Positions 1 through 35,184 of a DNA stretch of 35,184 bases are shown piece by piece. Numbering within the stretch: position 1 is the stretch's first letter; each line of letters begins with the position of its first letter. The notes under the pieces are model-generated. The model had not been told where the DNA came from, did no database searches, and saw only the letters and a program-made list of their open reading frames with translations. The stretch lies in IMG/VR virus record IMGVR_UViG_3300027860_000002; one strand, written 5' to 3'. This DNA comes from a virus. The position numbers and the translations under genes were made by a program.

Positions 1-127
1 ATTCAGCATTACCCGCAAATGCGCCTACAAATGTGTTATCTGTTGCAGAAGCCGTAGTCAGGGTAAGATTACCGGCATTTGAGCCTAAAAAGGTATTTCT
101 AGTCCCATAGTTAGAGATAAATGGCTG
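1..127. repeat. Terminal overlap identical to 35058-35184; the contig closes into a circle of about 35,057 bp
   Basis: Both ends read attcagcattacccgcaaatgcg...gttagagataaatggctg over 127 nt with no mismatch seen. Confidence 0.9.
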
Positions 128-595
128 GCCACCTAGACTATATAGTCCCGCCGTACCCGCCATGTTGGTATTTGGTTGAGATATAGAATTATTAAGAGCA
201 ACCAACAGATTATCACTACCGTTAGGATTAGCGTAGGTATTAATATTAGTCGCCGCCCCTCCTGTTGATGTTCCACCCTTAACAGTAACTATGCCTAAAG
301 CAGGAAAAACAGTGCCGTTATCAGTTACAAATTCTTCTGCCGCGCCTGCACCCGAGGTAAGTATCTCTATCCAATCAGCAACATTACGATTAAGGCCACA
401 AAGGAAGAATATGCGAGGCGGTACGTTATTTTGGAAGTCCTCTTCAAGTATCCAGATGGCTCCTATTTGAAAACCGACAAGATCATTTTGTGTTGGGATG
501 CGTTGTTCTACTACAAGATACGGAGCCGTTATGGGATCTATGCCCATATAGGCGAGGGTGTTAATACCCGAAAGGCGTCGTGCTTTATTTGTCAT
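1..595 (-). CDS. Tail fibre/tailspike, 5' part (198 codons). Same gene as 33598-35184 across the circular junction; full product about 684 aa
   Basis: ATG at 595-593 follows AGGAG. Hand translation MTNKARRLSGINTLAYMGIDPITAPYLVVEQRIPTQNDLVGFQIGAIW... stays open to base 1. It is in frame with the 33598 ORF once the 127-nt duplicate is removed (2055 nt in total). Confidence 0.8.
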   Translation of the reverse strand, partial: MTNKARRLSGINTLAYMGIDPITAPYLVVEQRIPTQNDLVGFQIGAIWILEEDFQNNVPPRIFFLCGLNRNVADWIEILTSGAGAAEEFVTDNGTVFPALGIVTVKGGTSTGGAATNINTYANPNGSDNLLVALNNSISQPNTNMAGTAGLYSLGGQPFISNYGTRNTFLGSNAGNLTLTTASATDNTFVGAFAGNAE

Positions 596-619
596 GAGAC
601 TCCTAATTTACTCTATAAC

Positions 620-1696
620 TTATGAGAAATATTCTACAACAATAACGCATCCTGCCCCGCCATTACCACCGGCTCCCGATGTAGTTCCATTAAGAGAGCC
701 GCCGCCTCCGCCGCCTCCTCCTCCTGGAAATCCACCCGTGCCTCCAGTTCCAGCAGAACCGCCAGTATGTTGACCGCCGCCGCCACCACCACCAAGACCG
801 CCATAAATTCTGCCACCTGTTGTTAAATTTCCGTTAGCGCCGTTACCTCCTCCGATAGTACCGGATTCAATGCCTCCAGCGGCTCCCGCAACAAGGGTAG
901 TTGTTTGATAGTTATAGAGCACACCGCCACCATTACCCGCCTGTTGTGCAGTGGTACTATTAGCCCCAGAACCACCACCACCGCCGGTCGCATTAAATGC
1001 CTGCAAAGTGGCAGCTCCCGTAGAAGGTATACCAATGGATGTTGCGCTTGTACCAGCTCCTGTATTACCACCTCCACTGGTAACGGGGTCATTAGAAACG
1101 GAATCTTCAAATTGTGTCAAATAACTCTTGTATGAACTCGAGCCAATTGTATATGAACTATTAACTGTTTGACCAATAATAAAATTACCCAATCCAGAAT
1201 AACCACCAACGCCTCCAGGGTTGCCATTGGTGGTAGTTGTTGTTATTCCTGCGGCACCGGTTCCACCAGAGCCAACAGTTACCGTTTCGCCTGATGCATT
1301 AAAAAATCCTGTAGGCATGCCAAGCATTCCAAATTGACCTGCTGCACCGCCTCCACCACCATTTGCAGCAGTTGTTAAACCCTGTTTGCCCGAACTCCCA
1401 CCATTGCCACCCGACCATACATAGACCTCTACATAAACAGTATTCGTGTTTATGATCCATGTTCCATTACTATTAAATTGGGTTATTAAGGGCTTCGTCA
1501 CCGATCCTCCTCCTGCGGCTTGAAATGTGGGTGCCATAGCAGCACCATTTGAAGTAAGCACTTGGCCAGCAGTTCCAACGGTTGTTGTGTTTAATTTAGT
1601 GCCATCATAGTAAACAACCCCATCCGTATTAGTCATAGAAGAGGCATTAGTGCCTCCTTCAGCTATTGGAGAGGGCGTTATGCGTTTATAACTCAT
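620..1696 (-). CDS. Glycine-rich tail fibre-like protein (358 aa) with the shared N-terminal module
   Basis: ORF track. N-terminus MSYKRITPSPIAEGGT is shared with the next two genes. Long Gly runs, ending ...GGNGGAGCVIVVEYFS. Confidence 0.7.
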   Translation of the reverse strand: MSYKRITPSPIAEGGTNASSMTNTDGVVYYDGTKLNTTTVGTAGQVLTSNGAAMAPTFQAAGGGSVTKPLITQFNSNGTWIINTNTVYVEVYVWSGGNGGSSGKQGLTTAANGGGGGAAGQFGMLGMPTGFFNASGETVTVGSGGTGAAGITTTTTNGNPGGVGGYSGLGNFIIGQTVNSSYTIGSSSYKSYLTQFEDSVSNDPVTSGGGNTGAGTSATSIGIPSTGAATLQAFNATGGGGGSGANSTTAQQAGNGGGVLYNYQTTTLVAGAAGGIESGTIGGGNGANGNLTTGGRIYGGLGGGGGGGQHTGGSAGTGGTGGFPGGGGGGGGGSLNGTTSGAGGNGGAGCVIVVEYFS

Positions 1697-1704
1697 AGTT
1701 TTTC

Positions 1705-2241
1705 CTACCAGACTTCATATGATGTACCATTAAAAACAACTTCGCAGGACTGGTAGTTGGTATTCATAACAAACGTAGTCGCACCATCAATAGTGACTGA
1801 ACCACCAACCGTTGTTACGGTGATATTGTGAGTAGAAGCAGAACCTGCAGTGTCTTTAATCACATATACGCGACCGGTTGAGGGTGCATTAGGAAGTTCC
1901 ACAGTAATAGCGCCGCCCGAACTAGTAACTCCCAAATAATAATCAGTTGTTAATGCAACATACGGTGACGTACTTACTGCTGTATAGGTAATAGATGTGC
2001 CTGCAGCAGCTATAGTTATAGTTCCAGCGCCATTAGTAACTGTTATACCCGATCCTGCAGTAATCGTCGCCAATACCGGAGCAGCCGTTGAAGATCCAAT
2101 AGGAATTTGTCCATTGGTTGCGGCTCCCAGTGCCGATATGGCTGACGTTCCGTTGCCAAGCAGCAATGAATTAGCAAGAAGGGTCTGTGCACCCGTACCG
2201 CCTTCAATTATTGGCTGAGGACTAATTCTTTTATATGACAT
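1705..2241 (-). CDS. Tail fibre paralogue (178 aa): shared N-terminal module plus shared C-terminal domain
   Basis: N-terminus MSYKRISPQPIIEGGTGA. C-terminal SPYVALTTDYYLGV..GGAITVELPNAPSTGRVYVIKD..HNITVTTVGG is closely similar to the C-terminus of 2876-3358. Confidence 0.7.
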   Translation of the reverse strand: MSYKRISPQPIIEGGTGAQTLLANSLLLGNGTSAISALGAATNGQIPIGSSTAAPVLATITAGSGITVTNGAGTITIAAAGTSITYTAVSTSPYVALTTDYYLGVTSSGGAITVELPNAPSTGRVYVIKDTAGSASTHNITVTTVGGSVTIDGATTFVMNTNYQSCEVVFNGTSYEVW

Positions 2242-2248
2242 ATGTTTC

Positions 2249-2866
2249 CTATGCTATTTGATAGCCCATAAAATAAACTGCTATTAATCCAGCAATATTT
2301 CCCGATAGTTGTGTAGGCGAGCCAAGTGCATGATAGTATACTTTCATAGTATCTCCCGCAGTAAGGCTTATAATGATAGAAGTTGTTGTACATATCGAAA
2401 TAGTGCCACTTGTGGTTTGCTGATTTAGGGCGGCAGAATATGCTGTTGAGTTGTGTGTAAATCCTATATAATCACCAACAGTTCCAGATCCTCCAGCAGG
2501 TGCTACTTGCGTGGTAAATGTATAAAGTCCATTTGTTGGCGCAGTGAAGAGTTTATTGCCATCATATACAGAGCCGTTGTTAATAACGGTATTTGTAAAT
2601 GTACAATCAAAACTACCCGATCCCAAAGAAATCTGGCCTACTGACGAAGCAAAAAATGAACAAGTAGCCGCAAGAGGCGTCCCACCTCCCGGTTGAAATG
2701 TAGGAGCAACCCCAGTTCCATTTGAAGTAAGTACTTGACCCGAAGTTCCAACAGCAGTACTTGCCAGTATCGATCCATTGTAATAAATAACACCATCGAC
2801 GGTATAAGTCGTTGCGCCAGTACCACCTTCAATAATTGGTTGTGGACTGATTCTTTTATATGCCAT
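2249..2866 (-). CDS. Tail fibre paralogue (205 aa): shared N-terminal module with a different C-terminal domain
   Basis: N-terminus MAYKRISPQPIIEGGTGA, then VGTSGQVLTSNGTGVAPTFQPGGG, which parallels 620-1696. Confidence 0.7.
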   Translation of the reverse strand: MAYKRISPQPIIEGGTGATTYTVDGVIYYNGSILASTAVGTSGQVLTSNGTGVAPTFQPGGGTPLAATCSFFASSVGQISLGSGSFDCTFTNTVINNGSVYDGNKLFTAPTNGLYTFTTQVAPAGGSGTVGDYIGFTHNSTAYSAALNQQTTSGTISICTTTSIIISLTAGDTMKVYYHALGSPTQLSGNIAGLIAVYFMGYQIA

Positions 2867-2875
2867 ATTGTTTCC

Positions 2876-3358
2876 TTAAAACACTAAATAGGTAGTGCCA
2901 TTAAAAAGAACTTGAATACTTTCATAGGCAGTATTCATGGCAAAACTTGTTCCAGCATCTATATTCACCGCACCACCAACCGTCGTAACAGTAATATTAT
3001 GCGTAGCCGCCGTCCCACTAATATCTTTTATGATATAAAATCTCCCTGTTGCAGGAGCGTTTGGTAATTCTATTGTTATTGCACCACCACTACTATCTAC
3101 TCCCAGAAATACATCTGTCGTGAGCACTACATAGGGGCTCGTGTTAACGAGGGTATACGTAAAAGATGATGATCCACTAGATGATATAGTAAGGGTATGA
3201 GTGCCTGGATTACCTACAACTGAAACGCCGCCCGATCCCACTACATTAATATTATAGGAACCATCAGGCGATACTGCCCCGCCACTATTGCCCGTTAAGG
3301 TATTAACTGCTGTGCCCGGACCAGGATTTCCTCTCTGAATCTGCGATATATGACTCAT
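2876..3358 (-). CDS. Tail fibre paralogue (160 aa) sharing the C-terminal domain of 1705-2241
   Basis: Start moved to ATG 3358 (MSHISQIQ), which follows GGGAG. C-terminal SPYVVLTTDVFLGV..GGAITIELPNAPATGRFYIIKD..HNITVTTVGG. Confidence 0.65.
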   Translation of the reverse strand: MSHISQIQRGNPGPGTAVNTLTGNSGGAVSPDGSYNINVVGSGGVSVVGNPGTHTLTISSSGSSSFTYTLVNTSPYVVLTTDVFLGVDSSGGAITIELPNAPATGRFYIIKDISGTAATHNITVTTVGGAVNIDAGTSFAMNTAYESIQVLFNGTTYLVF

Positions 3359-3369
3359 ATATGCTCCCG

Positions 3370-3723
3370 TTAGTTTGTAGGCGCTCCGCACCAATAGGTT
3401 ACGTACACAGCTCCAGTCGTTGGAGGTGTGCCACTATATTTGCCGTACACAACCGTACCAAGCTGCATAAAGAGACCATCAGCACTTACCGTTCTATTGG
3501 TAGTAAAGTCCATAACCTGTATCGCATTGGAGGGAAGTACCCATTTATTATTGATACCGTCATCAGAAAAATATATAAGAGCATCAGTGCCGTTATATAC
3601 CTGTAGCAATCGAACGGGTGATGTAGAAGGAATGCCAATTGCGAGATATGAAGTTGTTATATCGGCCGCCACAAGTGTGTTAAGAACAAGAGGAATTACG
3701 CGTAAGGTATCATTGGCCGCCAT
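3370..3723 (-). CDS. Hypothetical virion or fibre-associated protein (117 aa)
   Basis: ATG 3723 (MAANDTLRV) follows GGAGGT. Tightly packed inside the fibre cassette. Confidence 0.5.
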   Translation of the reverse strand: MAANDTLRVIPLVLNTLVAADITTSYLAIGIPSTSPVRLLQVYNGTDALIYFSDDGINNKWVLPSNAIQVMDFTTNRTVSADGLFMQLGTVVYGKYSGTPPTTGAVYVTYWCGAPTN

Positions 3724-3916
3724 CAGATGTACCTCCACTGGTTTGTTCTTGTCTTTTGAGCAATTCTGCCTGCTGCTTGTGCATTTCAACGAGATTCACG
3801 AGGAACTCATGGGCAACATCATATACTTCACCATGTGATGCACCATAAGGCATCGTAAACGTATAGATTCTTTCTTCTTTGGTTATCTTTAGTTCAATAG
3901 TCAGTCTTTGTTCCAT
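3710..3916 (-). CDS. Hypothetical protein (68 aa)
   Basis: ORF track. Sits between fibre genes and overlaps the next start by 14 nt. Confidence 0.45.
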   Translation of the reverse strand: MEQRLTIELKITKEERIYTFTMPYGASHGEVYDVAHEFLVNLVEMHKQQAELLKRQEQTSGGTSDGGQ

Positions 3917-3924
3917 ATGATTCC

Positions 3925-4866
3925 TTATTGAGATACGACCATAAAAGTAATAACAACATTAGTATTAAGAGCAGTTGCGGCGGCATTATTATACAGGGTT
4001 ACGGTGAGGGTATTGGCAGCTACCTGTGTTCTAATTACTGATATTTCCGCAGCAGCGCCACCGGAATTTGTTGCAGTAACCAGTACCCCTGAGTTTGCGG
4101 TTACCTTATTACAGGTAATAACTATATTTTGGGTAGCGTTACCAAGAATTGCCACGCCAGTTTGAGTCGCCACACCAATAAATGCACCATTAAAGTTAGC
4201 GGCTGCACCCGCGGTAGTTACTTCAAGTGCTTCAAGAAAGATGTCGCCATTTCCAGCGGTATTAAGCGTAATGCTACCACCCGATGTTTCGATAAGAATA
4301 TTACCAGCATTACCAGGGTCATTGGCATTGATAATTATGGCATTACCGCCAGTATCATCACTATTAATATTAATAACGCCCGTACTTGTAATGGTAGTGC
4401 CACCTGTATTTGATTCAATGTCTATAGCAGCACCAGCACCAGCCGCATCTATGGTAATAGTATTCCCTGCACCATTTGCCTCAAGTGTTAGGTTGCCCGT
4501 TACGGTTTCAACGGTAAGATTTGCTCCTGTAACCGTAAGATGAGAATTGGTAGTAGAGTCCATTAAAATAGCACCCGTAGTATTTACGGTAAATGCACCG
4601 GTCCCAGTAAAGGTAAATGGACCTGGGTTAACGGTAATAGATGTAAAAACACCCGCCCCACCAGCAGTATTTACCCAAGTAGCAATATTATTACGCACTG
4701 ATGCCAAAATAAACACTTGATTAGTAAGGGCATCAACCCAGACCGTACCCACTTGCGCTTTATCATTAACACCCGGTATTCGCTTTGCAACAATAGGATA
4801 AGGCGGTTCGATAATAAGGCCTTGATTTTGGCCATAAGCAACGTATTTGAACGTAGAAACAGACAT
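3925..4866 (-). CDS. Tail fibre/spike-like protein (313 aa)
   Basis: N-terminal PYPIVAKRIPGVNDKAQVGTVWVD resembles PYLVVEQRIPTQNDLVGFQIGAIW of the junction-spanning fibre. The body is T/G/N/A-rich and repetitive. Confidence 0.6.
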   Translation of the reverse strand: MSVSTFKYVAYGQNQGLIIEPPYPIVAKRIPGVNDKAQVGTVWVDALTNQVFILASVRNNIATWVNTAGGAGVFTSITVNPGPFTFTGTGAFTVNTTGAILMDSTTNSHLTVTGANLTVETVTGNLTLEANGAGNTITIDAAGAGAAIDIESNTGGTTITSTGVININSDDTGGNAIIINANDPGNAGNILIETSGGSITLNTAGNGDIFLEALEVTTAGAAANFNGAFIGVATQTGVAILGNATQNIVITCNKVTANSGVLVTATNSGGAAAEISVIRTQVAANTLTVTLYNNAAATALNTNVVITFMVVSQ

Positions 4867-4908
4867 GTTATTCCTTTACAAACATTACCAAACAGTGTAG
4901 CGTTGTTG

Positions 4909-4937
4909 GTATATGTGTTAGTATATGTGTTAGTATA
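4909..4937. repeat. Tandem 12-mer GTATATGTGTTA, about 2.4 copies, upstream of the 3925-4866 gene
   Basis: Read directly. On the minus strand it gives two TATACT -10-like hexamers 45-70 nt before the ATG at 4866. Confidence 0.7.
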
Positions 4938-5038
4938 AAATAGCCTTCCAGTTTCATCGTACTACTGCATATTCTTCGCGCGAAGAAGTGAAATGAAATA
5001 AAAAATGATGATTACCTGCTGTTTTAAGAAGGGAGAGT

Positions 5039-5275
5039 GTGGTGAAGAAAATAAATATAGCTCGTGGTAACATGGCACATGAAAAAAAGAAGCCGCATAA
5101 GATCACATTTAATACGCCTGAGGATATGTATGATGCGTTACATCATGCATCTGCTGCAGGAAATATATCGATGACTAAGTACATAATACGGTTGCTGTAT
5201 GTAGCGTTGATGAGAGATGGGTTCTTGCAGGATAAGTTAGTGGAGCATAGAGTTGATATATTTATGAAAAGTTAA
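5039..5275 (+). CDS. Ribbon-helix-helix (CopG/Arc-like) DNA-binding protein on the strand opposite the structural genes
   Basis: HKITFNTPEDMYDALHHASAAGNISMTKYIIRLLYVAL fits a strand-helix-helix pattern. GGGAGAG lies before the GTG GTG start. Confidence 0.5.
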   Translation: MVKKINIARGNMAHEKKKPHKITFNTPEDMYDALHHASAAGNISMTKYIIRLLYVALMRDGFLQDKLVEHRVDIFMKS

Positions 5276-5399
5276 ATGCCGAAAGAGAAATAGGAATTAT
5301 ATGAAACTGAATAGAACCTTAAAAGTAATAATGTATATTTTTTTTTACCCACTATTACTTTATAAGGTCATATATTTTTTTGATAAGAAATATAACTTT

Positions 5400-6500
5400 T
5401 TATAATTGACCAAATGATACTTTTTGACCAACCGGCGTTCCAGACTTAAAGTTATGAGCAGCTTCATTTAATTCATCATTCAAACGCTCTTCAACGAGTA
5501 ATTCTAAATTTGCAGGACGCTTCCCCTTATTCTCTTTTATGATGTCCTTCATAGCCTGTGTACGCAACCTAATTATTTTATTAAAAGATCGTATATTTCT
5601 TATAATTTTTAGTTTTCCCGCATCACTTTGAGAAAGTGTAGGTATGGTTTTCATATAGTGTTCTAAGTCAGTATTAGTCACCCGAGGCCCAAAAACGTCT
5701 TTAATGTTTCTAACAAAGTCATTGCTGAGTTTTTCGAATTCCTCGGTATCTTTTGATGTAAAATTTCTTTGAATATCAAGGCCAACTCCTCCCAAAAAAT
5801 TCAACACGGGATTTGCAATTAATCCAGCTAATGGTCCTACTATGGGAGCTTGTTTGCCAACATCTATTTCATTAAGGCTTTTAAAAAAATTATAAAATGA
5901 ACTTATAGGAAGACTTCCATGATTAACGAGCTCTTCCATTCGGTCTAATCTTAAATCATTATCCTTAGCAACCTTATCCCCCTTAAGGGTGTCTTGATAA
6001 TATTTAAGGGTTTCTTTGGCCGCTACATCATCTTCCTTCTGCTGTGCCTTTGTTTTTTTAGACTCACCATTTTCTGGAACTATGGTTTTAATCTTTAATT
6101 TTTTAGGACCCTTATCGAAATCTTGCTGAACTATTTCATTTATTTTTCCATCAATATACGACTTATCAACAACGGCCTTTTTTCTAGGGCGAGTCTTTTT
6201 GGTCTGATCGGCATAAGATTGTTCGAGTTGCTGTGTTTGTGGCTGGACAACGCCCACACTCGGTTGGCTTACATCAACTTGCTGTTGATTAACACCGATC
6301 TGGGGTTGCTGCTTAGGCTGGAAAAGAGCTTCTATAGAAGGAGTACTCAAAGGAGACTGCCCTAAGCCTATCTGCGATTGCTGCGGCTGACTATTGTAAT
6401 TAAGCATATTTTGTAGGCTATTTTGGGCGAGGCTACTGAGGCCTTCTCGCAGTATGTCGCGTAGATTTTGTGGATTGTATGCCATGTTATATTCCTCCAA
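5400..6500 (-). CDS. Hypothetical virion protein (366 aa) with a Q-rich N-terminal half
   Basis: ORF track. Lies downstream of the large tail gene in the structural operon. Confidence 0.55.
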   Translation of the reverse strand: MEEYNMAYNPQNLRDILREGLSSLAQNSLQNMLNYNSQPQQSQIGLGQSPLSTPSIEALFQPKQQPQIGVNQQQVDVSQPSVGVVQPQTQQLEQSYADQTKKTRPRKKAVVDKSYIDGKINEIVQQDFDKGPKKLKIKTIVPENGESKKTKAQQKEDDVAAKETLKYYQDTLKGDKVAKDNDLRLDRMEELVNHGSLPISSFYNFFKSLNEIDVGKQAPIVGPLAGLIANPVLNFLGGVGLDIQRNFTSKDTEEFEKLSNDFVRNIKDVFGPRVTNTDLEHYMKTIPTLSQSDAGKLKIIRNIRSFNKIIRLRTQAMKDIIKENKGKRPANLELLVEERLNDELNEAAHNFKSGTPVGQKVSFGQL

Positions 6501-7038
6501 GAAGCTTGAGTAATAGGCCTATATTTTGCAATCCTCCACCAAATACACCGCTGCCCGTTTCTTGGGTACCTCCAAACAACTGATTAAAGACAGGAGTGTC
6601 ATAATTACCAAAGAAACCTGGCTTCCCTTGTTCTTGATAATGCTGTTGCTGTGGCATATTGCCCAGTGAGGATAAAAGGCTAAAAAGATTTTGTAGGCGA
6701 GAAAGATCTTGCTGCTGATTCTGTGTTTCTAAAACTCCTATATTAGATTCTAGATCTGATCCTGCCCTTCCAAGAGCATTAGCAAAGGCACTCGAGCGCT
6801 GGCCGCTTCCACCTAAAGAAGTAAATCGCTCTGCTAGTGATGGTATTGTCTGCGTTTCAAAATTTCTACGTATACTATTGGTTATACCCGATATATCGCT
6901 CGGCTTAGATAAATTACCTAGTAACCCGGCAGCATTTTGTAGCGACTGACCCTGAAATGCTTTTTGCTGAGGATTATAGGTCTCAAGCGATTTAACTTGT
7001 GGTCCAGATCCAAATAATTGTTCATAAAAAGATGCCAT
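6487..7038 (-). CDS. Hypothetical virion protein (183 aa), G/Q/S-rich
   Basis: ORF track. Packed in the operon with a 14-nt overlap. Confidence 0.55.
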   Translation of the reverse strand: MASFYEQLFGSGPQVKSLETYNPQQKAFQGQSLQNAAGLLGNLSKPSDISGITNSIRRNFETQTIPSLAERFTSLGGSGQRSSAFANALGRAGSDLESNIGVLETQNQQQDLSRLQNLFSLLSSLGNMPQQQHYQEQGKPGFFGNYDTPVFNQLFGGTQETGSGVFGGGLQNIGLLLKLLGGI

Positions 7039-7047
7039 ACGATCTCC

Positions 7048-7590
7048 TTAAAATTTAAAGTATTCCCATATGATATACGAGAAATTAAAGTTCGACCTAT
7101 TAGAGGTAGTTGTTATAACTACATTCGTTGCATTAATTGATACCTCTATTGGCGCTCCTGTTGCAGATGGATAGGGCAATTTAATATAATTAAATCCAGT
7201 TGTATCACTTGCCCCTCCGTCTATGCCGACTGTCTGCCATGAGCTATTTGGTGTTAATCCATGAGGAATGTTCTTTACTCCGGCATTAGGCAATTGACCG
7301 GTAGATATAACTAACGTATAAATTTGCCTTGGTTGAGCACTTTGTGGTGTCTGCGAGTTAAGTGTTGGATCAGGGAAAAACTGTTTACCAGAGACAAATT
7401 CTTGGTTATAGAGATAGCCCGATACCCGGTTATTTACGCCAAGCGTCACTTGGTTAACGTTTTGATATAATCGTATCAAAAGCTCTTTAAATCCTGGTGG
7501 CTGTATATTCAGACTTTGTAACTGTTCTACGTCCCATGCATAGGTTGATGGAATATATGCACCAAAGTTTTCTGGATTCGATATAGCCAT
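7048..7590 (-). CDS. Hypothetical tail-associated protein (180 aa)
   Basis: ORF track. Immediately follows the 758-aa tail gene. Confidence 0.55.
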   Translation of the reverse strand: MAISNPENFGAYIPSTYAWDVEQLQSLNIQPPGFKELLIRLYQNVNQVTLGVNNRVSGYLYNQEFVSGKQFFPDPTLNSQTPQSAQPRQIYTLVISTGQLPNAGVKNIPHGLTPNSSWQTVGIDGGASDTTGFNYIKLPYPSATGAPIEVSINATNVVITTTSNRSNFNFSYIIWEYFKF

Positions 7591-7592
7591 AG

Positions 7593-9869
7593 TTATCCTA
7601 ACAAGTCATCACGGGTAGGAGTACAATTGAGTACCATACCTTCAAGGTTAAATCCTTCTAAAGAAACTGCCGCATTCATCATCTCTTCTTGCGTCCAATA
7701 AAGTCGTATCTGTATAAAGCTACCATCAGATTGGCAATAGACGCGATGCCATAGTCGCTGTTGTTGTTGTTCTTGGGGCACTAAGGCATACGGGCTTGTT
7801 TCAAGTATATTCGTTCCTAAGGCAGCTCCTGTAGCTACTCCCTGCGGTACCAGTCCAAGCTCAGAGCTCGAGGCAAAGTAATCGATGGTTATTTCACCGG
7901 CTGCAGTACGAAGTACGCAAAAATCTAAATAAGGAACATAGAAGCTACGACCTTGAGATACATACGGATTCCATTGCTTAGAGTAGATGTCTATCTCAGA
8001 GACGAGGAACATAGTACCCCCACCAGTATAAGGACCAACGAGGCCAGGAATAATAACCTGAATAGTGTTAACGTCAACAACCATATATACCTGATAAATA
8101 CCCGCCACAAAGCCTGTAACACCATTAAGATCGAGTATATACACATAATCTGACTCATCCTCAAAAGTAGATAAGCTATGGCTCATAATAGTAAGCGTTA
8201 CTATATCACCCGCAATCGCTACATTAGTAATAGTGAGAGATTGAGCGTTGGTAGGCAGATCACGGTTCAGAATAAGTACATACCCTTGTTGATTGCCTGC
8301 TAGAACTTGGCGTTGCTGGGCCTGAACAAGCATATCATTCCATGTAGCATCATACTCTTCCCAGGTCTCATTAAGATCTGCCCAGGTAACATCGGTAGAC
8401 TGAAAGAAATAGCCATAACAGAGCCAAGTATCATCAAAAAGAGCCCAAGTTTGATTGGCATAATTATAGACCAGTACTTGATCTGGATAACGATTGGTAT
8501 TAACTGATGGTATTTCTATTGAAGGAAATGACCAATAGACCAGCTCAGAATAATAATCACGTATACCGGCAACACGCTTAGATCCATTCTGCAGTTTACT
8601 AATCTCAAATATTTCATCGGGTATATTATTGTCGATTCGTTCTACGTTTGATCCATTGCAGGCGTGGACGCCAGTATCGCCTATCGCCAATACTACCTTA
8701 TCAAAAGGTACCGTCGAGAAGGTACCTAAAGCACCGAGCTCTTGGTTAAGTTGTTGCCATACAAAAGGCAAGACCTGATTGCCCGTGTATGCAAGTTCCC
8801 AGGTAGACCTTTCAAACTGTACGATCAGTCTATCTTTAATAAACTTAGCCGACACGATCTGTTCTTTTGTTGGCGCATCTATAAACCCTGCACCTGCTGC
8901 GTTAGTACCACCAACTACAACCCCTGGCTCATACCAAGCATTTGTAGCCGTAGGGGATCCATTAATACTATATCTACAGCGGTTGGGGTACGCGTGATTC
9001 TCCATATTAGAATCAAGGAACTCAATAGTATTGAGCATGATAAGACGATTCTTAAATGGCAATATTATGAGTGCTGTTTGAATAAACGAGCCATCAGCTA
9101 AGAACGTAGTTGCATTGCTATAATTGTTCCAGTCAGTGCCATCATATGCCCATATTGGATCATCATTAGCGCCGGGAGCACCTATTGTTGCATTAAAATT
9201 CGTGACAAAAAGATACACGATATCGTCGGCAGGACCATCCCAATTACATGTCCAATAATAGTTGAGATTAGTACCGTGCCATTGCATAGTGCCCACAGAA
9301 GTTGAATTAATAAGGACCCACTGATTCGTTTGCCATTCATAAGCAAACTGTGTATCAAATGCTACGGTAGGTTGATCATTTATGGGGCCAACTTCATAAT
9401 TACAGATTCCCAAAACGGGTTGCCCCGAGTAATAATAGACAGGAGTATTGGCTGGGGCACCCACAAACACAAACTGGCCATTGGCCGTATTAAATGTCTT
9501 TGTAGCTGTTGCACCTGTATCAAGCATTTGGTTGTTGCCGGCAAGATATACTGTGTATATTTCACCACCTATAGAGAACTGTTGGCCCAAAGTACTATAC
9601 ACAGCGCTAGCACCAGGAACAGTACCACTAAGATTCCCTGTACCATTTGTAGTTCCCACTTGCGCACGAAGGCGCGATAATAAGGGGGCAGTCATTGTAT
9701 TCGTTGCCCCATTCCCCATAAGTTCAGATCCCACTCGCTTTCTTACCGTTCCTCTAAATACATAGGCATTATAGAGCTGATAAAAAGCGTCTTCGGGTAT
9801 TTGCCATTGAGGTATACCATTAATAAGGCCTGATTTAAGAGGTGCTATAAGAAAACGATCATATGCCAT
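7593..9869 (-). CDS. Large tail/nozzle protein (758 aa), in the position of T7-type tail tubular protein B
   Basis: Largest ORF in the genome. Called on size and order (capsid, adaptor-like genes, 206 aa, 758 aa). The function is positional only. Confidence 0.5.
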   Translation of the reverse strand: MAYDRFLIAPLKSGLINGIPQWQIPEDAFYQLYNAYVFRGTVRKRVGSELMGNGATNTMTAPLLSRLRAQVGTTNGTGNLSGTVPGASAVYSTLGQQFSIGGEIYTVYLAGNNQMLDTGATATKTFNTANGQFVFVGAPANTPVYYYSGQPVLGICNYEVGPINDQPTVAFDTQFAYEWQTNQWVLINSTSVGTMQWHGTNLNYYWTCNWDGPADDIVYLFVTNFNATIGAPGANDDPIWAYDGTDWNNYSNATTFLADGSFIQTALIILPFKNRLIMLNTIEFLDSNMENHAYPNRCRYSINGSPTATNAWYEPGVVVGGTNAAGAGFIDAPTKEQIVSAKFIKDRLIVQFERSTWELAYTGNQVLPFVWQQLNQELGALGTFSTVPFDKVVLAIGDTGVHACNGSNVERIDNNIPDEIFEISKLQNGSKRVAGIRDYYSELVYWSFPSIEIPSVNTNRYPDQVLVYNYANQTWALFDDTWLCYGYFFQSTDVTWADLNETWEEYDATWNDMLVQAQQRQVLAGNQQGYVLILNRDLPTNAQSLTITNVAIAGDIVTLTIMSHSLSTFEDESDYVYILDLNGVTGFVAGIYQVYMVVDVNTIQVIIPGLVGPYTGGGTMFLVSEIDIYSKQWNPYVSQGRSFYVPYLDFCVLRTAAGEITIDYFASSSELGLVPQGVATGAALGTNILETSPYALVPQEQQQQRLWHRVYCQSDGSFIQIRLYWTQEEMMNAAVSLEGFNLEGMVLNCTPTRDDLLG

Positions 9870-9870
9870 A

Positions 9871-10491
9871 TTACACCCCTGAACCTATAACAAGATAGTT
9901 AACTATAAGGCCAGCAGTATTTGAGTTTATAGCAAGACTAAATATCCCTGTAAAATTAGCCGAAAGAGTAGCTGTAGGGGCAGGCGTTTGTCCAAATGAC
10001 ACTTGAACAGACAATAATTGAGTAAATACCGGCCCTTGATTCCCACCTGCATTGAGATTTACTGTTACTGGACCCGGAACGGCCGTTGTCGCCCGACCCC
10101 ATTGCATTAGAATGCCAGAAGGTAAAAATGTCCATCCGATCGCCCCTAATGAAGCGCCACTATAATATCCCAATATAGATGCTGTAGACGGAACGCTCAC
10201 GTCAACAGTGCCAACATTTGTCTGATTCTCTTTACGTATATAGAACTCATTTTTGGTAGCAGCGTTAACGGTATATGCTTGGTTCCACAGATCTATTTCT
10301 CCCAACGTAAATGCTGGAGGTGCGCCCTGTACGGGCATTTGTACATAGATATGCTTACCCGCATTGGTTAGATCAAAACTTACATGGTTAGCATTTGCCC
10401 AAGTGTAGAGCGATTGAAAGTTACCCAGTATCTGACCCTGCGATTGAGATATCTTGTCACCAGGCTGCGGAATATTTTGGTTGAAGCTCAT
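9871..10491 (-). CDS. Tail protein (206 aa), in the position of tail tubular protein A
   Basis: ORF track. The gap to the next gene is 1 nt. Confidence 0.45.
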   Translation of the reverse strand: MSFNQNIPQPGDKISQSQGQILGNFQSLYTWANANHVSFDLTNAGKHIYVQMPVQGAPPAFTLGEIDLWNQAYTVNAATKNEFYIRKENQTNVGTVDVSVPSTASILGYYSGASLGAIGWTFLPSGILMQWGRATTAVPGPVTVNLNAGGNQGPVFTQLLSVQVSFGQTPAPTATLSANFTGIFSLAINSNTAGLIVNYLVIGSGV

Positions 10492-11540
10492 TAGAATGTC
10501 CCCTGTCCCCAGTTATATCCTGGGCTACTATTATTTAAAGCATCTGTATATATTGTAGCAACGCGCTCATTAGTGTTCTGTACAATAGTTCTCCGCTGCA
10601 CCAGAAGCATTTGTTCTTTAAATTCGGGCATAATGCGATTGACACTATCCAGATCGCGTCTATCCTGAAGCACTTTTAAGCTCGCGCCGTAAGATATAAA
10701 TTGCCACCACTCTTCAAGCTGAGGAGACTGCCCCGCCTGTAACAATTGCGTAGGCCTTACATACACTTCTATATCTACAGGATATGCCTGATCAGGTACC
10801 GGCCTAAAAGTAAATTGGTTCTGGAAATAGAGTACTATTGTAGGTCGAGATGGCTGGTAGTAAAACACATGAGCATTGATATTCTGGCCTGCGGCAGGAG
10901 GAGTAGGAAAGTTAACAAAGTACTGTCCTGTAAGATAATTTATATTGTTTATAGCGGCCGGAGGCATCGTAAAATCAGGATACGTATTAGGAGGATACAG
11001 ATAACCCAATTCTCCATTATAGGGAGCATCCTGCATAACAAGGGCATTGTTGAATTGATCGGCAGATGTAATAGTCACATAGTTACGCAGTATATTAATA
11101 TTCTGACTATTAAACTGGCTGAGTGGTGAGTTAAGGCTATTAATAAAGCCCGTAAAAAAAGTAGTTACACCATCCCCAACTGTCAATGTCATATCCGATC
11201 TATTCTTAGGGTACCACCCAAAAAACTCACCCTCAGACTGAGTCATGTTGATCTCTACACCGTCTACATACACTGGTGGGTGAACGGTAAGAAAGTTTTG
11301 CTGGAACTCAAATAGTGGGTCGTTGATTATTTCATTTGATTGGTACACATCAACGCCTGGCGATGTATAGAATGTATATTTCTGGCGCAAGTTAAAAAGC
11401 CGTAGATGTTCAGGAAAGTCGTATTGTATAAACGTATTAACATATTGATCTATATCAGCATCTGCAAGTTGATTGGGTGATGGCGAAAGTGTTAATCGCC
11501 TTACTTTGGTTCTTATAGCTCCAAGTGTACTATCTGCCAT
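10491..11540 (-). CDS. Virion structural protein (349 aa), possible head-tail adaptor
   Basis: ORF track. ATGA-type overlap with the next gene. The function is positional only. Confidence 0.45.
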   Translation of the reverse strand: MADSTLGAIRTKVRRLTLSPSPNQLADADIDQYVNTFIQYDFPEHLRLFNLRQKYTFYTSPGVDVYQSNEIINDPLFEFQQNFLTVHPPVYVDGVEINMTQSEGEFFGWYPKNRSDMTLTVGDGVTTFFTGFINSLNSPLSQFNSQNINILRNYVTITSADQFNNALVMQDAPYNGELGYLYPPNTYPDFTMPPAAINNINYLTGQYFVNFPTPPAAGQNINAHVFYYQPSRPTIVLYFQNQFTFRPVPDQAYPVDIEVYVRPTQLLQAGQSPQLEEWWQFISYGASLKVLQDRRDLDSVNRIMPEFKEQMLLVQRRTIVQNTNERVATIYTDALNNSSPGYNWGQGTF

Positions 11541-11548
11541 AGCTCCTC

Positions 11549-11926
11549 CTAATATGGTGGCAAAACGTTGCGAGTTGCCTGTGTAAGCTTATTATTATTT
11601 TCTCCCACAGGAATGACTTGCGCTACCGAATTTACCTGTGGCGATGGATTTGGTGGCGTTACAAAGGCATCAAACATAGTGGTATCTATGGTTATAGTAA
11701 ACTGCGTAGGGGTGGTAACGACTATTTCACCTATAAGGGTATTAGCCTGAACCATACCCCATCCTTGAGGGACAAGCAGTCTCACAATATCACCAGTTTG
11801 ATAACTATGCGGAAAAGTGGTTGTTACAAGCGCATTAGTTGCCTGCGTAATAGCACCGATATTACGCATAGCAGGAAGAAATACGGGAAATGGTATATAG
11901 TATGGATTCGGTATTGGTCCAGGCAT
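11549..11926 (-). CDS. Small structural protein (125 aa)
   Basis: GAITQATNALVTTTFPHSYQTGDIVRLLVPQGWGM resembles a segment of the 357-aa protein (AITGFSAANPPVVLTATTPLVGQFVRLANL). Confidence 0.5.
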   Translation of the reverse strand: MPGPIPNPYYIPFPVFLPAMRNIGAITQATNALVTTTFPHSYQTGDIVRLLVPQGWGMVQANTLIGEIVVTTPTQFTITIDTTMFDAFVTPPNPSPQVNSVAQVIPVGENNNKLTQATRNVLPPY

Positions 11927-11934
11927 AGTTTTCC

Positions 11935-12390
11935 TTACGACATATGGCCTATCTTCTGTGCGGTGTAGATAGTTGCTTCACCTTCTGGCGTGATATCTTC
12001 TATATCAACAAACTCCAAACTCTGGAAGCTACAGCGGCGTATCTTTTTCTGTATCTTAAATTGACCGCCAAAGCGTCCCATTTCATCCATGAGATAATCA
12101 TGTACCGGGTACCAACAGTTTTTATTGAGATGGCGCGCTACACCAAGGGGTAAATTATATACTTGGCCATCTACAAGAGTAAACGATTGTACTGGTTCAT
12201 CGCGGTACTTTTTATATACAAAATTCATTGTACCACCAGGAACCTCATGGAACCTAAAGATGCCACGAACTATTTCTTTATCTTTTTGCATCTCAAATGC
12301 CCAGTCTTTACCTGATCGTCGCTCTGGCTTTGATGGAGTAAGATTACGGGGATTAGTGTGTGATTTTTCTACTGTTTCTTTTTGTGACAT
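11935..12390 (-). CDS. Hypothetical protein (151 aa)
   Basis: ORF track. GGAGAG lies before the ATG at 12390. Confidence 0.55.
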   Translation of the reverse strand: MSQKETVEKSHTNPRNLTPSKPERRSGKDWAFEMQKDKEIVRGIFRFHEVPGGTMNFVYKKYRDEPVQSFTLVDGQVYNLPLGVARHLNKNCWYPVHDYLMDEMGRFGGQFKIQKKIRRCSFQSLEFVDIEDITPEGEATIYTAQKIGHMS

Positions 12391-12405
12391 AGTCTCTCCT
12401 AGTAA

Positions 12406-12425
12406 AGGGGGCCTTTAAGCCCCCT
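12406..12425 (-). terminator. GC-rich hairpin (GGGGGC-6 nt-GCCCCC) after the 357-aa gene
   Basis: Read directly. Only a short TTT tail follows on the minus strand, so it may attenuate rather than terminate. Confidence 0.4.
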
Positions 12426-12430
12426 CATTA

Positions 12431-13504
12431 TCAATAAAACGTGAAGGTATTACCAGCCATCCAGAACATAGAGTCACCAATACCAGTGTTAGTATTGAAG
12501 CCTCCAGCAGGACCTGCGTTTTGAGCGCCGGCTCCACGCAGACCACCACCAAGCTGCATACCTATAAAAGCAGTATTTAACGTTGCATCACTGAGGATGT
12601 TAACGTTATTAAGTAATGCTATAGAGGTATATTCACCCATCGGTGTGGTTTGAGCAGGAGAGAACGGAACTAAAGCAGCAGGTGGATAGTACGTAGGACC
12701 AGCAAATGCCCAAGGGCCATATGCTGATGTATCTATATTTACTGTAATGGTAAAGAGTGTTGTAGGTTCATTACCGGTTACAATAACAGGAGCGTTACCC
12801 ACAGCAACAATAGTTGTTTGCATACCATCAAGAAGCGCATAATTACCCCATACTTGAGTGCCACCAGGGAAGTTAAGACGTATTTCTTGGCCAACTTGGT
12901 ATCCACTATTAACAGAAGTATAGATAACAGGTGTCACTTCAGCTGACATATAGGTAATAGCTCGATGGTTTGGATACCATTGAGCTACAGGAATAACTCT
13001 ATAACTACCCGCGTTAGAAGCTACAGTACCTACGGCGTTAACGCCACCAAGTGTAAAGCTTACTCCAGGGTTAACCGCAGTAACTTGGAAATCGATACCT
13101 GCAAATTGCGGCTGGTTATTGAGGTTTGCCAATCGCACAAACTGTCCTACGAGAGGAGTAGTCGCTGTCAGAACAACTGGAGGATTAGCAGCGCTAAACC
13201 CAGTAATAGCATATGACACACCAGGAGTAGCAACAGATGTATTAATAACAGTAAACCCGTTGCCAGCAGCAAGTTCACCAACAGTAACCGAGTTATTAGC
13301 TAAACCACCATTCTTAGTCCAGACAACACCCTGGGAAATAGGCATGCCTACTTGCCAGAAGAAATCATAACCCAAAACGGCAGCGGCTTGCGTAAGCGCT
13401 GTTTGATTAAGCACTCTCATCCAACTTACACCCGATGGTATAGGTATGATGATATTAGCACCTGTTGAAGTAAATTGACCTTGTAGAGTAATAGTATTAT
13501 TCAT
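12431..13504 (-). CDS. Abundant virion structural protein (357 aa), possible decoration or second capsid-associated protein
   Basis: Starts 10 nt after the capsid stop codon and is followed by a hairpin. Confidence 0.5.
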   Translation of the reverse strand: MNNTITLQGQFTSTGANIIIPIPSGVSWMRVLNQTALTQAAAVLGYDFFWQVGMPISQGVVWTKNGGLANNSVTVGELAAGNGFTVINTSVATPGVSYAITGFSAANPPVVLTATTPLVGQFVRLANLNNQPQFAGIDFQVTAVNPGVSFTLGGVNAVGTVASNAGSYRVIPVAQWYPNHRAITYMSAEVTPVIYTSVNSGYQVGQEIRLNFPGGTQVWGNYALLDGMQTTIVAVGNAPVIVTGNEPTTLFTITVNIDTSAYGPWAFAGPTYYPPAALVPFSPAQTTPMGEYTSIALLNNVNILSDATLNTAFIGMQLGGGLRGAGAQNAGPAGGFNTNTGIGDSMFWMAGNTFTFY

Positions 13505-13513
13505 AGTTACTCC

Positions 13514-13791
13514 TTAGGCTTGTGTAGCACGTAAATTGATTACCCAGGCATCATTTAAGATACGTGGGACCTCAGCAAACTTGTACCCAACAGACGCATT
13601 GAGAGCTAAAGGACCATCATATATCGGTGGTCGGTATATAAAGGCCGCACTGTATCCATCTTGTTCTACGCAGGCATATGCTTCCATACCAACACAGAAT
13701 ATGTTGTATACGGTATTACCATTTGCAGATGCAAAAGGAATTGCAGAACCAATACTAGAAATCAAAAAGCGTAGGTTGCCAATTGAGCCCC
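13514..13791 (-). CDS. Major capsid protein, exon 3
   Basis: Encodes (W)GSIGNLRFLISSIGSAIPFASANGNTVYNIFCVGMEAYACVEQDGY...RATQA. It has no start codon or RBS of its own. The 5' end at 13791 follows the intron-terminal G at 13792 (uncertain by about 3 nt). Confidence 0.75.
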
Positions 13792-14226
13792 CAATCTGTT
13801 ACTTTCCTATGACTGCCCATTACAAATCGGGTCAGCGGGTTACCCTCTTCCTAGGAGCCGATCACCACGGCTCGGAGTAACCTCTCTATGTTTCCATAGA
13901 GTTCAGACTATCGCATCCTCTTTCGAGGTTTTCGGGTTTAGTCGTTCAGGCTGAATGAAACGTTCTCTCCAGTATTTCAAAAGATCATCGCGATTTAATT
14001 TATTATTAAAATACAAATCAGTATCAACAAATCTATAAATTCTGTCATGACATTCACCACAGAAAATATATTCATCAAAATTACTAACGCGTAAAATAAT
14101 AAAATAATCACAATCTAATGCCATACATTTGATACGTTTCTTCATTCTTGCCCCTTATTGCCGGTTAGCGTATAGCCACTACGGTTTCCAAGTCAATTAC
14201 CGAAAATTTATAGTGAGCTAAGGTTA
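13792..14226 (-). mobile_element. Group I intron 2 in the capsid gene (about 435 nt)
   Basis: P1: exon AGUGAGU pairs with intron GCUCACU, with U.G at the splice site. Shared core GACUAAAC..CCUCGAAAGAGG..GAUAGUC..CUCUAUGGAAACAUAGAG (P7/P8/P9-like, GNRA loops). Terminal G at 13792. Confidence 0.75.
13903..14145 (-). CDS. Intron 2 ORF: 80-aa four-Cys protein of unknown function
   Basis: AAGGGG lies 5 nt before the ATG. Contains CMALDC...CGEC. The last ~14 codons overlap the conserved ribozyme core. Confidence 0.5.
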   Translation of the reverse strand: MKKRIKCMALDCDYFIILRVSNFDEYIFCGECHDRIYRFVDTDLYFNNKLNRDDLLKYWRERFIQPERLNPKTSKEDAIV

Positions 14227-14464
14227 ACTCACTTCGTAAAGCATTCATAGGTGATGGATAGTTATTCTTATGAATAAATCCAGCAACTGCATCTAAGTTA
14301 CCAGTAAGTTGAGTACTGCAAAGAGCAAAGTACGCATCACGTACAGGAGCTGTACCGAAACGGTCTTCGCCCTGAATGTTATCTAATACAGTATACGCAT
14401 TGTTATCAAGCAATGTTCGCACTACAGTATCAACATCAGGTCGTGTTATTTCAGTAGGATTGTC
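14227..14464 (-). CDS. Major capsid protein, exon 2
   Basis: Encodes DNPTEITRPDVDTVVRTLLDNNAYTV...PSPMNALRSE plus one base. It is bounded by the intron 1 terminal G (14465) and the intron 2 5' splice site. Confidence 0.8.
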
Positions 14465-14486
14465 CATTTTCTATTACTTTATTGAC

Positions 14487-15404
14487 TTATATCGAATAAT
14501 ATGCCATTATTTTATCATGATTAAAAAAATTAAAAAATTTAACTATGCATACATAGCTGGATATATCGACGGAGACGGATGTTTTGACATTGGAAAACAG
14601 TATGTTAAAAATCGTCTTAGTCCACGATATCCTGCTGGTATAATAGTATCTTCTACTAATGATAAAATAATAAATTGGTTTAATAATACATTTGGAGGAT
14701 CGGTTCGCTCTTATAAAAAGAGAACTTCTAATCAAAAGCCTATGTATTACTTTATTTTGAGAAAAAATAAAAGTATGTATTTGATTCCAAAAATTCTTCC
14801 TTTTTTGGTTGAAAAACGAGAAGAAGCATGTTTGTTTTTGGAATTTTGTAAACAAACAAACCCTATGAATAAAGAACATCTTATTAATAAGCTTAAAATA
14901 ACCAAAAGTGTGGGCAATCTTGTTACAAAGTATCATAAAGAAGAGTTTGAGCGACTTAAAAGTACAATCAATCCTACGATATATGATTTTGCATATTTGG
15001 CTGGATTTATAGATGCAGAATGTTCGTTGAATATTCAAAAATATAAGCCAAAAAACAAACCAAATTATGTTTATAAGATTCTGTTGCAATGCAACAATAC
15101 TAAAGCACCCGCCTTTAAATGGCTTATTGAAAGATTTGGAGGACAAATACATTTTATTGATCGCAGAAACCATGGAAAAGCAAGAAAGAATCAATTGACC
15201 TGGCGTTTGTCGGGAAAAGCTCTTTCTCATATTCTGCCAAATATTTATCAATTTCTCAGATATAAAAAACCAGTTTGTAAGCAATTGATTAAATTTTATG
15301 AAACAACTCTTAAGAATGGTGGTGCGCGACATACGGATCAATTTAGATCTGAATATGACCGCACTATAAAAATCAGAGAAGAGATTGTAACTAAAGTTCA
15401 TCAA
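14487..15404 (-). CDS. 305-codon intron-sense ORF, codon-aligned antisense to the LAGLIDADG gene. Coding status unknown
   Basis: ORF track. It uses the same triplet phase as the plus-strand gene and is open only because that gene has no TTA, CTA or TCA codons. The F/I/S/K-rich product has no motif I recognise. Confidence 0.2.
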   Translation of the reverse strand: MMNFSYNLFSDFYSAVIFRSKLIRMSRTTILKSCFIKFNQLLTNWFFISEKLINIWQNMRKSFSRQTPGQLILSCFSMVSAINKMYLSSKSFNKPFKGGCFSIVALQQNLINIIWFVFWLIFLNIQRTFCIYKSSQICKIIYRRIDCTFKSLKLFFMILCNKIAHTFGYFKLINKMFFIHRVCLFTKFQKQTCFFSFFNQKRKNFWNQIHTFIFSQNKVIHRLLIRSSLFIRANRSSKCIIKPIYYFIISRRYYYTSRISWTKTIFNILFSNVKTSVSVDISSYVCIVKFFNFFNHDKIMAYYSI

Positions 15405-15434
15405 TTAAACTCCAAGGGCATAAAATCAATATAA
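14517..15434 (+). CDS. Double-motif LAGLIDADG homing endonuclease (305 aa), antisense to intron 1 and the capsid gene
   Basis: Two motifs: YIAGYIDGDGCF and YLAGFIDAECSL. The first ATG is at 14517 (MIKKIKKF). A possible TTGACT-17-CATTAT promoter lies at 14482-14510. Confidence 0.85.
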   Translation: MIKKIKKFNYAYIAGYIDGDGCFDIGKQYVKNRLSPRYPAGIIVSSTNDKIINWFNNTFGGSVRSYKKRTSNQKPMYYFILRKNKSMYLIPKILPFLVEKREEACLFLEFCKQTNPMNKEHLINKLKITKSVGNLVTKYHKEEFERLKSTINPTIYDFAYLAGFIDAECSLNIQKYKPKNKPNYVYKILLQCNNTKAPAFKWLIERFGGQIHFIDRRNHGKARKNQLTWRLSGKALSHILPNIYQFLRYKKPVCKQLIKFYETTLKNGGARHTDQFRSEYDRTIKIREEIVTKVHQLNSKGIKSI

Positions 15435-15621
15435 GCGGGTGATCATTTCTGTCACCTCTTTATGTTTCCATAAAGATTCGACTATCACATCCTCTTTCGA
15501 GGTCTTTCTGTTTAGTCTGTCACGCTGCACAGCAAATACTTGCTTGCGCCTTGTTGTCTCCAGCATTACCTGGTAAGAGTTCCAAGTCCATTAAGAAAGA
15601 TTTTACAACGGCAACAATTCT

Positions 15622-16053
15622 ACCGTTGACACCAGCGGTGCAATTAATAAATGCGGCAGTTGCAGCGAGCATGTCTCTTGTGAGAGTATCCTCTGTCTGT
15701 CTCAAACTTACACCCAAACGTTCCGCTGCCTGATTAAGCACTGGATCTTGGTTTTGGAGCGTAACTTGCTCATTTAATATTATATATTGACCATAAAACG
15801 AAACGGTTGCATCGATATCGATAGCAGTTAGGTTCACTGAAGGAGGCGTCACGCCAGTATTTCCCAAAGGAACTAGTGCTGTTGGTAGGGGATTATATCT
15901 ACGCATTCTCAGCGTAACACCACCATTCCTAGGCATGACCTTAAGTTCAGCTGGTATCTTATGGATCATGTTTGGAACAGGAACCGATAAGAGTTTGTAG
16001 CTAAAACTTTGTTGGACAGGCGCCGGAAGAGTGGTTGTAGTTGTAATAGGCAT
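15622..16053 (-). CDS. Major capsid protein, exon 1 (144 codons)
   Basis: MPITTTTTLPAPVQQSFSYKLL...PRNGGVTLRMRRYNPLP...FINCTAGVNG looks like an HK97-fold podovirus capsid N-terminus. Past the splice site the frame reads on into intron sequence until the stop at 15520. Confidence 0.8.
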
Positions 16054-16213
16054 GTAATAGAACCTTACATTATGCTATTTCACATAAACACACGTAAGTT
16101 GGCGAGACTTGTATCAGCCGTTTTGTGCATACTGCACGATTTGAGTGGACGATGCTCAAGTTCAGTCCTAGGGTTTTGTTGAAGCGAGCGTCACTTCGAT
16201 ACTGCTCAGAGAG

Positions 16214-16243
16214 AATATACCACTAAGAATAATGGTGTGTGAA
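16214..16243 (-). promoter_or_regulatory. Possible sigma70-type promoter for the capsid operon (TTCACA-18 nt-TATATT)
   Basis: Read on the minus strand, about 155 nt upstream of the capsid ATG. Confidence 0.3.
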
Positions 16244-16274
16244 GAGGTGATATAAAATTCCCACGGTTGCGGGA

Positions 16275-16397
16275 TTATTTCTTTCTGCGTGACCAGTATT
16301 CTTTTTCTTCTGGTAGCTCTAGATACTCTTTTAAAAACATCCAGTAGAGTATATTAAAAATGCAAGTCCCAAGCATTATATGATCATAATTGGTCAT
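16275..16397 (-). CDS. Possible small membrane protein (40 aa)
   Basis: GGAG precedes the ATG. Product MTNYDHIMLGTCIFNILYWMFLKEYLELPEEKEYWSRRKK. Below the ORF-track size cutoff. Confidence 0.3.
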   Translation of the reverse strand: MTNYDHIMLGTCIFNILYWMFLKEYLELPEEKEYWSRRKK

Positions 16398-16488
16398 TTT
16401 TACTCCATCTAAATATATAAAGTTTCGTTATTTGCACTATCCCGAGTACCGTTAATTGCAATGCTAATACATAATACCAATACCACAT
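16384..16488 (-). CDS. Possible small membrane protein (34 aa)
   Basis: AAGGAA precedes the ATG. Product MWYWYYVLALQLTVLGIVQITKLYIFRWSKNDQL. Overlaps the next small ORF. Confidence 0.25.
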   Translation of the reverse strand: MWYWYYVLALQLTVLGIVQITKLYIFRWSKNDQL

Positions 16489-16547
16489 ATTGTTCCTTTT
16501 TAGGCTCAGTCGCCGACATTATGCCGACAACTGAGTTAATTAATTTA

Positions 16548-17135
16548 CTATATAGCACCTGTTGCAGTACCTACAGCAATACTTCCACCGATAGCAACCA
16601 CATTTGATAAAGGCTCTATAACAAAAGGAGTAACAACACAATTTAATGTTGCCGATGTTACGGTGCCGACACCCGGACAAACAATATCACCACCAACTTG
16701 TATACCAAAAAGTACACCTTGCCAGACGCCGTGAACTATAGCCTTACCACCCCAGAATCCTATCCATGCACCACCAAGTCCATTTTGCTGGAGTTGAATT
16801 TCTGATTCATCGAAGTAGTATTTACCATCTTCGCCTTTAATAATAGATTTCTTATCATTCATATACTTTTTAGCAAGAATAGGAGTAAATTTACCTTTCT
16901 TATTAAAATCAAATGCCTTAATTTTGGTGCTTTTTTCAAAAGATATATTCGAAGTGGAAGTATGAAACTTTTTGATTTGCTTTTTATTGATCATTCCATT
17001 CATAGAATCACTATGTTTTTTATCAAAAAATTGGGGTTTACATTTGCTTACTATTGATAACTTTTTCATATCCATAGCTTGAGATGAAACAACAAACAAT
17101 AAACAGGCTGATATTAATGTACGTACAAATTTCAT
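16548..17135 (-). CDS. Secreted or membrane protein (195 aa) with a glycine-zipper-like C-terminus
   Basis: Signal-peptide-like MKFVRTLISACLLFVVSSQAMDMKK. C-terminal GGAWIGFWGGKAIVHG...GGSIAVGTATGAI. Confidence 0.6.
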   Translation of the reverse strand: MKFVRTLISACLLFVVSSQAMDMKKLSIVSKCKPQFFDKKHSDSMNGMINKKQIKKFHTSTSNISFEKSTKIKAFDFNKKGKFTPILAKKYMNDKKSIIKGEDGKYYFDESEIQLQQNGLGGAWIGFWGGKAIVHGVWQGVLFGIQVGGDIVCPGVGTVTSATLNCVVTPFVIEPLSNVVAIGGSIAVGTATGAI

Positions 17136-17143
17136 ATGGTTTC

Positions 17144-17392
17144 CTACTTAGATTCTTGTTTAATTTGGTAAATATCGTTATTAGTTTCTTTAATTGATGG
17201 ACAAAATAGAGTATCAACTACTTTAAAATGCTTAATATTAGCTGATCCTGTTAACGATAAAATTCCATTAATAGCAGAACAGTTTATATTTTGATTAATT
17301 CTTGTAATAGGGGATATTTTAGGTTTTTTATCCATGGCACTCAATGCCCCTGGAAATAACAATAAGCCCAGAATAAATGATCGATGACCCAT
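17144..17392 (-). CDS. Secreted small protein (82 aa)
   Basis: Start moved to ATG 17392, which follows GGAG. Signal-like MGHRSFILGLLLFPGALSAMDKK. Confidence 0.5.
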   Translation of the reverse strand: MGHRSFILGLLLFPGALSAMDKKPKISPITRINQNINCSAINGILSLTGSANIKHFKVVDTLFCPSIKETNNDIYQIKQESK

Positions 17393-17621
17393 GCGAATAC
17401 TCCTGTCCCATAAGGACCTTTTAACGTTATGGTGTAAATAATATGTTACCACGATAGGCCTATCTATTGGCATACAAACTGTGTACAACATTACCACACA
17501 TTATCATGTTGTAAAGCACAAAAAAAATACTTTATTCAGACTGAATGTCGGCAACGTATAGCAATGTATGATAATTTTTGGTATACTTCGCTCAAAATGG
17601 CCTAAACTAAAAGGAGTAGCA

Positions 17622-17807
17622 ATGAAAATAAGTGACTATATGAATATTAATGAAGCTGCAAAATTTTTAGGTATTTCTAAAAATACTTTGAGAAACTGGG
17701 AAAAAAAGAAGAAAATATCTGTACATAGAAACATAGCTAATGGGTATCGTCTTTATAAACGAGAAGAGCTCGAGAAGTTGTTGCAGGAAATAATTACATA
17801 TCAATAA
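17622..17807 (+). CDS. MerR/excisionase-type helix-turn-helix protein (61 aa)
   Basis: AAAGGAG RBS. NINEAAKFLGISKNTLRNWEKKKKI...GYRLYKREELEKLL. Confidence 0.6.
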   Translation: MKISDYMNINEAAKFLGISKNTLRNWEKKKKISVHRNIANGYRLYKREELEKLLQEIITYQ

Positions 17808-18207
17808 GATCTACCATAGGAACCATATTGGTATCAATCTTTCTATCATCGTATCGTATACCTTTATCATCTTCGCTTGGATCATAAATAACTACCTGGC
17901 AATGGTTATCTAATATAAAAGAAGTAAATATATGAAAATAGCCCAAAGAACCAATGAAATTGTTGCTGTAAAATCTTTTGGGAATTACAGTGCCAGTCAT
18001 TGATAAAATTTCTTTCTTAGGGATAAATCCACACCCATTTTTAAACTTTTTTTCATGAAGCGCTGGAATATAGAGGGCATAGCCTTTTCGCACAGCAATA
18101 CATCCGTATTCATCGTCTATAGAAGGTTCATATGTCTCTATAATCTTACGAAAGAGATCATCAACCTTACGGCGTAGATCCATGTTGCAGTTTGGGCTAT
18201 AGCTCAT
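17794..18207 (-). CDS. Hypothetical protein (137 aa)
   Basis: ORF track. Confidence 0.5.
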   Translation of the reverse strand: MSYSPNCNMDLRRKVDDLFRKIIETYEPSIDDEYGCIAVRKGYALYIPALHEKKFKNGCGFIPKKEILSMTGTVIPKRFYSNNFIGSLGYFHIFTSFILDNHCQVVIYDPSEDDKGIRYDDRKIDTNMVPMVDLIDM

Positions 18208-18400
18208 CTGGCTTCTCCGGGAGCTCCATCCAATGGGTTATCTCATTTAAATCATAATAAAAACCATCACTATTAACTATATAATAAGGACCATCTGCTT
18301 CAAAAAATATATCAATTCCATCATCTGTATGCCCCAAAAATGGTCGATCTTGGGGTGGTAATTGTTCGATCGACTTAATCCATTTCACGGCGGCCCTCAT
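18197..18400 (-). CDS. DUF551-like small protein (67 aa)
   Basis: VKWIKSIEQLPPQDRPFL...ITHWMELPEKP fits the W-I-x-x-x-x-LP ... THWMPLP pattern I recall for DUF551. Confidence 0.55.
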   Translation of the reverse strand: MRAAVKWIKSIEQLPPQDRPFLGHTDDGIDIFFEADGPYYIVNSDGFYYDLNEITHWMELPEKPDEL

Positions 18401-18716
18401 ATTTGTTTTTTACATCCAATGGTAATTCCGGAATATCACGCCAATAAGTCAGAACATTAAAGAACTCTTCATCAGATGGTCTATTCTGTATTTTACAACC
18501 GGTGCAGCAACTTATATTAATATACAATCCCGCTTCCGGATCTTGATAGCGCGTTGCTTCATCATTCCAATAGCACATCAAAATAATATAAACATTGTCA
18601 TACTTGGTATGCAAAGCTAAGAATTCTCTATCTCTTGGCGGCAATTGCTCACTAGACTTAATCCATTTCACAAAGTTCCTTAATATTAGTCGGTATGATA
18701 ACTCGTGTTTCATCAA
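18375..18716 (-). CDS. DUF551-like protein, tandem paralogue. Start uncertain (GTG at 18671 is possible)
   Basis: VKWIKSSEQLPPRDREFL...LTYWRDIPELP. The DNA GTGAAATGGATTAAGTC is repeated at both paralogue starts. Confidence 0.5.
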   Translation of the reverse strand: MMKHELSYRLILRNFVKWIKSSEQLPPRDREFLALHTKYDNVYIILMCYWNDEATRYQDPEAGLYINISCCTGCKIQNRPSDEEFFNVLTYWRDIPELPLDVKNKYEGRREMD

Positions 18717-18912
18717 GGTATACTACAAAGTATATGTTTCCATCCTTATCTGCTAGTTCTATCAGGAACTGTATATCGTTCTCATTAAGTTCACTTATAC
18801 AGTGTTTGTAATAGTTATCTACCGTCTTCCACTCGCCAAAGAATTCCTCACTATCGAAAGCGGTAATAGGAGCAAAAAGAAGGTAGCAAGTAAGATATAG
18901 AAAATACTTCAT
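18658..18912 (-). CDS. Secreted small protein (84 aa)
   Basis: Start moved to ATG 18912 (MKYFLYLTCYLLFAPITA). The longer ORF-track start would run through a terminator. Confidence 0.5.
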   Translation of the reverse strand: MKYFLYLTCYLLFAPITAFDSEEFFGEWKTVDNYYKHCISELNENDIQFLIELADKDGNIYFVVYLDETRVIIPTNIKELCEMD

Positions 18913-18976
18913 AGATAGCATTCCTTTGATATTTTGAAGATTACCGTTCAAAATAGTATATATTTTTTCTACGTAT

Positions 18977-19006
18977 AAAAAACCCCCAGGCGGAGATGAC
19001 TGGGGG
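18977..19006 (-). terminator. Rho-independent terminator after the scaffold-like gene
   Basis: Minus strand reads CCCCCAG-10 nt-CTGGGGG followed by TTTTTT. Confidence 0.7.
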
Positions 19007-19032
19007 TATGAATAAGGAGAGAGCAATGAATA

Positions 19033-19755
19033 TTATCGGTTCTTTTTAGCTTCTTGCATTTCCTTAAAAAGATTCTTCTTCAATTCCGGCGTTAATCCCT
19101 CTGCAAAGGCATTAGCGCGAGATAATGGAGATTCACCTGATTGTGGCGATACAGAAGTTAAAGGACGAGGTTTAGCAGTATTAGCCTGCACTCTATTTCG
19201 GTCGGCTGCATACTGTTCATCGGGCGCTATATTCAGCTTCTTGATCAGAGTATAGGCTGCTACTGCTTGTGTGTATACATCAGAGTTTGAATTAATTGAT
19301 GCAGCTATTTCAGGGTACTCTTCCCGTAAACTAGCTATCGTATCTTTGGTCACTACTTTATCAAAATCCCCGAACTGAGCCTTAATACGAGCCTCAGCGG
19401 TCATAGCAGAATTAGTCTGCTTATAGGATTCTATTTCTTTTTTGAGATCGCGTAACTCTTGCTTAACCTTTTTAAGATGCTTCCCCTCCACAAGATCATC
19501 ATCAGCAAAACCAGGGCTATCATCAGCAGATAGAGTGTTGGAGCGCTGTTGTTCTTGCATGACTCGGGCAAGTTCTCTTTCCAGGTAATCTGTGCGTTCA
19601 GCTTTTTCTCTGAGGCGCCTAATGTTTTGTTCATTTGGATTTGCTTGTGCAGGTGGCGTGGGCTGTGCCGCAACATCCACTTGTGTAGTATCATGAGATT
19701 GTTCTCCGTTCTCCGATACATTATCTATAACTTGATCTAAGGTTTGTTCTTCCAT
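19033..19755 (-). CDS. Scaffolding-like protein (240 aa)
   Basis: Acidic, charged helical composition (ERELARVMQEQQ, KKVKQELRDLKKEIESYKQ). Lies between portal and capsid. Confidence 0.45.
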   Translation of the reverse strand: MEEQTLDQVIDNVSENGEQSHDTTQVDVAAQPTPPAQANPNEQNIRRLREKAERTDYLERELARVMQEQQRSNTLSADDSPGFADDDLVEGKHLKKVKQELRDLKKEIESYKQTNSAMTAEARIKAQFGDFDKVVTKDTIASLREEYPEIAASINSNSDVYTQAVAAYTLIKKLNIAPDEQYAADRNRVQANTAKPRPLTSVSPQSGESPLSRANAFAEGLTPELKKNLFKEMQEAKKNR

Positions 19756-19762
19756 GCTTCTC

Positions 19763-20242
19763 CTATATATCTAAAAGGGGTGAATCTACTTGCTCTTTAT
19801 TCAGTTTTTTTGAGAGGCGATAAAGTGTTCCGTCAGCAAAATCTAATATGTGTTGGAGTAGTTGCCGCTCTTCGGGTACTACCTGTAATGCATTTTCTCT
19901 ATAGGTAAGACACGCTTCTCGATCCGGTATACACCAGAGATACTCAATCTGTTCACTCTCATGGTTATATTTATATACTGCCTGATCGTAATCAGGAGTC
20001 GGGCATGAATCACGCGCTATGAAATAATTACGCAGAATAGGTTGTAGTAACTTCTCGCGCTTCGTTATAACGCAAACAAAAAAGGACCGTGGTTGTATCT
20101 TTTTATAGTTTTCGACACAATCTACCAGCTCATCAATATATTTCTTCTGAAGTTCTCTTTGTAGTTCTATTGGATCTCTTGATTCGGGCTCCTTCAGGAG
20201 AGCATCGTATGCAAGAGATCCTAGTGTAGTGGTCTTTTCCAT
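19763..20242 (-). CDS. Hypothetical protein (159 aa)
   Basis: ORF track. Confidence 0.55.
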   Translation of the reverse strand: MEKTTTLGSLAYDALLKEPESRDPIELQRELQKKYIDELVDCVENYKKIQPRSFFVCVITKREKLLQPILRNYFIARDSCPTPDYDQAVYKYNHESEQIEYLWCIPDREACLTYRENALQVVPEERQLLQHILDFADGTLYRLSKKLNKEQVDSPLLDI

Positions 20243-20261
20243 GTATCTCCGCTTACAAGGC

Positions 20262-20444
20262 TTATTTACCGCAGGATGAACATTTCTTTTTCATTTTACG
20301 TGCTTCGCTTAGAGCTATTGCTTCAGCCTGGTCACGCTTTTTAACAACAGGACCCTTCTTAGAACCAGAATGAAGCTTACCTTCTTTCCATTCATGCATT
20401 ACTTTTTCAATTTTTTTCTTGGCTTTAGTCATCTTTTTTTTCAT
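20262..20444 (-). CDS. Small basic protein (60 aa)
   Basis: KVMHEWKEGKLHSGSKKGPVVKKRDQAEAIALSEARK, a widespread small-protein pattern. Confidence 0.55.
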   Translation of the reverse strand: MKKKMTKAKKKIEKVMHEWKEGKLHSGSKKGPVVKKRDQAEAIALSEARKMKKKCSSCGK

Positions 20445-20445
20445 T

Positions 20446-20559
20446 TTATTTCCTTTTAAGTGGCATTTCTTTAGAGGGCATGCTCATGCATTTACCGCAG
20501 TCACATTTCATGGTGTGTATTTTTTTAGATTTAGGTTTTTTTGCTTTTTGTTTAGCCAT
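20446..20559 (-). CDS. Possible small basic Cys-containing protein (37 aa)
   Basis: ATG overlaps the upstream stop (TAATG). The gap to the next gene is 1 nt. Product MAKQKAKKPKSKKIHTMKCDCGKCMSMPSKEMPLKRK. Confidence 0.45.
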   Translation of the reverse strand: MAKQKAKKPKSKKIHTMKCDCGKCMSMPSKEMPLKRK

Positions 20560-20867
20560 TACTTTCCTTCACGCTTGTCATGGCGCTTTTTAAGTTGGGG
20601 AAACTTTTTGTAAACAGAGGCGCGTATACCTTCTGGATTGGGAGCATAATGAGCATAAGATAATGCCGCGCGAGCGTGCTTAAGAGTATTAATGGGAAAA
20701 CTATACTTAGAGGTCCCACCCGCTTCCCCTGCAAACTCCGAAGGCTTAACCGATGTATAGCGTCCTGTATTAGATCCGCCCCTTTTTGCTCTGAGTTTTT
20801 CTTCTTTTTCTCGAGGTACTTTAACACCTTTTGCGACGGTAACTTCTCGTTTTTTTTTCATGGTCAT
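20559..20867 (-). CDS. Hypothetical basic protein (102 aa)
   Basis: ORF track. Chosen over the overlapping 20552-20827 frame because it is longer and packs better in the operon. Confidence 0.55.
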   Translation of the reverse strand: MTMKKKREVTVAKGVKVPREKEEKLRAKRGGSNTGRYTSVKPSEFAGEAGGTSKYSFPINTLKHARAALSYAHYAPNPEGIRASVYKKFPQLKKRHDKREGK

Positions 20868-20894
20868 TTTCCAAGGTAGTTTATGCTGTTTTAT

Positions 20895-20928
20895 GGTTAA
20901 AAAACAGGGTAGGGAATGACCCCTACCT
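20895..20928 (-). terminator. Rho-independent terminator
   Basis: Hairpin 20907-20928: stem GGGTAGGG / CCCTACCT, closing with a G.U pair. On the minus strand it is followed by TGTTTTTT. Confidence 0.55.
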
Positions 20929-21075
20929 TATAAATCTGCTATCTTCAGCATCCAGCTCACGTCGTTGTCGTCGCTTCTTTGGTGTCTCTTTAACCTTCTG
21001 CATACATGGAGGAACACCGATGATCTTAAATGCTATTTTAGTGGCCTTTTTATTGGGCCGTGGCATAGCAGGCAT
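20923..21075 (-). CDS. Possible small basic protein (50 aa)
   Basis: ATG overlaps the upstream TGA (TGATG). Product MPAMPRPNKKATKIAFKIIGVPPCMQKVKETPKKRRQRRELDAEDSRFIR. Confidence 0.4.
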   Translation of the reverse strand: MPAMPRPNKKATKIAFKIIGVPPCMQKVKETPKKRRQRRELDAEDSRFIR

Positions 21076-21404
21076 CAGGAGTCCATATTCATCATCTTTT
21101 GATGACGTCGACCGCGAAACATGGTTTGGTACTCCTGCTGGGGTAAGTTTGCTATGGCACGCTCATCTTCATGAACCAAGTTACTGTCTAAGCGTTCATT
21201 GCGACGCCGAGGATCACCCGCCTCATAAAATATGTTACGCATATCGATATTTTGGATCATATTTCCTTGCTGCATTTCCATAGCCCGCTTACGCAAAGCC
21301 TGGGCATCCATGCGTTTATCAACAGGCGCTTCACGCATAACAGGAGAATTATCCTTGTTAAGCTTGGCAGCGTGTTGCGGGAATTTTGGCACTTTTACGC
21401 GCAT
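21075..21404 (-). CDS. Hypothetical protein (109 aa), paralogue of 21414-21704
   Basis: Shared motif HEDERAIANLPQQ versus GEDHHAIANMPQH. Confidence 0.55.
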   Translation of the reverse strand: MRVKVPKFPQHAAKLNKDNSPVMREAPVDKRMDAQALRKRAMEMQQGNMIQNIDMRNIFYEAGDPRRRNERLDSNLVHEDERAIANLPQQEYQTMFRGRRHQKMMNMDS

Positions 21405-21413
21405 AGATTCTCC

Positions 21414-21704
21414 TTAGAACATTTCAGGATGAGGTCTTTGCTTCTTAAACTTAGCATCGCTTTTGCGCTGTGTATCAATACCTGAAATGGTGTCATCAAG
21501 GTGATAATCAACATAATCATAAGCCTTAGGCCAACTGCGCATAACAACATGTTGTGGCATATTTGCTATAGCGTGGTGGTCTTCTCCAATCATATGAGAA
21601 TTTTCACGATCCTGTTCAGATCTCATTGATTTACCAGCATACATTTCACGACCACGGTACTCTTCTGTGTTACTGTGTCTTTTGCTGTTGTGATACTTTT
21701 TCAT
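21414..21704 (-). CDS. Hypothetical protein (96 aa), paralogue of 21075-21404
   Basis: Shared ED..AIAN(M/L)PQ motif. Confidence 0.55.
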   Translation of the reverse strand: MKKYHNSKRHSNTEEYRGREMYAGKSMRSEQDRENSHMIGEDHHAIANMPQHVVMRSWPKAYDYVDYHLDDTISGIDTQRKSDAKFKKQRPHPEMF

Positions 21705-21757
21705 AATACCCTCGTAGAAATGGGCTTATGCCCAGGTTAATAATAAACTACCTCTAA

Positions 21758-23845
21758 CTACGCAGGAGTTAATCCCTGCAATACATCTAATGATCCCTCT
21801 TGTTGTTTGTTTGTAGGTGTTCTCTGCGGAACACGTTGAGCTGGATTATGCTGTACACCGCGTTCACTTTCCATCGACAAACCTTTGGCAAGAGAGATCA
21901 AATTTCCTAAGTTGGCAATATCAATGCCTTCAAGCTCTTTAAGTGCTTTAACGAAATCAAGCAATGAAGCATAGTGGTCACGTTCAGCTTGTGCTTTACG
22001 TTCGATAGCCAAAGCCTGATTCTCTTGTACTCTACTCATACGCTCAACGCCAAGCCCCTGATCTGCGGTTGCTCGTGCTTGAGCAAGTTCAGTACGGGCC
22101 TGTTGTTCTTGGAGGGCTGATTGCATCTGCATCTGTTGCATTTGTTGCTGCTGCTGTTGGTTTTTCTGCATGATTTCAATGAGTTTTTTCTTATTTTGTA
22201 GAGTAGCAGATTCAACCAACGACTCATCAGGAATGGGCACACCCAGTTCCCTAAGCTGTAAGAGCTGAGCAAACTCCATCTGTTTTTGGGTAGCAGTGTT
22301 AAGACCATCCTCAACCACACAGTCATAAATACCAAAAGCCTTGTTGTAGAATTGATCAGAGGGCTGTTCCTTAAGGATCTTTTGTATCTTGCCCGGAGTA
22401 TAATTAGACTGCACTGCTTCAATAAGTATGCGGCCAAGTAGTTTTTGCGACTGATCTAGTTGATCAAAAAGCGGCTGTAAGGTAGTAAGTCCTGCACCTT
22501 GCCGTAGCATAGATAACACGCCTGCCTTATCATCCATAGCGCTGCCCAAAAGCTCTTCGTTCACACCCGATATTTGGTTAATTTCGTTAGCCAATCCCTC
22601 AGATAATTGGAACATAGAAGGAGGTATTTGGGGTGCTGGTATCTGCATCACATCAGTCATTAATGCACTATCCTTCAGCGCCAATCCACGTCCTTGATTA
22701 GAGAGAAAAACGTCCTTAGGATTAACCAAAGCGTTCTCTTTATAGATCCAGCCAGAGTTGATTTGAGATTCAAGGATATCAAGCTCAATTACTTTGCGGC
22801 GTGAGTAGAGATACTGAGCGTCACGTAGTCCACGCACCACACCCTGTATGCGCAAATAGTAGTAGGGCGACTGTGGATTGTAGTAGGTCAGCACAGGGAC
22901 AAATGGATAGCGATCTATACCCAAAGTATTCGGACCGTCGTAGAGCACCTTACCCTGTACAACGATGCCTACTTTAACTGTCGGTATGGTTGTTTCTATA
23001 ACGGTCACTTGTGGATAAGTTCGAAGAAATTCCTTCAAGCGATCTTCATCCTGAGAGCGCCACTCAGTAGTTTCGCCCGTTTGTGAATCTACCAGTAATT
23101 TTTGTTGCCTAAAGTCTTGGTAATGGAATTCATCATAAGCCATGAGATTTTTATATGACCAACCATAGTTTTCTGGCATGTATTGGAACTTTGCGTCTTT
23201 TGAAGGAGCGGACGCATTAACCATGATGCTCATAATCTCATCTTCTTTGTCAGGCATAAGCGATATAATCTCACGCTTGGTCATATACGAGCGCTTCCAT
23301 ATGCCACGGCAATCAGAGAGGTCTGCTTTGCGGAAGTAAGGATCTATAAGGAACTCATTATATTCACACTTGTTAACGCGTAAGGTACCTGAAACAGGAT
23401 CTTTGCGGAAATCATTCCATACTTCTAGTAGAGTCATGCCAGTCGTTAATGAACCGTAAAATGCATCAGATATTGTTTCAAGTATGCCATCTTGGTGTGC
23501 TACATGCATAAGTACTTTAGTGAACTGATCTGCCGTCATATCATCAGCGTTCTCTATGGGAACAGCAATCATAGACTTGCGGGTACGTCGTTGATGGCCA
23601 GATATCATGTTAATAACACGCCGTATGCGATTAAAATTGAATAACCTGCGACGATTGGCGGGAACATTGGGGTAAAGCTCAGACCAAAGATTAACTTCAC
23701 CTGAGATAAATCTATTGTCGATATCAGCTTCTGCCCAAAAGGACTGATTAAGCGTAATACTTTCAGAATAGAAGTCTGTCATTCGGTATAAGAGTGGACG
23801 ATCTTTCTCATCCGCGTATTCGGGCATGAGTTGGGGAAATATCAT
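21758..23845 (-). CDS. Portal protein (695 aa)
   Basis: Called on size, position between TerL and scaffold/capsid, and a Q-rich helical C-terminus. Family assignment is from memory only. Confidence 0.6.
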   Translation of the reverse strand: MIFPQLMPEYADEKDRPLLYRMTDFYSESITLNQSFWAEADIDNRFISGEVNLWSELYPNVPANRRRLFNFNRIRRVINMISGHQRRTRKSMIAVPIENADDMTADQFTKVLMHVAHQDGILETISDAFYGSLTTGMTLLEVWNDFRKDPVSGTLRVNKCEYNEFLIDPYFRKADLSDCRGIWKRSYMTKREIISLMPDKEDEIMSIMVNASAPSKDAKFQYMPENYGWSYKNLMAYDEFHYQDFRQQKLLVDSQTGETTEWRSQDEDRLKEFLRTYPQVTVIETTIPTVKVGIVVQGKVLYDGPNTLGIDRYPFVPVLTYYNPQSPYYYLRIQGVVRGLRDAQYLYSRRKVIELDILESQINSGWIYKENALVNPKDVFLSNQGRGLALKDSALMTDVMQIPAPQIPPSMFQLSEGLANEINQISGVNEELLGSAMDDKAGVLSMLRQGAGLTTLQPLFDQLDQSQKLLGRILIEAVQSNYTPGKIQKILKEQPSDQFYNKAFGIYDCVVEDGLNTATQKQMEFAQLLQLRELGVPIPDESLVESATLQNKKKLIEIMQKNQQQQQQMQQMQMQSALQEQQARTELAQARATADQGLGVERMSRVQENQALAIERKAQAERDHYASLLDFVKALKELEGIDIANLGNLISLAKGLSMESERGVQHNPAQRVPQRTPTNKQQEGSLDVLQGLTPA

Positions 23846-23940
23846 ATTGCTACTTCCTATGGCATATAGAGGGATGGAGCTCCATAGGAAAACATAGAAC
23901 TAAAAATAATAAGAATACAAGAAGTGATGGAGAACTATTT

Positions 23941-24014
23941 TGGTAACCTGTAAAGGAATCGAACCTTTTCCTCTGGGCTGAAAACCCAGGGTTCTACCAA
24001 TAAACTAACAGGTC
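23941..24014 (-). tRNA. tRNA with anticodon UUC (Glu), CCA encoded
   Basis: Hand-folded cloverleaf: acceptor GACCTGT/ACAGGTT, D arm GTTT-ATTGGTA-GAAC, anticodon stem CTGGG/CCCAG with loop TTTTCAG, T arm AAAGG-TTCGATT-CCTTT. Confidence 0.75.
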
Positions 24015-24022
24015 ATGAAAAA

Positions 24023-24054
24023 GACCCGGGAACAAAAATATAAAAACCCGGGCC
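24023..24054 (-). terminator. CCCGGG hairpin with a T-run between the two tRNA-type genes (terminator or processing signal)
   Basis: Minus strand reads CCCGGG-16 nt-CCCGGG then TCTTTTTC. Confidence 0.3.
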
Positions 24055-24109
24055 ATGAAGTGTGTCTCATTGAAGAATAGGTATGGTAGCGTGCACGCTT
24101 TAAGTCAAA

Positions 24110-24207
24110 AAACCCGAGTTGGATTCGAACCAACGTCCCGATCGCCCGAAATTACAACTAATAATCTCGTATACCTGGCAACCACTCTACCGCTGAGCTA
24201 TCGGGTA
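24110..24207 (-). tRNA. Atypical 98-nt tRNA-like gene with an extended anticodon arm
   Basis: Canonical TA-GCTC-AGCGGTA-GAGT D arm, GTTGG-TTCGAAT-CCAAC T arm and 6/7-bp acceptor stem. Between them lies GTTGCC-AGGTATA-[CGAGATTA-TTAGTTG-TAATTTCG]-GGCGAT instead of a 17-nt anticodon arm. No CCA is encoded. Confidence 0.55.
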
Positions 24208-24264
24208 TTTTTTCCGTCTATACCATTCCCAGACTACTAAAAAAGAATGGTATTATGCAAGAAG

Positions 24265-24298
24265 CAAAAAAGGCCCCGTAGTATACACTAGCAGGGCC
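24265..24298 (-). terminator. Rho-independent terminator after the RHH gene
   Basis: Minus strand reads GGCCC-loop-GGGCC followed by TTTTTTGC. Confidence 0.6.
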
Positions 24299-24314
24299 TC
24301 AACTATAAGGAAAT

Positions 24315-24452
24315 CTAGTTACCGTTGTTGATGTACTCAGTGAGAGCGGCTACGATTATTTCTTTTTGCGTTATCCTTTGTTCAAACGCCATTCTCCTCA
24401 AGATTTCGTAGAGCTCTTGAGGTAAAAAAACACTAATTCTTATTTCATCCAC
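24315..24452 (-). CDS. Ribbon-helix-helix protein (45 aa)
   Basis: GGAGG, 6 nt, then GTG. Product VDEIRISVFLPQELYEILRRMAFEQRITQKEIIVAALTEYINNGN has the classic beta-alpha-alpha layout. Below the ORF-track cutoff. Confidence 0.55.
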   Translation of the reverse strand: MDEIRISVFLPQELYEILRRMAFEQRITQKEIIVAALTEYINNGN

Positions 24453-24484
24453 TCTGATCCTCCATTATAACTAAACATGATCTT

Positions 24485-24580
24485 TGAGCTTTTTTTATAA
24501 ACTGAGTGAGCATTATAATACTATTTCTATGTATGAAATTTTTACGGTAAGCCAACATGAGCAAAAAAAGCTTTATGAGT
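24485..24580 (+). repeat. TGAG(C/T) motif cluster, 5 copies in plus orientation
   Basis: TGAGC at 24485, 24507 and 24558. TGAGT at 24503 and 24576. Confidence 0.7.
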
Positions 24581-24713
24581 TTTATAGAGACATTCATATT
24601 CCAATATAAGTCTTTGATCTATTGTTTTTTATGTAATTGCTCGTAAGATCCTAGAATATTTTATGATCTTGTACCATCCATATGAACTATATGCTAAAAT
24701 ACTATGATTTTTT

Positions 24714-24799
24714 ACTCATAGATAACAAGTCTCAATTAACTCAGAAGACGAACTCATGGTATAGACTGTATAAATTCAAGAACTCATGCTCATAGCTCA
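24714..24799 (-). repeat. TGAG(C/T/A) motif cluster, 7 copies in minus orientation, spanning the tnpB stop codon
   Basis: On the plus strand: ACTCA at 24714, 24739, 24752 and 24782; TCTCA at 24730; GCTCA at 24788 and 24795. CATGAGTTC occurs twice on the minus strand. Confidence 0.7.
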
Positions 24800-25899
24800 T
24801 AATGACTAGTCAACAAATTTCGGACGCGACTCGCATCGCTCTCGTGGCTCGCTCCAAGCCCGGCAATGAGTGTGTTTTTCGCCGTATTTACGTCGCGATC
24901 ATGAAGAGTTCCACAACTCACACAAACCCATTCCCTTACCTTCAGACAAGTCAATGATGCAGGACCCGAAGGTGATCTACATACCGAACATGTCACGGTG
25001 GAAATCATTGCATTATCTGTACCGGTTTTGCTTGCAAATTCTATATATTTTCTCTCATTATTCTCACTTTTATAACACATCATAAGGCGTAGCTGGTAGT
25101 TAGCAGAATCAGCAACCAAAAGGCCTAGATTACGAGCTCTTTGCTTGAGATCATCTTTATTAACTACTATCGTATCATACTGTTCTACTATTTTGCGAGA
25201 CAGCTTATGATTAGCATCCTTACGGCAATTGGCTATACGCTCATGGAGTCGAGCTACTAACTTTTTATTACCTCCACGCTGTGCCTGGGCCAATCTGTTA
25301 AGGTGTTTTTGTAACTGTGCTTCGCGCTGAATAATATCGCCATTTGATAATGCCATGCGACCATCAACGCTGAGCTGTATACCGATTAATTCACAGCCCT
25401 TATGAGCAATTCTGTTTGATTGAGCATCTATAAATAAACAAAGATAAAAACCCGAAGCACGCTTCACTAAACGAGCACACTTTACCTTACCTATAGGTAT
25501 TCGCTGCTTATGGTATTTTAATTTGCCCAAATAAGGCAATTCTACATAGGTGCGATTGATATGAGCTTCTTTTATTGGATCCGGAAATGAAATAGAAGTA
25601 AGTCTATTTCTTTGCCCCTTTAAGCGCGGCGCTCGAGCTAGCTTTTTAAAACAACGCTGCCATGTGGTATGTGCATCTTTGAGCATCGCTTGAATAGTGT
25701 GTGATGGCATACCTAATCGCTTATTATGACCAGCAAGAATATTAATAAACTCAAACTTATTGTAATAAATATGATCCGCAGCATCCTTCTCTATCTTCTT
25801 TATCGCCCAGTTCCATATGGACGTAAGAATAGGAAACCACTCATTGATCATAGTTTCTTGTTCGCGCTTAAGTTTAAGTTTTAACTGTACTTGTATCAA
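24790..25899 (-). CDS. tnpB: TnpB-like (IS200/IS605 OrfB-type) RuvC/zinc-finger protein, 369 aa, with a non-canonical RuvC-I motif
   Basis: N-terminal KLKLKREQETMINEWFPILTSIWNWA. C-terminal CSVC...CVSCGTLHDRDVNTAKN. The expected G-x-D-x-G motif reads GIQLS (Gln175, codon 25375-25377). TTG start. No tnpA nearby. Confidence 0.8.
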   Translation of the reverse strand: MIQVQLKLKLKREQETMINEWFPILTSIWNWAIKKIEKDAADHIYYNKFEFINILAGHNKRLGMPSHTIQAMLKDAHTTWQRCFKKLARAPRLKGQRNRLTSISFPDPIKEAHINRTYVELPYLGKLKYHKQRIPIGKVKCARLVKRASGFYLCLFIDAQSNRIAHKGCELIGIQLSVDGRMALSNGDIIQREAQLQKHLNRLAQAQRGGNKKLVARLHERIANCRKDANHKLSRKIVEQYDTIVVNKDDLKQRARNLGLLVADSANYQLRLMMCYKSENNERKYIEFASKTGTDNAMISTVTCSVCRSPSGPASLTCLKVREWVCVSCGTLHDRDVNTAKNTLIAGLGASHESDASRVRNLLTSHYEL

Positions 25900-25905
25900 A
25901 GAGGT

Positions 25906-26108
25906 TGAGCCTTTATATAAGAATAGGTGAGCCTGTGTTTACAAATAGTATGAGCCTTTATCGCGATTCTATGAGTATCTAGTATGACAATAATTCATTA
26001 AGCTATGAGCCTGTATGCTGAATTAGTATATTGAGCAACTATTTACAAAGGTTATGAGCTTTTCACTCTCATTGAGCCATCGTATATCTATAAGGTAGCT
26101 ATATGAGC
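25906..26108 (+). repeat. Array of 9 direct TGAGC motifs (one is TGAGT) at 18-34 bp spacing, between tnpB and TerL
   Basis: Motif starts at 25906, 25928, 25951, 25972, 26006, 26032, 26055, 26073 and 26104. Four copies extend to TGAGCCT(T/G)T. Confidence 0.85.
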
Positions 26109-26151
26109 AATGTTGGCATAAATATATCACGGCATATTGGCATGTCAATTA

Positions 26152-27507
26152 TTATTGTCTAAAAAATCCAGTAAACTGCTGATCTCCATAAGTAGCTTCA
26201 TGATATCTGCGCTCTAAATCTTCGGCTGATGTACCTTTTTGTGCGTGGCGTAATCCCATAGATAAATAACGAAAACTATCGGCAAAATGACTATATTGAT
26301 CGTGCACTGGTGAGCCCTTGTACACATTGTGCTTAGTATCGAACTCCTGTCTATAGTTCTCTAATGCTCGCACAAGTGGTCTTGTTGTAGCCTCATTAAA
26401 CCAACAACGTGGCAGTACACTACGAACCACTTCAATGCCATCAACGATGGGTATATTATCAACAACCGTGAAATTAACCCCTAGATCATATGCCTTAGCC
26501 CAACGGGTCATGCCTGATCCAAACTCCATTTGCTTCATATCGTGAGGAGCAAAATGCTTAGCATACGTATATGGCTGTGACTTTATAAAGTTGATGTAAT
26601 GCTCCAGTCCTTCTTTGTTCTTTTCGTAGACATTTAAAATACGAACCGTCTGGCCAATAACCTGGAACATAATAATCGAGGTACTGTCCCGTACACCTAT
26701 ATCCCAACTTGAATATACCGGATGGCTTGGCTCCCAAGGCACATCAGTTATCTGATTATTAAGCCGCAATCTATCTATATACTTCATATAGTATGAGCCC
26801 TGTATACCCATATCAAACGATGTATAGTACTCCTGCTTGGCAAGGTCCTCTGAGATTTCTCCTAGGGCTATTTCTTTTTGTATATCAAAGAGGGAAATGT
26901 GCTTAGTGCCTTCCACCGTAAGATGCGAACAAAACCACTCAGGAGACTCTTTGGCTACTTGATACATGGTGTAGAGATGGTTATGCCCGCGTGGTGTTGA
27001 TATAAACAAAGCCCAGGCATCGGCAGCTGTAAGAGCAGGCCTCAAGTATGAATAAGCCCGTGGATCTTGCAGGGCATACTCACTAAAAATAATTCCATTT
27101 GCACTTATTCCCATAAGCCTATCATATGAATCACTGCCAGCAAACTGGATTTGTGATCCGTTAATGAGCGTGATTTTCATCTCAGCTATGTTCTTTTTCT
27201 CTATAAGCTCTGCAGGTATATAATCCAAAAACTGCATACCATCAATAGTCATGCCTTCGAACACCGTTCTTCGGGCTTGTACGCCTGTTGGAAGCAAATA
27301 AAAATAATTTCCTATTTGTCTTAATGCTGCTCTGAGCATTATATTTAGGGCGCAAATGTCCTTGCCTGCTCTACGTGGCCAAATTGCCAATAATCGCTTC
27401 TTTTTATCTCTCTCTAATGCATTAATAAGAGGTATCTGAAACTCTCTTGGCTTAAATCTATCTAACTTAATACGCGCTTCTACATTCTCCGCAACATAGC
27501 CGCTTAT
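26152..27507 (-). CDS. terL: Terminase large subunit. Start codon unresolved
   Basis: Walker-A-like WPRRAGKD. The nuclease half contains ...SSWDIGVRDSTSIIMFQ.... The frame is open and terminase-like for 39 codons upstream of the first canonical start (TTG at 27390). Confidence 0.8.
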   Translation of the reverse strand: MSGYVAENVEARIKLDRFKPREFQIPLINALERDKKKRLLAIWPRRAGKDICALNIMLRAALRQIGNYFYLLPTGVQARRTVFEGMTIDGMQFLDYIPAELIEKKNIAEMKITLINGSQIQFAGSDSYDRLMGISANGIIFSEYALQDPRAYSYLRPALTAADAWALFISTPRGHNHLYTMYQVAKESPEWFCSHLTVEGTKHISLFDIQKEIALGEISEDLAKQEYYTSFDMGIQGSYYMKYIDRLRLNNQITDVPWEPSHPVYSSWDIGVRDSTSIIMFQVIGQTVRILNVYEKNKEGLEHYINFIKSQPYTYAKHFAPHDMKQMEFGSGMTRWAKAYDLGVNFTVVDNIPIVDGIEVVRSVLPRCWFNEATTRPLVRALENYRQEFDTKHNVYKGSPVHDQYSHFADSFRYLSMGLRHAQKGTSAEDLERRYHEATYGDQQFTGFFRQ

Positions 27508-27809
27508 TTAGCTTCCTTAGTATATCCCATTAAGTCGGGATGTACCTTTGATAACATTTCTAAATGAGCACATTCAACACATAGTCCTTTATTTTTCATA
27601 GATTCAAAATAACATTCTTCGTCGTCATTCATATATAGATTGCATTGCGAACATCTTTTAAATCGTGAAGGCTGTCCAGGCGTGTAGTAGTTATATCGAA
27701 TATTATTATCGTTATTTTTTTTCATTTTATTTAGATTCCCTATTAAGTACCGATTCTTGAAAGATATACCAACATATACCAGGATGATCTGTGCAATCAC
27801 ATGGTTCAA
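27504..27809 (-). CDS. Cys-rich zinc-ribbon-like protein. Start uncertain (TTG 27809 or ATG 27725)
   Basis: CSQCNLYMNDDEECYFESMKNKGLCVEC. Confidence 0.5.
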   Translation of the reverse strand: MNHVIAQIILVYVGISFKNRYLIGNLNKMKKNNDNNIRYNYYTPGQPSRFKRCSQCNLYMNDDEECYFESMKNKGLCVECAHLEMLSKVHPDLMGYTKEAK

Positions 27810-27988
27810 TCATCTGATATTCCAATAAAAACTTCATTGAGACCACTCCTTTTTGATGATAAGGTATAATAACAACGAAAACATCTTTCACTGCAAACGG
27901 GAAACAATAACTTTTCTGTAGATGGCATAGTTATTAATAACCCATATGACATTTCATAGCACATCAAACAATGCTTCATTTCTTCCAT
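27806..27988 (-). CDS. Cys-rich small protein (60 aa)
   Basis: HCLMCYEM...PVCSERCFRCY. TTGA-type overlap with the next gene. Confidence 0.5.
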   Translation of the reverse strand: MEEMKHCLMCYEMSYGLLITMPSTEKLLFPVCSERCFRCYYTLSSKRSGLNEVFIGISDD

Positions 27989-28440
27989 AATCCCGTCAAT
28001 CCTACCGCTATAGCATCTGTTATATCATCTCTAAGATCTGACTCTAAACCTTTGAACATATGCCATAATACTCTTGCCACTTGTTCTTTAGGAGCCCCAC
28101 CAAAAGTACATATAGCCTTCTTTACCTCAGTAGGAGAATATTCATACAGCACCAAATCGTTTTGCGACGCTAGCAGATAGAGTATTCCTCGCACATAGCA
28201 CAACTTCATAAAGGACTGTATGTTCTTACCCAAAAATGGCGTCTCGATGGCCATATGGGTTACTTCGTCGCTAAGTATCTTGGCAGCAAAGAACGTATGT
28301 ATCTCTTCTAAGCGGTCAGGAATGCTCGACTTAGGATTAAGTTTAAGACACCCATATTGTAATAGCTTAGGCTTCTTTGGGTCAGTTAACAATGAAAAGC
28401 CCAAGTACTGAGTTCCTGGGTCTATACCTAGTAAGATCAT
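27976..28440 (-). CDS. ruvC: RuvC-type Holliday junction resolvase (154 aa)
   Basis: MILLGIDPGTQYLGFSLL, HMAIETPF and DDITDAIAVGL match the RuvC catalytic motifs. Confidence 0.85.
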   Translation of the reverse strand: MILLGIDPGTQYLGFSLLTDPKKPKLLQYGCLKLNPKSSIPDRLEEIHTFFAAKILSDEVTHMAIETPFLGKNIQSFMKLCYVRGILYLLASQNDLVLYEYSPTEVKKAICTFGGAPKEQVARVLWHMFKGLESDLRDDITDAIAVGLTGLWKK

Positions 28441-28494
28441 TATTCAATCACCAGCTGTGCTAACTGATCATCGTGTGGCACATAAATAGGCTGC

Positions 28495-28743
28495 TTAGTC
28501 GATCTGTTCACAGTTGCCCAATACAAGTTTAATTGTTAATGGCTGTTCACCTTCTACATGTACCCTGCAACTACCAAATATCATCTTGAGCGTTGCTATC
28601 ATGCGCTTGGCAAGTTGCTGCCGCTCTTCTTCACTTAAGCTTTCTATATACTCTTCTCGTTCATTATCAAACATGTCAAAAAGATCATGGAGTTCTTGTA
28701 TATGCTCATAGGTCATCTCTTCGTCACTCATCTGGAGTTGCAT
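28495..28743 (-). CDS. Acidic hypothetical protein (82 aa)
   Basis: ORF track. Confidence 0.5.
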   Translation of the reverse strand: MQLQMSDEEMTYEHIQELHDLFDMFDNEREEYIESLSEEERQQLAKRMIATLKMIFGSCRVHVEGEQPLTIKLVLGNCEQID

Positions 28744-29410
28744 ACTTATCCTTCTTTTTGGCTACGATCACCTCAGTAGAGCCCTCAGCCACCGTATTAT
28801 AATAACTAGGAGTCTCTACCATAACCACACTTGGTCTGCCTGCAGCCGCCACTTTCTCTTTAAGACTCGCCTGCCACTCAACATGCCTACGCATCTCAGC
28901 GCTGTACAAAGGAGCGGTCCAGCGAACTAGACCTGAATCATATTTCTTGGTCAAGCCGCCATATTCTCTACGCATAGCTATTATCATTTTTGCATATTCA
29001 ATAAATTCTACCCAAAAAGGATACTTTTTAAACTCTGTCTCTATAATGCGAGGCGTTATACGTTCGCGAACATAGAACTGCTGCAGAGTAAGAGCATCAT
29101 CATTTTCCTCAAAATACTTATATCCTTCCTCGGTGAGGCGCCGCACTACCTTCTCCATCATAGGCATAAATGCATGCACATATTCCTCATTGATGAGCAA
29201 CTTCTCCGTAATATGCTTTTTATTTTTGGATAGAGTAGTATTAGTTGGTTTTTCGCTAGAATCAAGGATGTACTGCTTCTTTGAGTAAGTTACGGTAGAT
29301 TTTCCCTCAGTCGCACCGGTCGGATGAGCATCTTTCGTGGCTTGGCGTAGACCGCTGGCAAGCTGTTCTGGGCTAGGCCGTTTAACAACTTTTTTCTTCG
29401 TTTTTACCAA
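28724..29410 (-). CDS. Possible terminase small subunit / DNA-binding packaging protein (228 aa)
   Basis: TTG start follows GGAGAG. Basic N-terminus. LTLQQFYVRERITPRIIETEFKKYPFWVEFIEYAKMIIAMRREYGGL resembles small-terminase layouts from memory. Lies upstream of TerL. Confidence 0.35.
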   Translation of the reverse strand: MVKTKKKVVKRPSPEQLASGLRQATKDAHPTGATEGKSTVTYSKKQYILDSSEKPTNTTLSKNKKHITEKLLINEEYVHAFMPMMEKVVRRLTEEGYKYFEENDDALTLQQFYVRERITPRIIETEFKKYPFWVEFIEYAKMIIAMRREYGGLTKKYDSGLVRWTAPLYSAEMRRHVEWQASLKEKVAAAGRPSVVMVETPSYYNTVAEGSTEVIVAKKKDKYATPDE

Positions 29411-29440
29411 GTATTCTCTCCTCTACTGGTATAGAACTAA

Positions 29441-29569
29441 TTACTTCGCCTTATAATAGCAAACCAGTGAAATAATAACGAGTGCCCCAGCAACAACAAA
29501 GATCGCCATACAACCACCGAATCCCTTACAAATAGAGAATGGCTCGCCAGAATGAAATTGTGTTAGCAT
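29441..29569 (-). CDS. Possible small membrane protein (42 aa)
   Basis: MLTQFHSGEPFSICKGFGGCMAIFVVAGALVIISLVCYYKAK. Below the ORF-track cutoff. Confidence 0.35.
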   Translation of the reverse strand: MLTQFHSGEPFSICKGFGGCMAIFVVAGALVIISLVCYYKAK

Positions 29570-29588
29570 AAGCAAATTTGCTAGCATC

Positions 29589-30932
29589 CTACAGGCCTAA
29601 TCGCTGCTTTAACTTAGCTCTTCGCTCGTCGACTGACATTTCTGAACAGGGCGCTACACTCATCGTGGTGAGTGTTTTCATAAGTTGATCGACGCATTCT
29701 TGTTTGACCCGTAGTCGCTCCGCTTCTTGCTCAGGAGTTTCATGGTCCATCCATGATCTTGCTGCTTTGAGAGTATCGCTTGTTGTATCTCTTTGAGGTT
29801 TATAACTAACGTTACGGGAAGGACGCTGGGCATAGTACGACGATGAAGCATACCCCGTTTGTTGTGGGTATCTTCGCTGTTGAGCTTCGTGAAACGTATT
29901 CTCCATAGCACCATTGCTTATGAGTTTCTTCATGGTATCAAAACCTGCTGCGGCAAGAGCAGGCGAAGCACCTCCGCTTACTTCTTTGGCAGGAGCAGCA
30001 TCACGCATACGCTTTCCTTCAACGTAGACACTTGGAGCAAACTTTATTTCTATACCAGTCTGCTCAGCTATCTGGTGGGAATAAGCGAAGGTAACTTCTT
30101 TGCCCTGTTCTGCACAGAGGTTATTGCAAAAGGCTACTATCCACGGATAAGGTTTATGTATCGGCACCTTAGAGCTTTTTAAAGCCGTCAGCGAAGCATC
30201 AAGCACCGCATCAGGATAGGAAGAGAGCCATATACAACCCGATGGAGTGAGCGATAAAGCCTCTCTCAAGGCCTTAACAGAGGGAGATAGGAAGTGATCT
30301 AGCAACGAAGGGTCTGCTTTCATACGTTCTCCTAGGTTTTGTTGATAGAAAAGACGGCGTGCGATGCATTCTTCTCTTGTTTTGGTATTTTCTGAAGACT
30401 TAGCTGTATAATTAATATTATTATACATATCTCTTAGTTTATCTTGTACGCCATCTGCCGACGCAGAGCAGCTATTGGTGTCATACATGGCGAGAAGTAG
30501 TGCTAGGGGGAGATACCAACAAGATGGCATAAGTGATGCTAGCTTCTTCCTGAAATTAACATCTTGGAAAATGGGATGAAGGTAATAGTTGCATGTACGT
30601 TCTTTATAGGTTCCTTTTACAAATCTACGTACTTTGCGAATAATGCCCATACCTTCAAGATCCTGAAGGATGCGATGGGCTTGGCGTAGTGACATGTCTG
30701 CCTTATCGGCAATAGTTTTCTGGGCAGCATACAAACTATCATATACATTGCCATAGCCAATCAGTGTATTAAGTACACGAATACGGCCCTTATTGTGACT
30801 ATTAGAAAAGTATTCTATGGGATTTGCAAGCCATTTGGCGGCGTTTTGATTAGACAGGAACACAAGCTGAAAATATTTGTTCTTTTCTTTTTGCTTGCGT
30901 TGTCGGGATTTGTTTGGTAGATTTGTATTCAT
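29589..30932 (-). CDS. Replication initiator-like protein with a winged-helix segment (447 aa from ATG 30932)
   Basis: GAAGG RBS before ATG 30932. MSLRQAHRILQDLEGMGIIRKVRR. Lies next to the divergent control region. Confidence 0.4.
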   Translation of the reverse strand: MNTNLPNKSRQRKQKEKNKYFQLVFLSNQNAAKWLANPIEYFSNSHNKGRIRVLNTLIGYGNVYDSLYAAQKTIADKADMSLRQAHRILQDLEGMGIIRKVRRFVKGTYKERTCNYYLHPIFQDVNFRKKLASLMPSCWYLPLALLLAMYDTNSCSASADGVQDKLRDMYNNINYTAKSSENTKTREECIARRLFYQQNLGERMKADPSLLDHFLSPSVKALREALSLTPSGCIWLSSYPDAVLDASLTALKSSKVPIHKPYPWIVAFCNNLCAEQGKEVTFAYSHQIAEQTGIEIKFAPSVYVEGKRMRDAAPAKEVSGGASPALAAAGFDTMKKLISNGAMENTFHEAQQRRYPQQTGYASSSYYAQRPSRNVSYKPQRDTTSDTLKAARSWMDHETPEQEAERLRVKQECVDQLMKTLTTMSVAPCSEMSVDERRAKLKQRLGL

Positions 30933-31268
30933 ATAAACCTTCGTGATGGGTTTGTTAGGATTAATCGACGGTCCAGTCTTGGCGGAGTAGACGATCGAAA
31001 TAATCAAAAACACAATAAATTTCAACTAATTGAGATGCATCCTGCATCTTTTTTTTTCTTATAGATTACCAGTTGAAGAGAAAATAGCTAGTACTAGATA
31101 CTGGCTATTTTTTTTACCGATACATTTAGTCTGTCGCGGCACTACGGCCTACGCACATCTAAAACATATCCATAAACGAGAATATCCACAACTTACTTTT
31201 CTAAGCATCATCATTTTTGCAGCAATTATTAAAGTTTTGTTTAATAATTGACCATTAAGGCTTGCGCT

Positions 31269-31304
31269 ATTAAAGAGATCTTTAATTTGCAACGGTTGTT
31301 GCAA
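31269..31304. promoter_or_regulatory. Two abutting palindromes, candidate operators
   Basis: ATTAAAGA-GA-TCTTTAAT (31269-31286) is directly followed by TTGCAAC-GGTT-GTTGCAA (31287-31304). Confidence 0.55.
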
Positions 31305-31375
31305 CATTCATCTCGTGACGTTTTGTCCCACCTTGAGCCCATACCATACCTTATCAAACTATGCCAAGAATATAC

Positions 31376-31404
31376 TTGACATTCAACATATTCAAGTATA
31401 TTCT
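31376..31404 (+). promoter_or_regulatory. Sigma70-type early promoter
   Basis: TTGACA at 31376-31381, a 17-nt spacer, then TATTCT (or 15 nt then TATATT). About 50 nt upstream of the first plus-strand gene. Confidence 0.55.
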
Positions 31405-31453
31405 GGTAGTAGATGAAAAACGCGACAGAGGTGTCGCATACAGAAGGGCGTCT

Positions 31454-31681
31454 ATGGAAATCAAGAACAGCTGCATCAATTGCAGGGAGTCATATGTTAA
31501 TAGGTCGTGCTACAGGCTTAATCCAGAAGTGTGTTCTATGGAGTGCGCGTGGACGGTGGAGGCATTTTGGTGTTTGGACTGTGCTGATGGCGAGCATCAT
31601 TATGGTTGCTTTCAGTGCTTTGATGCATCACGTGGAAATGCAGGAGCAGCACTTACCAAGGCAGCATTCTATGACCAATAA
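31454..31681 (+). CDS. Cys-rich small protein (75 aa)
   Basis: GAAGGG RBS. MEIKNSCINCRESYVNRSCYRLNPEVCSMECAW...CLDCADGEHHYGCFQC. Confidence 0.5.
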   Translation: MEIKNSCINCRESYVNRSCYRLNPEVCSMECAWTVEAFWCLDCADGEHHYGCFQCFDASRGNAGAALTKAAFYDQ

Positions 31682-31943
31682 CAACACATGGCTTAATCTA
31701 GCCAACCAACTATCACAAACAATAGCACAACGCAAAAAATACGAGTTGGAAGAAGAAAATATCAAGGCACAACTAAAACTACTCCAGGACAATAAATCGT
31801 TTGAATGCGGTAGGTTTTCATTCGTGTGTGAAACTCGTAAGGGAACAGTGCAGTATGCAAAGATACCTGAGTTGGCTACTGTAGATCTTGAGCAATATAG
31901 AAGTAGTGAAATAGAAACCTGGCGCTTTAAGGTGCTGTATTAG
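31671..31943 (+). CDS. Hypothetical protein (90 aa)
   Basis: ATG 31671 overlaps the preceding stop. Only the C-terminal part of the 31413 ORF looks protein-like (MTNNNTWLNLANQL...GRFSFVCETRKGTVQYAKIPEL). Confidence 0.5.
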   Translation: MTNNNTWLNLANQLSQTIAQRKKYELEEENIKAQLKLLQDNKSFECGRFSFVCETRKGTVQYAKIPELATVDLEQYRSSEIETWRFKVLY

Positions 31944-31951
31944 GAGAAGAC

Positions 31952-32164
31952 GTGAATGAAGACGGCATAATATCACTAGAAAAAGAACTTAAAAGAGAAA
32001 GAAAAAGATTAGATAGGATTGCAAAAAGCTTCATAACAGTCATGGAAAATCTCAAAATGGCAAAACTCCATGTTGAAGAAGCATTAAAGGCTCATGAGCA
32101 ATGTTTAGGACAAATACAACATCTCGAATGGAAAATAGCATGCGAAAAAAGAATACATCAATGA
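31952..32164 (+). CDS. Coiled-coil small protein (70 aa)
   Basis: GGAG precedes the GTG start. Heptad-like charged sequence. Confidence 0.5.
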   Translation: MNEDGIISLEKELKRERKRLDRIAKSFITVMENLKMAKLHVEEALKAHEQCLGQIQHLEWKIACEKRIHQ

Positions 32165-32232
32165 TCCCCTGCGGTGTATGCGAAGAATGCGAAATGGTCT
32201 GTATCTATAATAGATTATGTGATTGCCATTAG
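32161..32232 (+). CDS. Possible 23-aa Cys-rich peptide
   Basis: ATGA overlap with the upstream stop. Product MIPCGVCEECEMVCIYNRLCDCH. Confidence 0.3.
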   Translation: MIPCGVCEECEMVCIYNRLCDCH

Positions 32233-32238
32233 GAGAAT

Positions 32239-32460
32239 ATGAAGAAAACAGTAAACCTCTATATGGACACATCCCTTATAGACAACCTCAAAGATATAGC
32301 ATACCGGGACCGCGTAGCTTTTAGTCATATTATTGAAATAGCATTTAGAACTTATCTCCAAAATGACTATATTAAGAACGGTGTTTGTCCACAACGTGAA
32401 AAAGATATGCCAGGGAGACCAGTATATGGTAGAAGAAAGCCGCAAGGCCAACCAGAATAA
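32239..32460 (+). CDS. Ribbon-helix-helix protein (73 aa)
   Basis: AGGAG RBS. KKTVNLYMDTSLIDNLKDIAYRDRVAFSHIIEIAFRTYL. Confidence 0.55.
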   Translation: MKKTVNLYMDTSLIDNLKDIAYRDRVAFSHIIEIAFRTYLQNDYIKNGVCPQREKDMPGRPVYGRRKPQGQPE

Positions 32461-32890
32461 GAAAAGAGCTTATCCAAAGAAAAAAGTAGCTAAGCAGGTA
32501 GCTCTTCAGGTTACTTCACAGAAAGATGCACCTCAGGACGAAGTACCTCCGGTCTATGCCATTCAACGCATTACACAGGAACAGGCATCAGCCTTTTTCT
32601 ATAACTCCATAGATCTTTTTAATAGGCATCTTTCAGGATCTTATCATGCGGTAAAAATACGCGCAGACAAAGAACATGAAGGGGATGCAGCCAAGATACC
32701 ACTTGATGCAGAAATGATCAGCCTGATTAACCACGTTACGCTTATAAGTATCGCTATGGAACCTATACAAAAAGAAGTAGCAGAAGATCTACCTGAATAT
32801 GCTGATCTGTATAAGTGGATGAAAAGTATCCATAATCTGCATGGTGTGCTAGAGAAAAAATTTGCTGCTGAAAAAAAGAAGGAAAACTAA
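32426..32890 (+). CDS. Hypothetical protein (154 aa)
   Basis: Start moved to ATG 32426, which follows GGGAGA. Confidence 0.5.
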   Translation: MVEESRKANQNKKRAYPKKKVAKQVALQVTSQKDAPQDEVPPVYAIQRITQEQASAFFYNSIDLFNRHLSGSYHAVKIRADKEHEGDAAKIPLDAEMISLINHVTLISIAMEPIQKEVAEDLPEYADLYKWMKSIHNLHGVLEKKFAAEKKKEN

Positions 32891-32893
32891 GAC

Positions 32894-33514
32894 ATGCAAA
32901 GTGATAACCTTAATGAGCTGGCCGCTGCACTAGCAAAAGCCCAGGAAGAGATGGAAGGCGCATCCCGTAATAACGTTAATCCCTTCTTCAAGTCTAAGTA
33001 CGCATCATTTTCAGATGTGGTACAGGCATCGAGACCATCGCTTGCTAAGCACGGTATATCAGTTATACAGCGTACCTATAGAGAAGATGGAACTTTAATA
33101 CTTGAGACCCGCATGCTGCATAGCTCAGGCCAATGGATATCGGGCTACATGCCCCTTAATTTCCCCAAAGATGATGCGCAGAGTAGAGGCAGCTATATCA
33201 CCTACATGAAGCGGTATGCATATGCAGCCCTTGTTGGTGTATACACTGATGATGAAGATGATGATGGCGAGGCAGCAGTAGCGCCACAGCGATCACCTCA
33301 AATGAGTAATGCACCGATACTCAAAAAAGACTATGAACGCATCAGTTCAGATAACATTAAAAATATTATGTTTGAGATTGGTGAACATACCGATATAGCT
33401 GAAAAGATATTGCAACAGTTTCAGATACAAAAGATGAGTGATATACCAAAAGAGTACTATCTTAAAACAATAGACAAGATACGTACGACGGTGAATCAAA
33501 GAAAGAATTCATAA
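32894..33514 (+). CDS. erf: ERF-family single-strand annealing protein (206 aa)
   Basis: LAAALAKAQEEMEGASRNNVNPFFKSKYASFSDVVQASRPSLAKHGISVIQ matches the ERF N-terminal signature I recall. Confidence 0.7.
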   Translation: MQSDNLNELAAALAKAQEEMEGASRNNVNPFFKSKYASFSDVVQASRPSLAKHGISVIQRTYREDGTLILETRMLHSSGQWISGYMPLNFPKDDAQSRGSYITYMKRYAYAALVGVYTDDEDDDGEAAVAPQRSPQMSNAPILKKDYERISSDNIKNIMFEIGEHTDIAEKILQQFQIQKMSDIPKEYYLKTIDKIRTTVNQRKNS

Positions 33515-33520
33515 CACAAA

Positions 33521-33542
33521 GGGGGAGGCTTAACTCTCCCCC
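33521..33542. terminator. Hairpin between convergent genes (GGGGGAG-8 nt-CTCCCCC)
   Basis: Read directly between the erf stop and the fibre stop. The U-tracts are weak. Confidence 0.45.
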
Positions 33543-33597
33543 CGAGATGAAAAACGGGTATGAGTATACCCCTACTAAAAAGGTATATTTAGATTAC

Positions 33598-35184
33598 CTA
33601 AAGGTTACATTCTTTGCAAGTTGTCTCGTGGTTACGCTTGCGGGGCATGCGGCATGATTCAAGATCGGATATGCGTGCATTGAGCTTCTGTATCTCATTA
33701 AGCAATAATACCGAAATATCATGGTACTTAACTGATTCAGGCGCACCATCTTCATTATATACTACAAGGCGCGGCATCGCTTCTTCTACTTCTTCAGCAA
33801 TAAGACCATATTGCATGCGCTTCGTCTCATCTGCCTTGTAGTTAAACACTACAGGACGCAACTTATAGATAGCATCACTGGCATCATCCATATCGTCTAT
33901 ATTTTCTTTATAGCGAAGCGATGACGATACGGTACCAAGTTGACCAGCACTATCAACTAAGACTGCAATAGCATCGGCATTGCCCGTAGTAACGCCACGT
34001 ATGCCCGCTATAACACACTTGGCTTGGGTGCCTTGTACACCTATGCGGGTAGTAGTATTTTCACCAACTGTTCCTGTTACTGATGCACCAATAAGAATAT
34101 TATTGCTTTCAGCGCCAGTATAAGCACTACCTGCTGTATATCCCAGAAATGTATTATTTGCACCAGTAATGAGGCTATAACCCACTTGATGGCCAAATCC
34201 AGTATTGTGAACACCAGTAGTCAAATTATAAAAACCAAAGTTAGAAACCATGGTAGTTTGAGTAGATGTCGTAAGATTAGTTGCAGCAAAATTACCCATA
34301 AGAAGATTTTGCCCACCAATATGTCCTGCCGCAATACCCGTGTTATGACCAACGATAATATTATTATTAGATGTTCCCACTTGCCCCGTGTTAAGGGATG
34401 AGCCTGAATTGTGTCCAATAATCAATGCATCAAGTAATGGACCTGCATTTTGTGCTGCATTATTACCAATCGCCATAGACACACTAAGATTATTAGAATT
34501 CTGGAAAGCGTTATTACCAATAGCCATGACAACGGAAGATTGGTTTGCTGCCCCTGCATTAAATCCTACAAAAAGATTATTATTGGCACCATTTTGTGCA
34601 TATCCAGCTAGATTTCCAATTCCTATATTATTTACACCAACAGTTTCAGAGTAAAAAGTATCAATTCCCACACCAACACCAGTTCCAGAAGTAAGGGCCT
34701 GGAAAGAACCTTTGCCAAGAGCAGTATTACTATATGAAGTTACATTTTGAAGTGATTGTGCACCAACAGCAGTATTGCCCGATACCCCAGCTGCGGTAGC
34801 CGCATTTTGCATAGCTCTAAAGCCAATACAAACATCGTTATTAGCGTTAGTATTTCCATACGCAGCATTATAACCAATTGCAACTGATGAAGAAATTGCA
34901 GTCGCATTGCCATAAGCATTCCAACCAATTGCTACATTGGCACCTCCGACCCCCGTAAATGCTCCAAGGGCATCATAACCCAAGGCTGTATTACCTGAAG
35001 ATGTAGTATTTAATTGAAATGCACTTGATCCGACAGCAACATTTTGGTTACCGGTTGATTCAGCATTACCCGCAAATGCGCCTACAAATGTGTTATCTGT
35101 TGCAGAAGCCGTAGTCAGGGTAAGATTACCGGCATTTGAGCCTAAAAAGGTATTTCTAGTCCCATAGTTAGAGATAAATGGCTG
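33598..35184 (-). CDS. Tail fibre/tailspike, 3' part, with a C-terminal intramolecular chaperone (peptidase S74-type) domain. Continues at 595-1
   Basis: C-terminal SSLRYKENIDDMDDASDAIYKLRPVVFNYKADETKRMQYGLIAEEVEEAMPRLVVYNEDGAPESVKYHDISVLLLNEIQKLNARISDLE. The ORF-track Met at 34983 is an internal TTG, and the frame stays open to the window end. Confidence 0.85.
   Translation of the reverse strand, partial: QPFISNYGTRNTFLGSNAGNLTLTTASATDNTFVGAFAGNAESTGNQNVAVGSSAFQLNTTSSGNTALGYDALGAFTGVGGANVAIGWNAYGNATAISSSVAIGYNAAYGNTNANNDVCIGFRAMQNAATAAGVSGNTAVGAQSLQNVTSYSNTALGKGSFQALTSGTGVGVGIDTFYSETVGVNNIGIGNLAGYAQNGANNNLFVGFNAGAANQSSVVMAIGNNAFQNSNNLSVSMAIGNNAAQNAGPLLDALIIGHNSGSSLNTGQVGTSNNNIIVGHNTGIAAGHIGGQNLLMGNFAATNLTTSTQTTMVSNFGFYNLTTGVHNTGFGHQVGYSLITGANNTFLGYTAGSAYTGAESNNILIGASVTGTVGENTTTRIGVQGTQAKCVIAGIRGVTTGNADAIAVLVDSAGQLGTVSSSLRYKENIDDMDDASDAIYKLRPVVFNYKADETKRMQYGLIAEEVEEAMPRLVVYNEDGAPESVKYHDISVLLLNEIQKLNARISDLESCRMPRKRNHETTCKECNL
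35058..35184. repeat. Second copy of the 127-nt terminal overlap
   Basis: Identical to 1-127. Confidence 0.9.

Follow-up and report, generated by a model that had tools for sequence, protein, structure and literature searches.

Group I introns in phage capsid genes are already known from Tuc2009 and LittleE, and in one case the intron includes a LAGLIDADG gene on the bottom strand (PMC3706429). For mycobacteriophage LittleE, RT-PCR together with N-terminal sequencing of the capsid protein established that splicing takes place (Pope et al. 2013, PMC3706429; JF937101). Like the phage described here, LittleE is a tailed phage with an intron in its major capsid gene; the last base is U in the exon and G in the intron, and the intron contains a LAGLIDADG-like frame on its bottom (antisense) strand. 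By contrast, LittleE has a single 819-bp intron in the 109-kb genome of a high-GC siphovirus, with no second intron and no clade-wide spread to many sites reported, and its intron is not a sequence relative of the present intron family (nhmmer).

Group I introns are also found in other phage protein genes. Those of T4 td, nrdB, and nrdD (sunY) are self-splicing and, as here, have an ORF looped out of the P6a or P9 region and a ribosome-binding site embedded in ribozyme helices; the end of the I-TevI ORF in td likewise overlaps core sequence (PMC3073962). However, T4-type endonucleases are sense-oriented GIY-YIG or HNH enzymes instead of antisense LAGLIDADG proteins, and the T4-type host genes belong to nucleotide metabolism, not to the capsid. 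Staphylococcus phage Twort resembles the present case in that one virion-protein gene, orf142, contains several related group I introns; Landthaler and Shub reportedly described three in 1999. The orf142 gene encodes the tail tube protein (PMC11878797) and is not a capsid gene; Twort is a large myovirus of a Gram-positive host, and the orf142 introns are of the IA2 type without endonuclease genes.

An endonuclease gene opposite the host transcript, as in intron 1 here, has been described for nuclear rDNA introns (Didymium I-DirII; L2066, PMC9548176), and such antisense genes are expressed from their own promoter (PMC3073962). These introns are eukaryotic and encode His-Cys box enzymes, with Pol II transcription, spliceosomal introns, and polyadenylation. 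Since the rDNA host RNA is untranslated, a stop-free frame opposite the endonuclease gene would be meaningless there. As far as its title indicates, a report on Faustovirus (PMC6247863) deals with complex splicing of a major capsid gene; this is a giant virus of amoebae, and its capsid fold is different.

How does the present locus compare? The window, the whole stretch of 35,184 nucleotides that was analysed, contains the features collected in Table 1. The best explanation, to which a probability of roughly 0.88 can be given, is that two related group I introns interrupt the capsid gene, and that intron 1 is mobile and carries a stop-purged antisense endonuclease gene.

Table 1. Features of the interrupted capsid locus, in window coordinates.
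Feature	Position	Strand	Details
Capsid exon 1	15622..16053	-	432 nt, aa 1-144; ATG at 16053
Capsid exon 2	14227..14464	-	238 nt; without its own start codon
Capsid exon 3	13514..13791	-	278 nt, stop codon counted
Intron 1, group I	14465..15621	-	1157 nt; starts AGAAUUGUUGCCGUUG, ends ...AGAAAAUG (terminal G)
Intron 1 internal guide	15606..15618	-	AUUGUU 15618-15613 (P10); GCCGUUG 15612-15606 (P1)
Intron 1 ribozyme core	15438..15600	-	P3-P9.1
Intron 1 P3	15600-15594 with 15509-15503	-	UCUUUCU with AGAAAGA
Intron 1 P4 and P5		-	P4 CUUG/CAAG; P5 hairpin with GUAAUG loop
Intron 1 P6 and P6a	15549-15522	-	
Intron 1 P7	15517-15513 with 15484-15480	-	GACUA with UAGUC
Intron 1 P8	15502-15491	-	CCUC-GAAA-GAGG
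Intron 1 P9	15475-15458	-	GAAA loop
Intron 1 P9.1	15456-15438	-	
Intron 1 P9.2	14486..15435	-	closing helix CUUAUAU 15435-15429 with AUAUAAG 14492-14486
Intron 1 conserved 3' tail	14465..14486	-	GUCAAUAAAGUAAUAGAAAAUG; up to terminal G
LAGLIDADG homing-endonuclease gene	14517..15434	+ (antisense)	305 aa, intact
Promoter-like site, endonuclease gene	14482..14510	+	TTGACT-17 nt-(TG)CATTAT
Mirror frame, capsid-mRNA strand	14487..15404	-	305 codons, ATG at 15401, stop-free
Intron 2, group I	13792..14226	-	435 nt; starts UAACCUUAGCUCACU, ends ...AACAGAUUG (terminal G)
Intron 2 5' half	14141..14218	-	guide GCUCACU 14218-14212; P3 5' strand UUUUCGG 14206-14200
Intron 2 5' half, J3/4 to P4 3' strand		-	J3/4 and P4 UAAUUGACUUGG; P5; P4 3' strand UAAG
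Intron 2 P6 and P6a, 5' strands		-	P6 GGC; P6a GAAUGAA (14147-14141)
Intron 2 3' half	13813..13959	-	P6a 3' strand UUCAUUC 13959-13953, then P6 3' strand
Intron 2 P7	13943-13939 with 13910-13906	-	GACUA with UAGUC
Intron 2 P3 3' strand	13935-13929	-	CCGAAAA
Intron 2 P8	13928-13917	-	
Intron 2 P9	13901-13884	-	GAAA loop
Intron 2 P9.1	13882-13838	-	
Intron 2 P9.2	13835-13813	-	
80-aa ORF, P6a loop of intron 2	13903..14145	- (sense)	C-x4-C ... C-x2-C spacing

Identity and integrity of the capsid gene

The sequence-only reading of this DNA had joined three minus-strand fragments into one capsid protein, and all its coordinates and sequence statements hold to the base. The exons add up to 432 + 238 + 278 = 948 nt and translate into 315 amino acids, with junctions that read ...AGVNG/DNPTEIT... 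and ...ALRSE-W-GSIGNLRF.... The spliced protein matches the TIGR04387 capsid_maj_N4 profile over its full length (142 bits against a curated equivalog cut-off of 60 bits; residues 4-310, profile positions 1-320 of 324). Further matches are to PHROG 1357, 'major head protein' (1e-29, residues 3-276), and to Pfam Phage_capsid_4. The 2615 capsid homologs are mostly uninterrupted proteins of 314-316 aa, with which the fragments are colinear; the best is 90% identical over 100% of the query. In a 13-sequence alignment, the residues at the junctions are invariant (G141, V142, G144, and D145; R221, S222, E223, W224, and G225), and at the DNA level the blastn alignment with an intronless allele, L061, breaks exactly on the junctions, at 14464/14227 and 13791. 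By homology, the three fragments are thus one N4-gp56-type major capsid gene.

The claim that only the first fragment has a start codon holds biologically, but not for gene callers, which assign the exon 2 fragment an ATG at 14467-14465. This ATG consists of the final 3 bases of intron 1 and is no real start.

Could the gene be dead, with inserts that are junk or the decayed remains of mobile elements, in a genome that is defective or was wrongly assembled, so that this locus yields no functional capsid? The exact spliced protein was not found in a collection of 15 billion proteins, and the genome is a metagenome assembly. Against this, the exons are free of frameshifts and stops and share 90% amino acid identity with intact homologs, and every pairing of the family consensus is kept in both introns. 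The 35-kb genome of this uncultured phage is complete; its contig has a 127-bp terminal repeat, by which it closes on itself, and the capsid locus was assembled independently from other data (Logan SRR5829579). A further capsid gene was not seen, and dozens of other contigs share the interrupted arrangement. A dead gene is thus very improbable.

Inteins, group II introns, and translational bypass are scarcely credible, having only the bare fact of an interrupted gene in their favour. An intein was rejected, as the inserts are out of frame with the exons and contain stops; a group II intron was rejected, as there is neither a reverse transcriptase nor an Rfam group II match; and translational bypass was rejected, as inserts of 435 and 1157 nt far exceed known bypass.

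Fold and spread of the intron family

Both inserts carry all the sequence-level hallmarks of group I introns, as had been proposed. In intron 1, the last 7 nt of exon 1, CAACGGU, pair with GCCGUUG, 9 nt into the intron, and the start of exon 2, GACAAU, forms a clean P10 of 6 bp with AUUGUU. In intron 2, AGUGAGU pairs with GCUCACU; its P10, a pairing that many but not all group I introns have, is weak, with 4 bp (two of them G.U) and a one-base offset. Each P1 ends in U.G at the 5' splice site, each intron ends in G, and each has P1-P9 with a P3/P7 pseudoknot. In both cases, no junction other than the one after the terminal G brings back the reading frame together with the conserved residues; a terminal G before the 3' exon was also seen in 11 family members read by eye, and the 3' tail has the family consensus GUCAnnAAAGUAAYAGnnnnG. 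Both introns contain the shared core reported earlier (GACUAAAC...CCUCGAAAGAGG...GAUAGUC...GNRA hairpin) and the 5' element UAAU(U/G)GACUUGGAA. They are related through this common core, yet they represent two sub-lineages. One has GACAGACUAAA and a P9.1 whose loop is CAGAAAUGA; the other has GAACGACUAA and a P9.1 of the CGAAGA type. Folding of the first 193 nt at the 5' end of intron 1 gives z = -4.1, and 0/200 shuffles fold equally well.

The structure is backed by covariation in about 90 related introns, which have compensatory changes in P1, P3, P4, P6, P7, and P8. RNAalifold, unaided, recovers P1, P3, P4, P5, P6, P6a, and P8. In the consensus structure 97.9% of cells are paired, compared with 40-47% for slid partners, and there are 138 double-change cells, compared with 17-31; none of 500 shuffles reaches the observed values. 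U.G stands at the splice site in 23/23 aligned members, and six of the seven P1 pairs covary. Among 45 distinct family members, 41 have a P1 of 6-7 bp ending in U.G at the same place (shuffled controls reach 6 bp in 10% and 7 bp in 3% of cases), and the guides match more than 20 different exon targets. P7 and P8 covary also in members found without the exact motif, where A-U, U-A, and G-C all occur as the fifth pair of P7 and P8 takes the form of more than 10 different stems. The closing helix of P9.2 in intron 1 covaries as well, being CUUACGG/CCGUAAG in L027 and CUUAAACG/CGUUUAAG in L034.

Do these introns belong to subgroup IA2? The classical T4-type phage introns of subgroup IA2 have P2 and P7.1/P7.2; Michel and Westhof reportedly defined the subgroup in 1990 by P2, together with P7.1/P7.2 between P7 and P3'. 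Unlike in IA2, the cores of both introns lack P2 and P7.1/P7.2: P3 comes 5 nt after P1, the gap being UAAA(A/U) only, and P3' comes 1 nt after P7, the gap being one A.

The Rfam group I search proposed with the first reading yielded no match at the gathering score, whether the whole window or 2.8 kb was searched, nor at E<=10 for the 2.8 kb. When 281 nt of intron 1 were searched alone, RF00028 scored 26.2 bits against its gathering score of 50. This alignment runs over the model from end to end (positions 1-253), deletes its P2 positions, and gives identical P1, P3, P4-P6, P7, P8, and P9. RF00028 found no match for the compact member L051, and none at the gathering score for 16 family loci. 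The sub-threshold score is a limit of the model and not a structural failure; that variants from phages escape RF00028 is known (PMC11878797). What current annotation tools overlook here is a large group I intron family with a well-defined structure, and consequently these abundant uncultured phages have their capsid gene called as 2-5 fragments.

Two introns in a capsid gene had been considered unusual. This is correct in that most relatives are uninterrupted; however, there are published cases, and interrupted capsid genes are common among contigs carrying the intron motif. Across this phage clade, introns have accumulated in the capsid gene as a hot-spot, with 1-4 of them per gene at more than 15 sites, so that the most highly expressed late gene tolerates up to four introns. 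Other phages have family members at both insertion sites of the window, among them the compact, ORF-less L005 and L051, the latter of the intron-2 type. Such compact members (~200-220 nt), and the paired endonucleases and target sites, are possible parts for ribozyme work and genome engineering.

In the preferred explanation, both introns would be removed from the late pre-mRNA to give the 315-aa capsid protein. Judging from the anatomy, the guide would pair with the last 6-7 exon bases, leaving U.G at the splice site; each intron would fold into a compact core of P3-P8 and P4-P6 domains held by the P3/P7 pseudoknot, and the terminal G would serve the second step. Intron 2 is a smaller relative with only an orphan 80-aa ORF in its P6a loop. 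In T4, translation into an intron, or an ORF running through the core, can hinder splicing (PMC3073962). Ribosomes coming from exon 1 meet their first stop at 15522-15520 in J6/7, 102 nt into intron 1; this read-in, and the ORF across the core of intron 2, count against the preferred explanation (PMC3073962). The weak P10 of intron 2, the low RF00028 score of intron 1, the lack of any RF00028 match for L051, and the failure to find the exact spliced protein in the collection stand on that side too.

Alternatively, the inserts may be derived from group I introns but no longer self-splicing. A protein would then have to help in their removal, either one from the host or a maturase encoded in an intron, for which the LAGLIDADG protein and the product of the 80-aa ORF come into consideration. 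The core is minimal, without P2 and with few peripheral elements, and P4 and P8 are short, 4 bp each. I-AniI, which itself has maturase activity, is among the nearest solved relatives of the LAGLIDADG protein, and small ORFs of unassigned role occur in many family members. Some organellar LAGLIDADG proteins are maturases (PMC3073962). On the other hand, the ORF-less L005 and L051 are kept at the same sites in otherwise intact capsid genes, so an intron-encoded helper cannot be general; the strong covariation of the core helices is as expected of an active ribozyme, and the 80-aa ORF is an orphan, with no homolog and no family match. Dependence on a protein helper is thus unlikely, although it keeps a small share of the probability.

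The antisense endonuclease gene and its mirror frame

The antisense endonuclease gene in intron 1 and the 80-aa ORF in intron 2 were absent from the sequence-only reading. The former lies in the 0.93-kb loop of P9.2, and its product has the motifs IAGYIDGDG and LAGFIDAEC with both acidic catalytic residues. It matches Pfam LAGLIDADG_1 (PF00961) in two stretches (45.3 bits, cut-off 23.1), PF14528 (24.7 bits, cut-off 22.5), and PHROG (1e-34); relatives in the PDB include I-MsoI, I-CreI, and I-AniI. Another 7 contigs have antisense homologs at this site, all of these genes intact although their proteins are just 51-67% identical in amino acids to the window protein and to each other (86% for one pair), and alleles of this site with and without the intron coexist in related phages. 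This suggests that intron 1 is a mobile unit with a predicted homing activity: the endonuclease would cut intronless capsid alleles at ...GVNG|DNPT..., and the intron would be copied in by repair.

How might a gene opposite the capsid transcript be expressed? The promoter-like site ends 6 nt before the ATG, with identical layout and spacing in L027 and L034 (three lineages), and this short distance predicts a leaderless mRNA, which would be transcribed from the gene's own sigma-70-like promoter. Scanned in full, however, the region has promoter-like sites in no greater number than expected by chance, which speaks against this proposal.

Opposite the endonuclease gene and codon-aligned with it, the capsid-mRNA strand has an open frame, the mirror frame, with its TAA stop within the 3' arm of P9.2. 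The codons TTA, CTA, and TCA occur only 0-2 times in each of 13 antisense LAGLIDADG genes; the first 8 of these have 10 in 1684 codons, compared with a phage background of 3.8%, and the sense-oriented LAGLIDADG gene of L060 has 24 in 357. The purge of these three codons from the endonuclease gene leaves one stop-free frame on the capsid-mRNA strand, which spans the entire 0.9-kb insert, and the remaining two mirror frames have 16-38 stops. In LittleE, the sole experimentally studied analogue, the mirror frame has two stops.

Does the mirror frame encode a second protein? In the three lineages scored it stays open over 291-296 codons, five further homologs have 0-2 stops in the aligned frame, and the ATG start is conserved, with a purine-rich sequence upstream. 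However, its product has no match to any protein family, Pfam included, its composition is that of antisense translation, and the mirror sequence is just 31-42% identical between lineages; in P6a-type introns, the frame stops at the first stop of the ribozyme core in all three registers. The endonuclease genes have reached saturation at synonymous sites (1949 identical codons observed, 1793 expected at saturation, most gene pairs at expectation), so there is no extra constraint on the mirror sequence. Stop-freeness alone is conserved and not the encoded sequence, and true dual coding is improbable.

The preferred, though tentative, reading is that a long intron insert left untranslated on the mRNA strand would be a burden in bacteria, that selection has cleared in-frame stops opposite antisense endonucleases, and that ribosomes crossing the insert would guard the capsid pre-mRNA, along with the late genes downstream of it, against Rho-dependent termination or decay. 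If true, this would be a new rule of intron, endonuclease, and host co-evolution, with a 'spacer ORF' conserved just in being open. The orientation-specific purge of TTA, CTA, and TCA offers a testable handle on an old question, how self-splicing introns with large inserts cope with coupled transcription and translation in bacteria.

The 80-aa ORF of intron 2 starts with an ATG inside P6a, spans J6/7, P7, P3', P8, and P7', and ends with a UGA after P7'. Possibly it is a remnant or one more such spacer ORF.

The capsid gene and its splice junctions

When the three minus-strand pieces of the capsid gene are joined (table), they give 948 nt and an uninterrupted translation of 315 aa, in keeping with the sequence-only reading, which had treated the three ORF fragments as one capsid protein. 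The spliced product matches TIGR04387 over residues 4-310 (142 bits; cut-off 60), PHROG 1357 'major head protein' over residues 3-276 (1e-29), and Pfam Phage_capsid_4. Alignment to capsid families therefore bears out the proposed identity, and the product is predicted to be a full-length major capsid protein of the N4-gp56 type. Among 5.8 billion protein clusters there are 2615 relatives, most of them uninterrupted and 314-316 aa long; the best are 90% identical over the whole length.

How precisely can the junctions be placed? The residues flanking both of them are invariant in an alignment of 13 sequences (GV.G/D.PTEI and ALRSE/W/G.IGNLRF, slashes marking junctions). An intronless allele on a 32.6-kb contig, L061, aligns at the DNA level to window 14464-14227 and then straight to 13791 onward; its junction at the predicted target site of the endonuclease reads ...GGTGTGAATGGT/GATAACCCAACC.... 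Because the alignment breaks fall there, the predicted splice sites are exact to the base, and none of the alternative junction choices restores the reading frame. The exact spliced protein, a record of which would be indirect evidence of the transcript, is absent from the 15-billion-protein collection searched.

With an exact 127-bp direct repeat at its two ends, the window is a circular assembly of the complete genome, about 35.06 kb (~35,057 bp) in size. A second data set (SRR5829579) yielded this locus in an independent assembly.

Features of the capsid locus and of other regions of the window
Feature	Coordinates	Strand	Remarks
Capsid exons 1, 2 and 3	16053-15622, 14464-14227, 13791-13514	minus	joined in this order
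Complete ribozyme of intron 1	15621-15438	minus	
P9.2 closing helix	CUUAUAU 15435-15429 with AUAUAAG 14492-14486	minus	0.93-kb loop, then conserved 3' tail
Two-motif LAGLIDADG endonuclease gene (putative), 305 aa	14517-15434	plus	antisense to capsid gene, in P9.2 loop
Mirror frame, 305 codons	15404-14487	minus (capsid-mRNA strand)	codon-aligned with endonuclease gene
Exon 1 frame open into intron 1, 102 nt	15520-15621	minus	stop UGA 15522-15520 in J6/7
Exon 2 frame open into intron 2, 62 nt	14165-14226	minus	stop UAA in P5
80-aa ORF of intron 2	14145-13903	minus (sense)	in P6a loop; P6a is GAAUGAA/UUCAUUC
TnpB-like ORF, 369 aa	24790-25899	minus	
tRNA-Glu(UUC)	23941-24014		called by ARAGORN
Second Rfam tRNA call, 38.7 bits	24110-24207	minus	31-nt insertion replaces anticodon arm
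Exact direct repeat, 127 bp	1-127 and 35058-35184		

Group I assignment and spread of the intron family

The capsid-gene inserts are both predicted to be group I introns, presumably self-splicing, and the decisive support for this assignment is comparative. The covariance-model match anticipated in the sequence-only reading was obtained in part. Rfam at the gathering score returned one tRNA and one tRNA-like match and nothing else from the whole window; at E<=10 it gave noise only, with no group I match, in the 2.8 kb of 13400-16200, and 16 family loci and L051, a contig with a compact ORF-less intron at the capsid site of intron 2, likewise yielded no group I match. With the first 281 nt of intron 1 as the only query, an end-to-end alignment to the group I model RF00028 scores 26.2 bits (gathering score 50), the E-value of 5.8e-5 being that of this small search, and its P1, P3, P4-P6, P7, P8, and P9 agree with those of the hand-drawn structure. 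Such a low score reflects a limitation of the model, as a 2025 survey of phage introns also points out (PMC11878797).

A 23-nt core, CCTCGAAAGAGGATGYGATAGTC, is present in 60 IMG/VR viral contigs, and a family HMM collected 91 intron cores among related loci; on the rest of the window it found no further introns of the same family. An alignment of 23 members combines the two window introns, with GAAA in place of the P6a loop in intron 2, and 21 compact relatives; from it RNAalifold recovers P1, the long-range P3, P4, P5, P6, P6a, and P8 without guidance. The full structure, P7 pseudoknot included, has 97.9% standard pairs in this alignment, a share that drops to 40-47% if the partners are shifted by 1-3 columns, and 138 double-sided change cells, which drop to 17-31; none of 500 shuffles reached the observed values. 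Covariation is seen at six of seven pairs in P1, six of seven in P3, and five of seven in P6/P6a, and all 23 members have U.G at the 5' splice site.

P7 and P8 are invariant in this set because its members were selected on those sequences. Among 25 HMM-found members that lack the exact motif, P8 is formed by more than ten different complementary stems (for example CGUC/GACG, CUCC/GGAG, CACC/GGUG, CCCA/UGGG, and CCCC/GGGG), and the fifth P7 pair is A-U, U-A, or G-C. A P1 of 6-7 bp, ending in U.G directly before the conserved J1/3 UAAA(A/U)C, occurs in 41 of 45 distinct members, whose guides match more than 20 different exon sequences; shuffled exons give 6 bp in 10% and 7 bp in 3% of trials. 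The guide sequence tracks the exon across the family. On its own, the initial 193-nt stretch of intron 1 folds into P1, P3, P4-P6, P8, P9, and P9.1 (z = -4.1). These comparisons uphold the earlier group I assignment of both inserts. The terminal G reported for each intron is there, and P10 of intron 1 is a clean 6 bp; that of intron 2 is weak.

Subgroup IA2, the usual type in phages, has P2 and P7.1/P7.2. In the window introns P3 starts five bases after P1, so P2 is absent, and P3' comes one base after P7, so P7.1/P7.2 are absent as well, which sets these introns apart from the IA2 type.

The same capsid family is carried by 53 of the 60 core-motif contigs. Nearly all of those capsid genes are interrupted, by one to four introns each, and the insertion points fall at more than 15 positions of the protein; in L028 and L145, for example, the gene lies in five exon blocks. 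Most relatives are intronless, and the best 80 of at least 574 IMG/VR matches are all uninterrupted. Since interrupted and intronless genes are both found, intron-plus and intron-minus alleles coexist, as expected for homing elements.

Neither the locus nor the intron core has a blastn match in 50,697 phage records, and among cultured phages no capsid or portal exceeds 27% identity; the phage has no close cultured relative. The sole match for the intron core among GTDB genomes is L145 (JAJFUZ010000398.1), a phage-sized 39.8-kb contig of the same phage clade that was binned as 'MAG: Parachlamydia sp.'. The binning is either an artefact or a hint of the host, and one binned contig is too weak a basis to name Parachlamydia as host.

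The 80-aa ORF of intron 2 crosses J6/7, P7, P3', P8, and P7', and ends with UGA just past P7'. It has no homolog but itself in 5.8 billion clusters and no significant Pfam or PHROG match, the best being a sub-threshold IBR (E = 0.061). Small, unrelated ORFs of 42-83 aa, including that of the window, occupy the P6a loop in many family members (L001, L014, L016, L021, L022, L024, L028, L031, L046, L048, L049, L060, and L145). Several show CxxC...CxxC spacing, and they share a tail encoded by the ribozyme core, (Q)PERL[NS]..SKEDAIV, with UGA after P7'; that single frame alone was scored. The exon frames also remain open into both introns (table), extending past what has been described for most bacterial group I introns, where a stop directly follows the splice site. 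Work on T4 has suggested that translation into an intron and an ORF across the catalytic core need regulation (PMC3073962).

The antisense endonuclease gene and its mirror frame

The cargo of intron 1 lies in the loop of its last hairpin, P9.2. The 305-aa protein matches LAGLIDADG_1 (Pfam, 45.3 bits; threshold 23.1) and a PHROG family (1e-34), has both catalytic acidic residues, and counts I-MsoI, I-CreI, and I-AniI among its distant PDB relatives. It is a putative LAGLIDADG homing endonuclease, its activity predicted from these features. The antisense gene recurs at this capsid position (aa 144/145) in seven further contigs (L027, L034, and L148-L152); all copies are intact, and they are 51-67% identical to the window protein and to each other, apart from one pair at 86%. 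P9.2 covaries, being CUUAUAU/AUAUAAG in the window, CUUACGG/CCGUAAG in L027, and CUUAAACG/CGUUUAAG in L034, which fixes the insert's place in the intron structure.

Upstream of the endonuclease ATG in the window, L027, and L034 there is a promoter-like site: TTGACT or TGGACT, 16-17 nt, then CATTAT, TATATT, or TATACT, ending exactly 6 nt before the ATG. A promoter scan of the whole region found sites no more often than chance; the conserved position suggests that the gene may be transcribed from a promoter of its own, as a leaderless mRNA.

The endonuclease gene of the window has 30% G+C and just two TTA, CTA, or TCA codons, both within its last ten codons. These triplets make up 3.8% of codons in the phage's own genes, so 11.6 would be expected (P about 7e-6, given the protein composition). 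Because they are nearly missing, the capsid-mRNA strand has an open frame of 305 codons opposite the gene. It begins TTG-ATG just past the 5' arm of P9.2 and has its TAA stop within the 3' arm; the remaining two frames of that strand contain 16 and 31 stops. Each P9.2 arm reads ATATAAG on its own strand, and the TAA within this sequence ends the endonuclease gene on the plus strand and the mirror frame on the minus strand.

The same avoidance and an open mirror frame are found in all 13 antisense LAGLIDADG genes of the intron family, namely the eight at aa 144/145 and five single-motif genes in P6a loops (L007, L010, L015, L023, and L054). The first eight antisense genes surveyed have 10 such codons in 1684; the family's one sense-oriented LAGLIDADG gene, in L060, has 24 in 357.

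Does the mirror frame encode a protein? Every mirror frame opens with an ATG close to where the insert begins, and the 'proteins' are 31-42% identical between homologs; they have no Pfam match. At conserved endonuclease residues, homologs share 1949 identical codons where 1793 are expected at saturation, most pairs lying at expectation. Synonymous sites are thus saturated, and selection keeps the frame free of stops but does not keep the sequence of the mirror 'protein'. With no Pfam match and saturated sites, a true overlapping sense-strand gene is unlikely. As the favoured but hypothetical explanation, ribosomes may have to traverse the intron insert, which would spare the late transcript Rho-type polarity or decay. 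In L027 (6505-7950, plus strand) the mirror frame passes P9.2 and, beyond the 3' splice site, runs on in frame into exon 2 of the capsid gene as a 481-aa ORF, which may be chance.

Known systems and other features of the genome

Group I introns have long been known from phage genes, and capsid-gene examples are published for lactococcal phage Tuc2009 and mycobacteriophage LittleE. For LittleE, splicing was proven, and its intron, like intron 1 of the window, has a LAGLIDADG-like frame on the bottom strand (PMC3706429). Unlike the window it has no stop-free mirror frame, the corresponding frame being rejected for two internal stops; membership of the LittleE intron in the present family was tested and also rejected. 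Several introns in one structural gene are likewise known from Twort orf142 (PMC11878797), and antisense endonuclease genes from nuclear rDNA introns, where they have their own promoter (PMC3073962). Cultured Stenotrophomonas phage StenR_269 (OR838459.1) has an uninterrupted capsid gene of the same family (25% identity). Its LAGLIDADG gene at 51942-52391, annotated 'intron homing endonuclease' and located immediately upstream, is free-standing and was rejected as an intron-borne case.

What goes beyond these cases is, foremost, the orientation-dependent stop-free mirror frame, of which no description was found in the literature searched. Further points are a distinct, Rfam-invisible intron family, its concentration at many sites of one capsid gene, two introns in one small podovirus-sized genome, and the putative, conserved leaderless-promoter layout.

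Elsewhere in the window, the 369-aa ORF matches a TnpB/Cas12f1-like TNB domain and OrfB_IS605 (Pfam 2.2e-10 and 4.9e-8), which makes it a putative IS200/IS605-type RNA-guided nuclease gene in a phage genome. It adjoins the tRNA region, with the portal gene not far away. ARAGORN calls only the tRNA-Glu there; the second element called by Rfam could be a tRNA that has been interrupted or has degenerated, or else something tRNA-like lying downstream of the TnpB gene.

Follow-up and report, generated by a model that had tools for sequence, protein, structure and literature searches.

The question raised by this locus is why a long reading frame remains open on the strand opposite a homing endonuclease gene. 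The window, by which we mean the whole 35,184-nucleotide stretch of viral DNA that was analyzed, contains a major capsid gene interrupted by a group I intron, and the endonuclease gene within that intron runs against the direction of the capsid message (Table 1). A second ORF, here called the mirror ORF, occupies the intron strand over nearly the same DNA, and is aligned codon for codon with the endonuclease gene exactly as the initial annotation of this sequence had claimed. That annotation attributed the open frame to selection against stop codons in the intron sense, and offered three possible reasons: a genuine antiparallel gene, a translatable spacer, or a constraint on ribozyme folding.

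Table 1. Coordinates of the features discussed in the text.
Feature	Position	Strand	Details
Capsid exon 2	14227..14464	-	opens GAC AAT CCT (DNP...)
Group I intron 1	14465..15621	-	1157 nt; predicted from P1 and P10, conserved terminal G and covarying core
Ribozyme 3' tail	14465..14486	-	GUCAAUAAAGUAAUAG AAAAUG; conserved; G 14465 is the 3'-terminal G
Sigma-70-like promoter (predicted)	14482..14510	+	TTGACT-17-CATTAT; ends 6 nt ahead of endonuclease ATG
P9.2 3' arm	14486..14492	-	AUAUAAG; holds mirror ORF stop TAA 14489-14487
Mirror ORF	14487..15404	-	305 codons; TTG 15404-15402, ATG 15401-15399, stop 14489-14487
LAGLIDADG homing endonuclease gene	14517..15434	+	305 codons plus stop; antisense to intron, in P9.2 loop
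Candidate mirror initiation region	15399..15413	-	GGAG 15413-15410, in-phase stop TAA 15407-15405, TTG, ATG
P9.2 5' arm	15429..15435	-	CUUAUAU; covers endonuclease last sense codon ATA, stop TAA and one more base
Ribozyme core P1-P9.1	15436..15621	-	includes P7 ACUA (within 15519-15512) with UAGU (within 15486-15480)
P9.1 hairpin	15437..15457	.	ribozyme helix 12; plus-strand terminator-like site
P1/P10 guide region	15606..15628	-	exon-intron pairing
Major capsid gene exon 1	15622..16053	-	aa 1-144; 3' end ...GTC AAC GGT; PHROG 1357 match

The intron and its antisense cargo

The product of exon 1 matched PHROG 1357 (major head protein) with E = 1.2e-15, and its match to Pfam Phage_capsid_4 was sub-threshold. 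Intron limits of 14465-15621 had been proposed previously, and these proved exact when compared with homologues, with intron-less alleles and with the P1 and P10 pairings. In insert-free alleles (e.g., L123, L120 and L127), which are loci that have their endonuclease gene at another capsid site, capsid aa 144 is joined straight to aa 2 of the next ORF or exon. In P1, exon CAACGGU (15628-15622) is bound by intron GCCGUUG (15612-15606). The U.G pair that marks the 5' splice site was invariant in 24/24 aligned sequences, and compensatory changes were found in three of the seven P1 pairs. P10 can form in the window between intron AUUGUU (15618-15613) and GACAAU of exon 2. The 3'-terminal G was conserved ahead of GAC or GAT in the compared loci, and the two bases preceding it varied. 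The exon-1 frame continues 33 codons into the intron.

Because Rfam found no group I intron, the intron had to be established from the P1/P10 logic, the intron-less alleles and covariation. Neither the window nor 20 related loci had a match to RF00028 at the gathering score, and a search of region 13300-16300 relaxed to E values up to 10 again had none. In the alignment of 24 sequences, however, the core helices P3-P8 were present, including the P3/P7 pseudoknot. Over the whole core, 51 pairs in 12 helices were paired in 98.3% of cells and 35 of them had compensatory changes, values that none of 500 shuffles reached; slid controls were only 35-47% paired. P7, for instance, alternates between ACUA/UAGU and AGCA/UGCU across the aligned loci. 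With covariation evidence of this strength, we treated the Rfam miss as a sensitivity gap. On this evidence the insert is a group I intron of the major capsid gene, although its self-splicing activity is inferred.

The predicted catalytic core is complete within the first ~186 nt of the intron, wholly 5' of the insert and outside the endonuclease gene, and the 3' splice site is transcribed ~1 kb behind it. The endonuclease gene is housed in the 936-nt terminal loop of P9.2, which is closed by a long-range helix whose arms covary between loci (e.g., CTTAAACA/TGTTTAAG, CTTACGG/CCGTAAG and CTTAGATG/TATCTAAG). The RNA of the insert is AU-rich (70% A+U, with 16% C and 14% G). Beyond the loop, the 3' tail of the ribozyme is kept both in introns with an endonuclease and in endonuclease-free introns of the same family.

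Several other readings of the insert were considered and rejected. Doubt that it is an intron, raised by the apparently small amount of sequence (85 + 49 nt) not taken up by the endonuclease gene, is removed by homologues in which exon 1 ends at aa 144, leaving a core of 186 nt. An intein is incompatible with an endonuclease gene on the opposite strand to the capsid gene. A split capsid gene, or an exon 2 with its own ATG coupled to the mirror stop, was discounted because the required start, the ATG at 14467-14465, varies among loci and is replaced elsewhere by TCG, CCG, TTG or TAG ahead of GAC. Finally, pairing of the 3' tail AAGUCAA with a 5' UUGACUU has no support, as its mismatches are uncompensated, and P9.2 is the real closing helix.

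The plus-strand gene at 14517-15434 had been identified as a LAGLIDADG homing endonuclease gene, which is borne out by a match of its product to Pfam PF00961 in two stretches (E = 1.8e-11; 45.3 bits against a cut-off of 23.1) and, in the PDB, by a match to I-MsoI (E = 2.8e-6). Both LAGLIDADG motifs, YIAGYIDGDG and YLAGFIDAEC, are in one chain, and residues G15, D18, G19, D20, G163, D166 and E168 are invariant. Mobility of the endonuclease is suggested only indirectly, by the occurrence of the same family at at least three capsid sites, and site-specific cleavage is likewise inferred. A megablast search of the region against 50,697 phage records returned no match, and the only hits of a protein search of phages were distant LAGLIDADG genes from Streptomyces and Caulobacter phages of high GC content, of no use as codon controls. 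In a scan of a genome collection only six loci were observed, mostly on phage contigs binned into MAGs.

The initial annotation also proposed that the endonuclease gene has its own promoter and a leaderless mRNA, based on a TTGACT-17-CATTAT candidate. That element is present, and in 37/56 loci at this site hexamers resembling TTGACT and TATAAT were found 16-18 nt apart, the second of them ending exactly 6 nt ahead of the ATG in 27 of those 37. There is no Shine-Dalgarno sequence before the endonuclease ATG, whereas the phage's other genes carry strong ones. The conserved promoter layout and the missing Shine-Dalgarno sequence support the proposal, and suggest that the endonuclease mRNA is leaderless. 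On the plus strand, the P9.1 hairpin is followed by CTTTATGTTT, an intrinsic-terminator-like arrangement 3 nt past the endonuclease stop codon. The cassette is predicted to be transcribed from a promoter of its own and seems to have a terminator as well. The -35 hexamer of the promoter is borrowed from the ribozyme tail. Conservation of the 3' motif solely as an endonuclease promoter was ruled out, as endonuclease-free introns keep the motif.

Codon choice in the endonuclease gene

TTA, CTA and TCA are the sole sense codons that give codon-aligned antisense stops. Since each can be replaced by a synonym, their absence costs the endonuclease protein nothing. In the endonuclease gene of this phage, Leu is encoded by TTG (11), CTT (9), CTG (2), CTC (1) and TTA (1), and never by CTA. 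The lone TTA is codon 297 and the lone TCA is codon 304 of 305. Our recount agreed with the earlier reading that 23 Leu and 14 Ser codons precede the first TTA and TCA, which fall in the last 10 codons: codons 1-296 include 23 Leu and 13 Ser codons, and the 14th Ser is codon 299, before the TCA. The gene is AT-biased as reported (30% GC), with A-ending codons favored elsewhere (AAA 31/41, CAA 10/11). Other genes in the window do use TTA and CTA freely (30% of Leu), and TCA as well (24% of Ser). The limit of about 136 codons given for other antisense shadow ORFs also stood, the longest plus-strand ORF opposite a minus-strand gene elsewhere in the window being 136 aa.

Permutation of synonymous codons, which the annotation had put forward as a check, indicated that such an open frame is rare (analytic P = 7e-6). 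Resampling from the codon table of the window gave ~10 expected in-phase stops and a median longest open run of 68 codons, and an open run of at least 296 codons arose in 1 of 200,000 trials. When the codon usage of two free-standing relatives was used instead, P was 5e-8 and no such run was obtained in 200,000 trials.

Conservation of the property, a second check put forward at that time, was assessed in 118 homologues with 33-79% identity and a GC content of 27-41%. In-phase TTA, CTA and TCA were absent from codons 12-296 in 110/118 of them, down to 33% identity. Over those codons the family had 13 TTA, 1 CTA and 4 TCA, or 18 in 4,609 codons (2,632 Leu + 1,977 Ser); the purging is >100-fold and is not chance. 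Across the family the mirror frame had 0.05 stops per 100 codons, compared with 5.8 and 11.0 in the other two antisense frames. A-ending codons are otherwise favored in these genes (AAA 81%, CAA 86%), and NTA and NCA codons apart from the purged ones are also common (ATA 24%, GCA 28%, CCA 38%). TTA, CTA and TCA are used freely from codon 297 onward; at codon 297 itself TTA or CTA accounted for 35 of 105 Leu codons, a share equal to background, and at codon 10 one of the three was present in 9/118 genes. Their free use at codons 297 and 10 indicates that the constraint sets in immediately past the mirror start codon and lapses close to the N-terminus of the endonuclease.

Natural controls were available within the same family tree and the same introns. 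Two free-standing relatives that are nested in the tree, L161 (by a resolvase and HicAB) and L022 (by a tRNA), had 21 and 14 in-phase stops, respectively, and four sense-oriented LAGLIDADG genes in the same capsid introns had 22, 14, 9 and 10 in-phase TTA, CTA or TCA codons. Six of seven other antisense LAGLIDADG genes, distantly related and at other capsid sites, were stop-free; the exception, L101, is an antisense endonuclease gene at capsid site 89 with nine in-phase stops and no mirror ORF. P6-type loop inserts (90-285 nt) in the same intron family were also spanned by an intron-sense ORF in 28/28 distinct cases, one of which was counted only by using a GTG start seen in the sequence, and each of these ORFs begins 0-3 nt past AAGGGGCAAG. 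Overall, the permutations, the conservation in the family and the controls support the earlier inference of selection for a stop-free intron-sense frame.

The sequence of the mirror protein, by comparison, appeared to be unconstrained. In pairs with 20-60% identity, the fraction of identical endonuclease residues with the same codon was 0.51-0.54, compared with 0.505-0.511 for independent draws, and the invariant Gly, Asp and Tyr columns draw on all their synonyms. Mirror-protein identity was 20-35% where endonuclease identity was 20-60%. Because synonymous sites are otherwise free, we consider that only openness is selected.

Proposed ribosome passage and the competing explanations

The position of the mirror start was highly consistent. 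In this phage the mirror TTG is the complement of Gln296 (CAA) and the mirror ATG that of His295 (CAT), with a gap of 8 nt between GGAG and the ATG, and an ATG, GTG or TTG mirrors codon 295 or 296 in 113/116 genes. A strict Shine-Dalgarno core was present upstream of the mirror start in 20 genes against 2.7 expected, although just ~18% of family members have a clear one. His295 is also conserved in free-standing copies, so the mirror start could be a by-product of the endonuclease sequence. Fusion of the mirror ORF to exon 1 was rejected, as the frames differ and an in-phase stop is always present at most 45 codons upstream, except in L065 and the truncated L118.

The end of the mirror ORF was far less regular. 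In nearly all genes no stop interrupts the frame up to and including the complement of codon 12. Its end then varies, from one codon past the Tyr12 complement at one extreme to read-through into exon 2 at the other. About one third of mirror ORFs end at the TAAG motif, about one third continue in-frame into exon 2 past the 3' splice site, and the rest end elsewhere; those that end early leave a structured tail of at most ~80 nt ahead of the 3' splice site. The idea that the mirror stop is tied to the conserved TAAG in the P9.2 arm was rejected, since the phase of the ORF relative to that motif is random.

Of the reasons originally offered, the data favor the translatable spacer. We think it somewhat probable, without regarding it as settled, that the mirror ORF is a translated spacer in which the passage of ribosomes has been selected rather than the protein made; translation itself is inferred. 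Ribosomes on the capsid pre-mRNA would start just past the core, at the ATG or TTG that mirrors His295 or Gln296, and in this phage the GGAG 8 nt upstream of the ATG would serve that start. They would then traverse the whole antisense endonuclease sequence and terminate in or near the P9.2 3' arm, the endonuclease genes here remaining translatable on their other strand by shunning TTA, CTA and TCA. The most likely purpose would be to cover a long, AU-rich and unstructured insert. Such coverage would keep exon 1 and the ribozyme connected to the 3' splice site and the downstream late genes, from which Rho-dependent termination or endonucleolytic cleavage could otherwise part them.

A number of points weigh against the translated spacer. 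The signs of translation are only indirect, namely the start codon, the enrichment of Shine-Dalgarno sequences and the abruptness with which the constraint begins and ends. The insert RNA is not notably C-rich, so there is no evident strong site for Rho loading. The antisense gene of L101 lacks a mirror ORF. In addition, translation within bacterial and phage group I introns is held to be kept low to protect folding (PMC3073962), and by that established view the read-through into exon 2 in about one third of loci should disturb splicing.

A different use of the same ribosomes, as helpers of folding, seems to us unlikely but is the strongest of the alternatives. Moving ribosomes would strip mispairings of the AU-rich loop with the P9.2 arms or the core, so that the arms meet and present the 3' splice site, and protection from Rho or RNase would be secondary. 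The arms are short and AU-rich (CUUAUAU/AUAUAAG) and 936 nt apart, the mirror ORF of the window terminates inside the 3' arm, and ribosomes are established chaperones of phage group I introns (PMC3073962). Selection for openness only is expected here just as it is for a spacer. However, the end of the mirror ORF varies, so release at the P9.2 arm is not conserved, and ribosomes bound at the arm would block P9.2 too. The purpose of translation, whether protection from Rho or RNase or help in folding, is inferred, and sequence alone cannot tell these apart. The folding constraint on the ribozyme that had been suggested originally is a separate matter; alone it cannot explain a depletion that is specific to one frame and to certain codons, and the core is outside the endonuclease gene.

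Considerably less credible is a genuine antiparallel protein gene, which would have to encode a protein whose function rests on composition or hydropathy and not on exact sequence. The long ORF with a conserved start position in >100 homologues and the possible Shine-Dalgarno sequence are consistent with a gene, and the second codon positions of the antisense frame, and hence its hydropathy pattern, are conserved automatically. The mirror protein of the window (305 aa, basic and hydrophobic, pI 10.3) had no Pfam or PHROG match, and the low identity among mirror proteins noted above also argues against a gene. The synonymous sites of the endonuclease are the first codon positions of the mirror ORF and show no excess conservation, being as free as by chance, which leaves the originally proposed antiparallel gene with a conserved product unsupported. 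Moreover, the boundaries of the ORF follow the insert and not a domain, and unrelated single-motif LAGLIDADG genes share the property while their mirror proteins are unrelated.

We give still less weight to control of sense-antisense interference. Here ribosomes would block a ~0.9 kb duplex with the endonuclease mRNA, and thereby RNase III cleavage of the capsid pre-mRNA, or a coupled ribosome would help RNA polymerase past the head-on endonuclease unit. Complementary transcripts and head-on transcription are indeed to be expected, given that the endonuclease gene is read from the opposite strand with a conserved promoter and a hairpin resembling a terminator, and the property is specific to antisense inserts. 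However, sense inserts have an intron-sense ORF anyway, so plain shielding explains the orientation specificity equally well, and an ORF also spans every one of the small sense P6-type loop inserts, none of which has an antisense gene.

The absence of any selection on the mirror frame (chance, donor codon bias, or avoidance of TTA, CTA and TCA for endonuclease translation, e.g., because tRNAs with UAA, UAG and UGA anticodons are scarce) is hardly tenable: a single AT-rich gene could be a fluke and codon-aligned antisense frames are the easiest kind to keep open, but this explanation is already refuted by the P values for this gene alone, the recurrence in the family, the free use of the three codons at codons 297-305 and codon 10 of the same genes and at normal rates in free-standing and sense-oriented genes, and the commonness of other NTA and NCA codons.

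A broader rule is evenly poised on present evidence: every insert of appreciable size in this widespread intron family would have to be translatable on the intron strand, and when an endonuclease gene inserts backward, selection would create a full-length mirror ORF whose only role is to carry ribosomes across. Such a frame would be strongly selected to stay open but not for what it encodes, a clear case from nature of translation favored for itself. This could be a general design rule for antisense cargo in the self-splicing introns of bacteria and phages. The usual view of minimized intron translation would be challenged, as ribosome transit may be needed where the 3' splice site is ~1 kb behind the core. 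The idea is testable, since synonymous changes in the endonuclease gene can add mirror-frame stops without altering the endonuclease protein. On a practical level, gene callers may choose the wrong strand in such introns, and Rfam misses the whole of the present intron family.

Comparison with known introns and overlapping genes

In a full-text search of the literature we found no earlier account of a mirror ORF lying antisense to a homing endonuclease gene. An endonuclease ORF in a peripheral loop is known from several phage group I introns, including those of T4 td (I-TevI) and nrdB (I-TevII), Twort orf142 and the capsid introns of cluster J mycobacteriophages. The intron described here resembles them in being a self-splicing-type intron in an essential phage gene with a mobile endonuclease cassette in a peripheral loop, in the overlap between the ends of the endonuclease ORF and ribozyme helices, and in the interaction of translation and splicing (PMC3073962). 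Unlike those introns, the present one has its endonuclease gene on the opposite strand, with a sigma-70-like promoter and a seemingly leaderless mRNA, and its intron strand bears a second, mirror ORF held open by codon choice. In addition, the exon-1 frame runs well into the intron rather than stopping at once.

To our knowledge, a mirror open frame has not been described in nuclear rDNA introns with an antisense endonuclease, nor would one be expected there. Those introns (I-DirII of Didymium; L2066 introns, PMC9548176) likewise have an antisense endonuclease gene with its own promoter. They differ from the present case in that they lie in untranslated nuclear Pol I transcripts, where no ribosome meets the intron RNA. 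IStrons, which combine a group I intron with an IS element, have transposase or TnpB genes on the intron strand, and we know of no purged mirror frame in them. Their similarity to the capsid intron is in layout, with a 5' ribozyme core and then a long gene-bearing insert before the 3' splice site (PMC13521648). In the ShiLan-type insertion, with its hidden out-of-frame HNH endonuclease, the host-sense frame is likewise stop-free and the endonuclease is in another frame. That endonuclease, however, shares the strand of its host gene, the stop-free frame runs on unbroken from the host protein, and the insertion was found to lack a splicing element (PMC11855218). The endonuclease gene analyzed here is instead carried antisense within a bona fide intron, and its mirror ORF is a separate cistron not fused to exon 1.

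Claimed antisense overlapping genes of bacteria and viruses usually rest on expression data and have weak evolutionary support. They are similar to the mirror ORF in that a long codon-aligned antisense ORF covers a known gene. Separating selection for translation from selection for its product has been a long-standing difficulty in the debate on such genes. The natural controls without purging and the >100 genes with purging provide that separation, as a long antisense frame is kept open without constraint on the protein sequence. Compared with the claimed antisense genes, the evolutionary signal in the present family is very strong, but it is a signal of openness only, with no amino-acid constraint.

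The capsid gene, its first intron and the antisense endonuclease gene

Nearly all genes of the window are on the minus strand. The major capsid gene, which starts at 16053 and matches PHROG 1357 (major head protein, E = 1.2e-15), is interrupted and lies in three pieces. The antisense gene in its first intron matches the Pfam LAGLIDADG_1 model above cut-off and also matches I-MsoI, an endonuclease of solved structure. We refer to the codon-aligned frame opposite this gene, which is read in the sense of the intron, as the mirror frame; in-phase TTA, CTA and TCA codons of the endonuclease gene create its stops.

Rfam 15 (RF00028 and all other families) gave no match in window positions 13300-16300 (E up to 10) or in 20 related loci, and for this reason the intron was tested directly. 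The limits proposed in the initial annotation were borne out by intron-less alleles, P1/P10 and covariation. In relatives with the endonuclease gene at another capsid site, residue 144 is joined directly to residue 2 of the next ORF, which fixes the junction at GGT/...G/GAC. Exon CAACGGU and intron GCCGUUG form P1, in which a U.G pair marks the splice site, intron AUUGUU is able to pair with exon 2 GACAAU as P10, and the final intron base is G. An alignment of 24 diverse 5' parts of introns contained 51 base pairs in 12 helices, including the P3/P7 pseudoknot, with 98.3% of cells paired and compensatory changes in 35 of the pairs. These values were not attained in any of 500 shuffles; pairing in slid controls was 35-47%. 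This is a real group I intron, of a family that seems to be outside the reach of the current Rfam model despite strong covariation support. The alternative of a simply split capsid gene, with exon 2 using its own ATG, was rejected because that ATG is not conserved (TCG, CCG, TTG or TAG in other loci).

The catalytic core, P1 to P9.1, is complete within the first ~186 nt of the intron. Endonuclease-free introns of the same ribozyme family, found at many other capsid positions, are ~200 nt long, with a small P9.2 hairpin and then GGUCAYAAAAGUAACAG-N-G at their 3' end. In endonuclease-containing introns the cassette occupies the P9.2 loop (936 nt, 70% A+U), so the 3' splice site is ~1 kb behind a complete core. 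The P9.2 arms covary across loci (e.g., CTTAAACA/TGTTTAAG, CTTACGG/CCGTAAG and CTTAGATG/TATCTAAG). The exon-1 frame stays open over 33 intron codons, and over 17-33 in relatives; an in-frame stop directly after the 5' splice site is said to be typical of bacterial and phage group I introns (PMC3073962).

Coordinates of features in the window
Feature	Position	Strand	Remarks
LAGLIDADG gene	14517-15434	+	305 codons, between capsid pieces 1 and 2
Mirror ORF	14487-15404	-	exact codon alignment with endonuclease gene
Catalytic core	15621-15436	-	
P9.2 arms	15435-15429; 14492-14486	-	CUUAUAU; AUAUAAG
Exon-1 frame extension	15520-15621	-	TGA 15522-15520, in junction before P7
Promoter-like site	14482-14510	+	TTGACT-17-CATTAT, sequence reading
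-35 hexamer	14482-14487	+	TTGACT
P9.1 hairpin	15437-15457		terminator-like on plus strand
Second capsid intron	13792-14226	-	435 nt, same ribozyme family; limits by eye from P1 and conserved tail
Second-intron sense ORF	13903-14145	-	80 aa, CxxC pairs
tRNA-like sequence	24110-24207	-	Rfam tRNA, 38.7 bits
tRNA-Glu(UUC)	23941-24014		normal

Elsewhere in the window, a tRNA-like sequence carries an extra 31 nt in its anticodon arm and was missed by ARAGORN; it adjoins a normal tRNA-Glu, and could be an interrupted or degenerate tRNA.

Mirror stops in the endonuclease family and its relatives

The codon counts of the initial annotation were correct: codons 1-296 of the endonuclease gene include 23 Leu and 13 Ser codons and no TTA, CTA or TCA, the sole TTA being codon 297 and the sole TCA codon 304. 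From these it had inferred selection for a stop-free intron-sense frame, and resampling, family conservation and natural controls all support that inference. When Leu and Ser codons were drawn from the window codon table (TTA and CTA 30% of Leu, TCA 24% of Ser), ~10 in-phase stops were expected, with a median longest open run of 68 codons. An open run of at least 296 codons was obtained in one of 200,000 trials (analytic P = 7e-6), and P fell to 5e-8 when two unconstrained relatives supplied the codon usage. The open mirror frame is not due to chance.

A protein search returned 377 relatives, 166 loci were fetched, and 118 near-full-length genes (33-79% identity to that of the window, GC 27-41%) were scored over codons 12-296. 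In 110 of these genes none of the three codons occurs. Among 2,632 Leu and 1,977 Ser codons in all there are 13 TTA (most of them in L022, a free-standing relative), one CTA and four TCA. The codon-aligned antisense frame has 0.05 stops per 100 codons and the other two antisense frames 5.8 and 11.0; elsewhere these genes prefer A-ending codons (AAA 81%, CAA 86%, GAA 82%). The constraint is sharply edged, with TTA or CTA in 35 of 105 Leu codons at codon 297, which is the background rate, and a codon of the TTA/CTA/TCA type at codon 10 in 9 of the 118 genes. By the rules of the genetic code, codon-aligned antisense stops arise from only three sense codons, each with synonyms, and this frame is therefore the cheapest to keep open.

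Natural controls came from genes in other settings. Two free-standing relatives, both nested inside the family in a neighbour-joining tree, have 21 (L161; 49% identity, GC 29%, resolvase and HicAB beside it on the same strand) and 14 (L022; 46% identity, tRNA gene beside it) in-phase antisense stops. Sense-oriented LAGLIDADG genes in the same capsid introns have 22, 14, 9 and 10 (L041, L135, L044 and L156, respectively). Distantly related LAGLIDADG genes placed antisense at other capsid sites have none (L110, L076, L163) or have them confined to the last few codons (L152, L131, L166), with one exception, L101 at site 89, which has nine. The main family itself is antisense at no fewer than three capsid sites (residues 144/145, 117/118 and one in the third exon). 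This pattern indicates that purging depends on antisense placement inside an intron; it is independent of protein family, base composition and tRNA supply. These data show that mirror stops are strongly selected against across essentially the entire insert, in a manner that is specific to the frame and dependent on context.

Some further details of these loci were noted. In L161 (region 1278-3680) the endonuclease gene shares its strand with its neighbours, a serine recombinase gene directly before it and a HicA/HicB pair after it, and in L022 (region 1-1122) it directly follows a tRNA 3' end. Both genes have gone from the intron and use TTA, CTA and TCA normally. In L101 (region 4253-5180) the product is a single-motif protein of 184 aa that is Cys-rich near its N-terminus; its gene lies in a capsid intron at residue ~89, and the longest intron-sense ORF there is only 57 aa.

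That a mirror protein is the object of selection was not supported. At shared endonuclease residues, the same codon is used in a fraction of 0.51-0.54 (pairs of 20-60% identity), and 0.505-0.511 is expected from independent draws of family codon usage. Invariant Gly, Asp and Tyr columns use all synonyms, and mirror-protein identity is only 20-35% for endonuclease pairs of 20-60% identity. With a pI of 10.3 the mirror protein is basic; it is rich in both Phe and Ile and matches nothing in Pfam or PHROG. Selection acts on openness, with no amino-acid constraint on the mirror frame.

Expression signals and other introns

In 113 of 116 genes a start codon (ATG, GTG or TTG) mirrors codon 295 or 296. 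Because 35 genes have an in-phase stop two codons before it (TAA-NNN-ATG), initiation must take place within the intron. The mirror ORF as a continuation of exon 1 was rejected, since an in-phase stop lies no more than 45 codons upstream in all but two outliers (L065 and the truncated L118). In the window, GGAG is 8 nt upstream of the mirror ATG. A strict Shine-Dalgarno core at proper spacing is present in 20 genes, versus 2.7 expected from synonymous resampling, an enrichment that is real but concerns a minority of genes. In nearly all genes no stop interrupts the frame up to and including the codon-12 mirror, and the 3' end of the frame varies, from one codon past the mirror of Tyr12 up to the P9.2 arm. 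Where it ends soon after the codon-12 mirror, at most ~80 nt of structured tail precede the 3' splice site; in about a third of loci it continues into exon 2.

Judged from its sequence, the endonuclease cassette forms an antisense transcription unit of its own. A comparable -35/-10 pair is present in 37 of 56 loci at this intron site; of these 37, 27 have exactly 6 nt between the end of the -10 hexamer and the ATG. No Shine-Dalgarno sequence is upstream of the endonuclease ATG, whereas strong ones precede the other genes of the phage, which supports a putative leaderless mRNA. The conserved ribozyme tail supplies the -35 hexamer, which is complementary to the site (AAGUCAA) where the 3' arm of P9.2 meets this tail. 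The P9.1 hairpin, followed on the plus strand by a T-rich run, is 3 nt past the endonuclease stop codon. Both elements appear to have a dual use, in the ribozyme and in endonuclease expression.

The capsid gene family is a hotspot for this ribozyme family, with a dozen or more intron positions, often two to four per gene (around residues 24, 31, 52, 65, 79, 86-99, 104, 117 and 144, two sites in exon 2, the exon 2/3 region and residue ~48 of exon 3). Some introns have P6-type loop inserts of 90-285 nt, and an intron-sense ORF spans all 28 distinct inserts, the second intron of the window included (ATG starts were scored; one of the 28 was included only via a GTG start read by eye). These ORFs start 0-3 nt after a conserved AAGGGGCAAG and run in frame into the ribozyme 3' half (...QPER..., as QPERS or QPERL). 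In the second intron, flanked by the exon 2 end ...GAGT at 14227 and the exon 3 start GGGGCTC at 13791, the ORF starts 1 nt after this motif and passes through P6', P7, P3' and P8 to a TGA just past P7'. The inserts provide a parallel in favour of a general rule; whether they encode real small proteins or are further translated spacers is unresolved. Their peptides are very diverse, some with zinc-ribbon-like CxxC pairs, and the loci concerned (e.g., L016, L028, L050, L059, L105, L108, L119 and L130) carry them on the minus strand. Contigs L162-L165, which belong to this phage family and share its capsid gene and intron, are assigned to MAGs labelled Parachlamydiaceae, Pseudomonadota, Patescibacteria and Methanobacterium, a probable binning error that offers no dependable guide to the host.

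Inferred ribosome transit and known systems

We infer that ribosomes may load directly past the ribozyme core and cross the insert, and that their passage would be what counts. The most likely benefit would be that the long, unstructured, AU-rich nascent capsid pre-mRNA is shielded from Rho-dependent termination or RNase attack, either of which would leave the 3' splice site and the late genes beyond it cut off from exon 1 and the ribozyme. We lean slightly towards such a translated, RNA-shielding spacer; the mechanism is plausible but unproven. Against it, there are no expression data, the Shine-Dalgarno sequence is weak in most family members, L101 is an exception, and the insert RNA is not C-rich. 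Read-through into exon 2 also counts against it, because on the established view translation across the 3' splice site should disturb splicing (PMC3073962). A variant in which ribosomes instead remove mispairings, so that the P9.2 arms are able to meet, is possible but we consider it unlikely.

Phage introns with sense endonuclease genes are classic, and intron translation there is thought to be kept low. Full-text searches of the literature turned up no account of a mirror frame purged in this way opposite a homing endonuclease gene. Nuclear rDNA group I introns are known to carry endonuclease genes in antisense orientation (I-DirII; PMC9548176); those introns are never met by ribosomes. In the ShiLan insertion an open host-sense frame crosses a hidden HNH gene (PMC11855218), but that gene is on the same strand and continuous with the host protein, and an intron was not found there. 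Group I introns that carry LAGLIDADG endonuclease genes are a known kind of element, and the purged mirror frame is a new, well-supported feature.

What the first reader, a model, noticed from the sequence alone, without database searches (positions are those of the whole stretch)
24485..26108. Dense TGAGC motif arrays in opposed orientation flanking the tnpB-like gene
The 203 bp between tnpB and TerL contain 8 exact TGAGC copies plus one TGAGT, all in the same orientation. Spacings are 22, 23, 21, 34, 26, 23, 18 and 31 bp, so many lie about two helical turns apart. Four copies extend to TGAGCCT(T/G)T. A given 5-mer is expected about 0.2 times in that length.

On the other side of tnpB there are two further clusters:
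- Seven copies in the opposite orientation (24714-24799), overlapping the tnpB stop codon.
- Five more in the original orientation (24485-24580), within an AT-rich stretch.

The repeats are too short and irregular for CRISPR. They resemble protein-binding iterons. Candidate roles are a pac site (short motifs flanking a cleavage point, next to the terminase gene), a replication origin, a centromere or operator array, or multi-site transposon-like ends around tnpB. The same-orientation copies on both sides also fit a single array split by insertion of the tnpB unit.
Basis: seen in the sequence. Interest (0 to 1): 0.7.

Follow-up and report, generated by a model that had tools for sequence, protein, structure and literature searches.

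The report
Motif arrays flanking a dead TnpB
A small phage packs many copies of one five-base motif just downstream of two promoters, around a domesticated and apparently nuclease-dead TnpB gene and a tiny repressor-like gene; the arrays are real and kept by selection, but what reads them is not yet known.

Summary
TGAGC occurs 8 times, plus one TGAGT, at 25906-26108. No other 5-mer in the genome clusters like this, and no simulated genome reached 7 copies.

The array is a degenerate 22-bp tandem repeat in which only the 5-bp core is conserved. It recurs in all close relatives (L001, L038/L028, L088), with unit gains and losses but the core kept. About 20 more distant TerL/portal relatives lack tnpB and also lack the array.

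New context:
- Array 1 starts at about +5 of a near-consensus sigma-70 promoter (P1) that abuts the TerL stop codon.
- Array 2 follows a second conserved promoter-like site (P2), upstream of a CopG-like RHH gene.
- The motif also invades the 5' half of tnpB.
- The TnpB has lost its RuvC-I aspartate (GIDPGF to GIQLSV) yet evolves under purifying selection (dN/dS about 0.1). It keeps an omegaRNA scaffold and has no left end.
- Active relatives use TAM TGAAC, one base from TGAGC.

Pac site, origin, transposon ends and a split array are poorly supported. The best reading is a cassette-specific array of cis-acting recognition sites, read by the RHH or by the dead TnpB. Function remains unproven.

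The parts
26121..26148 (-). P1: sigma-70-type promoter TTGACA-16 nt-TG-TATATT, 3 nt downstream of the TerL stop codon. Predicted transcription start is near 26114.
   Evidence: 11 of 12 hexamer matches plus an extended -10 TG, the best site in 23800-26400. It is nearly invariant in L001, L088 and L038, while TerL synonymous sites are saturated. Activity is inferred, not measured.
25906..26108 (-). Array 1: 8 GCTCA plus 1 ACTCA on the transcribed strand (TGAGC/TGAGT on +). A degenerate 22-bp tandem repeat that fills the leader between P1 and the tnpB start codon.
   Evidence: Conserved as a motif with unit-scale indels: 8 copies in L001, 6 in L038, 9 in L088.
24790..25899 (-). TnpB-like gene, 369 aa, TTG start. 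RuvC-I GIDPGF is replaced by GIQLSV. HDRD and the zinc finger are kept.
   Evidence: Pfam, PHROG and NCBIfam hits. D to Q falls at a column invariant in 14 homologues and aligned to D191 of ISDra2-type TnpB. The ORF is intact in L001 and L038, with dN/dS 0.08-0.11.
25371..25684 (-). Five more GCTCA copies inside the 5' 612 nt of the tnpB ORF, same orientation as the arrays.
   Evidence: 5 in the window, 7 in L001, 5 in L038. Homologues usually have 1-2 per whole gene. The copies arise from lineage-specific residues (EAH, DAQ, IAH, QLS) and turn over through synonymous changes.
24789..24939 (-). OmegaRNA scaffold homologue overlapping the tnpB 3' end.
   Evidence: Covariance model R1, built from six active relatives, scores 82.4 bits with E 1.6e-19 over the full model. 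tnpB dS is lower in the 3' half (0.33) than in the 5' half (0.74-0.90). The guide-adjacent hairpin is lost.
24714..24799 (-). TGAG-rich tail: 2 TGAGC, 4 TGAGT and 1 TGAGA on the transcribed strand. It covers the omegaRNA 3' end, the presumed guide and the sequence after it.
   Evidence: 7-nt tandem repeat at 24783-24801. Only 3-4 copies occur in L001 and L038. The TGAGTTC nearest the RE end matches the family RE terminus GAG(G)TTCAA.
24658..24686 (-). P2: promoter-like TTCATA-17 nt-TAAAAT inside a 35-nt block conserved in all lineages.
   Evidence: (9 of 12 matches). Its function as a promoter is inferred.
24485..24580 (-). Array 2: 3 GCTCA plus 2 ACTCA on the transcribed strand, between P2 and the RHH gene, within a stretch of 27-30% GC.
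   Evidence: L001 and L038/L028 have 3-5 copies at other positions in the same interval.
24315..24452 (-). CopG/Arc-like ribbon-helix-helix protein, 45 aa.
   Evidence: Pfam RHH_1 E 1.7e-4, PHROG Arc/CopG-like repressors, weak NCBIfam hits to plasmid copy-control proteins. It is 100% identical in four lineages. Homologues at 72% (L089) and 48% (L039) also sit just upstream of the portal gene.
24266..24298 (-). Terminator-like hairpin with a T-run that closes the RHH transcription unit.
   Evidence: Read directly from the sequence. The terminator scan did not call it because the loop is long.

Best explanation
The TGAGC copies read GCTCA on the transcribed strand. They form a selectively maintained, iteron-like array of one 5-bp recognition site.

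The array belongs to a lineage-specific cassette lodged between TerL and the portal gene. The cassette runs: strong promoter P1, array 1, nuclease-dead TnpB with its omegaRNA, promoter-like P2, array 2, CopG-like RHH, terminator.

I think the copies are most likely cis-regulatory binding sites in the initially transcribed DNA. A cassette-encoded DNA-binding factor would coat the region downstream of P1 and P2. That would throttle transcription into tnpB, the RHH gene and, by read-through, the portal and late genes. My first choice for the factor is the adjacent RHH repressor.

Shown: the array, its selection, its position relative to the promoters, the cassette anatomy, and the dead but constrained TnpB.

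Inferred: that the promoters fire, that the sites act as DNA, and which protein binds them.
For: - The array is real and unique in the genome.
- Only the 5-bp core is conserved across 35 distinct units, while spacers and unit number change between lineages. This argues for selection on the core rather than recent duplication.
- Array 1 begins about 5-10 nt after the predicted start of a near-consensus promoter. Array 2 sits in the same relation to a conserved promoter-like block.
- The RHH gene is the nearest DNA-binding gene and is 100% conserved at the protein level.
- L089 has an RHH with the same beta-strand face (EIRISV) and again has GCTCA copies, 23 nt apart, next to the gene. L039 has a different beta-strand and no array.
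- From established knowledge of RHH proteins (CopG, omega, ParG, ParR), recalled and not tested here: they read 4-7-bp subsites arranged in repeat arrays.
Against: - No copy overlaps the -35 or -10 hexamers, which is where RHH autorepressors usually bind.
- Spacings of 17-34 bp, without strict helical phasing, are wider than the 7-11 bp typical of cooperative RHH arrays. There is no second half-site.
- Same-orientation copies inside the tnpB ORF, and copies downstream of the RHH gene in L089, are odd for an operator.
- Presence of the array co-varies equally with the dead TnpB and with the initiator type. The comparative data therefore cannot single out the RHH.
- All array-bearing genomes are close relatives, effectively 3-4 lineages.
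Confidence: 0.3

Rival explanations
1. TAM array. TGAGC is the target-adjacent motif of the dead TnpB. The TnpB-omegaRNA complex samples or dwells on these sites, which tethers it to its own locus or lets it autoregulate as a weak multi-site roadblock.
For: - In active relatives the left-end junction always carries TGAAC. Three independent insertions of the P0056 IS share it with variable bases before it. L031, L034 and L087 have it about 10 nt before the LE hairpin.
- TGAGC differs from TGAAC by one base. Like TGAAC, it is preceded by T, A or G.
- The site is monopartite, asymmetric and 5 bp long, like a TAM.
- The recurrent minimum spacing of 17-18 bp equals a TAM plus 12-13 bp.
- At the position aligned to ISDra2 K84, the window lineage has Lys where relatives have C, S, L or V. 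The TldR preprint 10.64898/2026.09.22.753285 lists that position among TAM-recognition residues.
- The protein is under purifying selection and keeps its omegaRNA scaffold.
- TldR and TnpB give ChIP signal at TAM plus a short seed (PMC10705468).
Against: - A one-mismatch resemblance to a given 5-mer has about a 3% chance either way round, and I compared the motif with several known motifs.
- No consensus follows the motif, and no candidate guide matches the array units beyond chance.
- The copies lie on the strand opposite to the one that carries the TAM in the ancestral IS.
- Active relatives show no TAM clusters.
- There is no precedent for a function of TAM-only arrays.
Confidence: 0.2
2. 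RNA-level element. The GCUCA copies act in the P1 and P2 transcripts. They could be accessible single-stranded sites for an RNA-binding factor or RNase, boxA-like antitermination elements, or partners that pair with the UGAGC/UGAGU repeats. Those repeats replaced the guide-adjacent hairpin of the omegaRNA.
For: - Every copy, including those created independently inside the ORF, is in the sense orientation. All lie inside transcription units and upstream of terminators.
- Both leaders fold less well than shuffles (z +1.3 and +1.8).
- tnpB lacks a visible Shine-Dalgarno sequence, whereas the RHH gene has GGAGGA.
- The family's terminal omegaRNA hairpin is lost in the window, L001 and L038. It is replaced by UAUGAGC-type repeats complementary to GCUCAUA.
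Against: - Low structure is partly a by-product of same-orientation repeats that hold most of the G and C.
- A complementarity of 5-7 nt is weak.
- L001 and L038 have only 3-4 UGAG copies, and the L089 tail has none.
- No known RNA-binding protein motif fits.
- Nothing shows that the RNA exists.
Confidence: 0.15
3. Replication origin or copy-control iterons, or a centromere. The sites would be bound by the O-like winged-helix initiator, with the CopG-like RHH as a regulator.
For: - The anatomy fits: 22-bp direct repeats with a conserved core, a second cluster at a distance, and an adjacent stretch of 27-30% GC.
- It is the only iteron-like array in the genome, and none lies in or beside the initiator-like gene.
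- All array-bearing lineages share this initiator (76-85% identity). L039, which lacks the array, has a 25% homologue.
- The RHH weakly resembles plasmid copy-control proteins.
Against: - The array lies 3.5 kb from the initiator gene, inside the packaging module and within a tnpB cassette.
- The core is only 5 bp.
- DnaA boxes are not above chance.
- Cumulative GC skew shows no turning point here.
- No ParA-type gene was found among the ORFs scanned against Pfam or PHROGs.
- The initiator assignment rests on weak winged-helix hits.
Confidence: 0.1
4. Packaging signal. The array would be a pac-type recognition site next to the terminase gene.
For: The array lies between TerL and the portal gene. 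From memory, the P1 pac site is built from clustered short motifs.
Against: - The array is absent from about 20 relatives that share the TerL-portal module.
- No TerS gene is identified, and ORF101 is not conserved even in L001 and L038.
- From general knowledge, pac sites normally lie in or before terS, not after terL.
- Copy number varies from 6 to 9 between near-identical terminases.
Confidence: 0.05
5. Remnant of transposon biology, or a neutral tandem repeat. The copies would be multi-site IS ends, an older array split by tnpB, or slippage products without function.
For: Copies lie on both sides of tnpB. The units are related by duplication, and unit number changes between lineages.
Against: - IS200/IS605 relatives have hairpin ends and no arrays, and the LE is absent here.
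- No tnpB-less relative has an array.
- The core is invariant while the spacers have decayed.
- Extra copies were created inside a constrained ORF.
Confidence: 0.07

Closest known systems
TldR: TnpB-like nuclease-dead repressors (Wiegand et al., PMC10705468; 10.64898/2026.09.22.753285)
   Same: - A TnpB homologue with a deteriorated RuvC site, evolving under purifying selection.
- No TnpA and no left end.
- Phage-borne and linked to a non-transposon gene.
- A guide-RNA scaffold is retained downstream.
   Different: - Only one catalytic residue is lost, and the protein is not truncated at the C-terminus.
- The guide-adjacent hairpin is missing.
- No target was found.
- The gene is embedded in dense arrays of a TAM-like 5-mer, which is not described for TldR loci in the two TldR papers I read.
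Iterons of theta-replicating plasmids and phage origins, such as the seven 22-bp iterons of R6K gamma ori and the lambda ori iterons (recalled, not tested)
   Same: Direct repeats about 22 bp apart, a short conserved core (the R6K core contains TGAGAG), one orientation, a nearby AT-rich stretch and a second cluster at a distance.
   Different: - The conserved core is only 5 bp, and the rest of the unit has decayed.
- The array is far from the initiator gene.
- It sits in a transcribed leader and runs into an ORF.
- It is absent from related phages.
Repeat arrays read by RHH proteins: omega heptads of pSM19035, ParG ACTC boxes of TP228, ParR/ParB repeat clusters flanking par operons (recalled, not tested)
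   Same: A small RHH gene lies next to arrays of a 4-7-bp subsite. The arrays can flank the operon and serve both autoregulation and higher-order complexes.
   Different: - Known arrays have abutting subsites, 7-11 bp centre to centre. Here the spacing is 17-34 bp.
- There is no partner ATPase.
- Copies also occur inside a coding region.
CRISPR arrays and tracrRNA:crRNA pairs of type V systems
   Same: A promoter precedes an array of a repeated core with variable intervening sequence. The array lies next to a TnpB/Cas12-family gene. The scaffold RNA carries the complement of the repeat where a hairpin arm used to be.
   Different: - The repeat is 5-7 nt, not 23 nt or more.
- The intervening sequences are paralogous, not acquired.
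- There are no cas1 or cas2 genes.
- No spacer-target logic could be shown.

Membership tests
CRISPR array | Near-identical repeats of about 23-55 nt separated by unrelated spacers of similar length | tested here: not met
   Only 5 bp are conserved. The spacers share ancestry through a 22-bp tandem unit (families D1-D3).
IS200/IS605 transposon ends | A left end with a subterminal hairpin, preceded by the TAM on the tnpB strand | tested here: not met
   Relatives have TGAAC, about 10 nt, then the GCGCAATCCCC...GGGG hairpin. In the window the last motif copy ends 7 nt before the TTG start codon, and no such hairpin is present.
IS200/IS605 transposon ends | A right end carrying the omegaRNA scaffold and ending in the family terminus (G)TTCAA | tested here: met
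   Covariance model hit of 82 bits at 24789-24939(-). The terminus is GAGTTC(TT)GAA in the window and GAGTTCAAC in L001 and L038. The terminal hairpin is lost.
IS200/IS605 transposon ends | Short-motif arrays are a regular feature of the ends of related elements | tested here: not met
   No GCTCA, TGAGC or TGAAC clusters occur around nine homologous loci.
TldR (nuclease-dead TnpB repressor) | Inactivating change in the RuvC DED motif, conserved within the clade | tested here: met
   D to Q in GIDPGF, present in the window, L001, L038 and L088. The RuvC-II Glu position is non-canonical in the whole family, including mobile copies, so it is not counted.
TldR (nuclease-dead TnpB repressor) | The protein is maintained by selection and has lost its transposon context | tested here: met
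   dN/dS is 0.08-0.11. There is no LE. No Y1 transposase ORF is adjacent; the neighbours are TerL and the RHH gene.
TldR (nuclease-dead TnpB repressor) | An adjacent guide RNA whose guide matches a TAM-flanked site in a promoter | tested here: inconclusive
   The scaffold is present. The guide boundary is uncertain. No match with 2 or fewer mismatches beyond chance was found in the phage genome. The host genome is unknown.
Replication-origin iterons | Direct repeats of 17-22 bp with a conserved core, next to an AT-rich region | tested here: met
   TRF period 22. GC is 27-30% at 24400-24750.
Replication-origin iterons | Located in or beside the initiator gene, often with DnaA boxes | tested here: not met
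   The initiator-like gene is at 29589-31025, 3.5 kb away. DnaA-box matches are at chance level and none lies in the arrays.
Replication-origin iterons | Bound by the cognate initiator | not testable with these tools
   Needs EMSA or footprinting.
pac site | Conserved among phages that share the terminase, and located in or near terS | tested here: not met
   Absent in relatives with 37-72% TerL identity. No terS gene is identified.
pac site | Coincides with a packaging terminus | not testable with these tools
   No reads are available. The identical 127-bp window ends only show a circular assembly.
RHH operator or centromere array | An RHH gene next to the repeats | tested here: met
   The RHH gene at 24315-24452 starts 33 nt after the last copy of array 2. 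L089 shows the same adjacency.
RHH operator or centromere array | Abutting subsites about 7-11 bp apart that allow dimer-dimer cooperation, usually overlapping the promoter | tested here: not met
   Spacings are 17-34 bp, and no copy overlaps a -35 or -10 hexamer.

The most novel reading that the evidence does not exclude
The arrays are functionally coupled to the nuclease-dead TnpB rather than to an ordinary repressor. Two forms of this reading remain open.

(a) The arrays are clusters of its own TAM (TGAGC, against TGAAC in active relatives). They would hold or regulate the RNA-guided complex at its locus.

(b) The arrays are transcribed GCUCAUA units that pair with the UAUGAGC repeats. Those repeats replaced the guide-adjacent hairpin of its omegaRNA. 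This would be a natural trans-paired omegaRNA, an intermediate between a TnpB omegaRNA and a tracrRNA:crRNA pair.
Probability: 0.2. Interest if true: 0.9.

Novelty: new variant of a known kind. Interest (0 to 1): 0.62.

Why it matters
Domesticated, nuclease-dead TnpB proteins (TldRs) are a recently recognised class of RNA-guided regulators, and the roles of most clades are unknown.

This phage lineage offers a compact, complete example of about 35 kb. The dead TnpB is under clear purifying selection. It sits behind a near-consensus promoter in the packaging module. Its omegaRNA has lost the guide-adjacent hairpin. It is also wrapped in selected arrays of a motif one base away from the family TAM.

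If the arrays are read by the TnpB complex, or pair with its RNA, that would be a new way of wiring an RNA-guided protein to its own locus. It would bear on how split guide RNAs arose.

If the arrays are read by the RHH or the initiator, they are an ordinary operator or iteron array in an unusual place. Even then, the locus is a directly testable system with few parts.

Tried and rejected
1. CRISPR-like spacers. The units are paralogous, so this is rejected.
2. Array units as targets of the omegaRNA guide. The best matches were 7-8 of 9 nt, scattered and inconsistent between lineages. No guide-like 16-mer has a target elsewhere in the genome.
3. Chi- or KOPS-like polar signal. Outside the cassette the strand skew of the motif (16:5 in 26.1-35 kb) ranks eighth of 287 5-mers and is absent in 1-24 kb. 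It is not distinctive.
4. TAM clusters as a general habit of the family. None occur around active relatives.
5. Another iteron set for the initiator. None was found.
6. More members of the dead-TnpB clade. The searches covered viral, metagenome and genome collections and two protein searches. They gave only L001, L028/L038, L088 and the fragment L089.
7. RHH homologues with arrays but without tnpB. None was found. L039 has neither an array nor tnpB.
8. Rfam. Nothing was found in the arrays.
9. A stable fold for the leaders. They are less structured than shuffles.
10. INPHARED blastn with the locus gave no match.
11. A literature search for TGAGC iterons gave nothing relevant.
12. Resemblances recalled from memory, each at 4 of 5 bases or similar: boxA GCUCUUUA, the P1 C1 operator ATTGCTC, the tRNA D-arm AGCUCAG, and the ParG ACTC box. 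I treat them as leads only.
Full report
**Setting**

The window has identical 127-bp ends, so it is a complete circular assembly of about 35.06 kb. It is a phage. On the minus strand it encodes:
- an O-like initiator candidate (29589-31025),
- RuvC (27976-28440),
- TerL (26152-27390),
- a TnpB homologue (24790-25899),
- a 45-aa ribbon-helix-helix protein (24315-24452),
- tRNA-Glu,
- a P22-type portal (21758-23845), followed by structural genes.

An Erf recombinase lies on the plus strand. No INPHARED phage resembles the locus at the DNA level.

**The observation**

There are eight TGAGC and one TGAGT between 25906 and 26108, with the stated spacings. Four copies extend to TGAGCCT(T/G)T.

- It is the only place in the window with more than three copies per 203 bp.
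- In 200 Markov simulations of the genome, no 5-mer reached seven copies in such a span.
- Tandem Repeats Finder sees a 22-bp period.
- Across 35 distinct units from four genomes, information is confined to GCTCA. There is a weak A-rich preference before the core, and G never follows it.

The 'opposite' cluster has two exact copies and five TGAGT or TGAGA variants. The 24485-24580 cluster has three exact copies and two TGAGT.

From the density outside the cassette (39 copies in 33 kb on that strand) about 0.7 are expected.

**Relatives**

TerL-anchored scans of viral and metagenome contigs found three close lineages with the same arrangement: L001, L038 (identical to L028 downstream of tnpB) and L088, which is a chimeric contig. 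They also found about 20 more distant relatives (37-72% TerL identity) in which TerL is followed by other small ORFs or directly by the portal gene.

Every tnpB-bearing lineage has the arrays. L001 has 8 copies in array 1, L088 has 9 and L038 has 6. Each has 3-5 copies in array 2. None of the tnpB-less relatives has any such cluster.

Alignments show that the promoter-proximal third of array 1 is almost invariant. The rest differs by unit-sized insertions and deletions, and by substitutions that spare the core. TerL synonymous sites between these genomes are saturated (dS about 1.35). Retention of the core is therefore selection, not recency.

**Promoters**

Three nucleotides after the TerL stop codon, on the strand that carries TerL and tnpB, lies TTGACA-16 nt-TG-TATATT. 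It matches 11 of 12 consensus positions, has an extended -10, and is the best site in the region. It is conserved in all lineages. The first GCTCA lies about 5-10 nt after the predicted start, so array 1 is the transcribed leader of tnpB.

A second block, conserved in all lineages and 110-145 nt after the tnpB stop, reads TTCATA-17 nt-TAAAAT. It is followed by array 2, the RHH gene and a terminator-like hairpin.

Both leaders fold less well than dinucleotide shuffles. This is partly expected for same-orientation repeats.

**The TnpB**

It belongs to a large family, with 1277 homologues at E of 1e-20 or better. The nearest members outside this phage group are 54-57% identical. Some sit in complete IS605 elements with a Y1 transposase and occur in many copies.

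The RuvC-I motif GIDPGF has an aspartate that is invariant in 14 homologues and aligns to the catalytic D191 of ISDra2-type TnpB. Here it reads GIQLSV, as it does in L001, L038 and L088. Mutating any residue of the DED triad abolishes cleavage (PMC10705468).

The ORF is nonetheless intact, with dN/dS 0.08-0.11. The HDRD motif and the zinc finger are kept.

A covariance model built only from six active relatives finds the omegaRNA scaffold at 24789-24939(-), with 82 bits and E 1.6e-19. Synonymous divergence is lower in the overlapping 3' half of the gene.

Two things are missing:
- The left end. Relatives have TGAAC, about 10 nt, then a GCGCAATCCCC hairpin. Here the array runs up to the start codon.
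- The stable guide-adjacent hairpin of the omegaRNA. It is replaced by unstructured UAUGAGC-type repeats.

This is the profile of a domesticated, TldR-like protein. No guide target was found in the phage genome, and the host is unknown.

**What the arrays are not**

- Not CRISPR. The core is 5 bp and the spacers are paralogous.
- Not IS ends. Relatives have none, and arrays 1 and 2 are direct repeats of each other.
- Probably not one older array split by tnpB. No unsplit array exists in any relative. Copies were created inside tnpB by lineage-specific residues (EAH, DAQ, IAH and the QLS of the dead active site) and by synonymous turnover. In L089, tnpB abuts the RHH gene, and the GCTCA copies lie after that gene.
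- A pac role fits poorly. The arrays are absent from relatives with the same packaging genes, and copy number varies.
- A Chi-like polar signal is not supported outside the cassette.

**What they may be**

Four readings survive.

1. Binding sites for the adjacent CopG-like RHH, acting as a roadblock or coating downstream of P1 and P2.
   - For: the RHH is 100% conserved. A 72% homologue with the same DNA-facing strand again has GCTCA copies beside it. A 48% homologue with a different strand has none.
   - Against: the wide, unphased spacing, the absence of a half-site partner, no overlap with the promoter hexamers, and copies inside an ORF.

2. TAM-like sites for the dead TnpB complex.
   - For: the family TAM is TGAAC, one base from TGAGC. 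The site is monopartite. The minimum spacing of 17-18 bp equals a TAM plus a short R-loop. The lineage has gained a lysine at a position listed as TAM-contacting.
   - Against: no guide complementarity exists, and no function for TAM-only arrays is known.

3. An RNA-level role for GCUCA in the transcripts.
   - For: this explains the strict sense orientation, the confinement to transcription units, and the complementarity to the UGAG-rich omegaRNA tail.
   - Against: there is no direct support.

4. Origin or copy-control iterons for the O-like initiator.
   - For: this is the only iteron-like array in the genome.
   - Against: it is 3.5 kb from that gene, lacks DnaA boxes and shows no skew signal.

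Array presence co-varies equally with the RHH type, the dead TnpB and the initiator type. Only 3-4 close lineages exist. The data therefore cannot decide among these readings.

**Verdict**

The finding is real and non-random, and the arrays are under selection. The specific proposals of pac site, transposon ends and a split array are not supported.

The most useful new result is the context: a promoter-driven cassette built around a constrained, apparently nuclease-dead TnpB. I rank a cassette-specific cis-regulatory site array first, with the RHH as the likeliest reader, at only about 0.3. The TnpB-coupled readings together come to about 0.2-0.35.

Noticed in passing
window 24110-24207 (-): A tRNA-like element scores 38.7 bits against Rfam tRNA. 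Its acceptor, D and T arms are intact, but it has an insertion of about 31 nt in the anticodon arm. ARAGORN does not call it. It is followed by a T-run, and L001 has the same element.
   Followed up: partly
window 14376-15434 (+), with 15520-16053 (-): An HNH endonuclease ORF lies antisense to the late genes, in an island of about 31% GC. It sits beside a short ORF that matches only the N-terminal part of a major head protein family. This may be a homing-endonuclease insertion in the capsid region.
   Followed up: no
window 1-127 and 35058-35184: The two ends of the window are identical over 127 bp. The contig is therefore a circular, complete assembly of about 35.06 kb.
   Followed up: yes
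window 27504-27988 (-): Two small ORFs (60 and 101 aa) between RuvC and TerL have no counterpart in L001 or L038, where RuvC abuts TerL. They look like a lineage-specific insertion, not a small terminase.
   Followed up: partly
window 25374-25382 (-), codons 174-176 of tnpB: The substitution that removes the RuvC-I aspartate (GIDPGF to GIQLSV) is encoded by CAG CTC AGC. That sequence itself contains a GCTCA copy. L038 has CAA CTC AGC, with no exact copy.
   Followed up: partly
window 24803-24812 and 24645-24670: A perfect 10-bp palindrome, TGACTAGTCA, lies at the omegaRNA 3' end. An AAGATC...GATCTT inverted repeat overlaps P2, but its right arm is not conserved in L001 or L038.
   Followed up: no
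window 26115-26147 (-): P1 carries three ATGCC(A/G) copies. Two lie in the spacer between the -35 and -10 hexamers and one lies just after the -10. This is a second small repeat that could be an operator.
   Followed up: no
L031 5045-5130 and 3313-3350: In an active IS605 relative, the last 22 nt or so of the right end are duplicated. The 20-nt sequence between the two copies also occurs upstream of the element. This makes a two-unit RE-end/guide repeat.
   Followed up: no
L088 1-7325: The contig is chimeric. It is phage sequence, with an L001-like array that has one extra unit, up to about position 1150. It then switches inside tnpB to high-GC bacterial DNA.
   Followed up: partly
window 24790-25899 compared with L001 and L038: Synonymous divergence of tnpB (0.52-0.58) is well below that of the flanking TerL (1.35) and portal (0.93-1.10). 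Either the cassette was exchanged between lineages more recently, or its synonymous sites are constrained by the omegaRNA and the motif.
   Followed up: partly

Follow-up and report, generated by a model that had tools for sequence, protein, structure and literature searches.

A phage tnpB derivative with a replaced RuvC-I aspartate as a candidate for an independently arisen TldR-like protein

Transposon nucleases can turn into RNA-guided transcription factors, the TldRs, of which only a few clades have a known biology. A tnpB-like gene in the core region of a phage genome, with a Gln where the first catalytic Asp of the RuvC domain is expected, raises the question of whether it encodes a working nuclease of a mobile element or a protein put to another use. 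The window analyzed here comprises 35,184 nucleotides of the IMG/VR record IMGVR_UViG_3300027860_000002 and represents a complete circular genome of ~35 kb with a 127-bp terminal overlap. A first, sequence-only reading of this DNA had proposed a TldR-like role for the gene. Support for that proposal was found in the replacement of the RuvC-I Asp within an immobilized clade under selection, while its arguments from the RuvC-II motif, the location of the ωRNA, and a hairpin were not supported. The phage tnpB derivative is considered a new, independently arisen TldR-like candidate, and its sequence suggests that it is probably a DNA binder resembling the TldR repressors.

The gene occupies positions 24790..25899 on the minus strand and, as first read, encodes a TnpB of 369 aa with a TTG start (ATG in the L003 haplotype), a C4 zinc finger conserved in the family alignment (C304, C307, C326, and C329), and an HDRDVN motif. 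The protein belongs to the TnpB family and has its fold. It matched the full-length TnpB profile NCBIfam NF040570 (guided_TnpB) across residues 5-344 with 135.7 bits (cut-off 100), and both PF01385 (OrfB_IS605) and PF07282 (Cas12f1-like_TNB) of Pfam scored above their cut-offs. An AF2 model (pLDDT 86.6, pTM 0.77) displayed the WED/REC/RuvC/TNB fold, for which Foldseek returned a TM of 0.76 to ISFba1 TnpB (8IAZ) and of 0.74 to ISDra2 TnpB (8H1J).

The active site was examined in a family alignment of 126 sequences, composed of 118 cellular homologues and eight members of the phage clade. The RuvC-I motif read IGIDPG in all 118 cellular relatives (~53% identity) and IGIQLS in all eight phage-clade sequences; the exchange of D for Q in this catalytic column is fixed within the phage clade. 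In the window, Q175-L176-S177 is encoded at 25369..25377 (minus strand), with the Gln175 codon at 25375-25377, and phmmer aligned this residue to D191 of ISDra2 TnpB, which confirmed the substitution originally noticed. The missing Glu and the two-residue insertion in IVVNKDDL had been taken as a second deviation, but this view was not sustained. The region N247-K248-D249 (25153..25161, minus strand) was placed by phmmer and the family alignment such that N247 occupies the canonical RuvC-II Glu column, and a Ser was found there in 118 of the 126 sequences. These include a 1577-bp element carrying both tnpA and tnpB, present in six 99%-identical copies in the Waddliaceae MAG CAVYRW010000004.1; relatives are genuine, active IS elements bearing a TGAAC TAM and a GGTTCAA end. 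As the active multi-copy relatives likewise have Ser, the lack of the canonical Glu characterizes the family and does not count as a defect.

Three acidic residues, E220, D249 (the Asp of KDD), and E287, were invariant in 126/126 sequences, E287 being located in strand 284-289 of the AF2 model, and the invariant D336 was also kept in the phage protein. The acidic triad of the subfamily (D175, a relocated acid at D249 or E287, and D336) is incomplete at position 175, where Q is found. The phage protein has lost this single triad residue, while D336, the relocated acids, and the zinc finger are intact. A conserved acid at a catalytic position, which the sequence-only reading had named as evidence against nuclease impairment, was found for motif II only, where the KDD Asp is the invariant D249. 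Besides the triad, 97 of the 108 family positions with at least 95% conservation were retained, and six of the 11 lost positions lie in or next to the RuvC motifs (D175Q, P176L, G177S, S247N, S261L, and H267N). The losses concentrate in the RuvC pocket. When the corresponding Asp is mutated in ISDra2 and Gst TnpB, cleavage is known to be abolished.

The gene is immobilized and under purifying selection. As the sequence-only reading had stated, no tnpA accompanies it; none was found in the complete circular genome, where tnpB is present in one copy only. The location first described was also correct: terL lies on one side, and a ribbon-helix-helix (RHH) gene, a tRNA-Glu, and the portal gene lie on the other. 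The same terL-portal slot is shared by three phage haplotypes, which independent samples yielded on six or more contigs, and no frameshift or stop codon was observed in tnpB on any of six contigs. Further haplotypes were sought among the members of the 90% cluster and through a metagenome scan, both of which gave only duplicates of the three known. No match to the locus was returned by megablast against GenBank phages, cultured phages share no more than 25% identity with the portal protein, and no integrase was found among the phage ORFs tested. The contig L001 was considered as a phage-host junction and rejected, as it is probably chimeric and error-rich. Neither a recognizable LE hairpin nor a TGAAC was found upstream of tnpB; the string GAATCGCGA at ~25965-25975 was considered as an LE remnant and dismissed, as it bears a weak likeness to the Waddliaceae left end and is missing in other relatives. 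Between haplotypes, tnpB showed a dN/dS of 0.10-0.12 at a dS of ~0.4-0.5, indicating that Q175 is older than the haplotype split and that the gene has been constrained since. In addition, its GC and GC3 match those of the phage, which points to a long residence.

The ωRNA had been predicted to lie within ~200 nt past the stop codon (24600-24790). A covariance model (R1) derived from 22 cellular relatives relocated the scaffold homologue mostly to the 3' end of the ORF itself, at 24790..24915 on the minus strand, with a match of 76 bits (E=7e-16) in the window and 76-80 bits across all haplotypes. An Rfam search over the window reported tRNAs only and no ωRNA family. The scaffold includes hairpin A (~24843-24863, minus strand) and hairpin B (~24824-24841, minus strand), the latter followed by GUCCGAAAU and a degenerate terminal stem. 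In the L004 haplotype, hairpin B carries a compensatory change from GCGA/UCGC to GCGC/GCGC that costs two amino-acid changes, although evidence from covariation is thin because there are only three haplotypes. Synonymous divergence was 0.11 in the scaffold region and 0.28-0.30 elsewhere (p=0.002-0.004), synonymous change was suppressed across the last 69 codons, and the GC content was 49% compared with 38%. The ωRNA is thus partly conserved, with hairpins A and B under RNA-level selection. In contrast to the relatives, where the guide-adjacent terminal stem is covarying and folds with -11 to -16 kcal/mol, the stem of the phages reached only -4.6 to -5.8 kcal/mol, differed between haplotypes, and was no better than shuffled sequences. 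With the decay in the phages of this TnpA-binding hairpin, which bordered the guide in the ancestral ωRNA, RNA-guided binding is a property that we infer.

Past the stop codon, alignments of the three haplotypes revealed conserved blocks at 24732..24789 (minus strand), arranged as GCATGAGTTC at 24780-24789, a variable stretch of ~14 nt, and TCTATACCATGAGTTCGTCTT..GAGTTAATTGA at 24732-24765. The doubling of CATGAGTTC noted earlier was reproduced (24750-24758 and 24780-24788), and a third copy was found at 3803-3811. No stable fold was detected in the post-stop region (z=+1.4, -0.2, and +0.5). A long hairpin joining the ORF end to the post-stop block, predicted by RNAalifold, was rejected with a stability not above that of shuffles; the AAGATC...GATCTT hairpin, to which significance had been attached, proved limited to the window haplotype, where a promoter-like site overlaps it. 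The reading frame orf50 (24445-24597) was rejected as a gene, occurring only in the window haplotype. Two junctions between scaffold and guide are candidates, 24790 and ~24770-24778. The end of the covariance model coincides with the stop codon; by sequence similarity, in contrast, GAGTTCAA is favored, 20 nt beyond, but this junction is broken up in the window haplotype.

A search of the phage genome for targets beside a TGAAC TAM, of relatives, and of IMG/VR identified no pair of guide and target beyond one match that is probably due to chance. Within the window, the expected guide match failed to appear, as no TGAAC-flanked sequence matched any offset of the post-stop region at 10/12 or more. 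Scans aware of TGAAC, TGAGC, TTCAA, and CTCAT as TAMs gave nothing of at least 10/12 outside the locus beyond chance-level matches. No repeat of the post-stop region of at least 13 nt occurred elsewhere in the genome, and the longest exact k-mers common to 24440-24800 and the remaining genome were 11-12 nt, the level of chance. One TTGAAC site, in L019, agreed at 15/17 positions with the L003 sequence that immediately follows GAGTTCAA. It was considered as an ancestral empty site or a competitor target, but is probably a chance match, as it lies within an ORF that has no homologue here and is the sole such site in IMG/VR.

The gene is surrounded by putative regulatory elements, all of them on the minus strand. 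A near-consensus sigma-70 promoter, TTGACA-16-(TG)TATATT, is located at 26121..26148 directly after the terL stop, is kept in all haplotypes, and presumably drives tnpB. Between it and the tnpB start lies an iteron-like array (25906..26113) of ~9 units with the core (A)AA(G/T)GCTCA(T/C/A), spaced by 18-31 nt (mostly 21-26). On the other side, a conserved promoter-like block, TTCATA-17-TAAAAT (24658..24686), precedes the RHH gene, and the leader of this gene includes a second array (24484..24585) with four GCTCA/ACTCA core motifs. Other haplotypes have four to six core motifs there, with the core kept and its surroundings not alignable. The GCTCA units were enriched 15-25-fold on both flanks of tnpB in 3/3 haplotypes, and were absent from relatives lacking tnpB and from other viral tnpB loci. 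The RHH gene itself (24315..24452) encodes 45 aa of an Arc/CopG-like protein (PHROG Arc-like and CopG-like; Pfam RHH_1 with 21.9 bits against a cut-off of 20.5) and is followed by a GC-rich hairpin and T-run at ~24262-24300. By tblastn, the protein is 98-100% identical across haplotypes, with at most one residue differing.

Taken as a whole, the locus is best explained as an IS200/IS605 tnpB of a RuvC-II-rearranged branch that has become immobile and domesticated, with TldR-like action as its most likely mode, a reading to which we assign about an even chance. A RuvC-I Asp replacement that is fixed in an immobilized phage clade under purifying selection is the signature of a TldR-type exaptation. 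Several pocket residues are gone together with the RuvC-I carboxylate (DPG to QLS), and cleavage would have been lost with them, while the remaining protein and most of the ωRNA scaffold stayed under selection. Transcribed from its own strong promoter, the derivative may bind an RNA encoded in and just past the 3' end of its gene, and the complex would then occupy, without cutting, DNA beside a TGAAC-type TAM, its target most likely residing in the host. The expected outcome would be transcriptional repression or a roadblock. An ordinary decaying IS remnant, conserved only through recent divergence of the phages, would also lack tnpA, the LE and RE hairpins, and the catalytic Asp, and tnpB has a lower dS (0.52) than terL (1.39) and portal (0.93). 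However, 91 synonymous differences at 241 sites were set against 45 non-synonymous differences at 866 sites (dN/dS 0.10), and the open frame on all six contigs, the 97 retained conserved positions, the conserved promoter, and a composition fully ameliorated to the phage make this already disfavored reading highly improbable.

A nuclease that is still active, with D179 (of SVDG) or D250 replacing D175 in a further rearranged site, could serve as an RNA-guided homing or competition nuclease. The family already tolerates a relocated RuvC-II acid (PMC10691335), D179 is specific to the phage clade (Lys in most relatives) and lies four residues past Q175, and the acids E220, D249, E287, and D336 remain, as does the zinc finger, in a protein whose RuvC region is its best-conserved part between haplotypes. 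Nevertheless, the AF2 model places D179 at the tip of the beta1-beta2 hairpin (177-181) and not at the end of strand 170-176. The structurally critical Pro and Gly after the Asp are lost as well, the conserved S261 and H267 are changed, loss of cleavage follows the equivalent mutation in ISDra2 and Gst TnpB, and a donor-joint-like target was not found at a credible level in the tnpB-less relatives; we regard continued cleavage as unlikely. A guide-free role was judged unlikely, too. Under it, promoter, GCTCA iterons, tnpB, promoter, GCTCA iterons, and RHH gene would form a self-contained regulatory cassette, the iterons being bound by the RHH protein or by the TnpB derivative through TAM-like contacts, and the ωRNA remnants would be only a protein-binding or stabilizing RNA. 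The distribution of the GCTCA units, the conservation of their core amid non-alignable sequence, the near identity of the RHH protein, and the decayed guide-adjacent stem are all consistent with such a cassette, as is the repression of IS605 promoters by RHH (Arc) proteins (10.64898/2026.09.24.754181). On the other hand, the cellular relatives of tnpB have no accompanying RHH gene, a relative without tnpB and iterons (L007) still has an RHH-like gene ahead of the portal, no direct link connects the RHH protein with the GCTCA motif, and RNA-level selection persists on hairpins A and B. A further possibility is that the GCTCA units are a rudimentary guide array instead of protein operators, and the TnpB part-way to a split, multi-guide, nuclease-dead system. 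On this view, each unit carries a copy of the terminal 6-7 nt of the ancestral ωRNA (GGYUCAA-like) ahead of ~12-18 nt, and the degenerated scaffold end holds two or three copies of AUGAGC, whose complementarity to the unit core would allow a tracr-like scaffold to pair in trans with unit transcripts. We consider this reading very improbable.

Should the TldR-like protein depend on a guide, RNA-guided repression would reach into phage takeover or phage-phage conflict, and the protein would represent a compact natural dead TnpB. With its TnpA-binding hairpin partly decayed, the locus also allows a natural test for the ωRNA parts that TnpB itself needs.

The phage copy was compared with several known systems. 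With active IS200/IS605 TnpBs of the same subfamily, it shares 53-56% protein identity, the SKD version of RuvC-II, hairpin A of the ωRNA, the GUCCGGAAU element, and a ...GTTCAA-like end. D175-P-G, tnpA, the LE and RE hairpins, the TGAAC TAM, and multiple identical copies are found in the active relatives but not in the phage copy. RuvC-II-rearranged (RIIr) TnpB branches are regarded as active (Altae-Tran et al. 2023, PMC10691335). As in these branches, the canonical RuvC-II Glu is absent family-wide with alternative conserved acids, and the invariant E287 in strand beta5 matches a RuvX-like arrangement (PMC10691335); unlike in them, the RuvC-I Asp is also lost. Similar to the Arc (RHH)-containing IS605 elements (10.64898/2026.09.24.754181), a small RHH gene is found beside tnpB together with promoter-proximal repeated motifs. 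However, the phage RHH gene lies downstream of the ωRNA, beyond the ancestral right end.

TldRs have one to three mutated DED residues, some TldRs are phage-encoded (Wiegand et al., 10.1101/2023.11.30.569447), and a TnpB D196A mutant served as the dead control in their study (10.1101/2023.11.30.569447). Like them, the phage gene is a tnpB derivative with a conserved substitution in the RuvC active site, its clade is nested among intact TnpBs, and it is immobilized, carried by a phage without TnpA, kept by selection, and equipped with a scaffold RNA encoded at its 3' end. In contrast to the described TldR clades, it originated independently, from a RuvC-II-rearranged branch, and its protein has retained its full length, an intact zinc finger, and an intact RuvC-III, the alterations being confined to the RuvC-I pocket. 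It yielded no guide or target in the search, its guide-adjacent stem is decayed, and iteron-like arrays flank it. While TldRs are associated with fliC_P in Enterobacter prophages and with oppF in Enterococcus (10.1101/2023.11.30.569447), the present gene resides beside neither fliC nor oppF but in the terL-portal slot, within the region for packaging and morphogenesis of a phage that has not been cultured.

The first and last 127 nt of the window (1-127 and 35058-35184) are identical, and this terminal overlap indicates a complete circular assembly of approximately 35,057 bp. The tnpB-derived ORF was located on the minus strand at 24790-25899 and encodes 369 amino acids from a TTG start, as described in the sequence-only reading. 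The claim that no tnpA accompanies the gene held across the complete genome, where a second tnpB was also absent. The ORF matched the NCBIfam profile "RNA-guided endonuclease TnpB family" with 135.7 bits over residues 5-344 (cut-off 100), and the Pfam domains OrfB_IS605 and Cas12f1-like_TNB were also identified. An AlphaFold2 model based on 79 sequences was confident (pLDDT 86.6, pTM 0.77), and its full-length superposition yielded TM scores of 0.76 with the ISFba1 TnpB and 0.74 with the ISDra2 TnpB. Approximately 1,300 homologues were found, the nearest cellular ones being 53-56% identical. Several of the closest cellular relatives came from Chlamydiae, a phylum reported to be TnpB-poor (PMC10691335).

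The Gln reported at the RuvC-I Asp position is real, clade-specific, and old. A phmmer search against PDB sequences aligned the phage IGIQLS with the GVDLG of ISDra2-type proteins, pairing Q175 with D191, N247 with E278, and D336 of the HDRDVN motif with D361. Among 126 aligned family members (118 cellular and eight phage-clade sequences), the RuvC-I column is occupied by Asp in every cellular protein and by Gln in every phage-clade sequence, and the two residues that follow changed from P-G to L-S. The phage clade retained 97 of the 108 positions conserved in at least 95% of cellular relatives. The 11 changed positions, which include D175Q, P176L, G177S, S247N, S261L, and H267N, clustered in and around the RuvC pocket.

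The gene layout bore out the position between the terminase and the tRNA/portal genes: the large terminase gene terL (26152-27390) lies on one side, and a 45-aa ribbon-helix-helix (RHH) gene, a tRNA-Glu gene, and the portal gene on the other. The portal protein is at most 25% identical to those of cultured phages. The same gene occupied the same slot in the phage loci L003/L006 (IMG/VR 3300047335_000135), L004 (3300014493_000473), and L090/L093 (QGNH01001233.1), as well as in L091 and L092 from Logan assemblies, and a truncated copy was found in L001. Three full haplotypes (the window, L003, and L004) share approximately 83-88% nucleotide identity. The dN/dS of tnpB was 0.10 between the window and L003 (dS 0.52) and 0.12 between the window and L004 (dS 0.38), compared with 0.02 for terL and portal. 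In more distant phage relatives, the terL-portal gap measured between 90 bp and 3.4 kb, and none of them carries tnpB. The GC content of tnpB (40.5%) matches that of the genome (40.6%), as does its GC3. Q175 is therefore older than the haplotype split, and selection kept the gene without mobility; the phage tnpB is domesticated.

Several other features were observed in the window and in other loci. The L001 sequence (ENA contig, 585-1325 and beyond) is phage-like, with a terL end, iterons, and tnpB, until about codon 243 of tnpB, after which it continues into GC-rich bacterial genes. These are themselves fragmented, and the contig probably does not mark a prophage junction but is a chimeric assembly with many errors. 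The terL frame runs upstream past the listed TTG start without an ATG, GTG, or TTG, and its start position is putative. Between terL and a RuvC-like resolvase gene, approximately 500 bp (27482-27980), encoding a 101-aa ORF with CxxC pairs (27504-27809), were missing from the L003/L006 haplotype. Adjoining the tRNA-Glu gene (23941-24014), a tRNA-like sequence at 24110-24207 on the minus strand carries a 31-nt insertion in its anticodon region (Rfam tRNA 38.7 bits, no ARAGORN call) and may represent a tRNA that is degenerate or contains an intron. A LAGLIDADG homing-endonuclease ORF (14376-15434, plus strand) lies within the structural genes but on the strand opposite to them, next to a 177-aa fragment (15520-16053, minus strand) covering a capsid profile only in part; this may be a mobile element that inserted into or close to the capsid gene. 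Additionally, the terminase large-subunit homologue of locus L028 (4335-6530) comes in two parts, covering residues 1-197 and 190-404, with approximately 960 bp between them, an arrangement suggestive of an intron or intein-like insertion.

Across 22 cellular relatives, the stretch between the HDRD codons and the right end carries, in this order, hairpin A, which covaries; hairpin B, which is variable and lies around the stop codon; GUC(C/A)GGAAU; and the terminal hairpin CCCCnGGCUUUAGCCnGGGG, which also covaries. The latter was also found in the left end and is therefore regarded as the TnpA-binding palindrome. The right end of the cellular elements is AGGUUCAA, beyond which the flanks diverge, while TGAAC forms the left flank in at least seven independent elements and is therefore the family TAM. 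In the cellular locus L038, the right-end terminus is tandemly duplicated at the tnpB 3' end (GGGGAGGCTCAG GGGAGGCTCAA), and thus end-motif duplication occurs in this IS family.

Scores of 76-80 bits were obtained in the phages with a covariance model of the 3'-end region; the window hit spans 24790-24915 (E=7e-16). Since the phage ORF extends through the terminal region, the scaffold lies inside the gene, at the ORF 3' end, instead of in the 200 nt past the stop codon where an ωRNA had been proposed; the AAGATC/GATCTT hairpin noted there was confined to the window haplotype. Hairpins A and B and GUCCGAAAU were retained. In the L004 haplotype, hairpin B underwent a compensatory change from GCGA/UCGC to GCGC/GCGC even though this altered two amino acids (D355A, S357K). 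Synonymous divergence reached 0.28-0.30 over the first 300 codons but 0.11 over the last 69 (p=0.002-0.004), and the GC content of the last 210 nt was 49% versus 38% in the rest of the gene. The kept hairpins, the compensatory change, the low synonymous divergence, and the GC content support selection on the scaffold at the RNA level. The terminal guide-adjacent hairpin was not retained in the phages: its energy was -4.6 to -5.8 kcal/mol, with a structure differing by haplotype, versus -11 to -16.5 kcal/mol in relatives, and the 95-nt terminal region of the phages folded no better than shuffles.

Two candidate guide junctions were identified. The covariance alignment placed one at the stop codon, which would give a guide of GCAUGAGUUC followed by variable sequence. 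The other, 20 nt later, follows GAGUUCAA (GAGUUCUUGAA in the window haplotype) and resembles the family end most closely in sequence. In the window genome, no TGAAC-flanked match of at least 10/12 to any offset of the post-stop region was found, nor did repeats of at least 13 nt from this region occur elsewhere. A scan of related loci returned one notable match in L019, which lacks tnpB: TTGAAC followed by 15/17 identity to the L003 sequence directly after GAGTTCAA (approximately 12430-12452, minus strand; L103 4227-4248), inside a 92-aa ORF of a related phage. It is the single such site in IMG/VR, its ORF has no homologue in the window, and the match is probably due to chance.

The flanks of tnpB contain GCTCA arrays. 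A near-consensus promoter (TTGACA-16-TG-TATATT, 26121-26148), kept in all haplotypes, follows the terL stop, and approximately nine iteron-like units with the core (A)AA(G/T)GCTCA(T/C/A), spaced by 18-31 nt, lie between it and the tnpB start (25906-26113). Three or four inverted copies (ATGAGC/ATGAGT) occur at the 3' end of the gene (24750-24800), and four to six further copies in the RHH-gene leader (24484-24585), behind a second promoter-like block (24658-24686). In all haplotypes, the motif was enriched 15-25-fold in the tnpB flanks, whose sequence is otherwise unalignable; neither tnpB-less relatives nor two other viral tnpB loci contained it. Its core resembles the right-end motif GGYTCAA of the IS family and, when read on the opposite strand, also the TAM, from which it differs by one nucleotide (TGAGC versus TGAAC). 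Between haplotypes, the RHH protein differs by at most one residue (98-100% identity). RHH "Arc" proteins are repressors of IS605 promoters (10.64898/2026.09.24.754181). The phage RHH gene was not found beside tnpB in cellular relatives, and an RHH-like gene precedes the portal gene in L007, a locus without tnpB and arrays.

The reading that we favor, at roughly even chances, is a new TldR-like protein that evolved independently. RNA-guided binding is an inference, made weaker by the decay of the stem next to the guide and by the searches of the window, related loci, and IMG/VR, which identified no target. A role independent of a guide, within a cassette regulated by the iterons and the RHH protein, is conceivable though improbable; the arrays and the conserved RHH protein are consistent with it, and the RNA-level selection on hairpins A and B counts against it. 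A nuclease that is still active, with a further rearranged site, is unlikely as well; D175Q and the other pocket changes speak against it, and the retained acidic residues speak for it. That the gene is a decaying relic appears very unlikely given its maintenance by selection, despite the loss of the terminal hairpin.

The argument for a RuvC-II defect fails because Ser occupies the canonical Glu column family-wide and the Asp of "KDD" corresponds to one that is invariant; E220, D249, and E287 are invariant in all 126 sequences. The activity of the cellular relatives is supported by a chlamydial Waddliaceae MAG (CAVYRW010000004.1), in which six copies of a 1577-bp IS200/IS605 element (L033, L035, L037, L043, L073, and L077) with a Y1 tnpA and the same tnpB type are 99.2-99.6% identical. 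Altae-Tran et al. described branches with a rearranged RuvC-II, whose enzymes are regarded as active and in which an alternative Glu on beta5 takes the place of the one on beta4 (PMC10691335). The phage TnpB family shows the same arrangement, with E287 located within strand 284-289 of the AlphaFold2 model.
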